Of a stretch of DNA of 64,000 nucleotides, positions 1 through 64,000 are shown one piece after another. The position numbers and the translations under genes were made by a program. Numbering within the stretch: the stretch's first letter is position 1; the number at the start of each line of letters is the position of its first letter. A model generated the notes under the pieces. The model was given only the letters and a program-made list of their open reading frames with translations, was not told the DNA's origin and ran no database searches. Source of the DNA: an uncultured Alphaproteobacteria bacterium (GTDB lineage Bacteria; Pseudomonadota; Alphaproteobacteria; Rs-D84). Where the stretch lies: the NCBI GenBank assembly GCA_934255455.1, contig CAKQNS010000001.1, positions 33,826-97,825 on the forward strand, read 5' to 3'.

Positions 1-108
1 AAACAGGGTTTCAAGAAAAAATAAGTTCCTGCGCCGTTGGCGTTATGGTTATTTTGTGTCCGACAAGCGTGCGTTTGCCGGGCGCTTTTTTATGCAATTT
101 TACGCGCG

Positions 109-780
109 TTATAAATCGTTCATAAACGCTTCTCGGATTGCGGCGTCGGCCTCGGCCCCGGACAGGCCTGCGCCACGCAAATATTCTATTTGAAATTCGG
201 TTGGGCGGAAAATTGCCGCACTGTGATCGGCCGATTTTGGTATTGCACAAATACGCTGGGCCGGCATAAATTCAATTCGTGCGGTTTTGTCTGCAATGGC
301 GGAAAACGCAACATCAGAAACGGCATTTTTTGCATTTTTATCAATAATTGCTGTGGCCGACAATTTTGATTTTGAATTTTTCCCGGCAATCAATTTATTT
401 TTTATACAAATTGTTGTGTCTTCGTTGGCGTGTTCTGCGATGCAAGTGTAATTTAACTCGTCATCATTTTCCAATAATACACCGCCACGAATTTCAGAAT
501 TTTTCCCGGTGTTTTTGATAAAAATGTTCAAAAAAGCCGGCTTTTTATTTTTTACGCGCACCGATAAAACGACCGCCTGATTTGGTACTAAAATATCAAT
601 ATTTAACCGGCATTTACCGGCAATTTCGCCAACATATATAATATGAACCGGCAAATCATAATTTTTATCAATTTCGGTCGATTTTAATGTTGATAAATCG
701 GCGCAAAACACCCCATCGCGGTAAACAACTGTTTCCGCGGGTATGGTTTTTATATTGAATTCATTCCACATGTATGACAT
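109..780 (-). CDS. SufD-like Fe-S cluster assembly protein (short, C-terminal beta-helix region only)
   Basis: 223-aa ORF. The C-terminal ...AIFRPTEFQIEYLRGAGLSGAEADAAI resembles the SufB/SufD C-terminal signature (HGATVG..D.E.LFYL.SRGI). It is about half the usual SufD length. Confidence 0.4.
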   Translation of the reverse strand: MSYMWNEFNIKTIPAETVVYRDGVFCADLSTLKSTEIDKNYDLPVHIIYVGEIAGKCRLNIDILVPNQAVVLSVRVKNKKPAFLNIFIKNTGKNSEIRGGVLLENDDELNYTCIAEHANEDTTICIKNKLIAGKNSKSKLSATAIIDKNAKNAVSDVAFSAIADKTARIEFMPAQRICAIPKSADHSAAIFRPTEFQIEYLRGAGLSGAEADAAIREAFMNDL

Positions 781-807
781 ATTATTCGCATTATAAAGGA
801 TTTAGTT

Positions 808-1887
808 ATGGGATTCAATTGTGGAATTGTCGGATTGCCAAATGTTGGTAAATCAACACTGTTTAATGCATTGACACAATCGGCGGCGGCCGACGCGCAA
901 AACTATCCATTTTGTACAATCGAACCAAATACTGGTCGCGTTGTTGTGCCGGATGAAACATTGCTGAAATTGGCGGCGGTTGATAACAGTGCGAAAATTA
1001 TTCCAACCCAATTGGAAATAGTTGATATTGCCGGCCTGGTGCGTGGCGCATCTAATGGCGAGGGGCTGGGGAATAAATTCTTGGGCAATATTTTATCAAC
1101 AGATGCGATTATTCATGTGGTGCGTTGTTTTGAAAACGACGATATAGTGCATGTAAACGGCCGTATTGACCCATTGGACGATATTGAAACGATTGAAACC
1201 GAATTGATGCTGGCCGATATGGAAAGTATGGAAAAACAGATTAAAAATCTGGAAAAAAAGGCGCATGGTCTGGATAAAAATGCAATTAAATTATTGGCCG
1301 ATGCAAATATTATTCGTTCCGGATTGGCGGCAGGCACCCCTGCGCGCAATTCGGGTGTAGATGCATCGCCGTTTAACCTGTTGACGGCAAAGCCGGTAAT
1401 TTATGTATGTAATGTCGAAGAATCGGCCGCCGCAACCGGTAATAAATATTCTGATGCGGTCCGCGCCAAATATGGCGATGCGGCACCGGTATTGGTTATT
1501 TCATCAAAAATTGAAATGGAAATTTCACAAATTGTAAATCCAGATGAACGAAAAATGTTTTTATCGGACCTGGGTTTGGCACAATCCGGTCTGGAACGGG
1601 TTATAAAAACAGGTTATGAAACATTGGGGCTGCAAACATTTTATACTGTTGGCCCCAAGGAAGCGCACGCATGGACAATCACCCGTGGTATGACCGCGCC
1701 CCAGGCCGCCGGTAAAATTCATACTGATTTCGAACGTGGTTTTATTCGTGCCGAAATTATTTCGCCCGCGGACTATATTGCGCTGGGGGGCGAGGTTGCC
1801 GTCAAAGAGGCCGGAAAAATGCGCCTGGTCGGCAAAGAATATGTTATGCAAGAAGGTGATATTTGTCATTTCTTGTTTAATAATTAG
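808..1887 (+). CDS. ychF: ribosome-binding ATPase YchF/Ola1
   Basis: N-terminal G1 motif GIVGLPNVGKSTLFNALT and a C-terminal TGS-like region. SD aaagga lies upstream of the ATG at 808. Confidence 0.9.
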   Translation: MGFNCGIVGLPNVGKSTLFNALTQSAAADAQNYPFCTIEPNTGRVVVPDETLLKLAAVDNSAKIIPTQLEIVDIAGLVRGASNGEGLGNKFLGNILSTDAIIHVVRCFENDDIVHVNGRIDPLDDIETIETELMLADMESMEKQIKNLEKKAHGLDKNAIKLLADANIIRSGLAAGTPARNSGVDASPFNLLTAKPVIYVCNVEESAAATGNKYSDAVRAKYGDAAPVLVISSKIEMEISQIVNPDERKMFLSDLGLAQSGLERVIKTGYETLGLQTFYTVGPKEAHAWTITRGMTAPQAAGKIHTDFERGFIRAEIISPADYIALGGEVAVKEAGKMRLVGKEYVMQEGDICHFLFNN

Positions 1888-1920
1888 AAATAGTGATAAA
1901 GTTTTAGAATAAAAAAACGA

Positions 1921-2050
1921 TATCAAGACCATTGTCATTCCTGCGTAGGCAGGAATGACAAGTTTTTAAGTTCTCTATTCTAAAACTTATTCACTATCTC
2001 ACTCTATCACTATAACACTCTATCACTTTAACAATATCTCACTTCTTCAT
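1921..2050. repeat. dispersed repeat copy R1: cattgtcatt...aatgacaag palindrome plus degenerate tandem ctatcact octamers
   Basis: The palindrome and the gttttagaata / agtgatagag modules recur in reverse orientation at 36245-36330. Confidence 0.5.
1932..1967 (+). terminator. intrinsic terminator after ychF, formed by a repeat-family palindrome
   Basis: 13-bp perfect stem ttgtcattcctgc/gcaggaatgacaa with a gtag loop, followed by gttttt. Confidence 0.55.
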
Positions 2051-2117
2051 TTTCCCCGTTATTGGTAAAAATTAAATGTGGAAATGGATAAAAAAGTATA
2101 TTATTATGCGATGCGTT

Positions 2118-2193
2118 GCCGGTGTAGCTCAGCTGGTAGAGCATCTCATTCGTAATGAGGGGGTCGTAGGTTCAAGTCCTATCACCGGCACCA
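2118..2193 (+). tRNA. tRNA-Thr (anticodon CGT)
   Basis: Cloverleaf readable by eye: acceptor gccggtg/caccggc, anticodon stem tctca/tgagg, loop ttCGTaa, T-arm ggttcaagtcc, and a 3' CCA is encoded. Confidence 0.75.
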
Positions 2194-2198
2194 GAATT

Positions 2199-2231
2199 AA
2201 AAAAGCGCGGTTTTATCCGCGCTTTTTTTTT
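2199..2231. terminator. bidirectional intrinsic terminator between tRNA-Thr (+) and the hypothetical gene (-)
   Basis: Hairpin aaagcgcgg-tttta-tccgcgcttt flanked by A and T tracts on both sides. Confidence 0.6.
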
Positions 2232-2244
2232 GCATAAATTAAAA

Positions 2245-2751
2245 TTATTTTTGCAATTGCATCGCATATTGATTCAGTGCCGCAACTTGGGCCTGTTTTT
2301 TCTGTAATTTTGCCAATTGTTTTGCGTGTGCCTCGGCATTCATACCACGGTTTATAAGGTTTTCATTTAATTTATCGACCCATTTAATCAAATATTCAGC
2401 CTGTTTTTTTGTAATCTTTAATTGTGGATCTGGGTTGTGACGTTTCAGAATAACACGGTCTATCATTTTTTCACCGTAAAACACATCGCCGTTATCCTTG
2501 ATAATCATAGATTGTTTTTCAAACAATTTATTATTCACAATTTCAGAACTGATAATAACGCTGATATATTTTTTGAACTCTGGGCCTGTTGTTTTTACAC
2601 GAATGTTTTCCTGGCTTTTACGCATAATATATTTCAGTGTTTGCACACCATCATCACGCAATTTTTTTACCAGTGTGCGCTTTTCAGAAACAGTCAATTT
2701 TTTATCGTTTTCCATAGATTTTTCCTTTATTTTATGTTGACTATAATACAA
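2245..2751 (-). CDS. hypothetical lysine-rich basic protein in an AT-rich islet
   Basis: 168-aa ORF; the start could instead be the internal MENDKK at 2715. No family recognised. The local base composition is markedly AT-richer than the neighbouring genes. Confidence 0.45.
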   Translation of the reverse strand: MYYSQHKIKEKSMENDKKLTVSEKRTLVKKLRDDGVQTLKYIMRKSQENIRVKTTGPEFKKYISVIISSEIVNNKLFEKQSMIIKDNGDVFYGEKMIDRVILKRHNPDPQLKITKKQAEYLIKWVDKLNENLINRGMNAEAHAKQLAKLQKKQAQVAALNQYAMQLQK

Positions 2752-2828
2752 TTTGTCATTAAATCAAGTTATTATTATTCCATTGTATACTTGCATTTTT
2801 TATAAATCCGGTGTATAAATTGCGGGAA

Positions 2829-2861
2829 ATGAAACAAACAGCAATCATTATTATAAAATAA
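2829..2861 (+). CDS. candidate ileS leader peptide MKQTAIIIIK (four consecutive Ile codons)
   Basis: ATG AAA CAA ACA GCA ATC ATT ATT ATA AAA TAA, read directly from the sequence. It lies 55-85 nt upstream of ileS and immediately before a terminator hairpin. Confidence 0.45.
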   Translation: MKQTAIIIIK

Positions 2862-2887
2862 CCTGGCACGGCGCTTTGGCGGTGGCT

Positions 2888-2911
2888 GGGGCGCACGGCG
2901 CCCGTTTTTTA
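2888..2911 (+). terminator. intrinsic terminator / attenuator in the ileS leader
   Basis: Stem gggcgc-acg-gcgccc followed by gtttttt, ending 5 nt before the annotated ileS ATG. The upstream gene is on the opposite strand, so this is not a conventional gene-end terminator. Confidence 0.55.
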
Positions 2912-2915
2912 TATA

Positions 2916-5900
2916 ATGGCAAAACAAAGGTATAAACCAATGGCATATCCAAAGACCGAACCGCGCGCAGATTTTCCTGCACTGGAACAGGAAATATTGG
3001 AATTTTGGCGCAGTGACGATACTTTCCATAAATCATTGAACCAGACAAAACTGGGACATCCGTTTTCTTTCTATGACGGGCCACCGTTTGCAAATGGTTT
3101 GCCACATTGGGGGCATTTGGGTGTATCGGCGGTCAAAGATATGATTTCGCGCTATCAAACAATGCGTAGTCGTCATGTTGTGCGTGAACTGGGGTGGGAT
3201 TGCCACGGGTTGCCGGCGGAATCATCTGTTGAAAAAAAGCAAAAACGCCAGGCCAAAGATATTGTTGCAACCGACGGTATTGCAGCATTCTGTGATATGT
3301 GCCGCAGTGACGTTATGACATATTCAACCGAATGGTTGAAATTTATTGAACGCATTGGTCGTTGGGTTGATGGTGGCGACGGATATGGTTATCGCACCAT
3401 GGATAAAAATTATATGGAATCGGTTATGTGGGCGATAAAGGAATTACATAATCGTGGCCTGTTATACAAAGATTATCGTGTAAATCCATTTGATTGGAAA
3501 CTGGGCACGGTTCTGTCTAATTCCGAGGCATCAAGTGAATACCAAGATGTCACCGATGATGCAATTACCGTGTGGTTTGAATTAGAAAATGGTGATCGTG
3601 CAATAGCATGGACAACAACACCATGGACATTGCCCGCGAACAGTGCGCTGGCGGTGAACCCCGATATGAAATATCTGCGTATGCGTGACACCGATGGGGC
3701 GGTTTATGTCATTGCTGAATCGCGGCTAAAATCGTACGAAAAACAATTGGCAAATGCTACACAAATTGATGCTGTATTCGGTCGCGATTTGGTTGGCATA
3801 AAATATAAACCATTGTTTGATTATTATGCGGGGACATCTGATTTATTATATCAAATTATTCCGGCGGATTATGTGTCCGACGGTGATGGAACCGGCATAG
3901 TGCATATTGCCCCCGCGTATGGCGAGGATGATTTCTGGGCGGCAAAAAATATTGACCCGAAATTCCCAGTAATTTTGAATGTTGATGACTATGGAAATTA
4001 TACATCTGATGTTCGTGATTGGGCGGGCGAAAATATTTTTGATGCAAACCCAAAAATTATAAATCACCTGCGCGAAAATGGCCATTTGGTTAAAAAAGAA
4101 CAACATCGTCATTCATACCCGTATGGCCCACGCAGCAAAGAAAAATTGATTTATCGCGCGACTGATTCTTGGTATATTGATGTGCCAAAAATCCGTGAAC
4201 GTTTGGTTGAAATAACAAAATTGCAAACCAAATGGACATCGGCTGGTGACCGTTTCTTGACATGGATAGAAGGTGCGCGCCCATGGTCAATTTCCCGTAA
4301 TCGTTTCTGGGGAACGCCATTGCCGATTTGGACACGCGATGGCGAATATAAAATATTTGGTTCAATCGCCGAAATCGAAGAATTCTTTGGCGTGAAAATA
4401 AATGACCTGCACCGACCGACACTGGACGCATTAGAAAAAGACGGTTGGAAACGCATCCCTGATGTTTTGGATTGTTGGGTTGAATCGGGTTCTATGCCAT
4501 TTGCATCATTGCATTATCCGTTTGAAAATGCCGATAAGTTTGCGGCAACTTTCCCCGCCGATTATATTATCGAAGGCCAAGATCAAACCCGTGGTTGGTT
4601 TTATTCATTGATGGTTATGGCAACCGCATTGTTTGACAGCCCCGCGTTTCGCACGGTTTCGGCAAACGGTATGATTGTTGATGAACACAAAAAGAAACTG
4701 TCCAAGTCTGTTGGTAATTTTGTAAATCCCGAACAGCAGATTGAACAATCGGGCGCAGATGCCGTGCGTTTGTTCATACTGGGGTCTGGGTTTATGAAGG
4801 CCGAACCAGTATCTATTGATATGGCGGGCAAGGTGTTCAGTGACGCCACAAAAACAATTCTGACCCCACTGTGGAACGCATATCATTTCTTTACACTGTA
4901 TGCGAATGCCGGCAACATTGTTGCGACGGACAATTTCAACACAGACAATGTATTGGATAAATATATTATTGCCGAATTAAACGAACTGATTCGTGTTGTG
5001 GCCGCGGCATTAGATGAATATAAACCAGATGTTGCAATCAAAGAATTCGTACGATTCTTGGATGTATTAAATAATTGGTATATTCGTCGGTCGCGCGCGC
5101 GTTTCTGGGACGAAGATGTGGATGCGTTTAATACATTGCATCGCGTGTTGACAACCGTTTGCAAATGTCTGGCGCCGTTTGCACCATTTATCAGTGAATA
5201 TGTTTATAAAAACCTGACGGGGGCGGAATCTGTACATTTGGAATCGTTCCCAGTGGCAACCGACACAGACGACGCAATTGTTCGTGATATGCGCGGGGTG
5301 CAATCGGTTGTATCGGTTGGAAAACAGTTGCGTGAACAATACAAACTGCGCAATCGTTTGCCATTGGCCAAAATCACGATTGCGGGTGGCGACCTGCATG
5401 CGTATGCCGATATTATTGCCGACGAACTGAATGTAAAGCATGTCGATTTTACACCAAATATCGGTGATGTTGCCGACAGTTTTATTTACCTGATTACACC
5501 AAAGATTGGCGCGCGTCTGGGTGGTGCATTACGCGAAATTATACCGGCTGTAAAGCAAGGCAAATATGAAATTGCGGGCGATAAATTGATTGTTGGTGCG
5601 CATACATTGAACGCCGACGAATTTGAAAATCGTTTGACCGTGTTGCCGGGAATCACCGGTGCCGCATTGCCAGATAACACCGCGGTTGTCGTTCTGGATA
5701 CCGAAATCAACGCCGAATTGGTTGCCGAAGGATTGGCAAACGACGCCCTGCGATTTATCCAAGATTCACGCAAAACGGCGGGATTGGATGTGTCGGATCG
5801 TATTAAATTGACATACAATGCCACGCCCGCCCTGGCCGCCGCGATTGATGCACATCGCGACCGCATTATGTCGGATGCATTGATTGTTGATATGTCGCGT

Positions 5901-5966
5901 GGCGATGGTGAATATGAAACAGAAATAGAGGGTTATAACCTGTCTATTGGAATACACAAGGCATAA
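2916..5966 (+). CDS. ileS: isoleucyl-tRNA synthetase, type 2 (eukaryote-like)
   Basis: Motifs FYDGPPFANGLPHWGH (HIGH region) and KMSKS-like KKLSKS. A type-2 N-terminus (YP..ADF..LE.EIL.FW). The start may instead be the ATG at 2940 (MAYPKTEP...), which has an aaaggt SD. Confidence 0.95.
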   Translation: MAKQRYKPMAYPKTEPRADFPALEQEILEFWRSDDTFHKSLNQTKLGHPFSFYDGPPFANGLPHWGHLGVSAVKDMISRYQTMRSRHVVRELGWDCHGLPAESSVEKKQKRQAKDIVATDGIAAFCDMCRSDVMTYSTEWLKFIERIGRWVDGGDGYGYRTMDKNYMESVMWAIKELHNRGLLYKDYRVNPFDWKLGTVLSNSEASSEYQDVTDDAITVWFELENGDRAIAWTTTPWTLPANSALAVNPDMKYLRMRDTDGAVYVIAESRLKSYEKQLANATQIDAVFGRDLVGIKYKPLFDYYAGTSDLLYQIIPADYVSDGDGTGIVHIAPAYGEDDFWAAKNIDPKFPVILNVDDYGNYTSDVRDWAGENIFDANPKIINHLRENGHLVKKEQHRHSYPYGPRSKEKLIYRATDSWYIDVPKIRERLVEITKLQTKWTSAGDRFLTWIEGARPWSISRNRFWGTPLPIWTRDGEYKIFGSIAEIEEFFGVKINDLHRPTLDALEKDGWKRIPDVLDCWVESGSMPFASLHYPFENADKFAATFPADYIIEGQDQTRGWFYSLMVMATALFDSPAFRTVSANGMIVDEHKKKLSKSVGNFVNPEQQIEQSGADAVRLFILGSGFMKAEPVSIDMAGKVFSDATKTILTPLWNAYHFFTLYANAGNIVATDNFNTDNVLDKYIIAELNELIRVVAAALDEYKPDVAIKEFVRFLDVLNNWYIRRSRARFWDEDVDAFNTLHRVLTTVCKCLAPFAPFISEYVYKNLTGAESVHLESFPVATDTDDAIVRDMRGVQSVVSVGKQLREQYKLRNRLPLAKITIAGGDLHAYADIIADELNVKHVDFTPNIGDVADSFIYLITPKIGARLGGALREIIPAVKQGKYEIAGDKLIVGAHTLNADEFENRLTVLPGITGAALPDNTAVVVLDTEINAELVAEGLANDALRFIQDSRKTAGLDVSDRIKLTYNATPALAAAIDAHRDRIMSDALIVDMSRGDGEYETEIEGYNLSIGIHKA

Positions 5967-6623
5967 ATGACACCGACCCAGTATTTTGAAATTGTGCCGT
6001 CACGGCTGAATATGGATATTCGTTCGGAATTATATTTTATAAACGAATTCACGTTCGCCGTGGCTGTCATTTTGTCGGCCCAGGCAACTGATAAAAAGGT
6101 GAACGAGGTCACACCACAATTATTCAAAATTGCGCCGACGCCCGCAAAAATGATTGCGCTGGGGCTGGACGGATTAAAGCAGCATATTCGTGTTATTTCA
6201 TTTTTTAATAACAAGGCAAAAAGTATCATCGGTCTGGCGTCGCAATTGATGGAATATACCGGCAATGATGATGCGAATTATAAATTCCCGGAAAAATTTC
6301 ATAATCGCGATGAATTGATGAAATTACCCGGCATCGGGCAAAAGACCGCAAATGTCGTAATGAATGTTTTGTGGGACGCGCCAAACATTGGTGTCGATAC
6401 GCATGTTTTCCGCAATGCACATCGCTATGGCTGGGTCGGTGCGGACGCAAATACCCCCGAACGCGTTGAACGCGAACTGTTAAAAATAATTCCAAAAAAA
6501 TATCACGCAATTTGCAATCATGTGATGGTTTTGCACGGGCGGTATATATGTCGCGCACTTCGTCCAAAATGTGCCGAATGTCCCGTTGCACATATTTGTA
6601 ATGCATCAGATAAAACGATATAA
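5967..6623 (+). CDS. nth: endonuclease III (DNA glycosylase/AP lyase)
   Basis: HhH motif LPGIGQKTANVVM and a C-terminal 4Fe-4S cysteine cluster C..C..C...C. Confidence 0.9.
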   Translation: MTPTQYFEIVPSRLNMDIRSELYFINEFTFAVAVILSAQATDKKVNEVTPQLFKIAPTPAKMIALGLDGLKQHIRVISFFNNKAKSIIGLASQLMEYTGNDDANYKFPEKFHNRDELMKLPGIGQKTANVVMNVLWDAPNIGVDTHVFRNAHRYGWVGADANTPERVERELLKIIPKKYHAICNHVMVLHGRYICRALRPKCAECPVAHICNASDKTI

Positions 6624-6626
6624 AAA

Positions 6627-6652
6627 GACCGGCATTTGCCGGCCTTTTTATG
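6627..6652. terminator. bidirectional terminator between convergent nth and pheT
   Basis: ccggc-attt-gccgg hairpin flanked by aaaaa and ttttt. Confidence 0.5.
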
Positions 6653-6655
6653 TTT

Positions 6656-8959
6656 TTATTTGTCGCGAATACGCGCATTACATTTCGATTCTACATTTTT
6701 TATAACCGCATTTTGCAATGCCATTAAATCAGAATCGGACATATTATCGGTTGGTACAATTGTGATTGTAAATGCAATTGATTTATTGCCATCGGGCATT
6801 GCAAATGCATCAAACACAATTGCGTCTGTAATACGATTATCCGCACTGCGCGCCGCCGAAACCAATTTTTCCGCCGGTGTGTCATTGTCTACGATGAACG
6901 CAAAATCGCGCGTTATTGGTTGGAAATCTGATATATGCGGCTCGCGCGGTTTACGGGCGGACGGCAAATTATCAACATTGTCAATCAGCGCAACCATAAC
7001 ATTCGTTTTGATTTTCATTTCACGTGCAACAATTGGTGACAATTCACCAAATTCGGCAATCTTTTTCTTGCCCTGGTAAATCGCGCCATATCGGAACGGA
7101 TGCGCCCAACGCGGCGGGTTGTCGGTTGAAACAGTAAAACGTTGACCGTGCATTAATGAAATTAAATCGGCCTTGACATCATAAATATCAAATAGCCGTG
7201 CACGGCCCGCCCAATGCCGTGGTGTGGTCATGCCAGTGCGAACAATACAAATTTGTGTATGCTGGGCGCCGGGCGTGTCGCCATCAAACACGGTGCCCAA
7301 TTCAAACATAGACAAATCGGAATATCCGCGCTTTTCATTATTTGCAACAAATTGCAATAAATTGCCCAACAGCGAATTGCGCACCGTATCCATTTCAACA
7401 ACGATTGGATTTGCAACCGAAATAATTGGCGCATCAGAAATTATTTTTTCAATTTTTGAATTACCAAAACCAAACGATTTACATTCGTACAGGCCGCGTG
7501 CCGCCAATTCAGATTTTGTTGTGAAATAGTAATCATTGTGCGTCGCCGCGTCGGATGGTCTGTGTGCGGCAACATTGGCCAATTTGTTATAACCATATAT
7601 GCGCAATAATTCCGCCACCAGGTTTTCTGGCAAAACAACATCAACGCGCGCCGGCCGTGGTGAAATACTCCATTTGTTGGCGCGTGCCGATACATCAAAA
7701 CCTAATTTTTCAAATATAGCGCGTTGTTCGTCTTGCGGCATGTCAATGCCAGTTTTTTTCAAAAACAATTCCGGCGAATATTCAATTGTGATGCGCCCTG
7801 ATGGAACTTTGCCGGCAATACCGGTACCGGCAATTTCGCCACCGCATGCGTCCATAATTATTTTCGCCGCGCGTGCCAATGCAATGCCTGTAATTGTTGG
7901 ATCAATACCGCGTTCATAACGATATGATGCGTCGGTCGATACACCAATGCGCTTGGCCGATTTACGCACAGATACCGGGTCAAAATACGCACTTTCCAGA
8001 ATAATATTTTTTGTTTTGTCGGTTGTTGCGCCACGTGCGCCACCAATCACACCGGCCAGTGCCAAAATACCCATATCGTCGGTAATAACCATATCGTTAT
8101 CGGTCAATTCATGTTCCGCGCCAAACAGGTCGGTAAATTTTTCACCGGCCGCCGCCATACGAATAACTATGTCGCCATGAATTTCATCGGCATCAAAGCA
8201 ATGCATTGGTTGTGCCATGTCATAACAAATATAATTTGTTGCATCAATCGGTGCGTTTTTCGGATTGATTCCAATCGCGCGCAAACGCGCCGCAATTGTT
8301 TTATTGCTGGGCGCAACCGTTATATTATTTATTTCACAGAATTGATACACCGGGCATTTATCTGTTTTAATAATGGCATTGCGCGATGCATTGACCGGCG
8401 CAAGCGTTTCATCGGTTTGCGCAATATATTCACCCGCACCCGCCGCGGCCAGGTCACGCGCAATTCCGCGTACCGCCAAATAGTCTGGCCGGTTTGGTGT
8501 GATGCCTGCATCAAATACAATTGGTGTGTCCATTACCGGCGCGCCAATTTTTGTATCATCCGGCAATTCAATAATGCCACTGTTGTCGTCGTTTATGCCT
8601 AATTCCGCGCCACTGCACATCATACCGTTTGACATAACACCACGCAGTTTTCCGGCCGAAATTTCGTGTCCCTGGATAACGCATCCCGGCAACGCCAGTG
8701 CAGATACCAATCCCACGCGTGCGTTTGGTGCGCCACATACAACCTGGCGCGGGGTACCGGTGCCATCGTCAACCTGTAATATATGCAGGTGGTCACTGCC
8801 CGCCAACGGGTCGCATTGAATAATTTTTGCGGCAATCGGGGCAACAGGAATGATTAAATCTTCGACCTCGAGCCCTGTGCGTGTCAATGTGTCGGAAATT
8901 TCCGTGGCCGACGCATCTGTTTTCAAATAATCTTTTAACCAATCAAATGTCCATTTCAT
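6656..8959 (-). CDS. pheT: phenylalanyl-tRNA synthetase beta subunit
   Basis: 767-aa ORF with the typical N-terminal tRNA-binding domain (MKWTFDWLKDYL...) and B3/4 and B5 regions. Confidence 0.95.
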   Translation of the reverse strand: MKWTFDWLKDYLKTDASATEISDTLTRTGLEVEDLIIPVAPIAAKIIQCDPLAGSDHLHILQVDDGTGTPRQVVCGAPNARVGLVSALALPGCVIQGHEISAGKLRGVMSNGMMCSGAELGINDDNSGIIELPDDTKIGAPVMDTPIVFDAGITPNRPDYLAVRGIARDLAAAGAGEYIAQTDETLAPVNASRNAIIKTDKCPVYQFCEINNITVAPSNKTIAARLRAIGINPKNAPIDATNYICYDMAQPMHCFDADEIHGDIVIRMAAAGEKFTDLFGAEHELTDNDMVITDDMGILALAGVIGGARGATTDKTKNIILESAYFDPVSVRKSAKRIGVSTDASYRYERGIDPTITGIALARAAKIIMDACGGEIAGTGIAGKVPSGRITIEYSPELFLKKTGIDMPQDEQRAIFEKLGFDVSARANKWSISPRPARVDVVLPENLVAELLRIYGYNKLANVAAHRPSDAATHNDYYFTTKSELAARGLYECKSFGFGNSKIEKIISDAPIISVANPIVVEMDTVRNSLLGNLLQFVANNEKRGYSDLSMFELGTVFDGDTPGAQHTQICIVRTGMTTPRHWAGRARLFDIYDVKADLISLMHGQRFTVSTDNPPRWAHPFRYGAIYQGKKKIAEFGELSPIVAREMKIKTNVMVALIDNVDNLPSARKPREPHISDFQPITRDFAFIVDNDTPAEKLVSAARSADNRITDAIVFDAFAMPDGNKSIAFTITIVPTDNMSDSDLMALQNAVIKNVESKCNARIRDK

Positions 8960-8974
8960 AATATAACCCCCACA

Positions 8975-9922
8975 TTAAATATCCGCATTTTCCAACCAAC
9001 GAATATCGCCATCATAAAATTGGCGAATATCGTTCAGACCGTATTTTAACATTGCCAACCGGTCCCAGCCAAAACCAAATGCAAATCCCTGGTATTCGTC
9101 CGGATTCACACCACAGTTGCGCAGAACATTTGGATGAACCATTCCGGCACCCATAATTTCCAACCACTTTTTACCCTGCCACAGTAAATCAATTTCAATA
9201 CTTGGTTCGGTAAACGGAAAATACGATGGACGAATGCGTAATTTAACATCATCTATTTCAAAGAATTTCTGTAAAAACGCCTTTACATCGCCAATCAAAT
9301 CACACATTGTGATGTTTTTATCAATGTATAAACCCTCTATCTGGTGGAACATGGGGGCGTGTGTGGCGTCCATTTCCTTGCGATATGTGGAACCAATACC
9401 GAAAATTTTAATTGGCACGCCAAATTTTTCCATAGACCGAATTTGAATTGCCGATGTTTGGGTGCGTAACACATTGCCATTTAATAAAAAGAAACTGTCC
9501 TGCATATCGCGTGCCGGATGATATTCGGGTGTGTTCAGTGCGGTAAAGTTATGCCAATCATCTTCGATCTCGGGTCCGGTTTGCATTGTGTACCCAAATG
9601 ATTCCAGAATGTTTGAAATATCGGCCAGTGCGCGCGTTTGTGGGTGCAGCCCACCGCGTGATTCTGGTGCCGGATTCAGTGTTGCGTCCAATTTTTGTGA
9701 TGCCAATTTTTTCATTAAATCGGCCGTTTCTATTTCCGATTGGCGCAATTTGAACGCCGCGCGCAATTCAGTGTTTTCGGTATTCAGTGCCGCACGCGCG
9801 TCGTTATCCAAATCTTTCATTTGTTTCAATCGCGCGGTCATTGTGCCGCCTTTACCAAATGTCGCGGTATACAATTCCTGTAATTTTTCCAAACTTGTTA
9901 TATTTTTAATCTGTTCCAGCAT
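8975..9922 (-). CDS. pheS: phenylalanyl-tRNA synthetase alpha subunit
   Basis: Class II motifs (FRPSYFPFTEPS, GAGMVHPNVL). Confidence 0.95.
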   Translation of the reverse strand: MLEQIKNITSLEKLQELYTATFGKGGTMTARLKQMKDLDNDARAALNTENTELRAAFKLRQSEIETADLMKKLASQKLDATLNPAPESRGGLHPQTRALADISNILESFGYTMQTGPEIEDDWHNFTALNTPEYHPARDMQDSFFLLNGNVLRTQTSAIQIRSMEKFGVPIKIFGIGSTYRKEMDATHAPMFHQIEGLYIDKNITMCDLIGDVKAFLQKFFEIDDVKLRIRPSYFPFTEPSIEIDLLWQGKKWLEIMGAGMVHPNVLRNCGVNPDEYQGFAFGFGWDRLAMLKYGLNDIRQFYDGDIRWLENADI

Positions 9923-9958
9923 ATTTTTACCTTTTCAAAAAATAAAAGCCGTCGGTTT
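9923..9958 (-). terminator. terminator/attenuator-like hairpin between rplT and pheS
   Basis: Read on the minus strand: gccgtc-aaacc-gacggc followed by ttttattttttg. It lies about 20 nt upstream of the pheS ATG. Confidence 0.45.
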
Positions 9959-10000
9959 GACGGCTTTTATTATTACAAAACAATCAGCCACCGCCAAGGG

Positions 10001-10369
10001 TTATTTGGATTCGGCGCCAATAAATCGTTTTGCAGTTTCCACCAATTTGGTGAAGTTTTCATCCCCAGCATACGCCATTTCTGCCAAGACCTTGCGATCC
10101 AGGACAACGCCGGCCTTTTTCAGACCGTTCATAAACTGGCTGTATGTCAAGCCGTTGCTGCGAACAGCGGCATTGATACGGACAATCCACAACCCGCGGA
10201 ATTCGCGTTTTTTCACGCGACGATCACGGTATGCATACTGGCCCGCTTTTTCCGTTTTTTCACGGGCGGCACGGTATGTTGTGCTGTGGCGACCCAGATA
10301 CCCTTTGGCACGGGCCAATATTTTATTATGCTTCTGTTTAACGGTTGTTCCGCGTTTTACTCTTGCCAT
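10001..10369 (-). CDS. rplT: 50S ribosomal protein L20
   Basis: MARVKRG...[12 protein letters not shown], a typical L20. Confidence 0.95.
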
Positions 10370-10383
10370 TTTTTATACCCCCA

Positions 10384-10587
10384 TTATTTCAAACCGTATG
10401 GAGCCAAGATTTTCGCCTGACCAACCATGTTTTCGTTCAGATACTGTGGTTTTGAACCCGCGTTGTTTGCACGTGTGGATTTGTGACGCAACAGTTTCTT
10501 GTGGGCATTACGGGCAACACGGATTTTACCGGTTGCAGTCATAGAAGCGCGCTTTTTCAAGTACGACTTTGTTTTCAGTTTTGGCAT
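10384..10587 (-). CDS. rpmI: 50S ribosomal protein L35
   Basis: MPKLKTKSYLKKR... The true start is an internal Met of the longer ORF in the track and is preceded by an aggtg SD. Confidence 0.9.
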   Translation of the reverse strand: MPKLKTKSYLKKRASMTATGKIRVARNAHKKLLRHKSTRANNAGSKPQYLNENMVGQAKILAPYGLK

Positions 10588-10689
10588 TTTTTCACCTTTT
10601 TTTAGTATCCTGATGGCAATGCCTGCCATTTCGGATTTGTTCTACTGCGCGAATATTGTGGCATAATTAAATGAAAAATCAAGTTTTTA

Positions 10690-11544
10690 TTGAATGTTGG
10701 AATTTTAGCGTATAAACTGGTGTGCATGAACCAAAACAAATTATCATCTGTTTATTCGTTGGTAAAATCGGCAATCGCGGCGGCGGCATTGCCTATCATA
10801 TTCATATACATTATGATTGCAAAGCCTGATTATGCTATTATGAATGCCATGGGGCATATTGTGGTGCCGGTTGCAACCGCCGTTGGTGATTTAATTACAT
10901 GGCCTGTGCGTGCAACGGGAAATCTGATTTCTAATATTCATGAATTGGCCACATTGCGCAGTGAAAACGAAGAATTGCGTGTGCGTCTGGATGCGGCATT
11001 ACAGAATAAAAATATGTGTGATGTGGCATTGCATGAAAACCAAAAATTATCGCATGAATTGGATGTTATGCGCGCAACGCCGCATGGCACGGTTTTGGCT
11101 GATATAATTCATGATAACGCGGCATTTCACCATAACACATTTATTATAAATCGTGGTGTGCGTGATGGTATGGCGCGCGGTATGGCGGTTATGTCAACCG
11201 ATGGGTCGTTGGTTGGAATTATCAGTGAAACCGCACCAACATTTTCGCGTGTGCGCGCACTGACCGATTCTGAATCAAATATTGCCGTGCGTGTGGCGGG
11301 GTCTGAAATATATGGGTTTATGTCTGGGACCGGTGGCGCAAATCCGACAATTGGTTTTTTCAGTGACCCCGAATTTGAACCGACCCCCGGTGTGCAATTG
11401 ATTACCAGCAACATCAGTGGGGTTTTACCGGCGGGAATATTTGTTGGCAAATTGATAAATGACAGTGATGTTCGTGTATTGCCGGTGTCGGAAATATCGC
11501 GCGTAATTGTTTTGCAATTCGATAAATCGAACGAATATAAATGA
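10690..11544 (+). CDS. mreC: rod shape-determining protein MreC
   Basis: N-terminal TM/coiled-coil region (LRSENEELRVRLD) and C-terminal beta domains; followed by mreD-mrdA-rodA. An alternative start exists at 10726. Confidence 0.8.
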   Translation: MNVGILAYKLVCMNQNKLSSVYSLVKSAIAAAALPIIFIYIMIAKPDYAIMNAMGHIVVPVATAVGDLITWPVRATGNLISNIHELATLRSENEELRVRLDAALQNKNMCDVALHENQKLSHELDVMRATPHGTVLADIIHDNAAFHHNTFIINRGVRDGMARGMAVMSTDGSLVGIISETAPTFSRVRALTDSESNIAVRVAGSEIYGFMSGTGGANPTIGFFSDPEFEPTPGVQLITSNISGVLPAGIFVGKLINDSDVRVLPVSEISRVIVLQFDKSNEYK

Positions 11545-11999
11545 AAGAAAATATAATAAAATTTTTACGCAATACATTTCCATTTGTAATGGTTATTGCA
11601 TTGTGGCGATTGGCCCTGCCCGTGTGGAATCCGGCGGGGGTGTTGGCGTTGATACCAATATTTTTCTGTTCGTTTGTCCAGCCCGTACCATATTTTATGG
11701 GTATGGGAATATTGTTCAGTTTTTTAATTGATTATAATTCAAACACACTGTTTTTCTGGACGGCGTTATATTGTTTCGTTTATGCGATAAACGGTTTTCA
11801 AAATTACATAGATTTACCGCGTGCGGCAAATCGTGCGATTGTGCCATTTATGATATATTTTGGTGTGGGTATTTTGTTTTTGGTATTGACGCATTTCAGT
11901 TGGGCGGTATTGGCGCGCGGGTTGTGGACATTTATCTGGGGCACAATACTGTATACACCAATTGTTATGTTGATTCAGGGGGCACGTGATGATAGATAA
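11541..11999 (+). CDS. mreD: rod shape-determining protein MreD
   Basis: Small polytopic membrane protein placed between mreC and mrdA. Confidence 0.65.
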   Translation: MKENIIKFLRNTFPFVMVIALWRLALPVWNPAGVLALIPIFFCSFVQPVPYFMGMGILFSFLIDYNSNTLFFWTALYCFVYAINGFQNYIDLPRAANRAIVPFMIYFGVGILFLVLTHFSWAVLARGLWTFIWGTILYTPIVMLIQGARDDR

Positions 12000-13770
12000 A
12001 GAGGTTGCCCGCACATTTGACCGCCGTGCCGCGTTGTTTTTAACCGCGGGCAGTGTTTTAACATCTGTATTGATATTGCGTATGTTGCAGATGCAGGTTT
12101 TTAACTATCGCGAATACACCAGAAAAAGTGAAAACAATTCATTTCGTATCCGTATGAATATGCCCCAACGCGGACGGATTTTATCGGCGTCTGGTGCGCC
12201 TATTTCGCGTGATGTGCCAATATATCGGATATATATCGTTCCCGAAGAGGCCGAAGACCTGGACGCGTTGATTGATACTGTATCTGTGGAATTAAAATTG
12301 AATGCAAAACGCGTTGCAAAAATTCGCGCGCGTATAAAAAAACAACCGCGATTCCAACCAACATTAGTCAGTGAAAATACAAATTGGGAAAAATTAGCGA
12401 AATTACAGGCACGCAACCTGCCCGGGTTGCGCGTGGCCAGTGGTTATGCCCGTGTATATGAAATGGGGCCCGCCGGCGCCCAGGTGTTTGGGTATGTTGG
12501 TGCCCCAGACAGACCCGTTGCCAGTGCGCCGTTTTTTACAACCGGAATCACTGGATTGGAAAAACGTTTTAATGATGAATTATCCGGCACGCCCGGTCAA
12601 ACGGTTATGATAACCAATGCCACTGGCCGCGTCACGGGCGAAGATAAATCGCAATACATTGTGCCAATCGCCGGTGATGATATTAAAACAACCATAAATG
12701 ATGGTGCACAACGCGCGTTATATGACGCATTGACGGCGCATCGCGCGGGATGTGGTGTTGCAATGGATGTTGAAACCGGTAATATTTTGGCAATGGTTTC
12801 AACGCCCAGTTTTGATCCTAATGAATTCGGTGCCGACGATGGTGATGAATATATTGCATCATTACGAAATGATACGGCCAAACCATTTATGAACAAGGTG
12901 GTCGAGGGTCTGTACCCACCCGGGTCAACATTCAAAATAGTTGTTGCGTTGGCGGGGCTGGAATCGGGTGCAATTACACCAAATGAAAAAATATTCTGTC
13001 CGGGGCATTGGGATTACGGTGACCGCCGTTATCATTGCTGGGAGGCCCACGGTCACGGTTGGGTTGATTTGGCGGGCGCACTGAAACATTCGTGCGACAT
13101 ATATTTTTACCAGGTGGCATTGCGCATTGGTATTGATGCAATTCGCGCCATGGCGGTAAAATTGGGATTTACCGAAAAATATATGGATGGTATTTTATCG
13201 CGCGAAATGGCGGGTGTTATTCCCGACCGATATTGGAAAGAAAAACAAATCGGGTATCATTGGGTTCACGGTGACACTATTATTTCCGGCATCGGCCAGG
13301 GATTTATTCTGGCAAATTGTTTGCAATTAGCGGTAATGATGGCGCGTACGGTTTCTAATCGTGTGGTTATGCCGCGTTTAATGGTGACAGATGCCAAACC
13401 TAAATTTGATGCATTGGGATTACAGGCTAAAAACATTAAATATGTTTTGGATGGTTTGGAACAGGTGACGCGTTCCGGTGGAACCGCCGCCGGCAGTGCG
13501 ATAAATGTTGGTGGCGCAAAAATGGGCGGCAAAACCGGAACATCCCAGGTGCGCAGCATTTCCAAGGCCGAACGAAAAAGTGGTGTTTTGACCAACGAAC
13601 AATTAAAATGGCACATGCGCAATCATGGGTTGTTTGTTGGATATGCACCAACCACAAATCCGAAATATGTCGTATGTGTTATTACCGAACACAGTGGCGG
13701 CAGTGGTCAGGCCGCGCGCACCGCGGCGGCGGTAATGCGCAATTTATTGGGTGGGAAAAATAAAAAATGA
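11986..13770 (+). CDS. mrdA: penicillin-binding protein 2 (elongasome transpeptidase)
   Basis: STFK, SCD-like (HSCDIYF) and KTGT motifs. Confidence 0.9.
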   Translation: MMIDKEVARTFDRRAALFLTAGSVLTSVLILRMLQMQVFNYREYTRKSENNSFRIRMNMPQRGRILSASGAPISRDVPIYRIYIVPEEAEDLDALIDTVSVELKLNAKRVAKIRARIKKQPRFQPTLVSENTNWEKLAKLQARNLPGLRVASGYARVYEMGPAGAQVFGYVGAPDRPVASAPFFTTGITGLEKRFNDELSGTPGQTVMITNATGRVTGEDKSQYIVPIAGDDIKTTINDGAQRALYDALTAHRAGCGVAMDVETGNILAMVSTPSFDPNEFGADDGDEYIASLRNDTAKPFMNKVVEGLYPPGSTFKIVVALAGLESGAITPNEKIFCPGHWDYGDRRYHCWEAHGHGWVDLAGALKHSCDIYFYQVALRIGIDAIRAMAVKLGFTEKYMDGILSREMAGVIPDRYWKEKQIGYHWVHGDTIISGIGQGFILANCLQLAVMMARTVSNRVVMPRLMVTDAKPKFDALGLQAKNIKYVLDGLEQVTRSGGTAAGSAINVGGAKMGGKTGTSQVRSISKAERKSGVLTNEQLKWHMRNHGLFVGYAPTTNPKYVVCVITEHSGGSGQAARTAAAVMRNLLGGKNKK

Positions 13771-14912
13771 CACGACAAACACGCGTTTCTAATGCCAGTA
13801 TGATGACATTGTCGGAAAAACTATCACGATTTTCCGTGGCGTTGTTCATACCAATGTGTTTGGTTTTGGCAACATCCATAGTTGTGTTGTTTTCGGCGGG
13901 CGGTGGCGCATGGCGACCGTTTGCACTGTCACAATTGGTAAAGATTTTATTGGGTTTTGGTGTGTTTTTCTTTGCTGCATTTACGAACATAAAAACATGG
14001 ATTAAATCGGCGTATGTTATTTATGCGGTTGCATTGATAATGATAATTTTGGTCACATTTGTGGGACATACCGGCATGGGGGCCCAGCGGTGGCTGAACC
14101 TGGGATTTATTCATATTCAACCATCGGAATTTATTAAAATTGCGCTGGTGCTGGCATTGGCGCGGTATTTTGCATGGATGAATTCTGTGGAATTATCCCA
14201 GATAAAAAATTACCTGGTGCCAATTGCAATGTTGTTGGTGCCGTTCGGTCTGATTGTTGCACAACCAGATTTAGGTACGGCATTGTCAATGGGAATGATT
14301 ACTGTTGGTGTGTTCTATATCGTTGGCGCGCAAAAGAAATGGTTTATTATCGCAATTATTTTGGGCGTAATTGCAATGCCTGCGGTTTGGTATGGTGGTT
14401 TGCATGAATACCAGCGCGACCGAATCATCACATTTGTAAACCCCGACCATGACGCAACGGGTGCTGGTTGGCAGATAAACCAGGCAAAAATCGCATTTGG
14501 TTCTGGGGGGATGACGGGCAAGGGGTATTTGCGTGGCTCGCAATCACAACAATCATTTTTACCAGAAAAGCAAACCGATTTTATATTCACAATGCTGGGC
14601 GAAGAATTAGGCTTTATCGGTGCGTTTGCGTTGATTGCGGTGTATACTTGGATAATTTTGGTATTATTTTGGTGTGCAAAAACATGTCGGAATAGATTTG
14701 GGCAACTTATCTGTTTTGGTTTTATGTTGAACTTTTTCATTTATTATTTTATAAATATTTCCATGGTGCTGGGGCTGATGCCGACCGTCGGTGTGCCATT
14801 GCCGTTGATGTCTTTTGGCGGCAGCAGTCTGTTATCACTGATGTTTGGATTTGGTCTGGCCCAGAATGCACATATTCACAAAGATCAACAATTATCTGCC
14901 AAGGGGAGTTAG
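13767..14912 (+). CDS. rodA: SEDS-family peptidoglycan polymerase RodA
   Basis: FtsW/RodA-type polytopic protein immediately after mrdA. Confidence 0.9.
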   Translation: MTRQTRVSNASMMTLSEKLSRFSVALFIPMCLVLATSIVVLFSAGGGAWRPFALSQLVKILLGFGVFFFAAFTNIKTWIKSAYVIYAVALIMIILVTFVGHTGMGAQRWLNLGFIHIQPSEFIKIALVLALARYFAWMNSVELSQIKNYLVPIAMLLVPFGLIVAQPDLGTALSMGMITVGVFYIVGAQKKWFIIAIILGVIAMPAVWYGGLHEYQRDRIITFVNPDHDATGAGWQINQAKIAFGSGGMTGKGYLRGSQSQQSFLPEKQTDFIFTMLGEELGFIGAFALIAVYTWIILVLFWCAKTCRNRFGQLICFGFMLNFFIYYFINISMVLGLMPTVGVPLPLMSFGGSSLLSLMFGFGLAQNAHIHKDQQLSAKGS

Positions 14913-14918
14913 AACGAT

Positions 14919-17180
14919 ATGAATTTACTGATTGTGGAATCACCATCCAAGGCGAAAACGATTGAGAAATATCTGGGTGCGGGCTGGCGCGTGATTGCGT
15001 CGGTTGGGCATGTTCGCGACCTGGTGCCGGAAAATGGCAGTGTTGATACCGCGCATAATTTCGATATGAAATGGCAAATTATGCCGGGCAAGGAAAAGCA
15101 AATTAAACTGATTATCGATGAATTAAAAAAGGCCGATGCGGTGTATCTGGCATCCGACCCTGATCGCGAGGGCGAGGCTATTGCATGGCATATTCTGGAT
15201 ATTTTGACCGCGAAAAAGGTGTTGGCGGGTAAACCGGTTTATCGCGTTGCGTTTCACGAAATTACGAAAAAGGCCGTTATGGCGGCAATTGAACATCCGC
15301 GTGAAATAGACCAGAATTTGGTTGATGCATATATGGTTCGTCGCGCGTTGGATTACCTGATTGGATTTGGTATTTCGCCATTGCTGTGGCGCCGCAATTT
15401 GGGTAAATCGGCCGGTCGTGTGCAATCGGTTGCGGTAAAACTGGTCGTTGACCGCGAACGCGAAATAGAAGCGTTCAAACCCGTTGAATATTGGTCGCTG
15501 GGTGCCGCGTGCCGCGCGAATGATGCGGCGTTTAATGCGAATTTAATTTCGGCGGCGGGTAAAAAAATTGAAAAGATGACCATTGGGAATAAATCTCAAA
15601 TGGATGAAATTTTGTCACAAATCGGCACACCAGAAATTGCGTGCACGGTTATTGCAATTGACAAGAAAAAAACATCGCGTCGTGCCGCCGCCCCATTTAC
15701 CACCAGCACCCTGCAACAGGAAGCGGCGCGTAAATTATACTTTGCATCAAAACGCACGATGGCAACCGCCCAAAAATTGTATGAACAGGGTTTAATCACA
15801 TATATGCGTACGGATGCGACAAATTTGTCGGCGGATGCGGTAAATGAAATTCGCGCGTACATCGGTCGCACATACGGCGATGCATTTGTTCCAAAAAATC
15901 CGAACATTTATGTCACTAAATCCAAAAATGCCCAGGAAGCGCACGAGGCAATTCGCCCGACGCACTTTGATGGTGCCACCCCGAAACTGACCGGGGACGA
16001 GGCCAAGTTATACGACCTGATTTGGAAACGTACAATTGCGTGTCAAATGACCAATGCCGAATTTGACAGTGTTGCCGCAGATATTGAAAACAATGCACAC
16101 AGCGCGATTTTCCACGCCGTTGGTACCACCCGCACATTTGATGGTTTTATGCGTGTTTATACCGAATCACGCGATGATGATGCGGATGCAAACGAATCAA
16201 AATTGCCACCGTTGTCGGTGGGTGACGCGGTGACAATAACTGAATTGACACCCGAACAACACTTTACACAACCCCCCGCCCGTTATACCGAGGCGTCATT
16301 GGTTAAAAAATTAGAAGAATTGGGAATCGGTCGTCCATCAACGTATGCAACAATTATGTCAACGATTGTTGACCGTGGTTATGTTGAACAAGATAAACAA
16401 CGTCGTTTTCATCCGACATCGGGCGGATGGGTTATTGCGGCGTATCTGGCCAAATATTTTGATGAATTGGTCGATGTGAATTTCACCGCAAAGACCGAAG
16501 ATACCCTGGACGATGTGTCAAATGGCAAACAGGATAAAATCGCCGCACTGCGCGCGTTCTGGACACCAACCGAGGGTATGATTGATGGTGCGCGTGGCGT
16601 AAAAACAACCGAAATTATTGACCAGATAAACAGTGTTATGCACAATCACCTGTTCCCAGATGGTAATGATAAATGTCCAAAGTGTGGTGGAAAACTGGGG
16701 ATAAAATTATCAAAATTTGGTGCGTTTATCGGGTGCGAAAATTACCCAACATGTAATTACACACAACGTTTATCGGATGTCACCGCACCAACATCAGATA
16801 CGGCGGACGCCGCGGCAAAGCCCGCAAATGCGTCTGTTGATTTGGGTGATGGTATTTCGTTCCGTGTGGGACGTTTTGGCCCGTATGTGACCGATGGCAA
16901 GAAAAACGCCGCGGCAAAACAATATACGGCGGAAACAATCACACTGGACGCGGCGCGCGAATTATTGGCGGGCGGCCCCAAAAAGGCCGAGCCAATCGAA
17001 CTGGGTAAAAATCCGGCAACAGACCAGATTATTTACTTTTATCCGACCGGTCGGTATGGCGCATACATTTCATCAAATCGCGTAAATGTATCGGTCAAGG
17101 AACAACCCGACCTGGCAACCGCAATTGAATTGATAAATAACAAGAAACCATCCACCCGGTTTCGCAAGAAAACAAAGTAA
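14919..17180 (+). CDS. topA: DNA topoisomerase I
   Basis: Toprim N-terminus (LLIVESPSKAKTIEKYLG), the active-site tyrosine region and a C4 zinc ribbon (CPKCGG...C). Confidence 0.95.
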   Translation: MNLLIVESPSKAKTIEKYLGAGWRVIASVGHVRDLVPENGSVDTAHNFDMKWQIMPGKEKQIKLIIDELKKADAVYLASDPDREGEAIAWHILDILTAKKVLAGKPVYRVAFHEITKKAVMAAIEHPREIDQNLVDAYMVRRALDYLIGFGISPLLWRRNLGKSAGRVQSVAVKLVVDREREIEAFKPVEYWSLGAACRANDAAFNANLISAAGKKIEKMTIGNKSQMDEILSQIGTPEIACTVIAIDKKKTSRRAAAPFTTSTLQQEAARKLYFASKRTMATAQKLYEQGLITYMRTDATNLSADAVNEIRAYIGRTYGDAFVPKNPNIYVTKSKNAQEAHEAIRPTHFDGATPKLTGDEAKLYDLIWKRTIACQMTNAEFDSVAADIENNAHSAIFHAVGTTRTFDGFMRVYTESRDDDADANESKLPPLSVGDAVTITELTPEQHFTQPPARYTEASLVKKLEELGIGRPSTYATIMSTIVDRGYVEQDKQRRFHPTSGGWVIAAYLAKYFDELVDVNFTAKTEDTLDDVSNGKQDKIAALRAFWTPTEGMIDGARGVKTTEIIDQINSVMHNHLFPDGNDKCPKCGGKLGIKLSKFGAFIGCENYPTCNYTQRLSDVTAPTSDTADAAAKPANASVDLGDGISFRVGRFGPYVTDGKKNAAAKQYTAETITLDAARELLAGGPKKAEPIELGKNPATDQIIYFYPTGRYGAYISSNRVNVSVKEQPDLATAIELINNKKPSTRFRKKTK

Positions 17181-18802
17181 TGGCAAATTACGATAAAAAC
17201 TTTACCGATGAACTGCGCACGCGATTGTCAATCGTGGATGTGGTGTCACGGCGCGTGCCATTGACGAAAAAGGGGCAAAATTACTGGGGATGTTGTCCAT
17301 TTCACAATGAAAAAACACCCAGTTTTTCCGTGAACGAGGACAAGGGTTTCTATCACTGTTTTGGTTGTGGTGAACACGGCGACATTATTTCGTTCACAAT
17401 GAAATCTGAAAATGTTGGTTTTGTTGACGCAATCAAAGAATTGGCCGATATGGCGGGTATGAAATTGCCAGAATTCAAACCGCGTGACCCAGCGGCCGTC
17501 AAACGCGAAGAATCGTATTTTGACATTACCGAACGGGCGGCGGTGGAATACCAAAAGCAATTATTCACGCCCGCGGGTGCGGTTGCATTGGAATATATCC
17601 GTGGGCGCGGATTTTCCGACGAAATGATAAAAAAATATCGTTTGGGATATGCGCCAAAAAATAATTTAATCGCAAATAAATTTGCAAATACGAAACAAGA
17701 TATTTTGATTGGTACGGGGCTGTGCCGGCGCGGCGAATACGGGATGTATGATTTCTTTCGCGATAAATTGATGTTTCCGATTTTTTCCGCCCGTGGCCAG
17801 GTTGTGGCGTTTTCAGGGCGCAGTCTGGATGGATCCGAACCCAAATATATCAACACCGCGGATACGGAAATATTTCATAAACGCAAAACGATTTTTGGAT
17901 TTAACTTTGCCCGCGAAAACATCCATCGCAACAATCGCACCATTATTGTCGAGGGTCAAATAGACGCCATTCAAATGCAGTGTCATGGTTTCCCCGAAAC
18001 GGTCGCGCCATTGGGAACGGCCCTGACCGAAGATCATATTGCAATCCTGTGCAAGGCAAACAGAAACATCGTATTTTGCTTTGACGGTGACACCGCCGGG
18101 CAAAAGGCCGCGACGCGTGCCGCAAATTTGGTATTGCCCTTTATTCATGATAATTCGGATGTCAGATTTGCATTTGTGACGGGGGGCAAGGACCCCGATG
18201 AAATCCTGAAAAAATCGGGCGATGCCGCAATGCGCGCGATTATTGATAATGCAACGGGCTTGACCGATTTTATATGGGATATTGCGAATAAAAACTATAT
18301 TGTATCAACCCCGGGCGGTCGCGCCCAGGCGGAAAAATTCTTGAAATCACAAACCGAGAAAATTACGGATGCGGCCCTGCGCGCAGAATACGAAAACGAA
18401 TACAATTCGCGTAAATTTAACCAGTGGCACAAATGGTCACGCAAAACATCGGCGCCTGAAATTGCGGTGCCAGAAATTGATGCAATTACGCGCAACACAT
18501 TGGTATTTATCACAAACAAGTATCCGGAAATTGCCGAACGATATGCAGAATTTTTGGGAACACTGAAAATATCGCTGGATGGTGATGCGCCGGAATTAAA
18601 TCTGGATGCGGCGGCGGCAGAAAAATATATTGTTTCATTGAAATTGCAAAATTATTTGAAACGTCTGCGCGCCGAACAAAAAGAATTGACCGCGGCAATG
18701 TTGGGTGAAAATGCGTCCGGTGATATCGCTGAAAAATTGTCCACCGTGAATTCTGAAATCATTAAATGCCAGGATAAATTAGAAATGCTGATTACATTGT
18801 AA
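17180..18802 (+). CDS. dnaG: DNA primase
   Basis: Zinc-binding CCPFHNEKTPSF...CFGCG and a Toprim core. Confidence 0.9.
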   Translation: MANYDKNFTDELRTRLSIVDVVSRRVPLTKKGQNYWGCCPFHNEKTPSFSVNEDKGFYHCFGCGEHGDIISFTMKSENVGFVDAIKELADMAGMKLPEFKPRDPAAVKREESYFDITERAAVEYQKQLFTPAGAVALEYIRGRGFSDEMIKKYRLGYAPKNNLIANKFANTKQDILIGTGLCRRGEYGMYDFFRDKLMFPIFSARGQVVAFSGRSLDGSEPKYINTADTEIFHKRKTIFGFNFARENIHRNNRTIIVEGQIDAIQMQCHGFPETVAPLGTALTEDHIAILCKANRNIVFCFDGDTAGQKAATRAANLVLPFIHDNSDVRFAFVTGGKDPDEILKKSGDAAMRAIIDNATGLTDFIWDIANKNYIVSTPGGRAQAEKFLKSQTEKITDAALRAEYENEYNSRKFNQWHKWSRKTSAPEIAVPEIDAITRNTLVFITNKYPEIAERYAEFLGTLKISLDGDAPELNLDAAAAEKYIVSLKLQNYLKRLRAEQKELTAAMLGENASGDIAEKLSTVNSEIIKCQDKLEMLITL

Positions 18803-20446
18803 TCAGCATTTAATTTTTCGCATTACAACCATAATACCCGCCGGTGTCATACCCGGAATTCGCGACAGTGCCGCAATGTTTTCCGGCCGCGCCGCGGTCA
18901 ATTTTTCAACCAATTCATTGGTCAGCCCCGGCATATTTGCGTAATCTATATCGCGCGGAATCTTTAATTCCATATCACGGCGCATGGATGCAATCTCGCG
19001 CGCGTTGCGGGAAATATACCCGGTATAGAATTTATCGTTTTCATCCATTTCCGCCGCATGCAGTGCCATTTTTGCGTTGCGTAGCGCGGGCGCAATCAGA
19101 CCACATTCCACCGCCATATCGCCCAGACGCGCAATCGCGTTATCCGCACGCAGATTTAACCGATATTCCGCGCGTGATGAAAACATACGATATGGTTCGT
19201 CAACACCCAATGTTGTAATGTCATCAATCAATACGCCAATCATCGCATTCGTGCGATTTAGGTTTAACCACGGCGCATCCAGTGCACGCGCGGCGGCGTT
19301 CGCACCGGCAACGATACCTTGGGCGGCGGCCTCTTCATATCCGGATGTGCCATTTATCTGGCCGGCAAAAAATATGCCCGGTGCGTCGCGTGATTCGAGT
19401 GTACTATTCAGTGCACGCGCATCAATCGCATCGTATTCAATCGCATATCCATAACGTGCAATGCGTGCGTTTTCCAAACCTGGAATGGTGCGAATCCACG
19501 CGTCCTGGATATCTGTGCCAAAACTGGTTGAAATGCCGTTGGGGTAAATCAAATCGCTGTGCAATCCCTCGGGCTCCAGAAAAACATGGTGGGACGCGTG
19601 GTCTGGAAAACGCATGACCTTGTCTTCTAGGCTTGGGCAATAACGCGGGCCAGTACCACGAATGTCACCATTGTACATTGGGGCATTTGCAATATTGTCG
19701 CGAATTATTTGATGTGTCTTTTCGGTTGTATGCGTGATATAGCATACCGCAGAATAATTATTGTCCGCATTTGGCGCGGAAAACCAATCATGCGGCGTGT
19801 CGCCCGGTTGCAATTCACACACGGAAAAATCAATACTGTCGCGATAAATTCGTGCCGGCGTTCCCGTTTTCAGGCGCAATAATTTGAAACCATTTTCGCG
19901 TAACACGCCCGATATTACGGTATCGTTTTCTTGGTATGTGCCATCGTCTTGCAGGCGCCCCGACGCAATCTTTTCCGTGCCGCGCGTAACCAGACCCCCT
20001 AAAAACGTTCCCGTGGTCAGTACGATTGCGCGCGCCGAATATGTGCCATTTACAATTTTATTTTGTAAATCCAGTGATACAACCTTTTCAAATTTAATGG
20101 CAAGCCCCGGCAATTCCGCCAAAATTTTCACCACCGCATTGTGATACATTTCGCGGTCAATTTGTGCACGCAATGCGCGCGTTGCCGCACCATGTGATGC
20201 ATTCAGGGTTCGAAAATGAATTCCCGCCGCATCCGCCGCGCGTGGCATAACGCCACCCATTGCGTCAATTTCGGCAACCATTTGTGATTTACCGGGGCCG
20301 CCAATACTGGGGTTGCACGACATCGCGCCCAGGTCTGTTTCGCGTTGTGTTATCAACAATGTTTGTGCCCCACGACGCGCGGCGGCCGCCGCCGCTTCGA
20401 CGCCCGCATGTCCGCCACCAATAATGATTACATCAAATTCGGTCAT
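18803..20446 (-). CDS. mnmG: tRNA uridine 5-carboxymethylaminomethyl modification enzyme MnmG (GidA)
   Basis: FAD-binding N-terminus DVIIIGGGHAGVEAA and full-length GidA architecture. Confidence 0.95.
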   Translation of the reverse strand: MTEFDVIIIGGGHAGVEAAAAAARRGAQTLLITQRETDLGAMSCNPSIGGPGKSQMVAEIDAMGGVMPRAADAAGIHFRTLNASHGAATRALRAQIDREMYHNAVVKILAELPGLAIKFEKVVSLDLQNKIVNGTYSARAIVLTTGTFLGGLVTRGTEKIASGRLQDDGTYQENDTVISGVLRENGFKLLRLKTGTPARIYRDSIDFSVCELQPGDTPHDWFSAPNADNNYSAVCYITHTTEKTHQIIRDNIANAPMYNGDIRGTGPRYCPSLEDKVMRFPDHASHHVFLEPEGLHSDLIYPNGISTSFGTDIQDAWIRTIPGLENARIARYGYAIEYDAIDARALNSTLESRDAPGIFFAGQINGTSGYEEAAAQGIVAGANAAARALDAPWLNLNRTNAMIGVLIDDITTLGVDEPYRMFSSRAEYRLNLRADNAIARLGDMAVECGLIAPALRNAKMALHAAEMDENDKFYTGYISRNAREIASMRRDMELKIPRDIDYANMPGLTNELVEKLTAARPENIAALSRIPGMTPAGIMVVMRKIKC

Positions 20447-20449
20447 TTA

Positions 20450-21181
20450 TTAAAAACGCCCCATACCACCATTGATATTTAATGTCTGGCCATTGATATA
20501 TGATGCCTCGTCAGATGCCAAGAACACGCACGCGTTTGCAATGTCGTCGGGCATGCCGAAACGACCGGCTGGGATTTGTGCCAGATAAGTTTTCTTTAAT
20601 TCATCGGGCAAAACATCCGTCATTGGGGTCTGGATAAATCCTGGTGCAATACAATTCGCGGTGATGCCGCGCGATGCAACCTCGGCCGCGATGGATTTTG
20701 TCATTGCAATCATTCCCCCCTTGGACGCGGCATAGTTTGCCTGGCCCGGGCCACCGATAACACCAATAATAGACGCCATATTTATAATGCGGCCAAAACG
20801 ATTCTTCATCATCGGCATAATCGCCGCACGGCACATTTTAAAGCATGCACGCAGGTTTGTGTTGATAACATCGTCGAATTGTTCGTCGGACATACGCATC
20901 AGCAATGTATCCTTGGTAATACCGGCATTGTTGATTAAAATGTCGATTTTACCGGCGGCCTCTATTGTATTCATAACCAATTCAACCGCGCCGCCTTCGG
21001 CCGCCAGGTCACATGGTAATTTGATAAATCCATCACCACCAAATTCAGATTCCAGTTTTGCTATATTGCGACCCGACACAACAACCGTTGCGCCCGCGTC
21101 ACGCATTTTGTGTGCAATTGCACCACCAATTCCACCGGTTGCACCTGTAATCAGCGCAACGCGTCCTGTTAAATCAAACAT
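20450..21181 (-). CDS. fabG: 3-oxoacyl-ACP reductase
   Basis: SDR signature TGATGGIG with the YxxxK motif. The start is trimmed to MFDLTGR, downstream of the start in the ORF track. Confidence 0.9.
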   Translation of the reverse strand: MFDLTGRVALITGATGGIGGAIAHKMRDAGATVVVSGRNIAKLESEFGGDGFIKLPCDLAAEGGAVELVMNTIEAAGKIDILINNAGITKDTLLMRMSDEQFDDVINTNLRACFKMCRAAIMPMMKNRFGRIINMASIIGVIGGPGQANYAASKGGMIAMTKSIAAEVASRGITANCIAPGFIQTPMTDVLPDELKKTYLAQIPAGRFGMPDDIANACVFLASDEASYINGQTLNINGGMGRF

Positions 21182-21183
21182 AA

Positions 21184-22059
21184 TTATATCTCCAATTTTA
21201 TTGCGTTTATTTCTGGGCAAATTCTGGATGCCAGGCCCGTTAAAACATTGCCCGGTCCGATTTCAACCTGCTCGGTTATGCCCAGGCGATGCATGGTCAT
21301 AACCGTTTCGCGCCAACGCACACCGTGCGTCATTTGGTATACCAGTTCGGCCTTGATTTCGTTCACATCCGTCATTGGTTCGGCGGTTTTATTTGCTATA
21401 AATGTGGCGCGTGGTTGTGCAATTTCAATGTGCGCCAACGCCGCATGCATTGCATCGGCGGCTGGTGCCTGAATTCGGCAATGTACGGGTACCGACAACG
21501 CCAATGGCATTGCACGACGCGCGCCCGCATCCTTGGCCGCGGCCAGTGTCGCCTCGACCACATCTTTGGCGCCAGATACAACAACCTGGTTTGGACAATT
21601 GTCGTTTGCAACATCACAATCGGTTTTTGCGCAAATATCACGCACAACATCAATATCTAATCCCAAAATCACCGCGGTCAGACCATGCCCCACCGGCACC
21701 GCACTTTGCATCGCGTTTCCGCGTGCGCGCAGCAACCGCGCCGTGTCCGCCAACGATAATGCGCCCGCCGCGCACAAGGCGGTATATTCACCCAAACTGT
21801 GCCCCGCGACATATTCCGGTAATTTTTCGCCAGATGCACGCAACATGGCAATAGATGTTGCCATAATCGCTGGTTGAACATTTGCGGTCAATGTCAATTC
21901 GTCCATTGGGCCGTTAAAAATAATATCTGATAATTTCTGGTTTAATGCGTCGTCCACCTCGTCAAATACGGCGCGTGCAGCGGCATTATTTTCATACAGT
22001 TCGCGCCCCATTCCAACAGCCTGGGCACCCTGGCCAGGGAAAACAAATATGCGTGACAT
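21184..22059 (-). CDS. fabD: malonyl-CoA:ACP transacylase
   Basis: GHSLGEY active-site motif. The start is trimmed to MSRIFVFPGQGAQ. Confidence 0.9.
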   Translation of the reverse strand: MSRIFVFPGQGAQAVGMGRELYENNAAARAVFDEVDDALNQKLSDIIFNGPMDELTLTANVQPAIMATSIAMLRASGEKLPEYVAGHSLGEYTALCAAGALSLADTARLLRARGNAMQSAVPVGHGLTAVILGLDIDVVRDICAKTDCDVANDNCPNQVVVSGAKDVVEATLAAAKDAGARRAMPLALSVPVHCRIQAPAADAMHAALAHIEIAQPRATFIANKTAEPMTDVNEIKAELVYQMTHGVRWRETVMTMHRLGITEQVEIGPGNVLTGLASRICPEINAIKLEI

Positions 22060-22088
22060 AATTATTCCTTTGTTAAATTCAATATGAA

Positions 22089-22625
22089 TTATACTTTGCG
22101 AATACTGAATTCGCAACCGCAATAATTTTGACGGTAAAAATCAGACCCACGCCCAATTTGTTGGCGTAATTGTTCATTCCATTTTATTGGTACATAGCAT
22201 GCGCCCAGCACGCCCTGCCCCGCGGCGTCAACCTGTGATTGGTCTTTGTGACGCGATACGCCAAATACGGACGCCACCGCGGTGTATCCGTGCGCGCGGG
22301 CAAACGCGGCAGCATATTGAAACCGAAATTCGAAGCACCGGCTGCATCGTGCGCCACGTTCGGGCTCTTGTTCCAAACCCGCAATATGTGCGCGCCATGC
22401 CGCATGGTCATAATTGCCAACGGCATACTTTACGCCCAGTTTTTCACAATACTTGATTTGTTCATTCAGGCGTTTAGTGTATTCTGATTCTGGGAAAATA
22501 TTCGGGTTGAAAAACAGCACGATAAAATCGTCCACACCCGCAATTTCACCATTTGCCAACTGTTGAATTGCGCCGGCACTGCATGGCGCACAACATGACA
22601 TTAAAACCAGTTTTTCGTGTTCCAT
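22089..22625 (-). CDS. queH: epoxyqueuosine reductase QueH (DUF208)
   Basis: N-terminal CCAPCS cysteine motif plus a further conserved Cys pair (NYCGCEFS) characteristic of QueH. Confidence 0.7.
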   Translation of the reverse strand: MEHEKLVLMSCCAPCSAGAIQQLANGEIAGVDDFIVLFFNPNIFPESEYTKRLNEQIKYCEKLGVKYAVGNYDHAAWRAHIAGLEQEPERGARCSRCFEFRFQYAAAFARAHGYTAVASVFGVSRHKDQSQVDAAGQGVLGACYVPIKWNEQLRQQIGRGSDFYRQNYCGCEFSIRKV

Positions 22626-22626
22626 A

Positions 22627-24624
22627 TTATTTCACATACGCATCGCCGATTTTGGCGTCTGCGCCCAGTTCAATAATTTCATCGCCATTGTCATTTATGC
22701 CCAGTTCCGCGCCACTGCACATCATGCCAAACGATTCTGTGCCGGCAACAGTGCGCTGGGATATTGGTTTTTTCATATTTGGCAATGTTGCGCCAACCGG
22801 GGCCAGAACGCCAATCAACCCCGCGCGCACATTTGGCGCACCACATACGATTTGCAAATCGTGATTTGTGCCATCGTCCACTGTCAAGATATGCAGGTTT
22901 TCACGAGTTGGATGATTTTTTACCGCAACAATTTTTGCAACAACAGGCACGATTTTATTTTCATCGCGTGGGGCGTATTCTGCGGTCAGTCTTTCAACGG
23001 TTTCATCATCAATGCGTGCAAATAAATTTTCAGGTACGACAAATTCTGCACCATCGGCGATACGGGATTCAAACGCGTCTGGCCACGTCATATCATGTTT
23101 ATCTGCAAAAATACCCTGCATTTTTTCCGCGGCATTTGGTATAAATGGCGCAGATACGCGCGCATACAAATCAATCAACTGGAAACATTTGTTCAGCACC
23201 GCCGCGGCCCCAGCCATGTCGCCATTTTTTACCAGTGTCCATGGTTCGCACCGCGTCATATATTCATTGCCAATCGCGTATAATGCGCGCAATGCCGCAA
23301 CCGCATTGCGGAATTCGCACGCGTCCAGCGCGACTGTCAATTCAGATAATTTTTCATTTATATGGCCGTCCAGTTCTGGATCAGATTCCCCAGCCGCCGG
23401 CACAGCCGTACCAAAATTTTTCGCGGTTAATTTACAAACGCGTGAAACAAAATTCCCCAGCATACCGTTCAAATCCTTGTTCACGATATCGGCAAATCGC
23501 GTAAATGTGAAATCGGTGTCGTCTGTTTCGGGGGCCGACGCAATCAGCGCATAACGCCATGCGTCCGCCGGTGCGATTTCCAACGCGCCGTCCAAGAACA
23601 CACCGCGTTTTTCAGATTTGGAAAACTTGCCCCCTTCGAAATTCAGGAAATTCATGGACTTTAACATATCCACGGTTTTCCATCCGTCGTTCATCGCCAG
23701 TTGCTGTTCTGGGAAAAATACCGCGTGGAATTTTACATTATCCTTGCCCATAAATTGTGCATAGTGTGCGTCTGGGTTTTTCCACCAATCGGCCCAATTT
23801 TCACGCGCGGCCTGGGAAATTGAAACGTATCCCCAGGGTGCGTCAAACCATACATAAAACACCTTGTTTTCATATCCAGGTTTATTGACCGAAATTCCCC
23901 ACGGCAAATCGCGTGTGATTGATGTGTCGCGCAGACCTTCGCTGGCCCAACCCAATGCAATCGCACTGGCGGTCTTGGACCATTTTGGTGCGTGCGATTT
24001 TAACCACTCGCGCCATGTGTTTTCCACGCGTGATGCCATAAAGAACAGATTTTTGGTTGGGCGCATTTCAACGTCAGCGGCCCCAGAAATCGCACTGCGC
24101 GGATTTTTTAATTCGTCCACTTCGTATGTGGCGCCACATTTGTCACATTGGTCACCGCGTGCGTTTTCATAGCCACACTTTGGACATGTGCCCAGTAACT
24201 GGCGGTCGGCCAAAAACATATTATCGGTTGCCGAATAAGGTTGCAGTGTTTCGCGTTCCTCAATCAATCCTTGGGCGTCCAAGCGCGCGAACAATTCGTG
24301 AATCAGTTTTTCTTGGCGTTCGGTATGCGTGCGCCCATACAGGTCAAACGACAGGTTGAAATCATGCACCGCGCGCAAATGTTTTTCATACCATTTGTTT
24401 GCATAATCTGGAATTGACATACCATTTGCCGCCGCACCAACAACAACCGGCGTACCGTGTTCGTCCGCCCCACAAACGTACAATACGTCACGCCCGCGTG
24501 CACGGCAAAAACGTGCATAGATATCCGATGGCAACAAGCAGCCAATCAAGTGCCCCAGATGCAATTCACCATTTACGTATGGTAATGCAGATGTAATTAA
24601 ATATTTATTGCTTTTGTTTGTCAT
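22627..24624 (-). CDS. metG: methionyl-tRNA synthetase with C-terminal tRNA-binding (EMAP/Trbp111-like) domain
   Basis: HLGH and KFSKS motifs and a zinc knuckle (CPKCG...CDKCG). The start is trimmed to MTNKSNKYLITSALPY. Confidence 0.95.
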   Translation of the reverse strand: MTNKSNKYLITSALPYVNGELHLGHLIGCLLPSDIYARFCRARGRDVLYVCGADEHGTPVVVGAAANGMSIPDYANKWYEKHLRAVHDFNLSFDLYGRTHTERQEKLIHELFARLDAQGLIEERETLQPYSATDNMFLADRQLLGTCPKCGYENARGDQCDKCGATYEVDELKNPRSAISGAADVEMRPTKNLFFMASRVENTWREWLKSHAPKWSKTASAIALGWASEGLRDTSITRDLPWGISVNKPGYENKVFYVWFDAPWGYVSISQAARENWADWWKNPDAHYAQFMGKDNVKFHAVFFPEQQLAMNDGWKTVDMLKSMNFLNFEGGKFSKSEKRGVFLDGALEIAPADAWRYALIASAPETDDTDFTFTRFADIVNKDLNGMLGNFVSRVCKLTAKNFGTAVPAAGESDPELDGHINEKLSELTVALDACEFRNAVAALRALYAIGNEYMTRCEPWTLVKNGDMAGAAAVLNKCFQLIDLYARVSAPFIPNAAEKMQGIFADKHDMTWPDAFESRIADGAEFVVPENLFARIDDETVERLTAEYAPRDENKIVPVVAKIVAVKNHPTRENLHILTVDDGTNHDLQIVCGAPNVRAGLIGVLAPVGATLPNMKKPISQRTVAGTESFGMMCSGAELGINDNGDEIIELGADAKIGDAYVK

Positions 24625-24645
24625 AAATTGTGCCCCGTTTATTTT

Positions 24646-24677
24646 AATAAAAATGCGACGCCCAACGGGGCGTCGCA
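24646..24677 (-). terminator. intrinsic terminator immediately upstream of metG (minus strand)
   Basis: Read on the minus strand: tgcgacgcc-ccgtt-gggcgtcgca followed by tttttattaa. It ends about 25 nt before the metG ATG. Confidence 0.5.
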
Positions 24678-24780
24678 CAGAATCCCGTCAGAAATTTTTA
24701 TTCAAGATTAGTTCTGCATTCGCATTGTTTCTGTTTCCAATAATTTTATATTCCTTGTCCGACGCTGCGGTGAAAATTTG

Positions 24781-24857
24781 TGGTGGGTGGTATTGGACTC
24801 GAACCAACGACCTTTACGATGTCAACGTAACGCTCTAACCAACTGAGCTAACCACCC
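24781..24857 (-). tRNA. tRNA-Val (anticodon GAC)
   Basis: Reverse complement reads gggtggttagctcagttggttagagc...ttGACat...ggttcgagtcc...acccacca. The acceptor stem is perfect. Confidence 0.85.
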
Positions 24858-24902
24858 GAACATCGCGCATTATAACAAAGTTTTTCCCGATTGCAACATT
24901 AA

Positions 24903-25026
24903 AAAAGTTCAAATACCAAAGTGCAAAGTTCATCCGTCGCCGCTGCGCTCCGCCGTGATAAAAATAATGTGTGCGCCGGATGGCGCACTGCTTTATTCAT
25001 TTGAACTCTGAACTTTGAACTTTTAT
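24903..25026. repeat. dispersed modular repeat copy R2 (heptad agttcaa module, rc of the ggcggagcgccagcgg module, gcgcc..ggcgc palindrome, ctttattcatt module)
   Basis: Contains tgaactctgaactttgaactttt and gtgcgccggatggcgcactgctttattcatt. The same modules occur at 30615-30735, 36398-36495, 38465-38560 and 44470-44560. Confidence 0.5.
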
Positions 25027-25051
25027 TAAAAAACGCCCATGTGGGCGTTTT

Positions 25052-25052
<1 letters not shown>
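25027..25052 (-). terminator. mreB terminator (bidirectional hairpin)
   Basis: aaaaaacgcccatgtgggcgtttttt directly after the mreB stop codon. Confidence 0.6.
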
Positions 25053-26131
<1,079 letters not shown>

Positions 26132-26213
26132 CTATAAAACCAGAAATGACAAAAATCAAGAGTACCAAACGCAAAAAATATGCTTTTTTATTTGATTATT
26201 ACCAGATTGTGAT

Positions 26214-26573
26214 ATGATACCCGGCATGAGAAATACTATCAAGAATCATGACGATTTTATAATGATGGATGAAAATCCCAAGGCATTAAGCGCGTTTTTT
26301 ATTGTACGTGCCAAACCAGCCAAGTTCCCAAATGACCCGCGTGTTGGGTTTACTGCGACAAAAAAAACATTCCGTCATGCCGTTGACCGCAACCTGGCCA
26401 AGCGGAAAATGCGCGATTGGGTGCGCGCGCATGAATCGCGTTTATTGCCGAATATGGACTATGTTTTTATTGCGCGCCACGCAATTGGTGATGCATCGCG
26501 CGATGATGGTCGTGCCGCCATGGCGCGCGCGTTGCATTATATTGCACGCACGGCGGGTGGCGATGCCGAATAA
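26214..26573 (+). CDS. rnpA: RNase P protein component
   Basis: Small basic protein with [19 protein letters not shown], the RnpA RNR motif region; followed by yidD. No rpmH lies upstream. Confidence 0.75.
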
Positions 26574-26814
26574 TCAGAAATCAATTTTTTCAACTGTGTG
26601 CCGTCGCGTGGCCATTTTTATGGTGCGCGCATATCAATGTGCCATTTCACCTTTTATTGGTGGCCGAGCGGCATGCCGTTTTACCCCCAGTTGCAGCCAA
26701 TATGCCGCCACTGCAATTGAAAAATATGGGGCGCTGCGTGGGGGAATTATGGCACTGCGCCGAATAATGCGGTGCCGGCCGGGTGGTGGGTATGGATATG
26801 ACCCTGTCCCTTGA
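26560..26814 (+). CDS. yidD: membrane protein insertion efficiency factor YidD
   Basis: [33 protein letters not shown], the YidD/DUF37 signature. Confidence 0.8.
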
Positions 26815-26838
26815 CAAGTGTGATGATTATGGTAAAAT
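26811..26838 (+). promoter_or_regulatory. candidate sigma-70 promoter for accBC
   Basis: TTGACA, 16 nt, TAAAAT; 38 nt upstream of the accB ATG and overlapping the yidD stop. Confidence 0.4.
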
Positions 26839-26875
26839 TCCGACAACATACGGTAATTATAAAAGGATGTAAATT

Positions 26876-27313
26876 ATGTCTTTTCGTGCAACTGTTGAAT
26901 CTATGTCTAAAATCATGGACGACATGGGAATCACAGAATTGGAATTAGAACGCCAGTTTTTGTTTGGTGTTTATCGTAAACATATTCATTTGTCTAAACA
27001 GACGGCTGTTGCGGTATCTGGTGTTGCGACAACCGATGTAAACGCAAAGTGTGCACCAGCAGCGACGCGCGCAGAGAATAGCAATGCATTAAAATCGCCT
27101 ATGGTTGGTGTCGCCTATTTGGCGCCAGAACCCGGTGCAAAACCATTTACCAGTGTTGGTGCCACCGTGCATGTGGGCGATACCGTCGCGTTGATAGAGG
27201 CAATGAAAACATTTAACCCAATTAAATCTGACCGCGAAGGGGTCGTCAAAGAAATATTGGTGTCTGATGGTGCCGCGGTTGAATTTGATCAACCTATAAT
27301 TATTATTGAATAA
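26876..27313 (+). CDS. accB: biotin carboxyl carrier protein of acetyl-CoA carboxylase
   Basis: Biotinyl-lysine motif EAMKT in a C-terminal lipoyl-like domain. Confidence 0.9.
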
Positions 27314-27315
27314 TC

Positions 27316-28674
27316 ATGTCAAAGATAAAGAAAGTTTTAATTGCAAATCGTGGCGAAATTGCATTACGCATTATTCGTGCGTGTCGTGATATGGGCATTC
27401 GTACCGTCGCGGTGTATTCAACCGTTGATAAAAATGCAATGCATGTTCAATTGGCCGATGAATCTGTTTGTATTGGCCCCGGCCCGTCCAAGGATTCTTA
27501 TCTGAATGAATCTGCAATTTTAACGGCGGCGTTGTTGACCAATTCTGATGCAATTCATCCCGGGTATGGTTTTTTATCAGAACGCGCGGATTTCGCACAA
27601 AAGGTTATACAGCATGGTATGATTTGGATTGGGCCGTCGCCTGAAATGATTACCAAAATGGGGGACAAGGTCAACGCGAAACACACCGCAATTGAATGCG
27701 GTCTGCCGGTTGTGCCGGGGTCTGATGGTGCGGTTGACACGGTCGAAGATGCATTAAAATGGGCCGAGAAAATCGGATACCCCGTTATGTTAAAGGCCGC
27801 GGCCGGTGGTGGTGGGCGCGGTATGCGCGCGGTAATGGGCCCCGATGATATGCCGGCGGCATTTCAAATTACCAAGAACGAGGCACGCAGTGGTTTTGGT
27901 GACGACACATTGTATATGGAAAAATTGTTGTTGCACCCGCGTCATATTGAATTCCAGGTTTTAGGTGACACGCATGGCAATGTTGTGATTTTTGGTGAAC
28001 GCGATTGTTCGTTGCAACGCAAAAACCAAAAGGTAATGGAGGAATGCCCCGCTGCCGCCCTGACCCAGAAACAGCGCGACGATATGATAGAGGTATGCAA
28101 ATCTGCCGCGAAAAAAATGGGTTATACAAACGCCGGTACATTTGAATTTATGTTCCAGGATGGTAAATTCTATTTCTTGGAAATGAACACCAGATTACAG
28201 GTGGAACACCCGGTCACCGAAATGGTATATGGTGTTGATTTGGTACGCGAACAAATCCGCATTGCGGCGGGTGAAAAATTGGGATATACCCAGGCCAGCA
28301 TTGTTCCACACGGCCACGCAATTGAATTCCGCATCAATGCCGAAGATCCGGAAAACTTTATTCCAAACCCGGGCACAATTACATTATATGCGCCATCTGG
28401 TGGGTTGGGTGTTCGCGTGGACAGCGCGGTTTACACCGGATACACCATACCGCCAACATACGATTCAATGATTGCAAAATTGATTGTTCATGCACAATCG
28501 CGCAGTGCATGCATTATGCGTGCGGCGCGTGCGCTGGACGAATTCGTTATCGAAGGTGTAAAAACCACAATTCCATTGCAACAGAAATTGTTGAAAAACC
28601 GTGATGTTCAAAAATTAAATTTTGATAATCATTGGTTGGAAAACTATCTGAACAATGAAAAAGAAAAGAAATAA
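27316..28674 (+). CDS. accC: biotin carboxylase
   Basis: ATP-grasp protein with typical AccC N-terminus [23 protein letters not shown]. Confidence 0.95.
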
Positions 28675-28700
28675 AAACGGGGCATTTCGCCCCGTTTTTT
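28674..28700 (+). terminator. accC intrinsic terminator
   Basis: aaaacggggcatttcgccccgtttttt. The same hairpin family recurs at 29016 and 53326. Confidence 0.6.
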
Positions 28701-28722
28701 CAAACAGCCAAAGGACGAGATT

Positions 28723-28929
28723 ATGTTAAAAAGTAAAATTCTGACACCGGAAATTATCGAATCTATTGATAATACAATTCGTCTGATGAAGGAATTGCAT
28801 TTAGATAATGAACAAGATAAAAAACATATCGCTGGTCGTATTGCGGCATTAGAATGGATTAAGACCGGACAAGGTGGCAAAATTATAGTAAATGTTATCA
28901 ATGGACCATCAAACGGTCATTGCCAGTGA
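28723..28929 (+). CDS. hypothetical small protein (68 aa)
   Basis: ORF preceded by an aaggacgag SD; no family recognised. Confidence 0.35.
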   Translation: MLKSKILTPEIIESIDNTIRLMKELHLDNEQDKKHIAGRIAALEWIKTGQGGKIIVNVINGPSNGHCQ

Positions 28930-29028
28930 AACATTTTTTCACTTACTATCTTTCATTGCTCTCTGCTCTCTTTATCGTGGCGGAGCGCCAGCGGAGACGG
29001 ATGCTCTTTGCTCTCTAATAAAAAATGG
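28930..29028. repeat. dispersed modular repeat copy R3 (cattgctctct terminus plus ggcggagcgccagcggagacggatg module)
   Basis: tttcattgctctctgctctctttatcgtggcggagcgccagcggagacggatgctctttgctctct. Confidence 0.5.
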
Positions 29029-29047
29029 GGCTTTTGCCCCGTTTTTT
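29016..29047. terminator. bidirectional terminator (small ORF / sspB)
   Basis: aaaaaatggggcttttgccccgttttttatt. Confidence 0.5.
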
Positions 29048-29507
29048 ATTGTCGTTTTTTACGAAATTCATCCAGTGATACAACGCGGCCCGGGTCGGGT
29101 ACGGTTTCGGCGCGGTCGTCCAGTGGTAATTCCATATCATTGTCGGCGTCGGTAATGCTTTTGGGGTGAAACGGCAAAATGAAATCAACCGATGGATCCT
29201 TGAATTCAACCAGTGCGGAAAATGGTACGCGAATAAAAAATGGCCGGCCGTCAAATGTCAATTGAACACCAAACTCTTTGTCCGACACATGCAGGTTATT
29301 ATAAGAATATTGCAACACTATTGTCATAATATCTGGATAACGAATGCGCAAAAAATCCGGCAACACCACGCCCGGCGCGCGCGTTTTGAATGTTATGAAA
29401 AAATGTGTTCCATCGCCCAGCCCATTTACTTGCGCATGAATCAATGCGTCTTTGACAACAGATTTCAATGCGTTATCCAACAAAGTTTGATAATCAATTT
29501 TTGCCAT
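29046..29507 (-). CDS. sspB: ClpXP adaptor SspB-like (stringent starvation protein B family)
   Basis: The N-terminal fold pattern (LDNALKSVV..., IVLQYSYNNLHVSDKEFGVQLTFDGRPFFIRVPFSALVEF) resembles the SspB substrate-binding domain, and there is an acidic C-terminal tail. Confidence 0.5.
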   Translation of the reverse strand: MAKIDYQTLLDNALKSVVKDALIHAQVNGLGDGTHFFITFKTRAPGVVLPDFLRIRYPDIMTIVLQYSYNNLHVSDKEFGVQLTFDGRPFFIRVPFSALVEFKDPSVDFILPFHPKSITDADNDMELPLDDRAETVPDPGRVVSLDEFRKKRQ

Positions 29508-29510
29508 ATC

Positions 29511-30593
29511 TTAATTCTCCGTCGCCAGTATATTATTTATTTCGCCATTTGTGCAAGTGACAAATACGGCGTCGGGCACATCGGTGAAAACGCCCTGTTC
29601 CAGACCCGTTGCCCAAACCTGGGCATCGGCGGCGCCCAGTTCCGCAAACAACCGCGCGCGTGCGGTGGCGTCCAGGTGGGCGGCGGCCTCGTCCAATAAA
29701 ATCAGTGGGCGGCGGCCGGTTTTTACATGTATCAATTTTGCATGTGCTAAAATGATATTTAACAATACCGTTTTTTGTTGGCCCGTGCTGGTCAAATGCG
29801 CCGGCAGACGCAGCGCCGAATTAAACACCCCAAAATCGGATTTGTGTGGGCCGTCCAACACCATTTTGTCGCCAATCAATTCACGATTGTTTTTCAAATA
29901 TTCCAGATATTCGCGTTCGGCGGCGGCGGCCGGCGCCCCATCAATCAGCATTTTTTCAACTGTTCCCGTGACCGAAACCGCGCACCCATCCAGAAAATAA
30001 TTTAATTCGCCGGCATATTTAATTCGCGCATCGGCAATGGCCACCGCGGTGGCCGCAATTTGATTATCAATGGCGTTCAACCAATGCACATCGCACCCGC
30101 TTTTGATTGCAAATGCGCGTTCAGATAATAATTTTGAAATGCGTGCCACGCGGCCATTGTGCGTGGCATCGAAACTGGCAACCAAACGGTCAAAAAAAGC
30201 GCGACGGTCGGCGGCACTGTCGACAAATAATCTGTCTTCGCGTGGGGTCAACCACACCATACGCAATTGCGCGCCCAGTTCCGACAATGTTGCGTTGTCG
30301 CCATCAATTCGCGCACGGCGATTTGTATCGCCCGCATTAAAATACACAGATAATTCGGTATCGTCGGACAGAACCGCAAAAACAGAAAACCCGCCCGCAC
30401 CATCAAATCGCGCAATGTCGTTATACCCCGCCCCGCGCAGTCCCCGTTCACCGGATAACATTGATACGGCCTCGAGCACGGCGGTTTTTCCCGCACCATT
30501 TGGCCCGGTGATAATAACATTGCGATGCCCGTGCGTTGTAATTCGCCCAGATTTATGATTACGAAAATCGGTCAATGTTATTGTTTCAATCAT
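29511..30593 (-). CDS. recF: DNA replication and repair protein RecF
   Basis: Walker A GPNGAGKT and a C-terminal ABC-like signature. Confidence 0.9.
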   Translation of the reverse strand: MIETITLTDFRNHKSGRITTHGHRNVIITGPNGAGKTAVLEAVSMLSGERGLRGAGYNDIARFDGAGGFSVFAVLSDDTELSVYFNAGDTNRRARIDGDNATLSELGAQLRMVWLTPREDRLFVDSAADRRAFFDRLVASFDATHNGRVARISKLLSERAFAIKSGCDVHWLNAIDNQIAATAVAIADARIKYAGELNYFLDGCAVSVTGTVEKMLIDGAPAAAAEREYLEYLKNNRELIGDKMVLDGPHKSDFGVFNSALRLPAHLTSTGQQKTVLLNIILAHAKLIHVKTGRRPLILLDEAAAHLDATARARLFAELGAADAQVWATGLEQGVFTDVPDAVFVTCTNGEINNILATEN

Positions 30594-30614
30594 ACCGCAA
30601 TACTAGGACATCTG

Positions 30615-30735
30615 GGGAAAAAGTTCAAATGCAAATTATATATATAGAGAGCACTAAAAAGTTCAAAGTTCAGAGTTCAAAGTTCAAATGAATAAAGCAG
30701 TGCGCCGGCGGCGCAATCCATTGCTCTCTAAAAAT
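30615..30735. repeat. dispersed modular repeat copy R4 (agagagca terminus, heptad module, aatgaataaagcag, gcgccggcggcgc, cattgctctct terminus)
   Basis: agagagcactaaaaagttcaaagttcagagttcaaagttcaaatgaataaagcagtgcgccggcggcgcaatccattgctctct. Confidence 0.55.
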
Positions 30736-30764
30736 AAAATTCCTGACAAGCAGGAATTATATTT

Positions 30765-30838
30765 TGGAGGCCTGGGTCGGAATCGAACCGGCATACAAGG
30801 ATTTGCAGTCCTCTGCATAACCACTCTGCCACCAGGCC
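30765..30838 (-). tRNA. tRNA-Cys (anticodon GCA)
   Basis: Reverse complement reads ggcctggtggcagagtgg...ctGCAaa...ggttcgattcc...ccaggcctcca. The acceptor stem is perfect. A downstream hairpin aattcctgacaagcaggaatt with a T tract acts as its terminator. Confidence 0.85.
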
Positions 30839-30930
30839 AAGTTCTGTGAACGCATATTAGGCAAAAAAAAATTGTAATTCAACAGAAAAATTATATTATA
30901 ATAAATGCTATTCAGAGCAAGAGAGAATGT

Positions 30931-32283
30931 ATGAGGAAAATATCACTGTTATTACTGTGTTTGGCGCCGTCATTGGCGTTTGCTGCGCCTGATGATGATT
31001 GCGCCACACGCACAACTGTGCCGGCCGAACGTCTGAATTTGCCCCAGGTGGTTGATTTGGGATTGTGTCGTAATCCGACAACGGCGGCGTCATATATGGC
31101 GTTGCAATCGGCACGATTCGCAAAAAATGCCGGGTATGCAAATTATTTGCCAAATGTGTCGGCATCTGCATCGGCGTCATTACCGTATCGAAACAAAGAA
31201 TGGGGTGATTGGTCGTATGGCGCATCATTATCGGCATCGTATTTGTTGTTTGATTTTGGCAAACGTCTGGCCGATGTAAATCAATTGACGGCATCATGGC
31301 GCGCGGCCGGTTTTGAATATGATGAAAATGTTCAAAATTACATATATGGCATAATTGGTGCATACTATAATTTGTTAAATGCCGACGCCGATGTAAAAAG
31401 TGCTGAAAGTCTGCGCACCGTTGCGCAAACCGCGCGTGACACGGCATCAAAAAAATTCAAGGCAGGCTCGGTCGCCAAGGCCGATGTATTAAAGGCCGAA
31501 ACCACATTGGCCAGTCGTAATTTGGACCTGGAACGCGCGAAAAACAATCGCGAGATTGCCAAGGGAACCCTGTTGAGCAAACTGTCGTTTTCGGCAAACC
31601 AGAATATTGAAATTGCCGATATGCCGTCGGAATTTGGTCGCGCATCGGAAATTGAAAGCGTTGACGAATTGATACGCGTTGCCGAAAAACAGCGCCCTGA
31701 CCTGTTGCGGGCGGCGGCGAACAAAGATGCCGCGTGGCATCGTCGTAATGCGTCGTTCTTGAAAAATTTGCCCAGCATTTCGGCATCGGGTTCAGTTTCG
31801 TGGAACGACACACCGTCTGAAAATTTCAATGCCGGCAGTGATAAAATCAGTGGCAGCATTGGCATCCGTGCGTCTATGCCAATATTTGCGGGTTTTGCAA
31901 ATATGTATGGCATTCGCCAGGCCCAGGCAAATTATGACGCCGCAATTGAACAGGAACGCGCCACCGGCGATTCGGCCACATTGGATATATTTACAGCATA
32001 TCAAAACTATAAAACCGCCCAGACCGTGTTGAAACAGACCGAAACACTGTTGACATCGGCCACAGAAAGTGAACGCGTCACGGCGGGTATGTACAGGGTT
32101 GGTCGTGCAACCATGTTGGATTGGCAAACGGCGCAATCTGAATTGGTTGATGCACAAAAACAAAACAACGCCGCGAAATATGATTTGTTTACAAAACGTG
32201 CGGCGGTTGCATTGGCCATCGGTGAAATCAAGGTGGAAATGGGAAAGGGAGAGAACACAAATGAAGCAGAAACAGAAGAATAA
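30931..32283 (+). CDS. TolC-family outer membrane efflux channel
   Basis: Signal peptide and two OEP repeats with coiled-coil helices; first gene of an MFP/ABC cluster. Confidence 0.8.
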   Translation: MRKISLLLLCLAPSLAFAAPDDDCATRTTVPAERLNLPQVVDLGLCRNPTTAASYMALQSARFAKNAGYANYLPNVSASASASLPYRNKEWGDWSYGASLSASYLLFDFGKRLADVNQLTASWRAAGFEYDENVQNYIYGIIGAYYNLLNADADVKSAESLRTVAQTARDTASKKFKAGSVAKADVLKAETTLASRNLDLERAKNNREIAKGTLLSKLSFSANQNIEIADMPSEFGRASEIESVDELIRVAEKQRPDLLRAAANKDAAWHRRNASFLKNLPSISASGSVSWNDTPSENFNAGSDKISGSIGIRASMPIFAGFANMYGIRQAQANYDAAIEQERATGDSATLDIFTAYQNYKTAQTVLKQTETLLTSATESERVTAGMYRVGRATMLDWQTAQSELVDAQKQNNAAKYDLFTKRAAVALAIGEIKVEMGKGENTNEAETEE

Positions 32284-33481
32284 TGTGGTGAAAGCCGCGC
32301 GCCCGTCGTTTGTGCGTCGCGCATTTCGGTGGATTTGGCGTAAAAAATGGTGGATTATAATTTTGGTCGCCGTTGTGTGGGGTGCGTTTGCACTGTTTGG
32401 TGGCGGTTCCCCAAAAGAAGAACCATTGGCAACATTGCCAATCAACCGTGGTGATATGCGCCAGGTCGTGACCGCAACCGGTGAAATTCAACCACTGAAT
32501 ACAGTGAATGTTGGGTCCCAGGTATCTGGCACCATTGAAAAATTATATGTTGATTATAATTCCAAGGTGAAAAAGGGTGATGTTCTGTTGGAAATAGAAC
32601 CGTCTGTATTACAGGCGCAGGTTGATGAAGCCAAGGCGTCCTTGGTCAGTGCGGAATCGCAGCGCAATTATGCGAAAAGTGAATATACCCGCAATAAAAC
32701 ACTGTATAACGCCGGGTTTATTTCGCGTGCCGAAATGGAACAGTCTCAAACCACATACGAACAAGCCGAACAATCGGTCAACCGTATGAAATCGCAATAT
32801 GATCGCGCGGTCACAAATTTGGGTTATGCAACAATTACATCCCCAGTTGATGGAACAGTTATCTCGCGCGAGGTTGATGTTGGTCAAACCGTTGCAGCAT
32901 CATTCCAGACACCAGATTTATTCAAAATTGCCGAAGACCTGTCCCAGATGCAGATTGAAACATCGGTATCCGAGGCCGACATTGGCGTTATCAAAGAAAG
33001 CCAGCCCGTCACATTTACCGTTGATGCGTACCCAGACCAAACATTTGATGGCATTGTGCGCCAGATTCGTTTGTCGCCAACCACAACATCTAATGTCGTT
33101 GTGTACACAGTGGTGATTGATGTTGATAACTCTGATTTGCGTTTGATGCCGGGAATGACCGCATTTGTGACAATCGTTGTTTCAAATAAAACAGATGTAT
33201 TCAAGGTGCAAAATGCTGCGCTGGTTTTGCGTAAATTTGATGGCATTGTTGATAATGCAGGTGACGCAACACCAAACGACCATCTGGCAATTCAGCGCGA
33301 CGGAAAGATAATTTTGGTCCCGTATACCAAAGGCCTGGTGACGGCAACCGAAACAGAAATTATTTCCGATGAAATTCAAGATGGCGATCGTATTGTTATC
33401 GGCCGCACTGGACAAAAATCCACCAACACCACCAACCGTATGGGCGGCGGCCCGGGCGGCCCCGGTGGCGGCCCAATGTAG
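32261..33481 (+). CDS. macA: HlyD/MacA-family periplasmic adaptor (membrane fusion protein)
   Basis: N-terminal TM anchor, coiled-coil and lipoyl/beta-barrel regions. The start is set at the internal ATG (MKQKQKNN...) with an aggga SD. The C-terminus is a Gly/Pro tail GGGPGGPGGGPM. Confidence 0.8.
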   Translation: MKQKQKNNVVKAARPSFVRRAFRWIWRKKWWIIILVAVVWGAFALFGGGSPKEEPLATLPINRGDMRQVVTATGEIQPLNTVNVGSQVSGTIEKLYVDYNSKVKKGDVLLEIEPSVLQAQVDEAKASLVSAESQRNYAKSEYTRNKTLYNAGFISRAEMEQSQTTYEQAEQSVNRMKSQYDRAVTNLGYATITSPVDGTVISREVDVGQTVAASFQTPDLFKIAEDLSQMQIETSVSEADIGVIKESQPVTFTVDAYPDQTFDGIVRQIRLSPTTTSNVVVYTVVIDVDNSDLRLMPGMTAFVTIVVSNKTDVFKVQNAALVLRKFDGIVDNAGDATPNDHLAIQRDGKIILVPYTKGLVTATETEIISDEIQDGDRIVIGRTGQKSTNTTNRMGGGPGGPGGGPM

Positions 33482-33484
33482 GGA

Positions 33485-33516
33485 TAAAAAACGCACCGCA
33501 CGGTGCGTTTTTTTAT
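33485..33516 (+). terminator. hairpin with T tract between macA and the ABC ATPase gene
   Basis: aaaaaacgcaccgcacggtgcgttttttt. Confidence 0.5.
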
Positions 33517-33563
33517 TCGTTTGTCGCCAAAATGCGTGTATAATATATGGCCGAGGGAACAGA

Positions 33564-34286
33564 ATGAAAAAGACATCAGAAATCATTATATCGATGCAGG
33601 ATATTTGTAAAAGTTTTCCTGTGGAACTGGGGGGCGAACAACAGGTTTTGTTTGACATAAATTTTGATGTGCACGCCCATGAATTTGTTGCAATTATGGG
33701 GCCGTCGGGGTCTGGAAAATCCACATGTATGAATATCATTGGCGCGCTGGATACACCGACATCTGGGGTGTATGAACTATATGGGCGCGACATTACAAAT
33801 ATGACGGCCGATGAATTGGCGGTTGTGCGAAATGAATACATCGGATTTGTTTTCCAGCAATTTGATTTGCTGTCTAAACGCAGCGTTTTGGATAATGTGA
33901 TGTTGCCGTTGATGTATCGCGGTTTGCCCATGGCGGAACGCGTGCGTCGTGCGCGCGAAATGTTGGCTCGCGTTGGATTGGAAAAATTTGAATCTTATTT
34001 GCCAACGCAATTGTCGGGTGGTATGAAACAACGCGTTGCAATTGCGCGTGCGTTGGCGGGGAACCCGAAACTGATTCTGGCGGACGAACCGACCGGCGCA
34101 TTGGACAGTAAAATGGGTAATGAAATTTTGAAATTCTTTACCGAATTAAATCGTGATTTGGGAATAACAATCGTTATGATTACGCACGAATTTGACATCG
34201 CAAAATATGCCGACCGTCTGATTCATATTCGCGACGGCCGAATAAATTACGATGGCAAAATGCCAAAAACCGACGACAAGTTGTAA
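33564..34286 (+). CDS. MacB/LolD-type ABC transporter ATP-binding protein (separate polypeptide)
   Basis: Walker A GPSGSGKST, LSGGMKQRVAIARAL signature, Walker B LILADEPTGALD. The start is at the internal ATG with a gaggga SD. Confidence 0.85.
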   Translation: MKKTSEIIISMQDICKSFPVELGGEQQVLFDINFDVHAHEFVAIMGPSGSGKSTCMNIIGALDTPTSGVYELYGRDITNMTADELAVVRNEYIGFVFQQFDLLSKRSVLDNVMLPLMYRGLPMAERVRRAREMLARVGLEKFESYLPTQLSGGMKQRVAIARALAGNPKLILADEPTGALDSKMGNEILKFFTELNRDLGITIVMITHEFDIAKYADRLIHIRDGRINYDGKMPKTDDKL

Positions 34287-34298
34287 TGGGGGTGTAAT

Positions 34299-35516
34299 AT
34301 GACTTTTAATGACATTTTCAAAGAATCGTGGTTGTCCATCAGCGGGAATAAAATTCGCTCGTTCTTGACGGTGCTGGGCATTGTTATCGGTGTTATGGCG
34401 GTGGTGATTATGGTCGCCGTTGGCGAAACCGTGCAAAAACAGATTACGGACCAATTTTCATCGCTGGGCACTGGCACAATCATCATTCGTGCGGGTGCGG
34501 CGCAAACCGGTGGTGTACGCAGTGGTAATCGTCAAACATTGACCATTGATGATGCCGAATACATTGGTAAATTGCCCGATGTTGCCGCGGTCAGCCCGGT
34601 GCAAAATTCTGGTGCCCAGGTTGTATATGGAAACAAAAACTGGTCTACATCAATGATGGGTGTTTACCCCGGTTACACCACCGTTCAAAACATAGAAATT
34701 GAAAAAGGTGCGTTCTTTGATGCGTCGGCGGTGCGAAATGCGTCTACGTACGCCGTAATTGGCCCCACAACGGCCGAAGAGTTAGGTCTGCCTGACAATC
34801 CTATCGGAACAGTAATTCGCGTTCAGAACACGCCCTTTGTTGTTATTGGCGTGACCAAGGCCAAGGGTGATTCCGCCATGGGCAGTCAAGACGATATGGT
34901 TATCATTCCGATTACCACATTGAAAAAGCGTCTGTCGGGCAGTCGTTTTCCGAATTCGGTCCAGATGATTTCGTTGAAACTGTATTCCGATGCCGATAAT
35001 ACATTAGTGATTGAACAAATCACACAATTGTTGCGCAGCCGCCATAAATTAAAGGATTCCGATGCCGACGATTTCCAGATTATGGATATGAAACAGGTTA
35101 TGGAAACCATGAACACGGTGACTGGCTATATGAAAATGCTGTTGATTGCAATTGCGGCTGTGTCGTTGTTGGTGGGGGCAATTGGTATTATGAACATGAT
35201 GTTGGTGTCGGTCGCTGAACGCACGCGTGAAATCGGTATACGCAAGGCCATCGGTGCCCGTGAACGCCAGATTATAATTCAATTTCTGTCCGAATCGATT
35301 TTGATTTCGTTTATGGGGTCAATGGCGGGGTTGGTGCTGGGCGTTGGCCTGTCCCAGGGCGTTGGACGCCTGTGGATGGGATATAATGTTCCATTTTCAA
35401 TTTGGCCACCGATTTTGGCTGTGTCGGTTGCGGTGATTGTTGGATTGGCGTCTGGTGTCGTACCAGCATTAAAGGCCGCAAAATTAAACCCAATTGACAG
35501 TCTGCGACACGAATAA
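34299..35516 (+). CDS. MacB/LolCE-type ABC permease (FtsX family, 4 TM with large periplasmic domain)
   Basis: N-terminal TM, a roughly 220-aa periplasmic domain and a C-terminal 3-TM FtsX bundle. Confidence 0.85.
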   Translation: MTFNDIFKESWLSISGNKIRSFLTVLGIVIGVMAVVIMVAVGETVQKQITDQFSSLGTGTIIIRAGAAQTGGVRSGNRQTLTIDDAEYIGKLPDVAAVSPVQNSGAQVVYGNKNWSTSMMGVYPGYTTVQNIEIEKGAFFDASAVRNASTYAVIGPTTAEELGLPDNPIGTVIRVQNTPFVVIGVTKAKGDSAMGSQDDMVIIPITTLKKRLSGSRFPNSVQMISLKLYSDADNTLVIEQITQLLRSRHKLKDSDADDFQIMDMKQVMETMNTVTGYMKMLLIAIAAVSLLVGAIGIMNMMLVSVAERTREIGIRKAIGARERQIIIQFLSESILISFMGSMAGLVLGVGLSQGVGRLWMGYNVPFSIWPPILAVSVAVIVGLASGVVPALKAAKLNPIDSLRHE

Positions 35517-35545
35517 AAATGCCGGCATTTGCCGGCATTTTTATT
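35517..35545 (+). terminator. intrinsic terminator after the efflux permease gene
   Basis: atgccggc-attt-gccggcat followed by ttttt. The same gccggcatttgccggc hairpin recurs at 6631, 38435 and 44437. Confidence 0.6.
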
Positions 35546-35878
35546 AGAGAGCAAAGAGCAGATAGCAGAGAGCAATGTTTTTATTCCGTCATACCGGCGC
35601 CCGGGCCCCGCGGAATTGATAAATTCCGTGGGTGGTACCAGGCCGGTATCCATTGCCCCGCAGGGACTTTACATTGGATTGCTTCGCTACGCTCGCAATG
35701 ACAAGATGTTGACTTTATCAAAATCCCCTTCGCTGGCGAAGGGGTGTCCACGCAGTGGACGGGGTAGTGGTGGTTCCCGCTGGGCACAAATGGTCACTTG
35801 TGTTTTCAACAAAACAATTGTATAATGTTCGTCGCAGTGATGTGTTGTCACTGTGGGGTGTAAGAACCTTGAACTTAT

Positions 35879-36245
35879 GCATCCGCAGGGATGTAAAAAA
35901 CTCCAACCGATGTGGTTGGAGGGCTCGTGAATATATTGAATAAACGGCACTATTTCATAAGTTATAGTTCTTAACCTCCAACCACCTGAATTTTCTGGTG
36001 GTTTTCTTTTTGGGGGACGTTATGAGAATTGGACTGGAAATAGAACAAATCCGCCAGGAACTGGGATTGTCGGTTGTATTTATGTGCAATGCAATGGATT
36101 TAACCACGGGTGAATATCAAAGACTGTTATGCGGGCGATACCGATTAAATATATTCCAATTGATTGGCTTTATTGGTACAACTTGCCGCCCTTTGCCGTT
36201 GAACGAACACCCATCGCTGCTCTATCCCGCCACAACACAAAGAAA
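35879..36245. repeat. copy 1 of a roughly 370-bp duplicated segment (includes HTH ORF); copy 2 inverted at 44563-44931
   Basis: Long colinear match by eye, including the ctccaacc..ggttggag and aaccacc..ggtggtt hairpins and the ORF. Confidence 0.5.
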
Positions 36246-36258
36246 AGTTGGTAAGTGA
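35998..36258 (+). CDS. small HTH (XRE-like) protein encoded inside the repeat element
   Basis: 86 aa. IEQIRQELGLSVVFMCNAMDLTTGEYQRLL fits a helix-turn-helix pattern. A near-identical 84-aa ORF lies at 44561-44815 (-). Confidence 0.4.
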   Translation: MVFFLGDVMRIGLEIEQIRQELGLSVVFMCNAMDLTTGEYQRLLCGRYRLNIFQLIGFIGTTCRPLPLNEHPSLLYPATTQRKVGK

Positions 36259-36488
36259 TATAGTGATGAAGTGATAGAGTTTTAGAATAAAAAAATAAAA
36301 ACTTGTCATTGCGAGCGTAGCGAAGCAATCCAATATAAAGTCACTGCGGGGCAATGGTGACCCTCCTTCGCCGGTATGACGGAATAAAAACATTGCTCTC
36401 TTTATCGCGGCGGAGCGCCAGCGAAGACGGATGAACTTTGAACTCTGAACTTTGAACTTTTTATTGCGCCAACGGCGCAACTCATTGC

Positions 36489-36521
36489 TCTCTATAAAAA
36501 AACGCGCCACCGGCGCGTTTT
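36489..36521 (-). terminator. infC terminator
   Basis: Read on the minus strand: aaaaacgcgccggtggcgcgttttttta. Confidence 0.5.
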
Positions 36522-37076
36522 TTATTTCTTGCTGGCTGGTGCCACAATAATCGATTTCGTGCGCTCGTCCGGCTTGGATCGCGATTCCAATGTGCCGGCG
36601 TCGCCAACCAATTCCATAATGCGTGCAAATAATTCCGGCACGGCATCCTTGCCACGCGCCAAAACCTTTTTCGAACCACGGGTCATAACGGCAATTTTAA
36701 CCTTGTTACCCTGGCCCAGGAATTCAAAAACCTTTTTCATTTTTATGTTCAGGTCGTTTTCTTCGATAAATGGTTTGACCCAAACTTCTTTCATCTCGAC
36801 CGTTTTTTGATTCTTTTTCGCCTCGGATGCGCGTTTTTTCTGTTCGTATTTGAATTTGCCATAATCCATAATTTTCACAATTGGCACGGCGCCATTTGCG
36901 TTGATTTCGACCAAATCCAGCCCATCGTCCATCGCCATCTGCAACGCGGCAGATGTCTGCATAACGCCCAAATTCTGGCCGGTAGCGCTGATTACTTGAA
37001 CTGTTTTTGCGAAAATCCGATTGTTCATACGCGGGCCCATATCCCGACGATTATCACGGTTAAATGCAGGTTTAAT
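36522..37076 (-). CDS. infC: translation initiation factor IF-3, probable AUU start codon
   Basis: IF-3 N- and C-domains (GLDLVEINANGAVPIVKIMDYGKFKYE). An in-frame ATT lies 36 nt upstream of the first ATG, with a GGAG SD 6 nt before it. Confidence 0.8.
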   Translation of the reverse strand: MKPAFNRDNRRDMGPRMNNRIFAKTVQVISATGQNLGVMQTSAALQMAMDDGLDLVEINANGAVPIVKIMDYGKFKYEQKKRASEAKKNQKTVEMKEVWVKPFIEENDLNIKMKKVFEFLGQGNKVKIAVMTRGSKKVLARGKDAVPELFARIMELVGDAGTLESRSKPDERTKSIIVAPASKK

Positions 37077-37112
37077 TGTATACTCCTTTGATATTTATGC
37101 AGAAATTATTAA

Positions 37113-37916
37113 CTATTTATCGGCACTTTTCAACAAATTTTGAATTTGTTGTAATGCGGTCCATGCGTCGCGCTTGGCCGTGGGCTTTAATAACAGGTAA
37201 TTTGGGTGGAATATCGGCATACATTTTATACCGGTCAGGCTGTCTGCAACAACGCCGTGTGCTCGCGCCAAATTTGCGCCCGCGATTTCTGTTGCCGGCA
37301 ATGTCCCCAGTGTTAAAATCAAACGCGGTGATAAAAATCCTAATGCGCGGTCAACAAACGGTCGCGTCAAATCCAGTTCATCACGCGTCGGTGTGCGCCC
37401 GCCGGGTGTGCGCCAAAACAGCATCGGCAATATTGATACGCTGTCGCGCGACATTCCAATTGCGGCCAGCATTTTGTCCAATAATTCGCCGGCCGGGCCG
37501 CTTAAAATCTGGCCCGATGCATCATCATCGGCGCTGGGAATATCGGTCACGATAACTAGTCCATTTGGTTTTGGGGCAATGTGTGGCAAAACAACATTTG
37601 TTGCCGCCGCGCGCAATGGGTGACCGAATTCGGAAATCATGCGGCACAGTGACCCTGTGTCCGCCGGTCGTGCGGCCATTGCCCGCGCGGTATCGACCGA
37701 TACCGCAATGGTTGGTGCAATTGGTGGCACAACCGATGTTGGTGTACGAATGTTTGCAATGTCTTGGATGTGTGCAGGATTGCGTGCCGCCGTTGCCGTG
37801 TTTTCCACGCGCGCTGCGGCTTGGACCGCCGCCGATTGTATCAACGCAAACGGCACATCACCTATTTCCCAACAAACCCCAGATAACGCTAAATCCCGCA
37901 GTTCTTCACATTGCAT
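37113..37916 (-). CDS. uracil-DNA glycosylase family-4-like protein with degenerate motif A and Pro/Ala-rich N-terminal extension
   Basis: GPAGELLDKMLAAIGMSRDSV matches the family-4 G.PFVG.AG.LL..ML motif. The expected GEAPG is replaced by TDIPSADDD. Confidence 0.5.
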   Translation of the reverse strand: MQCEELRDLALSGVCWEIGDVPFALIQSAAVQAAARVENTATAARNPAHIQDIANIRTPTSVVPPIAPTIAVSVDTARAMAARPADTGSLCRMISEFGHPLRAAATNVVLPHIAPKPNGLVIVTDIPSADDDASGQILSGPAGELLDKMLAAIGMSRDSVSILPMLFWRTPGGRTPTRDELDLTRPFVDRALGFLSPRLILTLGTLPATEIAGANLARAHGVVADSLTGIKCMPIFHPNYLLLKPTAKRDAWTALQQIQNLLKSADK

Positions 37917-37994
37917 TTTTTGTTTTTCCTTGATTTTTCAAACATTTCATTATACACTATACCACGAGCAACAGAAACTCAAGGGAGTATTTTC

Positions 37995-38411
37995 ATGAAA
38001 ATTAAAAACTTTGCTATGTTAGCCGGTGTCGCTGGTTTGTTGGCCGCTTGTGGTGGTTCCAGCATCGTCGAACCTGCTGACTTGAACGATCAACGCGTAT
38101 TTTTTGCGTTCAATTCTTCGGATATTTCCGACGAAGCGCGCAACAACCTGTTGGGCCAGTCTTTGTATATGAAGAATCACGCCGACACAAAAATCCAGAT
38201 TGCTGGTAATTGCGACGAACGCGGTTCTACTGAATACAACTTGGCGTTGGGTGCGCGTCGTGCAAATGCCGCAAAATCGGTCTTGGTTGCCGATGGCATA
38301 GATTCTAAACGTATTTCCACCATTTCTTATGGCAAAGAACGTCCATTGGTCAAAGGTACCGGTGAAAGCGTTTGGAAAATGAATCGTAACGCAACAACAA
38401 CTGTTAAATAA
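37995..38411 (+). CDS. pal: peptidoglycan-associated lipoprotein (OmpA C-terminal domain)
   Basis: Lipobox LLAAC G, and an OmpA-like domain with NCDERGSTEYNLALGARRA. The start is at the internal ATG with an aagggag SD. Confidence 0.8.
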   Translation: MKIKNFAMLAGVAGLLAACGGSSIVEPADLNDQRVFFAFNSSDISDEARNNLLGQSLYMKNHADTKIQIAGNCDERGSTEYNLALGARRANAAKSVLVADGIDSKRISTISYGKERPLVKGTGESVWKMNRNATTTVK

Positions 38412-38434
38412 TATTGTTGTAAAAATGTAAAAAA

Positions 38435-38460
38435 CACCGGCAAATGCCGGTGTTTTTTTT
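38435..38460 (+). terminator. pal intrinsic terminator
   Basis: caccggc-aaat-gccggtg followed by tttttttt. Confidence 0.6.
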
Positions 38461-38464
38461 ATAG

Positions 38465-38560
38465 ATAGCAGAGAGCAATGAAGCGCGCCAATGGCGCGCT
38501 GCTTTATTCATTTGAACTTTGAACTCTGAACTTTGAACTTTTTATTGCTCTCTGCTCTCT
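38465..38560. repeat. full-length canonical copy R6 of the roughly 95-bp modular TIR element
   Basis: agagagcaatg | aagcgcgccaatggcgcgctg | ctttattcatt | tgaactttgaactctgaactttgaacttttt | attgctctct(gctctct). The termini are 10-11-bp inverted repeats. Confidence 0.6.
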
Positions 38561-38564
38561 ATTA

Positions 38565-38590
38565 ATAAATGCGCCATCGGCGCATTTATT
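38565..38590 (-). terminator. parB terminator
   Basis: aaatgcgccatcggcgcattt with flanking A and T runs. Confidence 0.5.
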
Positions 38591-39467
38591 ATTTTGTCAG
38601 TTTTTCAACCAATTCGTTCATCTGTGTTCGGGTGGCAAATGATAACACAATCTGCCCTGCCCCACCGCGGCGTTCTTGCAACTTTACCGGCACACCCAAT
38701 GCCGCGCCTATGCGCGATTCGATGTCGCGTCGTGCGGCGTCATCAATTGTTTTGTTTGTGTATGCGCGTCCACCACTGCGCCGCGTGCCCTGCTTTACGC
38801 GTTTGGCGGTTTCGGCCACCGACAGACCGCGTGCAATGATTTCGCGGGCGATTTCTTCGGGATTATCAGAAACCGCAATTGTACGTGCGTGCGACGCCGA
38901 TAATTCGCCAGAACGCACCATATTCTTGACGCTTTCAGGCAAATTGCTGTTCAAACGCATGGTGTTGCGAATATAGCTTTCCGATTTTCCAATTAAACGC
39001 GATACATCGGCCATGCTGTATCCGCATTTTGTCATAATGTTTTTGTATGCGGCGCCCTCTTCTATGGGGTTCAGGTTTTCGCGTTGCACATTTTCAATCA
39101 GCGCGATTTCCATCGCATTATCGTCATTCAGATTTTTTACTAATGCCGGAATTTCGGACAATCCGGCCAAATGACTGGCGCGATAGCGACGTTCACCTGC
39201 AACAATTTCGTATTTATATTCGCGCCCAATAACCGGTCGCAATATAATTGGCTGCAATACACCCTTTTCCCGAATCGATGCAGTTAAATCGGTCAATTCA
39301 CTTTCGGTGAATGTTTTGCGTGGTTGGTCCGGGTTGGCACCAATTTGCACCAGTGGAATTTGACGCACAACAACACGATTTTCACTGTTCAATACCGATA
39401 TATCCGGTATATTTACCATTTCATTTTGCAAATCGGCCAAGCCGCGTCCCAATCCAAATTTAGCCAT
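38589..39467 (-). CDS. parB: chromosome partitioning protein ParB
   Basis: ParB box GERRYRA and the HTH region. Confidence 0.9.
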   Translation of the reverse strand: MAKFGLGRGLADLQNEMVNIPDISVLNSENRVVVRQIPLVQIGANPDQPRKTFTESELTDLTASIREKGVLQPIILRPVIGREYKYEIVAGERRYRASHLAGLSEIPALVKNLNDDNAMEIALIENVQRENLNPIEEGAAYKNIMTKCGYSMADVSRLIGKSESYIRNTMRLNSNLPESVKNMVRSGELSASHARTIAVSDNPEEIAREIIARGLSVAETAKRVKQGTRRSGGRAYTNKTIDDAARRDIESRIGAALGVPVKLQERRGGAGQIVLSFATRTQMNELVEKLTK

Positions 39468-40236
39468 TTTGTTTTCCTTCTAATTTTTCAATCATTTCGG
39501 TTGCCACGCGCAGGTATGCCTGGGCGCCGGTTGAATTAAAATCGTAAAACAGTGCCGGTTTGCCAAAACTGGGGGCCTCGGACACACGGACATTGCGCGG
39601 CACAACTGTTTTGAACACACGGTCGCCAAATGTGCGGCGCACATCATCATCAACCGCGCGTGTTACACCATATCGACGGTCATACATTGTCAATAAAAAT
39701 CCCAGTACGGCCAATTTCGTGTTGAATTTTTGCCGTACCGCGGTGATTGTCATCATCAATTGCTGGACGCCTTCGAGTGAATAAAATTCACATTGCATCG
39801 GCACCACAACATAATCGGCCGCCGACAGCGCGTTTACCGTTAAATAACCCAGCGCCGGTGGACAATCCAACAATATATAATCATAATGCGACGATATGGT
39901 TGCTAATGCGTCGCGCAGGCGAAATTCGCGATTGTCGGCATCCAGCAAATCAATTTCGGCACCCGCCAACGCCATACTGGCCGGCATAATGTGCATATTT
40001 GGTACCGCAGTCGTCAATATATTATCGGCGGCGGCGGCAGTGCCCATAATAACGCCATACACACTTTGTGAATGCGATGCGCGATTAAATCCCAATCCCG
40101 TGCCGGCATTGCCCTGGGGGTCCAAATCAATTAACAAGACCCGGCGTTTTATTGCCGCCAATGATGCGCCAATATTTATTGCCGTGGTTGTTTTGCCAAC
40201 ACCGCCCTTTTGGTTTGCAAATGCTATTACTGTTGC
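39460..40236 (-). CDS. parA: chromosome partitioning ATPase ParA
   Basis: Deviant Walker A KGGVGKTT. The start is trimmed to MATVIAF. It overlaps the parB start by 8 nt. Confidence 0.9.
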   Translation of the reverse strand, partial: ATVIAFANQKGGVGKTTTAINIGASLAAIKRRVLLIDLDPQGNAGTGLGFNRASHSQSVYGVIMGTAAAADNILTTAVPNMHIMPASMALAGAEIDLLDADNREFRLRDALATISSHYDYILLDCPPALGYLTVNALSAADYVVVPMQCEFYSLEGVQQLMMTITAVRQKFNTKLAVLGFLLTMYDRRYGVTRAVDDDVRRTFGDRVFKTVVPRNVRVSEAPSFGKPALFYDFNSTGAQAYLRVATEMIEKLEGKQNG

Positions 40237-40346
40237 CATAATTTTACCCATTTCATTACAAAACAACCTTATAAAATTCATTTTATTCGGTCAAGTCAAT
40301 TATATTTCATAAAACAAAAACGCCGAAAAATCAAATAAATAAATGT

Positions 40347-40362
40347 TATTTCATGTGAAATA
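40347..40362. promoter_or_regulatory. parS-like site 1 (tatTTCAtGTGAAAta)
   Basis: 12/16 match to the parS consensus tGTTtCAcGTGAAAca. It lies between parA and the lipoprotein-gene promoter. Confidence 0.35.
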
Positions 40363-40371
40363 ATGTGTGCA

Positions 40372-40399
40372 TTGACAACGTACAGTTTTTATATATAAT
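40372..40399 (+). promoter_or_regulatory. near-consensus sigma-70 promoter for the hypothetical lipoprotein gene
   Basis: TTGACA, 16 nt, TATAAT, read directly from the sequence. Confidence 0.5.
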
Positions 40400-40417
40400 T
40401 GCCGTGTGAAACATACA

Positions 40418-41338
40418 ATGGCATTTTGTTTTCCGGCAATTATAATATCGGCTGCATTTGGGTGCGGTATTACTAATACATCGTTAAAAAAGAACGCAAA
40501 AACACCGGTAAATGCCGGTAAATATATGTATACTTTAACGCCGGTTACATACAGCACAGATACAATCACTTTTTACGATGATGCGGTGCTTCGGGAACAT
40601 CGAACCGTTGTCCAGGGACTGTATTGCCCAACAACGCACAAAGTCACAACATTTTATCTGGTAAATAAAAGTCAAAGCGCGCGATTGCAAAAGCTTTGTG
40701 ATGAAACCAATGCGATGGCACCATTGACATTGCGACATGAATGTGAGCACGCCCGTAAAATGGCGTTGGTCGGTATGGGGTATATGTTTCCAGATTTTAC
40801 ACGCGGTGAAATTGCCGCCACGAACGAGATTGTTGCGCCCGCGGCCGAAATTATTGCCGCAGTTGATTGGCGTTACACGCACGGTGCGCCGATTGCCGCC
40901 GCCAAGAAATTTGTACGAAACGCCGAACGCGAAATATATGCGTTGACTGATTCGTTGAATTTGCCGTGGCCCATTGATTTTAACCAACCGCAAATTGCCG
41001 AAATTGTTATAAAACACGCCTTGGCGCGTTTTACATCTGAATTTAATCGTGGTCAATATGTGACAACCGTTCGTGAAGCGACACGGAAACGGTATTGGCG
41101 CAAATATCCACCAAACAATATGTGTGATTTGAGCCAGGTTTTTAATTTTGTGCCGCAATACGGTTTGTGGGCACCAATGTGGGAATTTGAATCACTGCGG
41201 GGGTCGGTAAACTTGTGGAACGCGGTCAGTGAAAAAACACGCCGCGAAACCACATTCAAATTAGAGTCATTTGTTATTGCTGCGCAAAAATCTGCCGGCA
41301 AAAAACCACTGTTGTTAGAAAATCAGAAAACACACTAA
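40418..41338 (+). CDS. hypothetical lipoprotein with HExxH (HECEH) putative zinc-metallopeptidase motif
   Basis: Signal peptide with a lipobox-like AAFGC; motif LRHECEHARKM; no family recognised. The ORF-track start at 40406 is GTG; the ATG at 40418 is preferred given the promoter position. Confidence 0.45.
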   Translation: MAFCFPAIIISAAFGCGITNTSLKKNAKTPVNAGKYMYTLTPVTYSTDTITFYDDAVLREHRTVVQGLYCPTTHKVTTFYLVNKSQSARLQKLCDETNAMAPLTLRHECEHARKMALVGMGYMFPDFTRGEIAATNEIVAPAAEIIAAVDWRYTHGAPIAAAKKFVRNAEREIYALTDSLNLPWPIDFNQPQIAEIVIKHALARFTSEFNRGQYVTTVREATRKRYWRKYPPNNMCDLSQVFNFVPQYGLWAPMWEFESLRGSVNLWNAVSEKTRRETTFKLESFVIAAQKSAGKKPLLLENQKTH

Positions 41339-41356
41339 TTTCAAGAAAATATGTGT

Positions 41357-41372
41357 TGTTTCATGTGAAATT
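41357..41372. promoter_or_regulatory. parS-like site 2 (tGTTTCAtGTGAAAtt)
   Basis: 13/16 match to the parS consensus. It is nearly identical to site 1 and lies at the 3' end of rsmG. Confidence 0.4.
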
Positions 41373-41931
41373 ACCGGCAATTTTCGATAATTATAATGAA
41401 TCCATCACCGGTTTGTGATTTTACCAATTTGTAATCGAATTGATATTTCTTTTTTGCCGTGGCAATTTCTGATTCAATTTCCCGGCCTTTTAATAAAAAA
41501 AGCCGGTGTTTTGTTTTTGCTACATAGTCCAAAATTCTAACCAATGGGGCAAATGCGCGTGCGGTAAACACGAAATTGCCGGCATTTACCGGTATTTTTT
41601 TTACAAAATCTTCGACCCGACCGTGATAAACGGTTAAATTTGGCAAATCCAAACGCGTTTTTAATTCATTTAGAAAAGCAACCTTTTTCCCAATCGATTC
41701 GATGCATGTTACACGCCATCCCAAAATTGCCAGTACAACGCCAGGAAAACCAGCGCCACTGCCCAAATCAATAATGTCAGTGTCATGTGGTAAAATATCC
41801 GCCAATTGTGCACTGTCGGCAAAATGGCGTGTTTCGATGTCGGCCAGTGTGCTGGGCGCGACCAAGTTCATTTTGGTCGACCAATCACGCAACAGAACGG
41901 CATATTGTTCAAATTTGACTTTATTATCCAT
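41371..41931 (-). CDS. rsmG: 16S rRNA m7G527 methyltransferase RsmG (GidB)
   Basis: SAM motif DLGSGAGFPG and typical size. Confidence 0.85.
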   Translation of the reverse strand: MDNKVKFEQYAVLLRDWSTKMNLVAPSTLADIETRHFADSAQLADILPHDTDIIDLGSGAGFPGVVLAILGWRVTCIESIGKKVAFLNELKTRLDLPNLTVYHGRVEDFVKKIPVNAGNFVFTARAFAPLVRILDYVAKTKHRLFLLKGREIESEIATAKKKYQFDYKLVKSQTGDGFIIIIENCR

Positions 41932-41952
41932 ACGCGGTATTCTAGCACAATC

Positions 41953-43569
41953 ATGAGAAAAATAGAAAGTTTATTTGTTGGCACGGCGATTATGACGACT
42001 GTTTTGGGCGTTGGAATTTCAATATGGAATTACCAGGCCAGGGCGCCATACGACAATGGGTATAAATTCGCACCAACGAAATATGGTGCGTTTTTGGCCG
42101 CCCAGCATGCCGTTTATGTAAATGATTTCGACAACGCTGCGAAATTTATGTCAAATTTGACCGATGTTGATTCTGCGACGGTTTCAAGTTTGCGGTATAT
42201 ATCACAATTTCTGGATGGACGCATGCCGGCCGATGCCGATTTATTGCGCAATGAAAAAACGGCGCCAGCGCGCATAATATATGACGCGTATTTGGTATCT
42301 GATGGCGATTGGGGTGCTGTATACAAACGGCATAAAACCGATGAAAATGCGTTGATTGCGCCACTGCGGATATGGTCGGCGGTTGCGTCAAAACATACCA
42401 AGGACGCGTTAAAATTCATTGATAAATTGCCAACTAACGATTCGTGGAAATCGTTTGTGCGTGGGCAAATCTATGCCGAAACCGGTGATATTGCCAATGC
42501 CACCAAATCATTTGCTGCGGTGCGTCCTGATTTTATGAACATAAACGACTATATGTATATTATGTCGTTTTATGCGCATAACAATTTGACCGATGCAGCG
42601 GAAAAATTGCACGCCGAATTTACATCGCGACCGGGCGGCATGTATATGTTGGAATTTGATAGTGTCCCAGATTGGGAACAATTTGCGGGGTACAAAAACG
42701 CATTGGCGTTCAGTTTGGTTCAAAATGTTTCACATACCCAGGTTATGATGTATTCTGATTTGGCGATGTTGTTGTTGCGTTTTGCCCAGGTGACCGGCCC
42801 GGCATTTGGCGAAAACAACGATGCTATGAATTATTATCTGGGGCAATTTTTCTTTAATAATAGCGGCGATTACGAACGTTTTTTTGCAAAAATTCCGCAA
42901 TCCAGTCCATTTTATTTATTTGCACAAATGCGCATGGCCGACGCAGATGGAAATATGCGCGCGGTGCATCGCGTGGTGCGTGCAAACCCGCTGTTTGTTC
43001 CGGCGGTAAATAAATTGGTTGGGCATTATATTGCCGCTGGCAATCGTCGTGCGGCATTGCGCACAATAAACACAACATTGAAAAACAAAAATCTGACCGA
43101 ACAGGGCAGGGCGTTTTTCTTGAAAAGCCGCGCGTATATAAACTATGTGTTTGGCGATTTGTCTGATGCGCAATCAGATATAAAATCGGCGGCCGATGTT
43201 TTGCCAATGGATGCAGAAATATTATCGTTGCAGGCAAAAATATGGGCGGCCGAAAATCGCGAGATTGATAACGCATACGATTATGCCATGGCATTGGTGC
43301 GTAAAAGCCCGACCGATATTATGGCGTGGGATACATTGGGTGTCGTTGTCGCCGCGCGCGAGGGTGCGCCCGCCGCAATTGAATTACTGGCGCGGGTTGG
43401 CGAAATATCGGTGACATGTTCATCGTTGTTTGTACACCTGGGGGATTTATATGCCGAAACGGGTGATAATGCCCGTGCACGCGATGCGTATATGCGTGCA
43501 ATTGAATTGGCCGACGATGGTTTGATTGTCGTGCCCGATGTGAATAGAAAACTAAGGAAACTGAAATGA
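41953..43569 (+). CDS. TPR-repeat protein with N-terminal TM segment
   Basis: 539 aa. TM LFVGTAIMTTVLGVGISIW, then multiple TPR-like helical repeats (YAETGD...ARDAYMRAIEL). The start is at the internal ATG, 21 bp from the divergent rsmG start. Confidence 0.55.
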   Translation: MRKIESLFVGTAIMTTVLGVGISIWNYQARAPYDNGYKFAPTKYGAFLAAQHAVYVNDFDNAAKFMSNLTDVDSATVSSLRYISQFLDGRMPADADLLRNEKTAPARIIYDAYLVSDGDWGAVYKRHKTDENALIAPLRIWSAVASKHTKDALKFIDKLPTNDSWKSFVRGQIYAETGDIANATKSFAAVRPDFMNINDYMYIMSFYAHNNLTDAAEKLHAEFTSRPGGMYMLEFDSVPDWEQFAGYKNALAFSLVQNVSHTQVMMYSDLAMLLLRFAQVTGPAFGENNDAMNYYLGQFFFNNSGDYERFFAKIPQSSPFYLFAQMRMADADGNMRAVHRVVRANPLFVPAVNKLVGHYIAAGNRRAALRTINTTLKNKNLTEQGRAFFLKSRAYINYVFGDLSDAQSDIKSAADVLPMDAEILSLQAKIWAAENREIDNAYDYAMALVRKSPTDIMAWDTLGVVVAAREGAPAAIELLARVGEISVTCSSLFVHLGDLYAETGDNARARDAYMRAIELADDGLIVVPDVNRKLRKLK

Positions 43570-44432
43570 AAGTTGGTGTAATTGGCGCAGGTGCATGGGG
43601 AACGGCACTGGCCATTGTGTCGGCGCGTGGTGGTGCCGATGTTATTTTGTGGTCATACGATGGCGCGCATAAAAATTTTGATGGTGTTGATGTGCCGCAA
43701 AACCTGTGTGTGACCAAGGAAATGTCCGATATGGCGTCGGTTGATGCGTGGTTGATTGTGACGCCGGCGGCGTTTTTCCGTGAAACAATTCGTCGTGCGC
43801 GTGGGTTCTATAACAATCAACCGGTTATCGTTTGTACCAAGGGGGCCGAGGCCGCAACCGGTCAATTTATGTCTGAAATTATCAATGCGGAATTGCCAGA
43901 ATGTCAAAATTATGGTGTATTGTCCGGCCCGCAATTCGCGGCCGAGGTTGCCCGTGGCATTCCAACGGGTTCGACATTGGCAACGCACAGCGATATTGTT
44001 GCGACGGCTGGCAAACAGATTTTGAACCAATTGCACATAAACCCCAGCGATGATGTTATTGGTGCCGAAATATGTGGGGTTGGTAAAAATGCCGTTGCGT
44101 TGATTTGTGGTTATAATTCTGTGGCGGCGCGCGGTGAAAACGAACGCGCAATGTTGTTCACATTGGCCTGGAACGAGGTTATGAACATAGGCCTGGCGTC
44201 GGGCGCAAAAATGCCAACATTTTTGGATTTGTGCGGCATAGGCGATTTGTTCTTGTCCGCGACATCGGAAACCAGCCGTAATTTTTCAGGCGGTATGGCG
44301 ATTGCGCGTGGCGAACCAATTGTCGGCACGGTCGAGGGAATATTCGCATTGTCTGGCCTGATTCGTCGTGCGGGTGCGTTGGGTGTTGCCACACCAATAT
44401 TGACCAAAATGCAGGAAAAAATGGGACTGTAA
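43566..44432 (+). CDS. gpsA: NAD(P)H-dependent glycerol-3-phosphate dehydrogenase
   Basis: N-terminal Rossmann fold MKVGVIGAGAWGTALA. At 288 aa it is shorter than in most bacteria. Confidence 0.8.
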   Translation: MKVGVIGAGAWGTALAIVSARGGADVILWSYDGAHKNFDGVDVPQNLCVTKEMSDMASVDAWLIVTPAAFFRETIRRARGFYNNQPVIVCTKGAEAATGQFMSEIINAELPECQNYGVLSGPQFAAEVARGIPTGSTLATHSDIVATAGKQILNQLHINPSDDVIGAEICGVGKNAVALICGYNSVAARGENERAMLFTLAWNEVMNIGLASGAKMPTFLDLCGIGDLFLSATSETSRNFSGGMAIARGEPIVGTVEGIFALSGLIRRAGALGVATPILTKMQEKMGL

Positions 44433-44436
44433 TAAA

Positions 44437-44466
44437 AATGCCGGCATTTGCCGGCATTTTTTTATT
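44437..44466 (+). terminator. gpsA intrinsic terminator
   Basis: aatgccggcatttgccggcattttttt. Confidence 0.6.
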
Positions 44467-44469
44467 CCC

Positions 44470-44560
44470 CGCCACGGTGGGCGCCCGCGCAGCACAATAA
44501 AAAGTTCAAAGTTCAGAGTTCAAAGTTCTAATGAATAAAGCAGTGCGCCAACGGCGCAAC
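44470..44560. repeat. dispersed modular repeat copy R7 (heptad module, aatgaataaagcag, gcgccaacggcgc, degenerate terminus)
   Basis: aaaaagttcaaagttcagagttcaaagttctaatgaataaagcagtgcgccaacggcgcaactcattctc. Confidence 0.5.
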
Positions 44561-44815
44561 TCATTCTCTTTTTTGTGGCGTGGCGGGATAGAGCAGCGAT
44601 GGATGTTTGTCCAATGGCAAAGGATGACGTGTTGCACCGATAAAGCCAATCAATTGGAATATATTTAATCGATACCGACCGCATAACAGTCTTTGATATT
44701 CGCCCATGGTTAAATCCATTGCGTTGCACATAAATACAACCGATAACCCCAATTCCTGGCGGATTTGTTCTATTTCCAGTCCAATTCTCATACCGTCCCC
44801 CAAAAAGAAAACCAC
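44561..44815 (-). CDS. second copy of small HTH (XRE-like) protein
   Basis: 84 aa, about 90% identical by eye to the ORF at 35998-36258. Confidence 0.4.
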   Translation of the reverse strand: MVFFLGDGMRIGLEIEQIRQELGLSVVFMCNAMDLTMGEYQRLLCGRYRLNIFQLIGFIGATRHPLPLDKHPSLLYPATPQKRE

Positions 44816-44931
44816 CAGAAAAATTCAGGTGGTTGGAGGTTCATAGCTATTCTCGTTGAGATAGTGTGCTTATTCAATATATTCGCAACCCTCCAACCCG
44901 TTTGGTTGGAGTTTTTAATGTCCCTGCGGAC
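44563..44931. repeat. copy 2 (inverted) of the roughly 370-bp segment shared with 35879-36245
   Basis: The reverse complement aligns with 35879-36245, including both hairpins and the ORF. This copy has no flanking long inverted arms. Confidence 0.5.
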
Positions 44932-45102
44932 ACAACGAGAATCGGGCTATGAAACCCACAATGGCAACACACCATTGCACACGAATTATACAGTGAATTT
45001 GCCGGAAAAACAAGAAAACAATATTTGCGGGCCCCATGGCGAATTTTATTTGCGTTTTGGCGATTTATTTTGTATCGTCCGGGTATCAGTAAAGGCATAA
45101 AA

Positions 45103-45303
45103 ATGGACGAAAAAAAATTATCTTTCGAAGAAGCGTACAAGCAATTATCCGATTTGGTTAAAAAGATGGAATCTGGCGAATTGCCATTGGCGGATTCGGT
45201 CGCCGCATACGAACAGGGAATTAAACTGAAAGCGTACTGTGAACAATTGTTAAAAGAAGCCGAATTGAAAATCGAAACATTGAAAGTAAGTACTGCGGAA
45301 TAA
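45103..45303 (+). CDS. xseB: exodeoxyribonuclease VII small subunit
   Basis: MDEKKLSFEEAYKQLSDLVKKMESGELPL..., a typical XseB coiled coil. Confidence 0.8.
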   Translation: MDEKKLSFEEAYKQLSDLVKKMESGELPLADSVAAYEQGIKLKAYCEQLLKEAELKIETLKVSTAE

Positions 45304-45314
45304 TGGATTAAATC

Positions 45315-47852
45315 GTGGCGGAAAAATCAAAATTGACCCCCGTTATGCAGCAATACATGGATATGAAATCTGAAAATCCAGATGCGTTGCTGATGTTTCG
45401 TTTGGGGGATTTTTATGAATCTTTTTTCGAAGATGCAAAAACAATCAGCCAAAATTTGGGGCTGGTTTTGACGGCGCGTGGTACCGATGGGGCGGGCGTG
45501 GATATTCCAATGTGTGGTATTCCATGGCATGCCGCCGATAACTATTTCGGTCGTTTGGTTCGTGCGGGGTTTAATGTCGCATTGGTTGAACAAATGGAAA
45601 CCCCGGCCCAGGCCAAGGCGCGTGGTCACAAATACATTGAACGAAAAATTATTCGTGTGTTGACGCCCGGGACACTGACCGATGAAAATCTGTTGACACC
45701 AAAAAATTCTAATTTCTTGGTTGCGGTTGTGCCAGACGCAGATGCGTTTGATATTGCCGGGTGTGATATTTCAACGGGCGAATTTTTTGTTGGCCGCACG
45801 GCCGATGCGCTGGACGATTTGGTTCGTATAAATCCCGCGGAAATTATTTACCCGGAATCCACGGCCGAGGATAAAACAATTGCACAATTGCGTGACATTT
45901 TCAAAACAACACCGGTGTATGAAAAACTGTATCGCCGCACTGATATAAATCAAATTGTGTTGCGTGTGTTTGGTGGCGCGTCGGATGGCGATTGTACAAT
46001 TGCCGCACCTGCGATTGAAATATTGGCGGGATATTTATTTAATACCCAGCGGGACGCCACAACGACATTTCGTGCGCCGTATATCTATAAATCGGGACGG
46101 CAATTATTGATTGATTCGGCCACCTGGCGCAGTTTGGAAATAGATGCACCAATCGCCGACGGTGGTGCGTGTTTGATTGATGTGTTGGATAAAACAAAAA
46201 CGGCGGCGGGTGCGCGAAAATTGCGTGGGTATATGCGTGCGCTGTCGGGCGATTTGGCCGAAATTCAAAATCGCCAGGAACACATTGGACATTTGATGCT
46301 AAATCCAAATGTCGCGGGACGCGTTGCGGTCGCATTGTCGGGGGTACCCGATGTCGGGCGCAGTTTAACCAGATTGTTGTCGGGGCGGGGCACGCCGCGC
46401 GATATGCGCCATGTTGCAGATTTCTTGATTGAATTGCCTAATTTCAAATTTATGGCAACGGATTTGGACCCGTCTATGGCGGCGCGTTTTTCGGCCATAG
46501 ATACGCATGATGAATTGGCACTTAAACTGCAAAATGCGCTGGCACCGGAATTGCCGACATTTTTCCGCGATGGTGGCACAATTCGCGATGGATTTGACGC
46601 GGCGTTGGATAATATGCGCAACCTGGCCCACGGGGCCAAGGAAACAATCGCGCGCCTGCAATCAGAATATGCGGCGCGTACCGGCGTGCACACACTGAAA
46701 ATAAAATACAACAATATTTTGGGATATTTTATCGAGGTTCCATCCGCCCGCGCGGACACATTGATGGCGCCAGAATCTGGGTTTATTCATCGGCAAACAT
46801 TGGCGGGAAATATGCGTTTTACGACCGCTCAATTGATTGATTTGGATAACGATGTGCGCAGTGCCGCCGAAAAGGCTGCGGGCATAGAATCTGAAATTAT
46901 TGCCCAGATAATAAACGAAATTCGTTCTATTTCAGATGACTTGCTGGCGGTGGCGGATTTACTGGCGGAATTGGATGTGTGGTATGCGTTGGCCACGGTT
47001 GCAGATATGTATTCGTGGGTGCGTCCAAAAATGACCGATGACAATGCGTTTGATGTTGTTGGCGGTCGGCACCCGGTAATCGAGTGGGTATTGCGTGCAC
47101 GTGGGGACAATTTTGTTAAAAATGATTGCAATTTGAATGCGCGCCCAATCGCATTGCTGACCGGGCCTAATATGGCCGGTAAATCGACATACCTGCGCCA
47201 GAATGCATTGATTGTTGTGTTGGCACATTTGGGTTCTTTTGTTCCGGCCACCGCCGCAACAATCGGAATATGTGACCAATTGTTCAGCCGTGTCGGTGCG
47301 TCGGATAACCTGGCCGCGGGGCAATCCACATTTATGGTAGAAATGAGCGAGACGGCCAACATCCTGCGTCGGTGTACGAAAAAATCGTTTATTATTTTTG
47401 ATGAAATTGGTCGTGGTACCGCAACATGGGATGGTATGGCAATTGCCCAGGCGGTATTGGAATATTTGGATGATTTGGCACCGCGAACACTGTTTGCAAC
47501 ACACTATCATGAATTGACCGCATTGGTGGGTGATGCGCCGGACAAATTGCGCAATGTTATGTGTTTGACCATTGATGTGCGTGAACATAATAACGATATT
47601 GTATTTATGCATAAAATTGTGGCGGGTGTTGCGAATCGGTCATACGGTATTCATGTGGCGCGTATGGCGGGTATGCCGCAATCGGTTGTCGCACGCGCGG
47701 AAACGGTGTTGGCGGGGTTGGAATCTGGCGTAACCGCCGCGGCTGCAACGCCGGACACAACGGCTGGCGAATGCACCGCGTCGGTCAAAAAAACGCAACG
47801 CGTGGCCCAGCCGCACGCCGCATCGCAACTAAATTTATTCGGAGAGGGATAA
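45315..47852 (+). CDS. mutS: DNA mismatch repair protein MutS
   Basis: Walker A GPNMAGKSTYLRQ and the mismatch-binding N-terminus TPVMQQYMDMK. Confidence 0.95.
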   Translation: MAEKSKLTPVMQQYMDMKSENPDALLMFRLGDFYESFFEDAKTISQNLGLVLTARGTDGAGVDIPMCGIPWHAADNYFGRLVRAGFNVALVEQMETPAQAKARGHKYIERKIIRVLTPGTLTDENLLTPKNSNFLVAVVPDADAFDIAGCDISTGEFFVGRTADALDDLVRINPAEIIYPESTAEDKTIAQLRDIFKTTPVYEKLYRRTDINQIVLRVFGGASDGDCTIAAPAIEILAGYLFNTQRDATTTFRAPYIYKSGRQLLIDSATWRSLEIDAPIADGGACLIDVLDKTKTAAGARKLRGYMRALSGDLAEIQNRQEHIGHLMLNPNVAGRVAVALSGVPDVGRSLTRLLSGRGTPRDMRHVADFLIELPNFKFMATDLDPSMAARFSAIDTHDELALKLQNALAPELPTFFRDGGTIRDGFDAALDNMRNLAHGAKETIARLQSEYAARTGVHTLKIKYNNILGYFIEVPSARADTLMAPESGFIHRQTLAGNMRFTTAQLIDLDNDVRSAAEKAAGIESEIIAQIINEIRSISDDLLAVADLLAELDVWYALATVADMYSWVRPKMTDDNAFDVVGGRHPVIEWVLRARGDNFVKNDCNLNARPIALLTGPNMAGKSTYLRQNALIVVLAHLGSFVPATAATIGICDQLFSRVGASDNLAAGQSTFMVEMSETANILRRCTKKSFIIFDEIGRGTATWDGMAIAQAVLEYLDDLAPRTLFATHYHELTALVGDAPDKLRNVMCLTIDVREHNNDIVFMHKIVAGVANRSYGIHVARMAGMPQSVVARAETVLAGLESGVTAAAATPDTTAGECTASVKKTQRVAQPHAASQLNLFGEG

Positions 47853-47871
47853 AACACACAAAGGAACCAAA

Positions 47872-48387
47872 ATGGACGAAATAAAAAATAATGGCCGTAT
47901 ACTGTTTACATACAGAACACCGTTTTATGACCCTATATATTCCGAATTCTGGAACAGAGTTGAATTGTATAATTTTTTAAGCAACTTGAATTTTATGAAA
48001 TCGCATTTTCCAACAAATATGACTGTGGGTATGCCGGAATTTCAGTTGGGCATTCGCACGGCGTACAACATTGATGGCAGTTTGTATAAATCTGATATTG
48101 AATGGGGGCCACGATTCTTGGTCGCGCATAATGTGTCAATGGCATCACACAACGAATTGATTTCGGCGGAAATCCCGATGGATGCGTACAAGAATTCCGA
48201 TCCATTGGTGCAACGCACATTGCGTCGCGTTCCATTGGCGGTTGGCGAATATGATGCGGTTCTGGATATGCATAAAATGAACAAAATAGACCAGATTTGG
48301 CCACCCGCACGCAGCCATGAAAAAACCGTATTTGCACAATTTATGGCGCATGCGTTGCGTTGCCAAAATAAATTGCGGGGACGCTAG
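47872..48387 (+). CDS. hypothetical protein (171 aa)
   Basis: Strong aaagga SD; no family recognised. It occupies the position where rbfA normally precedes truB. Confidence 0.4.
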   Translation: MDEIKNNGRILFTYRTPFYDPIYSEFWNRVELYNFLSNLNFMKSHFPTNMTVGMPEFQLGIRTAYNIDGSLYKSDIEWGPRFLVAHNVSMASHNELISAEIPMDAYKNSDPLVQRTLRRVPLAVGEYDAVLDMHKMNKIDQIWPPARSHEKTVFAQFMAHALRCQNKLRGR

Positions 48388-48394
48388 GGGCGCG

Positions 48395-49267
48395 ATGTCA
48401 TCTGGTTGGATTATTTTAGACAAAGAGTCAGGCCTGTTCAGTCGCACGGCCAGCACGCGTGTGGCGCGTATGTTTGATGCGCGCACGGCGGGGCACATTG
48501 GCACATTGGACCCAATGGCAACCGGTGTATTACCAATTGCAATTGGCGACGCAACCAAAATGATTCCGTTTGTCGAGGACGCACAACCCAACATCAAAGA
48601 ATATGTTTTTTCAATGGTGTTTGGCGTTGAAACCGACACATTGGATATAACGGGGCGTGTCATGCGGCGCAACGATTTTGTGCCGGCGTCATCCGATGTT
48701 ATTGCCGCATTGCCACGGTTTATTGGCCACATTCGTCAAACACCACCTGCATACAGCGCGGTACATGTATCGGGCCATCGCGCATACGAATTGGCGCGCC
48801 GTGGCGCCGATGTTGTGCCTGCGCCCCGCGATGTTGATATTTTTGAATTGGAAATTTTGAATCACACTGGCATGTCATGGCAATTTCGTGCGCGTTGCAG
48901 TCGCGGAACATACATTCGCGCATTGGCGCGTGACATTGCATCGGCCGTGGGTGCGATTGCCACGGTTGATATGATACGTCGTACGCAATCGGGGGCGTTT
49001 ACATTAAAAAACGCGGTAAAACTTGATTTTCTGGAAAAACTGGTCAATAATAACGGCGATTTCAGAAAATATCTGGAACCAATTGATTTCGGACTGGGGG
49101 ACATTCCGGTTTGGAATCTGGACGATAAATCGGCCACGTTGTATAAAAACGGTGGGTTTATCCAAACGGGTGGGGCGGACGGCCTGATGCGCGTATATTC
49201 TGGTGATGCGTTCATTGGAATTGGCGTGATTGCAGACGGTGTGCTGCGCCCAAAACGAACAATTTAA
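48395..49267 (+). CDS. truB: tRNA pseudouridine-55 synthase
   Basis: Catalytic Asp motif GHIGTLDPMATGVL. Confidence 0.85.
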   Translation: MSSGWIILDKESGLFSRTASTRVARMFDARTAGHIGTLDPMATGVLPIAIGDATKMIPFVEDAQPNIKEYVFSMVFGVETDTLDITGRVMRRNDFVPASSDVIAALPRFIGHIRQTPPAYSAVHVSGHRAYELARRGADVVPAPRDVDIFELEILNHTGMSWQFRARCSRGTYIRALARDIASAVGAIATVDMIRRTQSGAFTLKNAVKLDFLEKLVNNNGDFRKYLEPIDFGLGDIPVWNLDDKSATLYKNGGFIQTGGADGLMRVYSGDAFIGIGVIADGVLRPKRTI

Positions 49268-49284
49268 CGACAAAGGAAAATATA

Positions 49285-49557
49285 ATGTCCGTTACAAAAG
49301 AAAAAAAGAGCGAATTAATCGCCGCATTCAAAACAACTGAACATGATAACGGCGGCTCGGCTGCATCCCAGGTTGCTGTTTTGACAGAACGCATCCGCAA
49401 TCTGACAGAACACATGAAGGCTAACCACAAGGACCAGCATTCTAAACGCGGTTTGTTGTTGATGGTAAATCGTCGCAAAAAATTGTTGGCGTACATCAAA
49501 AAGAACAGTGTTGCTGAATACGAAGAACTGATTAAAAAATTGGGTCTGCGTAAATAA
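49285..49557 (+). CDS. rpsO: 30S ribosomal protein S15
   Basis: Typical S15 helical protein (DTGSAAS.QVA.LTERI..LTEH...HKKD.HS.RGL). Confidence 0.95.
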   Translation: MSVTKEKKSELIAAFKTTEHDNGGSAASQVAVLTERIRNLTEHMKANHKDQHSKRGLLLMVNRRKKLLAYIKKNSVAEYEELIKKLGLRK

Positions 49558-49558
49558 T

Positions 49559-49585
49559 TAAATCCCGCCGGTGGCGGGATTTTTA
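49559..49585 (+). terminator. rpsO intrinsic terminator
   Basis: aaatcccgccggtggcgggattttta. Confidence 0.6.
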
Positions 49586-49586
49586 T

Positions 49587-49614
49587 TTGCATTGACGCAA
49601 ATATCTTTTATAAT
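49587..49614 (+). promoter_or_regulatory. candidate sigma-70 promoter for pnp
   Basis: TTGCAT, 16 nt, TATAAT. It is followed by a roughly 110-nt leader containing the inverted repeat ttgcattttgcgcaaatgcaa. Confidence 0.45.
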
Positions 49615-49723
49615 CAGTCGGTGCGAAGGGGAAATTGTTCATTCTTGCATTTTGCGCAAATGCAAAAACGAATGATTTTTCTTCGCATTGAATAACAAAC
49701 TTACAAACAAATGGAGAAAAATA

Positions 49724-51892
49724 ATGTTGTTTGGTTTATTTGATAAAGGTGAACACGCACATTTGAATAATCCCGTCGTGGTCGAGGTACCATACGGTGA
49801 CGAAGTGTTGCGTCTGGAAACAGGCCGCATGGCGAAACAGGCCAACGGTGCCGTTTTGGCAACAATGGGTGGCACAATGGTTTTGGCAACTGTCTGTGCG
49901 GAAAAGACCGCGGTCGAAGGTCAGGATTTCTTTCCGTTGACTGTTGATTACCAGGAAAAATTCGCGTCTGCCGGTCGTATCCCGGGTTCGCGTGATCGCC
50001 GCGAGGGCAAGGCATCAACCGCTGAAACATTGATTGCGCGTTTGATTGACCGCCCAATTCGTCCGTTGTTCCCAGAAACATTCAAGAACAAGGTTCAAAT
50101 TATCGCACAGACATTTTCGTATGATAAAAAGAACCAGCCAGATATCTTGGCGATGATTGCGTCGTCTGCGGCGTTGGCATTGTCGGGCGTTCCGTTTGCG
50201 GGTCCAATTGGTGCGGCGCGTGTCGGATATATGGACGGTAAATACATCTTGAATCCGTCCAAAAAGGTTGTCGAAGATTCTGAAATGGATTTGGTTGTTG
50301 CGGCAACCAAAGACGGCGTTCTGATGGTTGAATCTGAAATCGGCGAATTGGATGAAAAGACAACATTGGGTGCGGTGAAATTTGGTTTTGATGCGCAACA
50401 GGTTGTGATTCAGGCAATCAACGAATTGACCGAAAAATGCGGCAAAGAGCGTTGGGCAACACCTGAAAAGTCCGCTGAATACATCGCAATGGAATCTGAT
50501 TTTGAACGCTTTGCGGGCGACATTGAAAACGCATTGCAGATAAAGGAAAAATTGGTTCGTTTGGATACATTGGCGAATATTCATGCCGCGGCCAAGGCAC
50601 GCATCCCAGAATTGTTCCCAGATACAACAACCGCGACATCCACACTGGAATCGTTTGCCGATGAAATTGTTGAAAACATTACCGCGCGTATTATGCGTGG
50701 CAACATTTTGGCCGGCAAACCGCGTATTGACGGTCGTGACACTAAAACTGTGCGTCCGATTGAAATTGAATTGGGCGTATTGCCACGCGCACATGGTTCG
50801 GCCCTGTTTACACGCGGCGAAACCCAGGCACTGGTGTCGTTGACATTGGGCGGCGGCAAAGATGCGTTGCCATTGGAATCATTGGATGGTGCCGAAGAAC
50901 GCGACTTTATCTTGAACTATAATTTCCCAGGCTATTCCGTGGGCGAGGCCAAGGGTCTGAAATCGCCGGGCCGTCGCGAATTGGGTCATGGTAATTTGGC
51001 ATGGCGTGCGTTGCACCCAATGGTGCCAAGTCGTGAAAAATTCGACTATGTAATCCGCGTTGTATCGGATATTTTGGAATCCAACGGTTCATCGTCAATG
51101 GCGACAACATGTGGCGCAACATTGGCAATGATGGACGGTGGTGTTCCATTGACACGTCCAGTTGCGGGTATCGCCATGGGCTTGATTAAAGAGGGCGATG
51201 ATTACGCAATCTTGACCGATATCTTGGGCGACGAAGATCACTTGGGCGATATGGATTTCAAGGTGACCGGTACCGATCACGGTATTACTGCGTTGCAGAT
51301 GGATATTAAAATCACATCTATCACATTTGAAATCATGGAAAAAGCATTGGCCCAGGCAAAAGATGGCCGTATGCATATCTTGGGCAAAATTGAAAAAGCA
51401 ATCAAAGCCCCACGCGACCATGTGTCTGAATATGCCCCACAGGCATACACCATGAAAATCAATCCAGACAAGGTTCGTGATGTTATCGGCAAGGGCGGCA
51501 GTGTTATCCAGGCATTGACACGCGAAACCAACACCCAAATTGATTTGGAAGATGATGGTACCGTGAAAATTATGGCCACAACCAAAGAAGATGCCGATGC
51601 CGCAATCGCGCGTATCAAAGACATCGTTGCCGAACCAGAGGTTGGCATGATTTACGCCGGCACCGTATCAGGGGTCAAAGATTTTGGTCTGTTCGTAAAA
51701 ATCTTGAACGGATTTGAATCTATGGTTCATATTTCTGAAATCACAGGCGAACGCATTGCCAAGATTGAAGACACCAAGATTCACGAAGGGGACAAGGTTT
51801 ATGTCCGCTATCTGGGTGCCGACAAACGCGGCAAAACGCGTATGTCCATGGTCGGCATTGACCAGAAAACAGGTCGTGAAATCGCTGACTAG
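49724..51892 (+). CDS. pnp: polynucleotide phosphorylase
   Basis: Two RNase PH domains, then KH and S1 domains. The start is at the internal ATG with a ggaga SD. Confidence 0.95.
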   Translation: MLFGLFDKGEHAHLNNPVVVEVPYGDEVLRLETGRMAKQANGAVLATMGGTMVLATVCAEKTAVEGQDFFPLTVDYQEKFASAGRIPGSRDRREGKASTAETLIARLIDRPIRPLFPETFKNKVQIIAQTFSYDKKNQPDILAMIASSAALALSGVPFAGPIGAARVGYMDGKYILNPSKKVVEDSEMDLVVAATKDGVLMVESEIGELDEKTTLGAVKFGFDAQQVVIQAINELTEKCGKERWATPEKSAEYIAMESDFERFAGDIENALQIKEKLVRLDTLANIHAAAKARIPELFPDTTTATSTLESFADEIVENITARIMRGNILAGKPRIDGRDTKTVRPIEIELGVLPRAHGSALFTRGETQALVSLTLGGGKDALPLESLDGAEERDFILNYNFPGYSVGEAKGLKSPGRRELGHGNLAWRALHPMVPSREKFDYVIRVVSDILESNGSSSMATTCGATLAMMDGGVPLTRPVAGIAMGLIKEGDDYAILTDILGDEDHLGDMDFKVTGTDHGITALQMDIKITSITFEIMEKALAQAKDGRMHILGKIEKAIKAPRDHVSEYAPQAYTMKINPDKVRDVIGKGGSVIQALTRETNTQIDLEDDGTVKIMATTKEDADAAIARIKDIVAEPEVGMIYAGTVSGVKDFGLFVKILNGFESMVHISEITGERIAKIEDTKIHEGDKVYVRYLGADKRGKTRMSMVGIDQKTGREIAD

Positions 51893-51905
51893 GTAAAAAT
51901 GGGTT

Positions 51906-51935
51906 ATGCGCCCCGCATGGGGCGCATATTTTATT
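51906..51935 (+). terminator. pnp intrinsic terminator
   Basis: atgcgcccc-gcat-ggggcgcat followed by attttatt. Confidence 0.6.
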
Positions 51936-51951
51936 ACGGGGGGATTTTAAT

Positions 51952-52251
51952 ATGGATATGCAAGATTTAATGGCCCAGGCCGCCGAATTACAGAACAAGG
52001 TCGCGGCCGCCCAGGAAAAATTGGCATCTATGCGTGTGTCCGGAATTGCCGATGACGGCGCATGCGTAATAACAATGTCGGGTAAATATGATTTGGTGGG
52101 CGTCAGCCTGCGGCCAGATGTGTTGGCGCGTGGCGCAGACGCGGTTGCGGCGTTGGTTTCGGCGGCATATAACGATGCCAAGGCCAAGGCCGACACCATG
52201 ATAGACGATGTTATGGGCGCGGCAACCGCCGGTATGCCGATACCCGAATAA
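51952..52251 (+). CDS. ybaB: nucleoid-associated protein YbaB/EbfC
   Basis: 99 aa with MQDLMAQAAELQNKVAAAQEKLASM...; not linked to dnaX or recR here. Confidence 0.8.
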   Translation: MDMQDLMAQAAELQNKVAAAQEKLASMRVSGIADDGACVITMSGKYDLVGVSLRPDVLARGADAVAALVSAAYNDAKAKADTMIDDVMGAATAGMPIPE

Positions 52252-52296
52252 AAAACTGGACAAACGGTAAAAAATCAATTATGATTTGCCGGCTTT

Positions 52297-52373
52297 GGAT
52301 GTTTAGCTCAGTTGATTAGAGCATCTCGTTTACACCGAGAGGGTCGGGGGTTTGAGTCCCTCAACATCCACCA
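52297..52373 (+). tRNA. tRNA-Val (anticodon TAC)
   Basis: ggatgtttagctcagttgattagagca, anticodon stem tctcg/cgaga with loop ttTACac, then gggggtttgagtccctc-aacatcc-a-cca. Confidence 0.85.
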
Positions 52374-52379
52374 AGATAA

Positions 52380-52412
52380 AATAAAAACCACCCACGCGGT
52401 GGTTTTTGTTTT
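52380..52412 (+). terminator. terminator after tRNA-Val
   Basis: aaaaaccacc-cacgc-ggtggtttttgtttt. Confidence 0.55.
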
Positions 52413-52585
52413 GTCGTTTGTGTGTATATTTCGGGACGCAAATCACCGTAACGGGGGTTTGAACCGCAGTGCAAAGGCGGAATAACGCCGGTCGCCGAAT
52501 GGCGATTGCACCAGGTCGGTGCGCGTATGCGCACCAATCCCGAACCGCCGATTCAACCGCCACCTGTGGCGGTTTAATTTTTATC
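52413..52585 (+). ncRNA. candidate small structured RNA (unclassified)
   Basis: A roughly 170-nt GC-rich island with no ORF. It has internal palindromes (ggtgcgcgtatgcgcacc and tcgccgaatggcga) and ends in its own terminator ccgccacctgtggcgg plus tttaattttt. Confidence 0.2.
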
Positions 52586-52625
52586 GCGGCGGAGCGCCAG
52601 CGGAGACGGATGCTCTCTCATTTCT
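52581..52625. repeat. partial repeat copy R8 (ttatcgcggcggagcgccagcggagacggatgctctct module)
   Basis: Same module as at 28955-29000 and 36400-36435. Confidence 0.4.
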
Positions 52626-52677
52626 TGCGTGCGGGATTTTTTATGCTACAATGTTCCCCGAACAAGGAGAAATTATA

Positions 52678-53325
52678 ATGAAAAAATATGCAATTTTAGC
52701 GGCACTGGCAACCGTGTTGTCAGGATGCGCAACCACAAACCCCTACACGGGCGAGGCCCAAACATCCAAGGCCGTATGGGGCACCGCAATCGGTGCGGCA
52801 ACGGGCGCGGCGACCGGCGCATTGGTATCTGGTAATCGTGGCAAGGGCGCATTGGTTGGCGGTTTGGCTGGTGCGGCCGTTGGTGGCGGCGTTGGTTACT
52901 ATCTGGATGTGCAAGAGGCCGAACTGCGTCAAGAATTGGCATCGACCGGTGTCAGCGTCGTCCGTAATGGCGACAGCATTCGTCTGATTATGCCGGGCAA
53001 TATCACATTCAAGACAGATTCTGCGGACATCAATGCGGGATTTTATGCAACATTGAACTCGGTCGCCAAGGTTTTGAATAAATACAGCAATTCAACCGTT
53101 ATGGTGTCGGGCTTTACCGACAGCACGGGCAGTGCGGAATACAACCAGACACTGTCGCGTAATCGCGCAAACGCAGTTGCCGCGTACTTGCAAGGCCAGG
53201 GTGTCAAGGCATCGCGTTTTGAAATTCTGGGCATGGGATCGTCCAATCCAATCGCGTCAAATGCCGATGCGGCTGGCCGTCAGCAAAACAGACGTGTTGA
53301 AATCAAAATTATTCCAAATAAATAA
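52678..53325 (+). CDS. OmpA-family lipoprotein with glycine-zipper N-domain
   Basis: Lipobox VLSGC; Gly-zipper GAATGAATGALVSG...GGLAGAAVGGGVG; C-terminal OmpA-like domain (TDSTGSAEYNQTLSRNRA...NRRVEI). Confidence 0.8.
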   Translation: MKKYAILAALATVLSGCATTNPYTGEAQTSKAVWGTAIGAATGAATGALVSGNRGKGALVGGLAGAAVGGGVGYYLDVQEAELRQELASTGVSVVRNGDSIRLIMPGNITFKTDSADINAGFYATLNSVAKVLNKYSNSTVMVSGFTDSTGSAEYNQTLSRNRANAVAAYLQGQGVKASRFEILGMGSSNPIASNADAAGRQQNRRVEIKIIPNK

Positions 53326-53353
53326 AAAACGGGGCATTCGCCCCGTTTTTTTA
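53324..53353. terminator. bidirectional terminator between the OmpA-like gene and rlmN
   Basis: aaaacggggcattcgccccgttttttt. Confidence 0.6.
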
Positions 53354-54457
53354 TTTGCCGGCGTTATTTAACCGTAATTGCCCACATGCCGATCCGATGT
53401 CGCTGCCGCGTTCGCGACGAATACGCGCATGAATCCCGTTTTTAATCAATATATCCTGGAAACGGTGCACGGCATTGCCCGATGGCGACGCGAAATCGCG
53501 TTCATCAACCGCGTTCCACGGTATTAAATTCACCATGCAATTTTTCCCGCGCAACAGTTCTGATAACTTTTCGGCATATTCCGGCGTGCAGTTAAACAGT
53601 TCCACATCGCCATTGGCATTTCTGCGCGCCAATAAAATATATTCAATCATCAGTTGGCGATTATGCAGGGCGGTAAATTCGTCTGCGGCGGCCAATACAT
53701 CTGCCAATTTATATTTATTATTTATCGGCATAATTTGACCGCGTAATTCGTCGGTCGGCGCGTGCAGTGATATTGCCAAATTGATTGGTCGACCCCATGC
53801 AATCAGTTCGCGTATTCCCGGCACAACCCCGCATGTGGAAACGGTAATTCGACGCCACCCGATACCCATATCGCGATTCGCGCGCTCGCAAAATCCAATA
53901 ACATTTTCCGTATTTTGTAATGGTTCGCCCGTGCCCATAACAACAATATGTGATACATCGCCATTATTTGCATCCCCATTTGCATGAATAGGACGCGCGC
54001 GTGCCGCATCACGGTCGCGACGCAATTCCCATTGGGCAACCAAGATTTGTGAAAATATTTCGTCTGCGGTTAAATTCCGTTTCAGTCCCAACAGTGTGCT
54101 GGCACAGAATTTACATCCCATGGCGCAACCGGCCTGGGAACTGACGCATACGCTGTTGCCGTACGATGTGCGCATCAGCACGCATTCAATCTGTTCGCAA
54201 TCGTTCAGTTCCAGCAAGAATTTTGTTGTTTCGCCGTCGGTTGATTCCAATTTCTTTACAATTTTCACCGGCAATGTTTGCGCCACCGCGTCCAAATCAT
54301 GACGCAGCGCATCGGGCAGATTTTTCATCACAGAAAAATCAGGCGCACCCCGATTTAACCACTCGCGAATTTGTTTTGCGCGGAAACGCGGCTGGCCCAT
54401 ATCGGTTATGAATTTTTCCAATTCGCCATCGGTAAAACTAAATAAAATCGGTTTCAT
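53351..54457 (-). CDS. rlmN: 23S rRNA/tRNA m2A methyltransferase RlmN (radical SAM)
   Basis: CAMGCKFCAST radical-SAM motif and full-length RlmN/Cfr architecture. Confidence 0.9.
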   Translation of the reverse strand: MKPILFSFTDGELEKFITDMGQPRFRAKQIREWLNRGAPDFSVMKNLPDALRHDLDAVAQTLPVKIVKKLESTDGETTKFLLELNDCEQIECVLMRTSYGNSVCVSSQAGCAMGCKFCASTLLGLKRNLTADEIFSQILVAQWELRRDRDAARARPIHANGDANNGDVSHIVVMGTGEPLQNTENVIGFCERANRDMGIGWRRITVSTCGVVPGIRELIAWGRPINLAISLHAPTDELRGQIMPINNKYKLADVLAAADEFTALHNRQLMIEYILLARRNANGDVELFNCTPEYAEKLSELLRGKNCMVNLIPWNAVDERDFASPSGNAVHRFQDILIKNGIHARIRRERGSDIGSACGQLRLNNAGK

Positions 54458-55284
54458 AATTTGTATTTGTCGTCGTTTATAACAATAACTGCCTTGCGGC
54501 GCAATTGTTTCAGTTGCTGATCGGCAATAAACATTGCCTGTTTGAATGTGGCGTTTTGTTTGATTATGTCGTCCAGTTTGCCGTATTCGGCCGTTTTTTT
54601 CGTGTTGCAGACCAATAATACCGAACCATCAACCACCGGTGACCAGGCGAGAAGCGGCAGCGTTGCCACACGCGCGCGAATATCGGCGGACAATTCGTAT
54701 TGCAATGCGGTGAATTTCTGTGGTGCACCGCCCAAATTTTCGGCCATTTTAATCGCGTCATCACACGATTTTGGCGTGGTCAGTTTTGCCGCAACATCGG
54801 TCGGAATATCAACCAGACGCACAATCGTCATTTCAATTGGCAACCCGGTTTCGCGCGCGATGTTTGCGCGTTCTGTGGCAATATCATCGGCGGAAATATC
54901 AACGGTTGGCATAATGGTGCGCCCAACAATCATTTGCCATGCAATTTCCGCGCGCAATGCACTGCGTGCCATTTCGCGTTCACTTTCGGTTAAATCGCCC
55001 AGATTCATTTTCTTTAATTCGTTGTTTACAACAGAATCTTCGGGGACGGCGTGAAAATTTTTGGCATATTCGGTTTTGACATAATCGTCAATTATGCTCT
55101 GTAATGCGACACGGCGGTTGTCGGTCGATGTTTTGCCCTGGCGCGACATCAGTTTTACGCGTGCGGTAATATCGGTGTCGGTAATTGGTGTGCCGCCGAC
55201 AGATGCGACAACCGTCGCCGCGTGCGCGGTGCCAAAAACGGTGCAAGTGCACATTGCAATCGCCAACATAAATGTACGCTTCAT
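54454..55284 (-). CDS. SurA N-terminal-domain periplasmic chaperone-like protein (no PPIase domain evident)
   Basis: Signal peptide and a SurA-N-like region. It sits directly downstream of lptD, as surA does in the lptD-surA arrangement. Confidence 0.5.
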   Translation of the reverse strand: MKRTFMLAIAMCTCTVFGTAHAATVVASVGGTPITDTDITARVKLMSRQGKTSTDNRRVALQSIIDDYVKTEYAKNFHAVPEDSVVNNELKKMNLGDLTESEREMARSALRAEIAWQMIVGRTIMPTVDISADDIATERANIARETGLPIEMTIVRLVDIPTDVAAKLTTPKSCDDAIKMAENLGGAPQKFTALQYELSADIRARVATLPLLAWSPVVDGSVLLVCNTKKTAEYGKLDDIIKQNATFKQAMFIADQQLKQLRRKAVIVINDDKYKL

Positions 55285-55303
55285 GTGTTTATCCCCCTGG
55301 ACT

Positions 55304-57316
55304 TTAATATTTTTGACCTTCGATACTCATTCCAAAACGGAATTGGAATGTGGTTGTGCCGACATAATCGTCCTTTATCGCATTATCACGGCGGTATTCC
55401 ACCGACAGGTAATAGCACGGATGGTTATAGAATATGCCGCCCGTATGACGTTGGAAATCACCGTAGGTTGCATTGTATATGGAATTAAAGCGCACCGACC
55501 AACGGTTTGTCAATTTGATACCAAACCCAGCCATCAATTCGTTTATATTGTCGTCGCGTGTGTATGTGTCGGTGAACTGTTGTGACCAAATGTGGCCAAT
55601 GTCCAAATATGTGCCGCCGTTGCCAATGATTGCCGATGTTTCCATGTGGCGCAGCGACAGGTCGTTTTGCCCCAGGCGGAAACGACTGGTCACACTCAGC
55701 CAATCGCCATTGTCAAACGCAATTCGGCCAACATAGTCCGATGCGCCGTTGCGGAAACCACTGTTTGGGTCGGTTGCGTCGCGTTCCTGGAAATCGTATG
55801 TTTGGCCCAAAAACGCCTCGACCGTGCGGCCATCGTTCGTGAATGCCGACCAGCGCATACCATAATCGGCATAATTGCCATTTTCCCACAAATCCAACCC
55901 AGAAAAACGATTATTTGAAAACAGTGTCGCATCCGACAGCAACGCACCAACCGAATCATTTGTCGTGGCAAATTTTTCATCGGATGTACGACGCATAATG
56001 GTCAAACGCGCACGCGGTTCAATAACCTGGGTCCATGTTTGTGACGGTCTGTACAGTGGCAGACCCCATTCAACATAACCACTGGGCAAGAAACGATTTT
56101 TTAATCCGGAAAAATGTTCGCCATTTACCAATTCGGTGTTGTCAAAATTATATACATCGTATCTGGCGTCCAAACTGAGTGTTAAACGGTTGCCACCCCA
56201 CAATGTCCACGGTGATGTTATGCGTGCGTCGCCAATCATACGCTGGGACGCGGTGCCAGAACCAGATATCCCCAAAACATCGGCATTAAATGTTGCGTAT
56301 GTTTCGGCAAATATGGGTGCTGTTTGTGTTGTTGCGCGAATGTTCGGCAAAATATTGCCCGATGGTGCAACCCAATGCCCGGCGGTGGAACGCAATTCCT
56401 GGAATATATGTGCATCGGCAACGACATAACTGCTTTGCCCGAACAGTTCCAATTTAGCGCCCGAATCCAAATATGGTTGGTCGGCATAGAATCCGTATTT
56501 CTGTAAATATGTTTTATCCGATGCGCGTTCCAAAAATATTGTTGCACGTGCGTTTTCACCCAATTCTATTACATCATCGTTAAATATGTGCCAACGGTTT
56601 TCGCCATCGCGATTATGGGTAAAAGAACCGTTGGTACGAAATTCGGCATGGTCCAGATTCAATCGGTGTTCCAATTGGAATAATGGGTTTTCCTGGGTTA
56701 AATATGACAATGTAAATGTCATATCGTGGGTTTCAGATAAAAACACATATACCGGAACATTTATCTGGGTGCCCATTTTGTTGGTTGATTTAAAATCAGG
56801 CGTTAAAAAACCAGACTTATGTTTCACCCCCGGATCCGGCATTTCAAAAAACGGAAACCAAAACACCGGCAAATGATATGCCCAAAACACTGGGTTATAG
56901 AATTTCAGCATTCGGTCGTCCATATTATGAACGATTTTTGTGGCACTTACCTGCCATGCATCACCTAACGCATCACAATTATCGCATGCGGTAAACATTG
57001 CATCGCGCGCAATTGTTTTATCGCCATCACGTGTTATGTTTTCTGATTCAATATACACATGTTGCCCCAGCCAGATTTTGATTTCATCCCCCGACAAGTT
57101 GCCACCATCTTTTGATATATATGAATCAACCAGGGTTAAACGCTGGCCCGATGTGTTGGTGATTTCGGTGTTGCCCGATGTTTTTATTGATTCTGATTTA
57201 ACATCATATTCAATCTTTTTCGCGGTAATGGTTTTGGGGGCATTTGGGTCAATGCCGATTGCCAGCGCCGACGCACCGTACATACAGATTGCAAAGATTG
57301 GAATTATTTGTTTCAT
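55304..57316 (-). CDS. lptD: LPS-assembly outer membrane protein LptD
   Basis: 670 aa, signal peptide, N-terminal LptA-like/OstA domain and a large C-terminal beta-barrel; ends in an aromatic-rich barrel terminus. Confidence 0.85.
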   Translation of the reverse strand: MKQIIPIFAICMYGASALAIGIDPNAPKTITAKKIEYDVKSESIKTSGNTEITNTSGQRLTLVDSYISKDGGNLSGDEIKIWLGQHVYIESENITRDGDKTIARDAMFTACDNCDALGDAWQVSATKIVHNMDDRMLKFYNPVFWAYHLPVFWFPFFEMPDPGVKHKSGFLTPDFKSTNKMGTQINVPVYVFLSETHDMTFTLSYLTQENPLFQLEHRLNLDHAEFRTNGSFTHNRDGENRWHIFNDDVIELGENARATIFLERASDKTYLQKYGFYADQPYLDSGAKLELFGQSSYVVADAHIFQELRSTAGHWVAPSGNILPNIRATTQTAPIFAETYATFNADVLGISGSGTASQRMIGDARITSPWTLWGGNRLTLSLDARYDVYNFDNTELVNGEHFSGLKNRFLPSGYVEWGLPLYRPSQTWTQVIEPRARLTIMRRTSDEKFATTNDSVGALLSDATLFSNNRFSGLDLWENGNYADYGMRWSAFTNDGRTVEAFLGQTYDFQERDATDPNSGFRNGASDYVGRIAFDNGDWLSVTSRFRLGQNDLSLRHMETSAIIGNGGTYLDIGHIWSQQFTDTYTRDDNINELMAGFGIKLTNRWSVRFNSIYNATYGDFQRHTGGIFYNHPCYYLSVEYRRDNAIKDDYVGTTTFQFRFGMSIEGQKY

Positions 57317-58407
57317 TTTCTGTACAGGGCAAACACCAAAATAATTAAAACGGCCATTTGAGCCAATGCCAATATGCCAAAATCGGTCAGACTGGTCACC
57401 ATATTAGATGCCGACATAAACCCGGCCATAACCACAGCCATTGCGGCAACCGCCAATGCGGGCGCAAAACTGGCCCGGCGACGCAACAATGACGAGCGCA
57501 ACAAAAACAATGTGCACAGCACCGTCAAAATCAAATTCATTACCGGCCCCAGAAAACGCGAACATAATTCGGACAAAACCTGTTTATGCTGGCGCGCAGA
57601 TGGTGCGTCCAATACTGATTTTACCAATTGTATTGTCGGTACACGCCGCACGCGGAATCCGTCGTCACCACCGCGGTCGGCAACATTCAAATCCATATCA
57701 AATGTATCAAATGTTCCGGTTGTCATGGCATCGCCACGCGCCTGTAATGAACCGTTTGTCATAACAATGGACAGCCCCCGCGTGGTGGATACCAATTTAC
57801 CCTTTTCTGCAAAAATGGTCAGTGGTGATTTTTCATCACGCATATCGGATAACATTACCTGGGACAGGTCGTGTCCCGACACCTTGTCCACATAGACGAC
57901 CAGACCATCGGCCAATTGTGTGAATGCCGATTCCTGTAATTTCATGTGGGCCAAACCATAACGCAGGTTCCATTGCACACTGTAAAATTTTGCCTGGGTC
58001 ACGGGCACAATCCACAAATTCAACACAAAATGCACAATGGTCAATACGATTGCCAAACCGATTGCCGGGCGTGCCAATTGACGCGGCGACAGACCAACCG
58101 ACGCCATAACGGTGATTTCATTATCTGAAATCAGTTTATTATAAACATAAATAACGGCGATGAACGCCACGAACGGAACGATAATAGAAATAATGAACGG
58201 CACCATCAACACCGTCATACCCAAAAAATTGGTCATATTGATGCCATAGTTTAACAAGAATTTTAACATGGACATAATTTGAACCATCCACGCCAATCCT
58301 GTCAGCACCAACAACAGCATAACAAACATCATAACCAATTGGCGCGAAAAATATCTGTTCAGTATTTTCATGGTTTCCAGTATAAATCGCAAAAGCAAGG
58401 TCGTCAA
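57313..58407 (-). CDS. LPS export ABC permease, LptF/LptG (YjgP/YjgQ) family
   Basis: 6-TM permease with a periplasmic beta-jellyroll insert; overlaps the lptD start by 4 nt. Confidence 0.75.
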   Translation of the reverse strand: MTTLLLRFILETMKILNRYFSRQLVMMFVMLLLVLTGLAWMVQIMSMLKFLLNYGINMTNFLGMTVLMVPFIISIIVPFVAFIAVIYVYNKLISDNEITVMASVGLSPRQLARPAIGLAIVLTIVHFVLNLWIVPVTQAKFYSVQWNLRYGLAHMKLQESAFTQLADGLVVYVDKVSGHDLSQVMLSDMRDEKSPLTIFAEKGKLVSTTRGLSIVMTNGSLQARGDAMTTGTFDTFDMDLNVADRGGDDGFRVRRVPTIQLVKSVLDAPSARQHKQVLSELCSRFLGPVMNLILTVLCTLFLLRSSLLRRRASFAPALAVAAMAVVMAGFMSASNMVTSLTDFGILALAQMAVLIILVFALYRK

Positions 58408-58428
58408 ATAATATATTGTTATTTTTCC

Positions 58429-58456
58429 TTGCTTTCTGGCGATTCGTTGATATAAT
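58429..58456 (+). promoter_or_regulatory. candidate sigma-70 promoter for nusA-infB
   Basis: TTGCTT, 16 nt, TATAAT. It is followed by a GC hairpin ggggcggggttgaagaaaccccgccc in the 5'UTR. Confidence 0.35.
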
Positions 58457-58547
58457 CAGTGTGTTCTTAAAAAAGTTTTTTTAGGGGCGGGGTTGAAGAA
58501 ACCCCGCCCTTATAAATAAAGACATATAACAAACAAGGAGAAAACAA

Positions 58548-60089
58548 ATGTCTTTTGTTTCTATGCCCCGTCAAGATTTGTTGTTGGCCATTGATTCTTT
58601 GGCCCAGGACAAACAGATTGACCGTGAAATAGTTATTGAATCATTAGAGGCCGCCATTGCCAAAATTGCCAAGCATAAATATGGCGAAGAATTTAATATC
58701 ACGGCGTCTATTGACCGTAAAAATGGGGCTATATATGTCAAACGATTGTTCGATGTAATTGAAAGTCCGGCCGCGGCGGGTGACGAATATGACCCGAATA
58801 CCATGCTGACGGTCCAACAGGCGAAAAAATATGCCGCAAATCCGGTGGTTGGCGACACGGTCGAAGATGCGTTGCCAGAACCAGAATTTGGCCGTATGGC
58901 GTTTCAGACCGCAAAACAGATTATGACCGCGCGCGTGCGTGACGCGGAAAAGGGCCGTCAATACGAAGAATTCAAAGACAACATCGGCGACATTGTATCG
59001 GGTGTTGTTAAACGCATTGAATTCGGCAATGTTTTTGTTGATATCAATGGCAAGGCCGAAGGCTATATCAAGGGCAGCGAACTGATTCCGGGCGAACGTC
59101 TGGCGGTGGGTGACCGTGTGCGTGCATTGATTATGGATGTTGCGCGTTCTAATACCGGTCCACAGATTTTCTTGACCCGTACGCACCCGATGTTTATGGA
59201 AAAATTGTTTGTCCAAGAAGTGCCCGAAATTTACGAAGGTGTTATTAAAATTAAATCTGTGTCGCGCGCACCGGGTTCGCACGCGAAAATTGCCGTTGAA
59301 ACCCAGGATCCATCCATTGACGCGGTTGGTATGACCGTTGGTATCAAGGGAACCCGTATCCAGCCGGTTATCAACGAATGCCACGGCGAAAAGATTGATG
59401 TTATTTTGTATTCCGAAGACCCGGCGGTGTTCATTGTCAATGCGATGCAACCGGCCAAGGTTGCCAAAATTATTGTTGACGAAGACACCCGCAGTGCGGC
59501 CGTTGTCGTGAATGAAGATCAACAATCGCTGGCGATTGGACGCCGTGGTCAAAATGTTCGTTTGGCATCACAATTGACGGGTTGGAACATTGATGTTATG
59601 AACGAGGCCGAAGAACAAGAACGTCGCGCCAAAGAATTCAAAGAAAAGACAGAATTGTTCATCCGTGCATTGGATGTTGATGAAATGATTGCGCACCTGT
59701 TGATTACCGAGGGGTTCCGTACCGTTGAGGAAATCGCGTTTGTTGATGCGTCTGAATTGGAATCTATCGAAGGTTTCAACCCAGATTTGGCGGTCGAATT
59801 GCAGAACCGCGCGAAATCTTATTTGACCCGGGTCGAACAAGAATACATTGACAACGGTCATGCGCTGGGGATGGCGGACGATTTGTTGAAATTTGATTTT
59901 ATCAAACGTCCAATCATTATGAAACTGGGTGAAAACGGTATTAAATCATTGTCTGATTTGGCCGATTTGGCAACCGATGAATTGGTTGAAATCTTGGGCG
60001 AAGACACAATGTCAACGCGTCTGGCCGGTCGCGTTATTATGAAGGCACGTGAATTGGCGTATGGCATAACCCAGGGTGATGCGGAATAA
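58548..60089 (+). CDS. nusA: transcription termination/antitermination factor NusA
   Basis: N-terminal domain, S1, two KH domains and C-terminal acidic repeats. rimP is absent upstream. Confidence 0.95.
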   Translation: MSFVSMPRQDLLLAIDSLAQDKQIDREIVIESLEAAIAKIAKHKYGEEFNITASIDRKNGAIYVKRLFDVIESPAAAGDEYDPNTMLTVQQAKKYAANPVVGDTVEDALPEPEFGRMAFQTAKQIMTARVRDAEKGRQYEEFKDNIGDIVSGVVKRIEFGNVFVDINGKAEGYIKGSELIPGERLAVGDRVRALIMDVARSNTGPQIFLTRTHPMFMEKLFVQEVPEIYEGVIKIKSVSRAPGSHAKIAVETQDPSIDAVGMTVGIKGTRIQPVINECHGEKIDVILYSEDPAVFIVNAMQPAKVAKIIVDEDTRSAAVVVNEDQQSLAIGRRGQNVRLASQLTGWNIDVMNEAEEQERRAKEFKEKTELFIRALDVDEMIAHLLITEGFRTVEEIAFVDASELESIEGFNPDLAVELQNRAKSYLTRVEQEYIDNGHALGMADDLLKFDFIKRPIIMKLGENGIKSLSDLADLATDELVEILGEDTMSTRLAGRVIMKARELAYGITQGDAE

Positions 60090-60155
60090 TAAAAAACATG
60101 GTGCAGGCTGGTCACCGGTTTGCATCACAAAAAACTTGTGAACACGGGGAAAAAA

Positions 60156-62579
60156 ATGGCAACACTGACACTTGGAAAATCTGTAACAATTGATGCGGTG
60201 CACAGCAAAAAGGGCGATTCCGTTTTTGTTGAGCGCCGTCGTCGCGTTGTGACGCCTGGTACACGTGAATTGCGTGATGAGCCGGTTGCACCATCGACAC
60301 CAAAAAATGCCGCCGATGAAAAACTGCGCGCAGTGCTGGCCGCTGCTCGTGCCCGCGAAGAAGAGCGCCGTGCGCGCGAGGCCGAAGAAGAGGCTGCCCG
60401 TGTCGCGCGTGAGGCAGAAATTGCGCGCGAGGCTGCCGAATACGAACAAGTAAAATCGCAATTGGCGGCGCGTGAAAATGTCGCGCCTGTGGATGAACCA
60501 CAACCCGAATCCACACCCCGCGGCGCGGCCCAGAAAAAACAGGTGTCGCAACCCGCAACCCCCCAGCCCGCGCAACAACATTCGTCGCGCAACAATGCGC
60601 GCGCGGCCGATGACGAAGATGGTGGCCGCCCGTATAACAACCGTCACAATGCGTCCAAGAAAGATTTCAAAAAATCAGGAAAAATTTCCCTGCACGATAT
60701 TGTGATTGGCAATGATGATGACGATGATGAAATTGGAATTCGCGGTGCAAATCGCCGTCGGTCCGAGGCATCGTTAAAACGTTTTCGTGAAAAGGCGCGC
60801 GCTATATTTACCGCCCCGCAAAAGGTTGAACATGTTGTTCAATTGGGCGATACCATCACTGTCAAGGATTTGGCGGCGGCCATGGCGGAAAAGGTTGGTA
60901 ATGTTATCAAAAAATTGATGGAAATGGGGATGATGGCATCCCAAAATCAATCTATTGATGCCGATACTGCTGAATTGGTTGCAACCGAATTTGGTGCCAC
61001 GGTTCGACGCGTTGTTGCAAAACCGTATGCCGACCAATTGGAACGCGAACCTGATCCGGCACATCTGCAACCGCGTGCGCCGGTGGTCACCGTTGTGGGC
61101 CATGTTGACCATGGTAAAACATCACTGTTGGACGCGATGCGAAACGCGCATGTTGCCGCGGGCGAGGCCGGTGGTATTACCCAGCATGTTTCCGCGTACG
61201 AGGTTAAAACCCATTCTGGTGCAGTAATTACATTTTTGGATACGCCGGGTCACGAAACATTTACCGCCATGCGTGCGCGTGGTGCGCAAATGGCCGATAT
61301 TGTTGTTCTGGTTGTCGCGGCAAACGATTCCATTATGCCCCAAACGATCGAGGCTATAAACCACATTCGTGCGGCCAAGGTTCCGTTTATTGTTGCAATC
61401 AACAAAATCGATTTACCCGAGGCCGACCCAACCCGCGTTAAAACCGACCTGTTACAGCAAGAGGTTCAGGTTGAAGATATGGGTGGCGATGTTCAATGTG
61501 TTGAAATTTCTGCAACGAAACACATCGGTCTGGATAAATTGGAAGAGGCCATTTTACTGCAAGCCGATATGATGGAATTAAAGGCCGATCCCGATATGCC
61601 TGCGGTCGCATACGTGGTCGAGGCAAAGATGGAAAAAGGTCTGGGCGCAACGGCAACAATTCTGATGCGCCAGGGCACATTAAAAATTGGCGATGTGTTC
61701 GTTGTTGGTGAAACATTTGGTCGTGTTCGTGGGTTGATAAATTCAACCGGTGAACGCGTTAAATCTGTGCGTCCGGGGCAACCGGCAATTGTGTTGGGAT
61801 TGGACAGTGTGCCAAACGCAGGGGACGAATTGCATGTTATGGAAACCGAGGCCCAAACGCGCGAGGTTGCCGCATATCGTCGCCAGGCGGCCAAAGACAA
61901 GGCTAACGCTGTAAAACGTTCGTCACTGGAAGAATTGTTTGCGCGTCGTGATGAATCTAAAAAATTGGTGTTGCCGATTATCTTGCGCGCCGATGTCCAG
62001 GGCAGTGTTGAGGCCATTACCGATATGTTGCGCGACATTCACACGGACAAAGCGTCGGTCGAAATATTGTCGTCGGGCGTTGGCCAAATTACCGAGGGTG
62101 ATATCCGACTGGCAACGGCATCTGGCGCGGTGGTAATTGCATTTAATGTTCGTGCCGATGCCGCGGTTCGCGATATGGCGCGTGCGGGCAATGTAGACAT
62201 TCGTTATCACAGTGTTGTGTATCGCATTACCGACGAAATCAAAGAAATATTGTCTGGTAAATTGGCGCCGGAAAAGAAAGAATCCTTTATCGGATACGCT
62301 GATGTTATCGCATTGTTCACGGTGGGCAAGGGCACACGCGTTGCTGGTTGCCGCCTGACCGAAGGCGTGATTAAAAAAGATGCGTTTGTTCGTTTGCTGC
62401 GTAACAATGTCGTTATATACGATGGTAAAATTGGTGAAATGCGTCGTGAAAAGAACGAGGTCAAAGAAGTCACCGTTGCTGGTGTTGAATTTGGCATGTC
62501 GTTTGACAAGTATAATGACTTGAAAGAGGGCGACCGGGTTGAATGTTATGAAGTGCAAGAAATCCGCGCACAATTGTAA
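60156..62579 (+). CDS. infB: translation initiation factor IF-2
   Basis: Ala/Glu/Arg-rich N-terminal region; G domain [29 protein letters not shown]. The start is set at [10 protein letters not shown] with a gggga SD. Confidence 0.95.
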
Positions 62580-62580
62580 A

Positions 62581-62606
62581 AATGCCCCATTGGGGCATTT
62601 TTTATT
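62581..62606 (+). terminator. infB intrinsic terminator
   Basis: aatgccccattggggcattttttat. Confidence 0.6.
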
Positions 62607-62651
62607 TGCCGCACCCCAGGAATAACATCCTGCGAAAAAAATATTAAAAGA

Positions 62652-62679
62652 TTGCACTTTAATGTTTTTTTCGTATAAT
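62652..62679 (+). promoter_or_regulatory. candidate sigma-70 promoter for lpxD (possibly giving a leaderless mRNA)
   Basis: TTGCAC, 16 nt, TATAAT. The -10 ends 6 nt before the lpxD ATG at 62686. Confidence 0.4.
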
Positions 62680-62685
62680 CGCGGT

Positions 62686-63729
62686 ATGTTAAATTTAATT
62701 AAATCTTTGTTTGCGCCGGCGGCAACGAAAACAACAGCCGGGGTGTTGGCCGAAAAATTCGGTCTGGAATTACGCGGTGACGCAAATGCACCGGTGCGCG
62801 GTGTTGCACCAATTGCTGATGCGCGCCCGGGACAGTTGGCGTTCTATTCAACGGAACGAAACAGTGCGGCATTCAAAATATTGCCGATTGATGTGTTGAA
62901 AAACACGCGTGCAACGGTCATTTTGGTACAACCAGAACAGGCCGAATTTGCCCCCGCGGGTGCAACACTGTTGGTGACGCCATCGCCGCGTGGGAACATT
63001 GTGAAAATTTTGGGCGAAATATATCGTGAAAAACCGCGTTTTGGAATCAGTCGCGATGCTGTTATTGAACGCGGCGTGTTTTTCCGCAATCGGCGCAGTA
63101 CCTATGTCGGACAATTTGCCACGATTGAACGCGGTGCCGTTATCGAGGCCGATGTTAAAATATACCCCAACGCATATATTGGCCGCAATGTGACGATTGG
63201 ACGCGGGACAATTGTTCGCAGTGGTGCACACATTGAAAACGCAACAATTGGTGCGGAATGTGTAATCAATCCTGGTGCCGTTATTGGCAAGGACGGATTT
63301 GGATACACCCGCCAAGAGGGGCACAACATATTTATTCCACATGTTGGTCGTGTTGTTTTGGGTGACCGCGTATCGGTTGGTGCGAACACTTGTATTGACC
63401 GTGGCGCCATGACCGATACCGTTGTTGGCGACGGAACTAAAATTGATAACCTGTGCCAGATTGCGCACGGTTGTGTTATTGGTCGCGAATGCTTTATTGC
63501 GGGACAAACCGGTATGGCGGGTGGTTGTGTTATTGGCGATCGTGCGTTGTTGGCGGGCCAGGTTGGTTTGGCCAACGGTGTGCATATTGGAAATGATGCC
63601 GAGGTTGGCGCCCACAGTGGTGTTTTCCGCACGGTCGAAGATGGAACGCGTGCAATGGGTTATCCGGCGGTACCTGGGATGGAGTTTTTCCGCCAATATG
63701 CGTGGTTGAAAAAACAAAGCAAGAGTTAA
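62686..63729 (+). CDS. lpxD: UDP-3-O-acylglucosamine N-acyltransferase
   Basis: Left-handed beta-helix hexapeptide repeats with the typical LpxD N-terminal domain; followed by fabZ. Confidence 0.85.
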   Translation: MLNLIKSLFAPAATKTTAGVLAEKFGLELRGDANAPVRGVAPIADARPGQLAFYSTERNSAAFKILPIDVLKNTRATVILVQPEQAEFAPAGATLLVTPSPRGNIVKILGEIYREKPRFGISRDAVIERGVFFRNRRSTYVGQFATIERGAVIEADVKIYPNAYIGRNVTIGRGTIVRSGAHIENATIGAECVINPGAVIGKDGFGYTRQEGHNIFIPHVGRVVLGDRVSVGANTCIDRGAMTDTVVGDGTKIDNLCQIAHGCVIGRECFIAGQTGMAGGCVIGDRALLAGQVGLANGVHIGNDAEVGAHSGVFRTVEDGTRAMGYPAVPGMEFFRQYAWLKKQSKS

Positions 63730-63734
63730 AAAAA

Positions 63735-64000
63735 TGATAGATGCACAGGGCATAGAGCAGGTGATACCACATCGTGGTGCCATGCGATTGATTGATGAAA
63801 TTCGTGAATACGATGACCATCACGGTGTCGGCGTTCACTATGTACGTGACAATGAATTTTGGTGTGCAGGGCATTTCCCGGGTGATCCAATTATGCCTGG
63901 TGTATTACAGGTCGAAGCATTGGCCCAAACTGCATGCTTTATCGTTATGGCGCGTCAAGGATACAACGATGGCAAATCTGTTGGGTATTTTACAACAATG
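63735..64000 (+). CDS. fabZ: 3-hydroxyacyl-ACP dehydratase FabZ (partial; runs off the window end)
   Basis: IPHRGAMRLIDEI...HFPGDPIMPGVL hot-dog fold signature. Confidence 0.85.

Follow-up and report, generated by a model that had tools for sequence, protein, structure and literature searches.

The leader of ileS in Candidatus Enterousia, an uncultured gut alphaproteobacterium of reduced genome (order Rs-D84), is very likely to be a ribosome-mediated transcription attenuator, in which translation of a short peptide would couple transcription of ileS to the supply of charged tRNA-Ile. An element of this kind, with the architecture of the trp, ilv and phe attenuators, had been put forward in the initial annotation of this DNA, and comparative and thermodynamic evidence, all of it computational, now supports it. 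The contig is carried by gut samples of Hadza/Nepal origin. The evidence comes from a window of 64,000 nucleotides, the whole stretch of DNA that was analysed, and from the best 80 related loci of a genome scan (IleS identity 75-95%), beyond which there are roughly 300 further relatives. Leader statistics are based on 73 distinct sequences, and RNAalifold and pairing counts on 72. The proposed element and its surroundings consist of the following features.

2791-2819, + strand: promoter-like site, with -35 TTGCAT (2791-2796), a 17-nt spacer and a TG-extended -10 TATAAA (2814-2819); consensus match
2829-2861, + strand: leader ORF MKQTAIIIIK*, 10 codons and a stop; sequence and conservation
2844-2855, + strand: putative regulatory codons, four consecutive Ile (ATC ATT ATT ATA, codons 6-9)
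2862-2890, + strand: predicted anti-antiterminator hairpin P1/P1ext, spacer and CACGGCGC (2862-2874) pairing with GCGGUGGCUGGG (2879-2890); folding
2871-2894, + strand: predicted antiterminator, GCGCUUUGGC (2871-2880) pairing with GCUGGGGCGC (2885-2894), loop GGUG; folding and conservation
2889-2910, + strand: intrinsic terminator, GGGCGC (2889-2894) pairing with GCGCCC (2898-2903), loop ACG, then G and T6 (2905-2910); sequence and consensus scan
2926-2930, + strand: ileS Shine-Dalgarno AAAGG, 9 nt 5' of the ATG at 2940; sequence
2940-5966, + strand: type-2 (MupA-like, DUF5915-containing) isoleucine--tRNA ligase, 1008 aa; Pfam, NCBIfam and homologue length

The leader ORF, its 5' end and the gene it precedes

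The Ile-run mini-ORF that had been reported upstream of ileS is present at 2829-2861, where it reads ATG AAA CAA ACA GCA ATC ATT ATT ATA AAA TAA. Its ATA codon had been described as rare, but ATA makes up 18.6% of the Ile codons in the long ORFs of the window, the same share as ATC. An Ile-rich mini-ORF was expected to be kept in the genomes of relatives if it had a function in regulation, and the pattern M-x(3-5)-IIII-x-stop is found 100-120 nt 5' of ileS at 78 of the best 80 related loci. The remaining two are a locus at which a contig end cuts the leader region, with the terminator still visible (L004), and the sole related locus that lacks the leader element, where a simple terminator stands instead (L069).

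Variation within the ORF is unevenly spread. The 73 distinct sequences encode 59 distinct peptides with 52 distinct N-terminal segments, and each of codons 2-5 is filled by 11-16 different codons among relatives. Codons 6-9, by contrast, are near-invariant for Ile, being ATA in 63/65, ATT in 62/65, ATT in 64/65 and ATT or ATA in 62/65. The peptide is 10 residues long in 65 of the 73 sequences and 8, 9 or 11 in the others, so that every change in length is a multiple of three; every copy has an in-frame start, ATG or GTG, and the stop is TAA in 72/73. With the regulatory codons fixed, the other codons free and the frame kept, the pattern of variation read from these alignments is specific to coding. 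Other mini-ORFs with at least four consecutive Ile codons are scarce: both strands of the window and loci together (about 785 kb) hold five (seven if alternative start codons are counted separately), none of which has the terminator core and one of which has a T-run. The comparison indicates that the position of the Ile-run ORF before ileS is not chance. No further ORF-plus-terminator of this kind was found in the window or the related loci. A codon-run candidate at 38379, MNRNATTTVK, was rejected, as it forms the C-terminal end of a larger ORF (37911-38411, 166 aa) that has a terminator of its own.

Transcription of the leader is predicted to be initiated very close to the ORF. The -10 of the promoter-like site is separated from the leader ATG by 9 nt, which predicts a start at about 2826 and a 5' UTR of 0-3 nt. 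Sites with a -35, a 17-nt spacer and a -10, ending 7-10 nt before the leader ATG, occur in about 48 of the 54 loci without an adjacent tRNA, and the -10-to-ATG distance is 7-10 nt in 43 of the 50 loci scored, both counts being of consensus matches, with the start placed by spacing. In 25 relatives, a tRNA-Thr gene ends 9-20 nt 5' of the leader ATG. In the window, the nearest plus-strand gene upstream is also a tRNA-Thr(CGT), at 2118-2193, and it has a terminator of its own; the protein ORF that lies between them, 2245-2715, is encoded by the minus strand. The earlier contention that the hairpin before ileS does not end the upstream gene, since that gene lies on the other strand, is thus upheld. 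The leader ORF has no Shine-Dalgarno sequence and is therefore probably leaderless, its translation probably relying on leaderless or near-leaderless initiation.

The product of the downstream gene contains the Pfam domains tRNA-synt_1, Anticodon_1 and DUF5915, scores 752 bits with NCBIfam TIGR00392 (ileS; cutoff 621), and is similar to MupA/MupB over its full length. Resistance to mupirocin is usual among type-2 enzymes. The T-tract had been placed 5 nt before the ileS ATG, but the ATG at 2916 is merely the first in frame. An ORF starting there would be 1016 aa, all of the best 120 homologue matches are 1008-1011 aa, and gene callers place the start at 2940; the distance from the end of the T-tract to the real start is consequently 29 nt. 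At the position of the ileS Shine-Dalgarno, relatives have AAGGAG, ACGGAG or AAAGG. A TATAAT-like hexamer following the T-tract (2911-2916) was considered as an internal ileS promoter and judged unlikely, as a -35 is lacking and the start it would give falls, in several relatives, inside or after the Shine-Dalgarno. Neither the shifted ileS start nor the ordinary frequency of ATA affects the attenuator interpretation.

Competing helices and the predicted effect of a stalled ribosome

The GC-rich hairpin and T6 that had been described downstream of the leader are present in the sequence and are flagged as terminator-like by a consensus scan (2889-2910); the gap from leader stop to stem, given earlier as about 27 nt, measures 27 nt. 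A GC-rich stem of 5-8 bp followed by a T-run is present in 72 of the 73 distinct relatives, 25-30 nt from the leader stop codon. In L061 an A.C mismatch leaves the terminator with only four perfect pairs.

Two further helices are predicted to compete for the same RNA. The antiterminator uses up the terminator's 5' arm (2889-2894) in its own pairing and is the RNAalifold consensus structure of the 72 relatives. Its partners pair in 95% of cells in these sequences, compared with 32-57% when the partners are slid. Pairing is retained through a triple compensatory change in one relative, L062, across all three interacting strands (GCAC / GGGGUGC / GCACCC), and two-sided changes in the antiterminator affect 2 pairs and 2 cells; the close relationship of the sequences leaves few true covariation events. 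The anti-antiterminator P1ext starts directly after the leader stop codon and competes with the antiterminator. Folding of the nascent RNA 2862-2894 gives P1ext as the minimum-energy structure (-16.3 kcal/mol); in the inner P1 helix, 86% of cells are paired and 2 pairs show compensatory changes. Mutually exclusive terminator and antiterminator folds had been called for, and both are found: the window RNA is predicted to be bistable, with a terminator state of -22.2 and an antiterminator state of -22.6 kcal/mol. The repeat cacggcgc, noted earlier as a possible source of alternative pairings, indeed supplies the two arms that compete for the same GCGC partner; its first copy is at 2867 as reported, though the second begins at 2894 and not 2895.

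The predicted response to a ribosome was examined by thermodynamic folding of RNA ending at the terminator's 5' arm with the ribosome footprint masked, mask positions being counted from the first base of the stop codon. Masks whose last base lies at +4 to +11 stand for a ribosome that has Ile3, Ile4 or the following codon in its A site, and with these masks the terminator arm is sequestered in 100% of the 73 sequences, at P = 0.92-0.99. At +13 or beyond, where the ribosome is on the stop codon, P falls to 0.33-0.46. Unmasked RNA gives 0.51, and the window's own sequence 0.04. Simulated antitermination is thus confined to a ribosome on the last Ile codons. This on/off pattern is seen in 85% of real sequences versus 4.8% of shuffles, figures that are not to be read as probabilities. 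The geometry is tight, since the model needs a ribosome whose leading edge reaches 9-13 nt past the start of the A-site codon, and stalls at Ile1 or Ile2 would leave P1ext intact. In full-length equilibrium folding, masking causes the terminator probability to dip only in part (mean 0.72 to 0.40), and a clean switch is seen solely when the process is approximated kinetically with a truncated transcript. That approximation is preferred because it is closer to the co-transcriptional decision.

A mechanism can be proposed on this basis. Transcription would begin at the leader AUG or no more than about 3 nt from it, or in many relatives the 5' end would instead stem from processing of the upstream tRNA-Thr, and a ribosome would read the 10-codon ORF as RNA polymerase makes the next 50 nt. 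If Ile-tRNA is plentiful, the ribosome would reach the stop codon, its footprint hiding the start of the antiterminator 5' arm (GCGC, 2871-2874), and after its release P1ext (2862-2890) would form. Either the stop-codon footprint or P1ext would leave the terminator 5' arm (2889-2894) free, so that the hairpin with its U6 forms and transcription ends at about 2910. If Ile-tRNA is scarce, the ribosome would be expected to stall when its A site holds the third or fourth Ile codon, covering the spacer that anchors P1ext (2862-2867) and leaving 2871-2880 exposed. The antiterminator (2871-2880/2885-2894) could then form and sequester the terminator 5' arm, and polymerase would read through to ileS, raising IleRS.

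Alternative explanations

The hairpin and U-tract could instead be a plain, partly leaky terminator that insulates ileS from upstream transcription, either from tRNA-Thr or from a promoter, with the Ile-run ORF being an untranslated AT-rich DNA or RNA motif. Separation of tRNA from mRNA would indeed be needed in the 25 relatives with tRNA-Thr close upstream, the leader has no Shine-Dalgarno, L069 has a simple terminator and no leader, and the unusual conservation of synonymous positions in the Ile codons might reflect a nucleic-acid motif. However, a plain terminator needs neither a conserved competitor helix nor a spacer hairpin. Nor would an untranslated motif be expected to retain, across three upstream contexts, an in-frame ATG or GTG and a TAA at fixed codon distances, with indels limited to multiples of three and with codons 2-5 varying so widely and never becoming a stop. 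Insulation alone seems improbable.

A factor acting in trans is somewhat less probable again. In this case the GC-rich RNA of 2862-2903 would be sensed by IleRS in the manner of the ThrRS operator, by uncharged tRNA in the manner of a T-box, or by a small molecule, and the leader ORF would be incidental or merely of assistance. Such a factor would fit with the very high conservation of GGCACUGCGCUUUGGCGGUGGCUGGGGCGC among relatives, which exceeds the need of simple helices, and with the T-box control of ileS in Firmicutes and Actinobacteria (PMC1262725). But the overlapping alternative helices can account for this conservation, since most bases of 2862-2903 have two partners, and the invariant Ile run would be left unexplained. 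The approximately 80 nt from the 5' end to the terminator are too few to hold a Stem I or specifier, and no T-box or other leader family was matched in Rfam: at gathering score the whole window gives four tRNAs alone, and with E up to 10 the best matches in 2600-3100 are to unrelated families and, at 13-23 bits, fall far short of the cutoffs. A ThrRS-operator-like mimic of the tRNA-Ile anticodon was sought in the loops GCUUUG and GGUG, which contain no GAU or CAU. A 13-mer, TTGGCGGTGGCTG, common to the ileS leader and the rplT-pheS spacer, was considered as a shared site for such a factor and rejected, as seven pheS relatives keep a CTTGGCGGC-like sequence and terminator and not the 13-mer. 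The rplT-pheS spacer may have a competitor/terminator pair of its own. It is more doubtful still that the role of the mini-ORF is to supply a functional small peptide, or that the terminated RNA of about 80 nt is a trans-acting sRNA, with the position before ileS being secondary. There is a precedent in another alphaproteobacterium, Sinorhizobium, where a peptide and an sRNA derived from an attenuator, peTrpL and rnTrpL, are reported to function in trans (PMC7298713, PMC6614838). However, conservation of the Ile run alone, with the other six residues free, suits a codon sensor and not a folded or binding peptide, and no second target or copy is found in the window and loci. A role in trans would in any case add to a cis attenuator, not replace it.

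Comparison with known systems and significance

The E. coli pheST operon encodes an aminoacyl-tRNA synthetase and lies behind a short ORF rich in Phe codons (pheM), an intrinsic terminator and an alternative antiterminator. The ileS leader resembles it in the combination of a synthetase operon, an ORF of cognate codons, a predicted terminator/antiterminator choice and proposed control by the charging of the gene's own tRNA. There is no sequence homology, the amino acid is Ile instead of Phe, the host is an uncultured alphaproteobacterium of reduced genome, and the ileS leader, at 10 codons, is the shorter of the two and is probably leaderless, whereas pheM has a Shine-Dalgarno. In the window's own rplT-pheS spacer, a terminator is present but a Phe-rich ORF was not found. 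PheST has been cited as the precedent for leader-peptide attenuation of synthetase genes in work that also predicted classical attenuators for Streptomyces leuS and trpS by comparative genomics (PMC1262725). These share with the ileS element the order of cognate-codon leader ORF, antiterminator and terminator before a synthetase gene and are likewise predictions, but concern other amino acids and taxa and are not homologous.

In probable leaderless initiation, there is a parallel with Deinococcus deserti, for which PMC4007540 describes predicted leaderless leader peptides before tRNA synthetase genes, with attenuation proposed, including a 10-aa, Cys-containing leader of cysS with mapped start sites. 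The two share a very short leader ORF (10 aa) without a Shine-Dalgarno before a synthetase gene, which begins at the transcript 5' end in D. deserti and is predicted to do so here; the phylum is different, and starts are mapped in D. deserti but deduced from promoter geometry for the ileS leader. The T-boxes preceding ileS in Firmicutes, and their translational variant in Actinobacteria (PMC1262725), regulate the same gene in response to the signal proposed here, tRNA-Ile charging, and make a similar choice between terminator (or sequestor) and antiterminator. However, they bind uncharged tRNA through Stem I and the T-box bulge, with no ribosome or ORF, and the ileS element is far too short for this and has no T-box match. 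With the trp, his, ilv and leu attenuators, the ileS element shares three overlapping helices (1:2, 2:3, 3:4), in its case predicted to be read by the position of a ribosome on regulatory codons, and a proposed termination by default if the leader is untranslated at the critical moment. It differs in having a synthetase and not a biosynthetic operon as its target, in its unusual compactness, AUG and U-tract being only about 80 nt apart, and in having its regulatory codons upstream of segment 1 and not within it. No report of an ileS leader peptide was found in the literature searched, which did not cover the 14-gene list of D. deserti leaders. The control logic of pheST and trp is thus newly seen for ileS, the principle itself being well known.

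On this reading ileS joins a short list of synthetase genes attenuated through a leader peptide, of which pheST is the only well-studied case. The leader merits annotation, as the mini-ORF is missed by gene callers and Rfam has no family for it. The module is self-contained and very compact: an AUG that abuts the putative promoter, 10 codons and three overlapping helices fit into about 80 nt. With some 70 variants found in nature, it is an attractive object for tests of leaderless initiation and of the geometry of ribosome-RNA polymerase coupling, and it is attractive as a small Ile-tRNA sensor part.

For the organism, amino-acid biosynthesis is reported to be wholly absent from the host lineage (PMC12306168), so that its only response to low Ile would be to make more of the charging enzyme. 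A second, differently built Ile-rich leader precedes a type-2 ileS in an unrelated lineage, which suggests that the phenomenon is broader than one genus. Tentatively, and with rather less than even confidence, Ile-codon leaders of type-2 ileS may be a recurrent, re-invented strategy in reduced-genome gut bacteria without amino-acid synthesis. The leaders would be mini-mRNAs without a Shine-Dalgarno, with a 5' end provided by a promoter abutting the AUG or by 3' processing of tRNA-Thr, and both tRNA-Ile isoacceptors would be read, because ATA, which depends on the lysidine-containing tRNA-Ile2, is combined with ATT. The Enterousia element would then be the first ileS leader-peptide attenuator to be described and, at about 80 nt, among the most compact.

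The isoleucine-codon leader and its conservation

The gene downstream of the leader encodes an isoleucine--tRNA ligase (NCBIfam TIGR00392, 752 bits, cutoff 621). As the initial annotation had it, the enzyme is of type 2: it ends in a DUF5915 domain and resembles MupA/MupB over its full length. Its start had been placed at ATG 2916, 5 nt past the T-tract. This is not the real start: homologue lengths (1008-1011 aa in all of the best 120 listed) and the gene callers both point to ATG 2940, which follows an AAAGG (2926-2930). The U-tract therefore ends 29 nt upstream of ileS.

The leader ORF (2829-2861, ATG AAA CAA ACA GCA ATC ATT ATT ATA AAA TAA; MKQTAIIIIK) has the sequence claimed for it. The ATA codon, described as rare, is not: isoleucine codons in the 38 long ORFs of the window are 62/19/19% ATT/ATC/ATA, with ATA equal to ATC. 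The anticipated conservation of an Ile-rich mini-ORF in relatives is borne out. With one genome taken per species, 78 of the best 80 loci (IleS 75-95% identical) have an ORF of the form M-x(3-5)-IIII-x-stop, 100-120 nt upstream of the ileS ATG. One further locus (L004) is cut 60 nt upstream, with the terminator still visible, and L069 is the sole locus among the 80 without the leader element. In L069 (L069:2850-3000; IleS 77% identical) the leader has been lost, and a simple hairpin ACGACGGCTTCGTCG and a T-run stand between tRNA-Thr and ileS.

The leader occurs in 73 distinct nucleotide versions, encoding 59 distinct peptides with 52 distinct N-terminal segments. Codons 2-5 are each filled by 11-16 different codons. 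Codons 6-9 are nearly always isoleucine (ATA in 63/65, ATT in 62/65, ATT in 64/65, and ATT or ATA in 62/65), and the single codon that follows is mostly AAA or AGA, its final base always A. The stop codon is TAA in 72 of the 73 versions. The peptide has 10 residues in 65 of them and 8, 9 or 11 in the remainder, so the indels are all whole codons. Judged from the sequences, such a pattern marks a translated codon sensor; a peptide functional in its own right, or a motif that is not translated, would not leave it. In the rest of the window and loci (about 785 kb, both strands, the leader position itself excluded), only five mini-ORFs with a run of at least four Ile codons occur (seven rows including alternative starts); the terminator core is absent from all five, and a T-run is found in only one.

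Predicted start of the leader transcript

The features upstream of the leader are:

2118-2193: tRNA-Thr(CGT), with its own terminator at about 2199-2232
2245-2715, minus strand: orphan 156-aa ORF between tRNA-Thr and the ileS leader
2791-2796 and 2814-2819, plus strand: promoter-like site matching the consensus (TTGCAT, TATAAA), 9 nt before the leader ATG

The gene upstream of the leader does lie on the other strand, opposite to ileS; it is the orphan ORF, which has no Pfam or NCBIfam match. No Shine-Dalgarno sequence precedes the leader ATG, and from the position of the promoter-like site the mRNA is predicted to start at or very near the leader ATG. Of the 54 loci that have no adjacent tRNA, about 48 have a -35/17 nt/-10 arrangement ending 7-10 nt before the ATG, with pairs such as TTGATT or TTGCAT with TG-TATAAA, and CTGGAAA with TAAAAT. 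From these consensus matches we infer that the leader mRNA is leaderless or nearly so and that the ORF is translated without a Shine-Dalgarno sequence. In 25 loci only 9-20 nt separate the 3' end of tRNA-Thr(CGT) from the leader ATG. This leaves no space for a promoter, so the leader 5' end would come from tRNA processing, implying that tRNA-Thr and leader are co-transcribed and then processed in those relatives. Leaderless leader peptides are documented in mycobacteria (bioRxiv 10.1101/834739) and in Deinococcus deserti (PMC4007540), where 14 are predicted before aaRS or biosynthetic genes, a 10-aa cysS leader among them.

Competing helices and the predicted effect of ribosome position

Three overlapping conserved helices can be drawn between the leader stop codon and the T-tract:

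2862-2874 with 2879-2890, plus strand: anti-antiterminator hairpin P1/P1ext, beginning directly after the stop codon
2871-2880 (GCGCUUUGGC) with 2885-2894 (GCUGGGGCGC), plus strand: antiterminator, from RNAalifold and a pairing count
2889-2910, plus strand: terminator, GGGCGC/GCGCCC stem and T6

The terminator hairpin is as first described, 27 bases past the leader stop (GGGCGC 2889-2894, ACG loop, GCGCCC 2898-2903, G, T6 2905-2910), and a consensus scan also reports 2889-2910 as terminator-like. In 72 of the 73 versions a 5-8 bp GC-rich stem and T-run lie 25-30 nt after the stop codon. The mutually exclusive folds that had been suggested are found, with terminator (-22.2 kcal/mol) and antiterminator (-22.6 kcal/mol) nearly isoenergetic in the window. 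The antiterminator is the structure that RNAalifold gives for the leader family, and 95% of sequence-by-pair cells keep its pairing, a share that drops to 32-57% with the partners slid. P1ext is the minimum-energy fold of the window's nascent RNA lacking the terminator 3' arm (-16.3 kcal/mol); 86% of cells keep the inner P1 pairing, and two of its pairs show compensatory changes. A cacggcgc repeat had been thought to support alternative pairing, and it does provide two arms competing for one GCGC, although its second copy begins at 2894 rather than 2895. Real covariation is sparse because the leader sequences are closely related. From sequence comparison the most telling case is one relative (L062) in which the antiterminator 5' arm (GCAC), the arm shared with the terminator (GGGGUGC) and the terminator 3' arm (GCACCC) have changed in concert.

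In another relative (L061:2891-2975), the shared arm has A in place of G. The terminator is weakened by the resulting A.C mismatch (-4.9 kcal/mol), which leaves only four perfect pairs, and the antiterminator is strengthened by a U-A pair; L061 may be a natural variant that is derepressed, or the change may be a sequencing error. Directly after the T-tract, the window (2911-2916) and most family members have a TATAAT or TATAAA-like hexamer without a -35. As a promoter it would, in several relatives, start transcripts within the ileS Shine-Dalgarno or past it. The hexamer is probably just an A/T-rich terminator tail, but may be a weak constitutive internal promoter.

The effect of a ribosome was modelled on 73 RNAs ending at the terminator 5' arm, the moment preceding emergence of the 3' arm, by masking increasing lengths from the 5' side.

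Probability (P) that upstream sequence has already paired with the core of the terminator 5' arm; positions from the first stop-codon base
No mask: mean P 0.51 (0.04 in the window itself)
Last masked base +4 to +11: mean P 0.92-0.99 (>0.5 in 73/73 sequences)
Last masked base +13 or beyond: mean P 0.33-0.46

The leading edge of a ribosome lies about 9-13 nt past the first A-site codon base in toeprinting and footprinting. A stall on Ile codon 3, Ile codon 4 or the next codon would thus put the edge at +0 to +10, the antiterminator zone, and a ribosome at the stop codon would put it at +12 or +13, covering the antiterminator GCGC so that the terminator wins. Where the ribosome is released, or translation does not occur, P1ext would pre-empt the antiterminator. 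The spacing is tight across the family, with exactly one codon between Ile run and stop and 25-30 nt to the terminator, and these rules fit the modelled footprint geometry. The on/off pattern is shown by 85% of real sequences and the full three-state pattern by 41%. Among shuffles of the 25-30 nt stop-to-terminator segment, these shares are 4.8% and 0.6%; the percentages are not P-values, since the sequences are related. The equilibrium fold of the full-length leader gives a weaker dip, in which the probability of the terminator goes from 0.72 down to 0.40; from +13 it exceeds 0.94. The clean switch depends on a kinetic approximation, and the footprint geometry is tight. Stalling on the leader and a response to isoleucine are predictions of this computational analysis.

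A plain insulator terminator beside an incidental AT-rich stretch is most improbable, being contradicted both by the frame-preserving conservation of the ORF and by the conserved competitor helices. Sensing of the RNA by a trans factor, as in a T-box-like element or an IleRS operator, is likewise very improbable: no Rfam family matches, there is neither space for a Stem I nor an anticodon mimic, and the Ile run would be unaccounted for. A functional peptide or sRNA may be an additional role, against which conservation of the peptide is confined to the Ile run.

Two other sequences of the window may be mentioned here:

9923-10003, minus strand: rplT stop-pheS start spacer, with a 13-mer, then terminator hairpin GCCGTC-aaacc-GACGGC and T-run
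24918-25023, 30658-30686, 36432-36460, 38513-38541 and 44501-44522, both strands: (TGAACTY)n repeats

The 13-mer TTGGCGGTGGCTG of the ileS leader repeats exactly at 9985-9997 (minus strand), right after the rplT stop codon. The spacer contains no Phe-rich ORF, and seven relatives retain just a CTTGGCGGC-like sequence and the terminator. The upstream segment resembles the terminator 3' arm, and so may be a stop-codon-adjacent antiterminator. The tandem heptamers (e.g. TTTGAACTTTGAACTCTGAACTTTGAACTTTTT) are dispersed between genes in at least five places (0 expected by chance), two copies adjoining tRNA genes (tRNA-Val, tRNA-Cys).

Distant leaders and known attenuators

More distant IleS relatives were gathered with the 50% cluster representative P0121 (52% identical), and ileS upstream regions were read in nine lineages with IleS 44-49% identical to the window's. 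One clade, a gut lineage (L167/168, L169/170, L171/172) with IleS 86-90% identical mutually and 45% to the window, carries a different Ile-rich leader (MKRFFRPYIPFIIIP, MKLNFQISNIFNIIP, MCSFIQNINIIIIP), upstream of ileS at 701:

L167:582-640: second-type leader
L169:549-610: second-type leader
L171:568-625: second-type leader

All three finish ATT ATC CCY TAR (Ile-Ile-Pro-stop). Their last Ile-Pro-stop codons supply the 5' arm and the loop of an AUCCCY-UAR-GGGGAU hairpin, behind which lies a U-rich tract. In this architecture the terminator would be occluded directly by a ribosome on the Ile run. In L175 (575-640) the ORF is a related one, MFQINQEIIFRIPVWGN, and contains an AUCCCC/GGGGA hairpin. 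Among the nine lineages, L164 is uncertain, and L162, L165, L173 and L174 have no convincing Ile-rich leader before ileS. By these sequences, type-2 ileS is preceded by Ile-codon leaders of at least two architectures, a recurrence that gives independent support for the attenuator reading.

The nearest genomes were assembled from metagenomes of human and animal guts and belong to uncultured Alphaproteobacteria, many of them labelled Candidatus Enterousia; the identical IleS protein is found on contigs from Hadza/Nepal gut samples. Enterousia (order Rs-D84) have genomes of less than about 1 Mb, without amino-acid biosynthesis (PMC12306168). Elsewhere, attenuators have been predicted for leuS and trpS in Streptomyces, and ileS is controlled by T-boxes in Actinobacteria and Firmicutes (PMC1262725), in contrast to the leader-peptide attenuator proposed here. 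Rfam has no family matching the ileS leader, and no report of any ileS leader peptide was found in the literature searched, whose coverage was incomplete. The trp/pheST-type architecture originally suggested is all present before ileS, as ORF, terminator and competing helices, and the leader follows the same logic as the attenuators of trp, his and pheST. Among synthetase genes the classical attenuated case is E. coli pheST, and the ileS leader is probably a further case of this known control principle.
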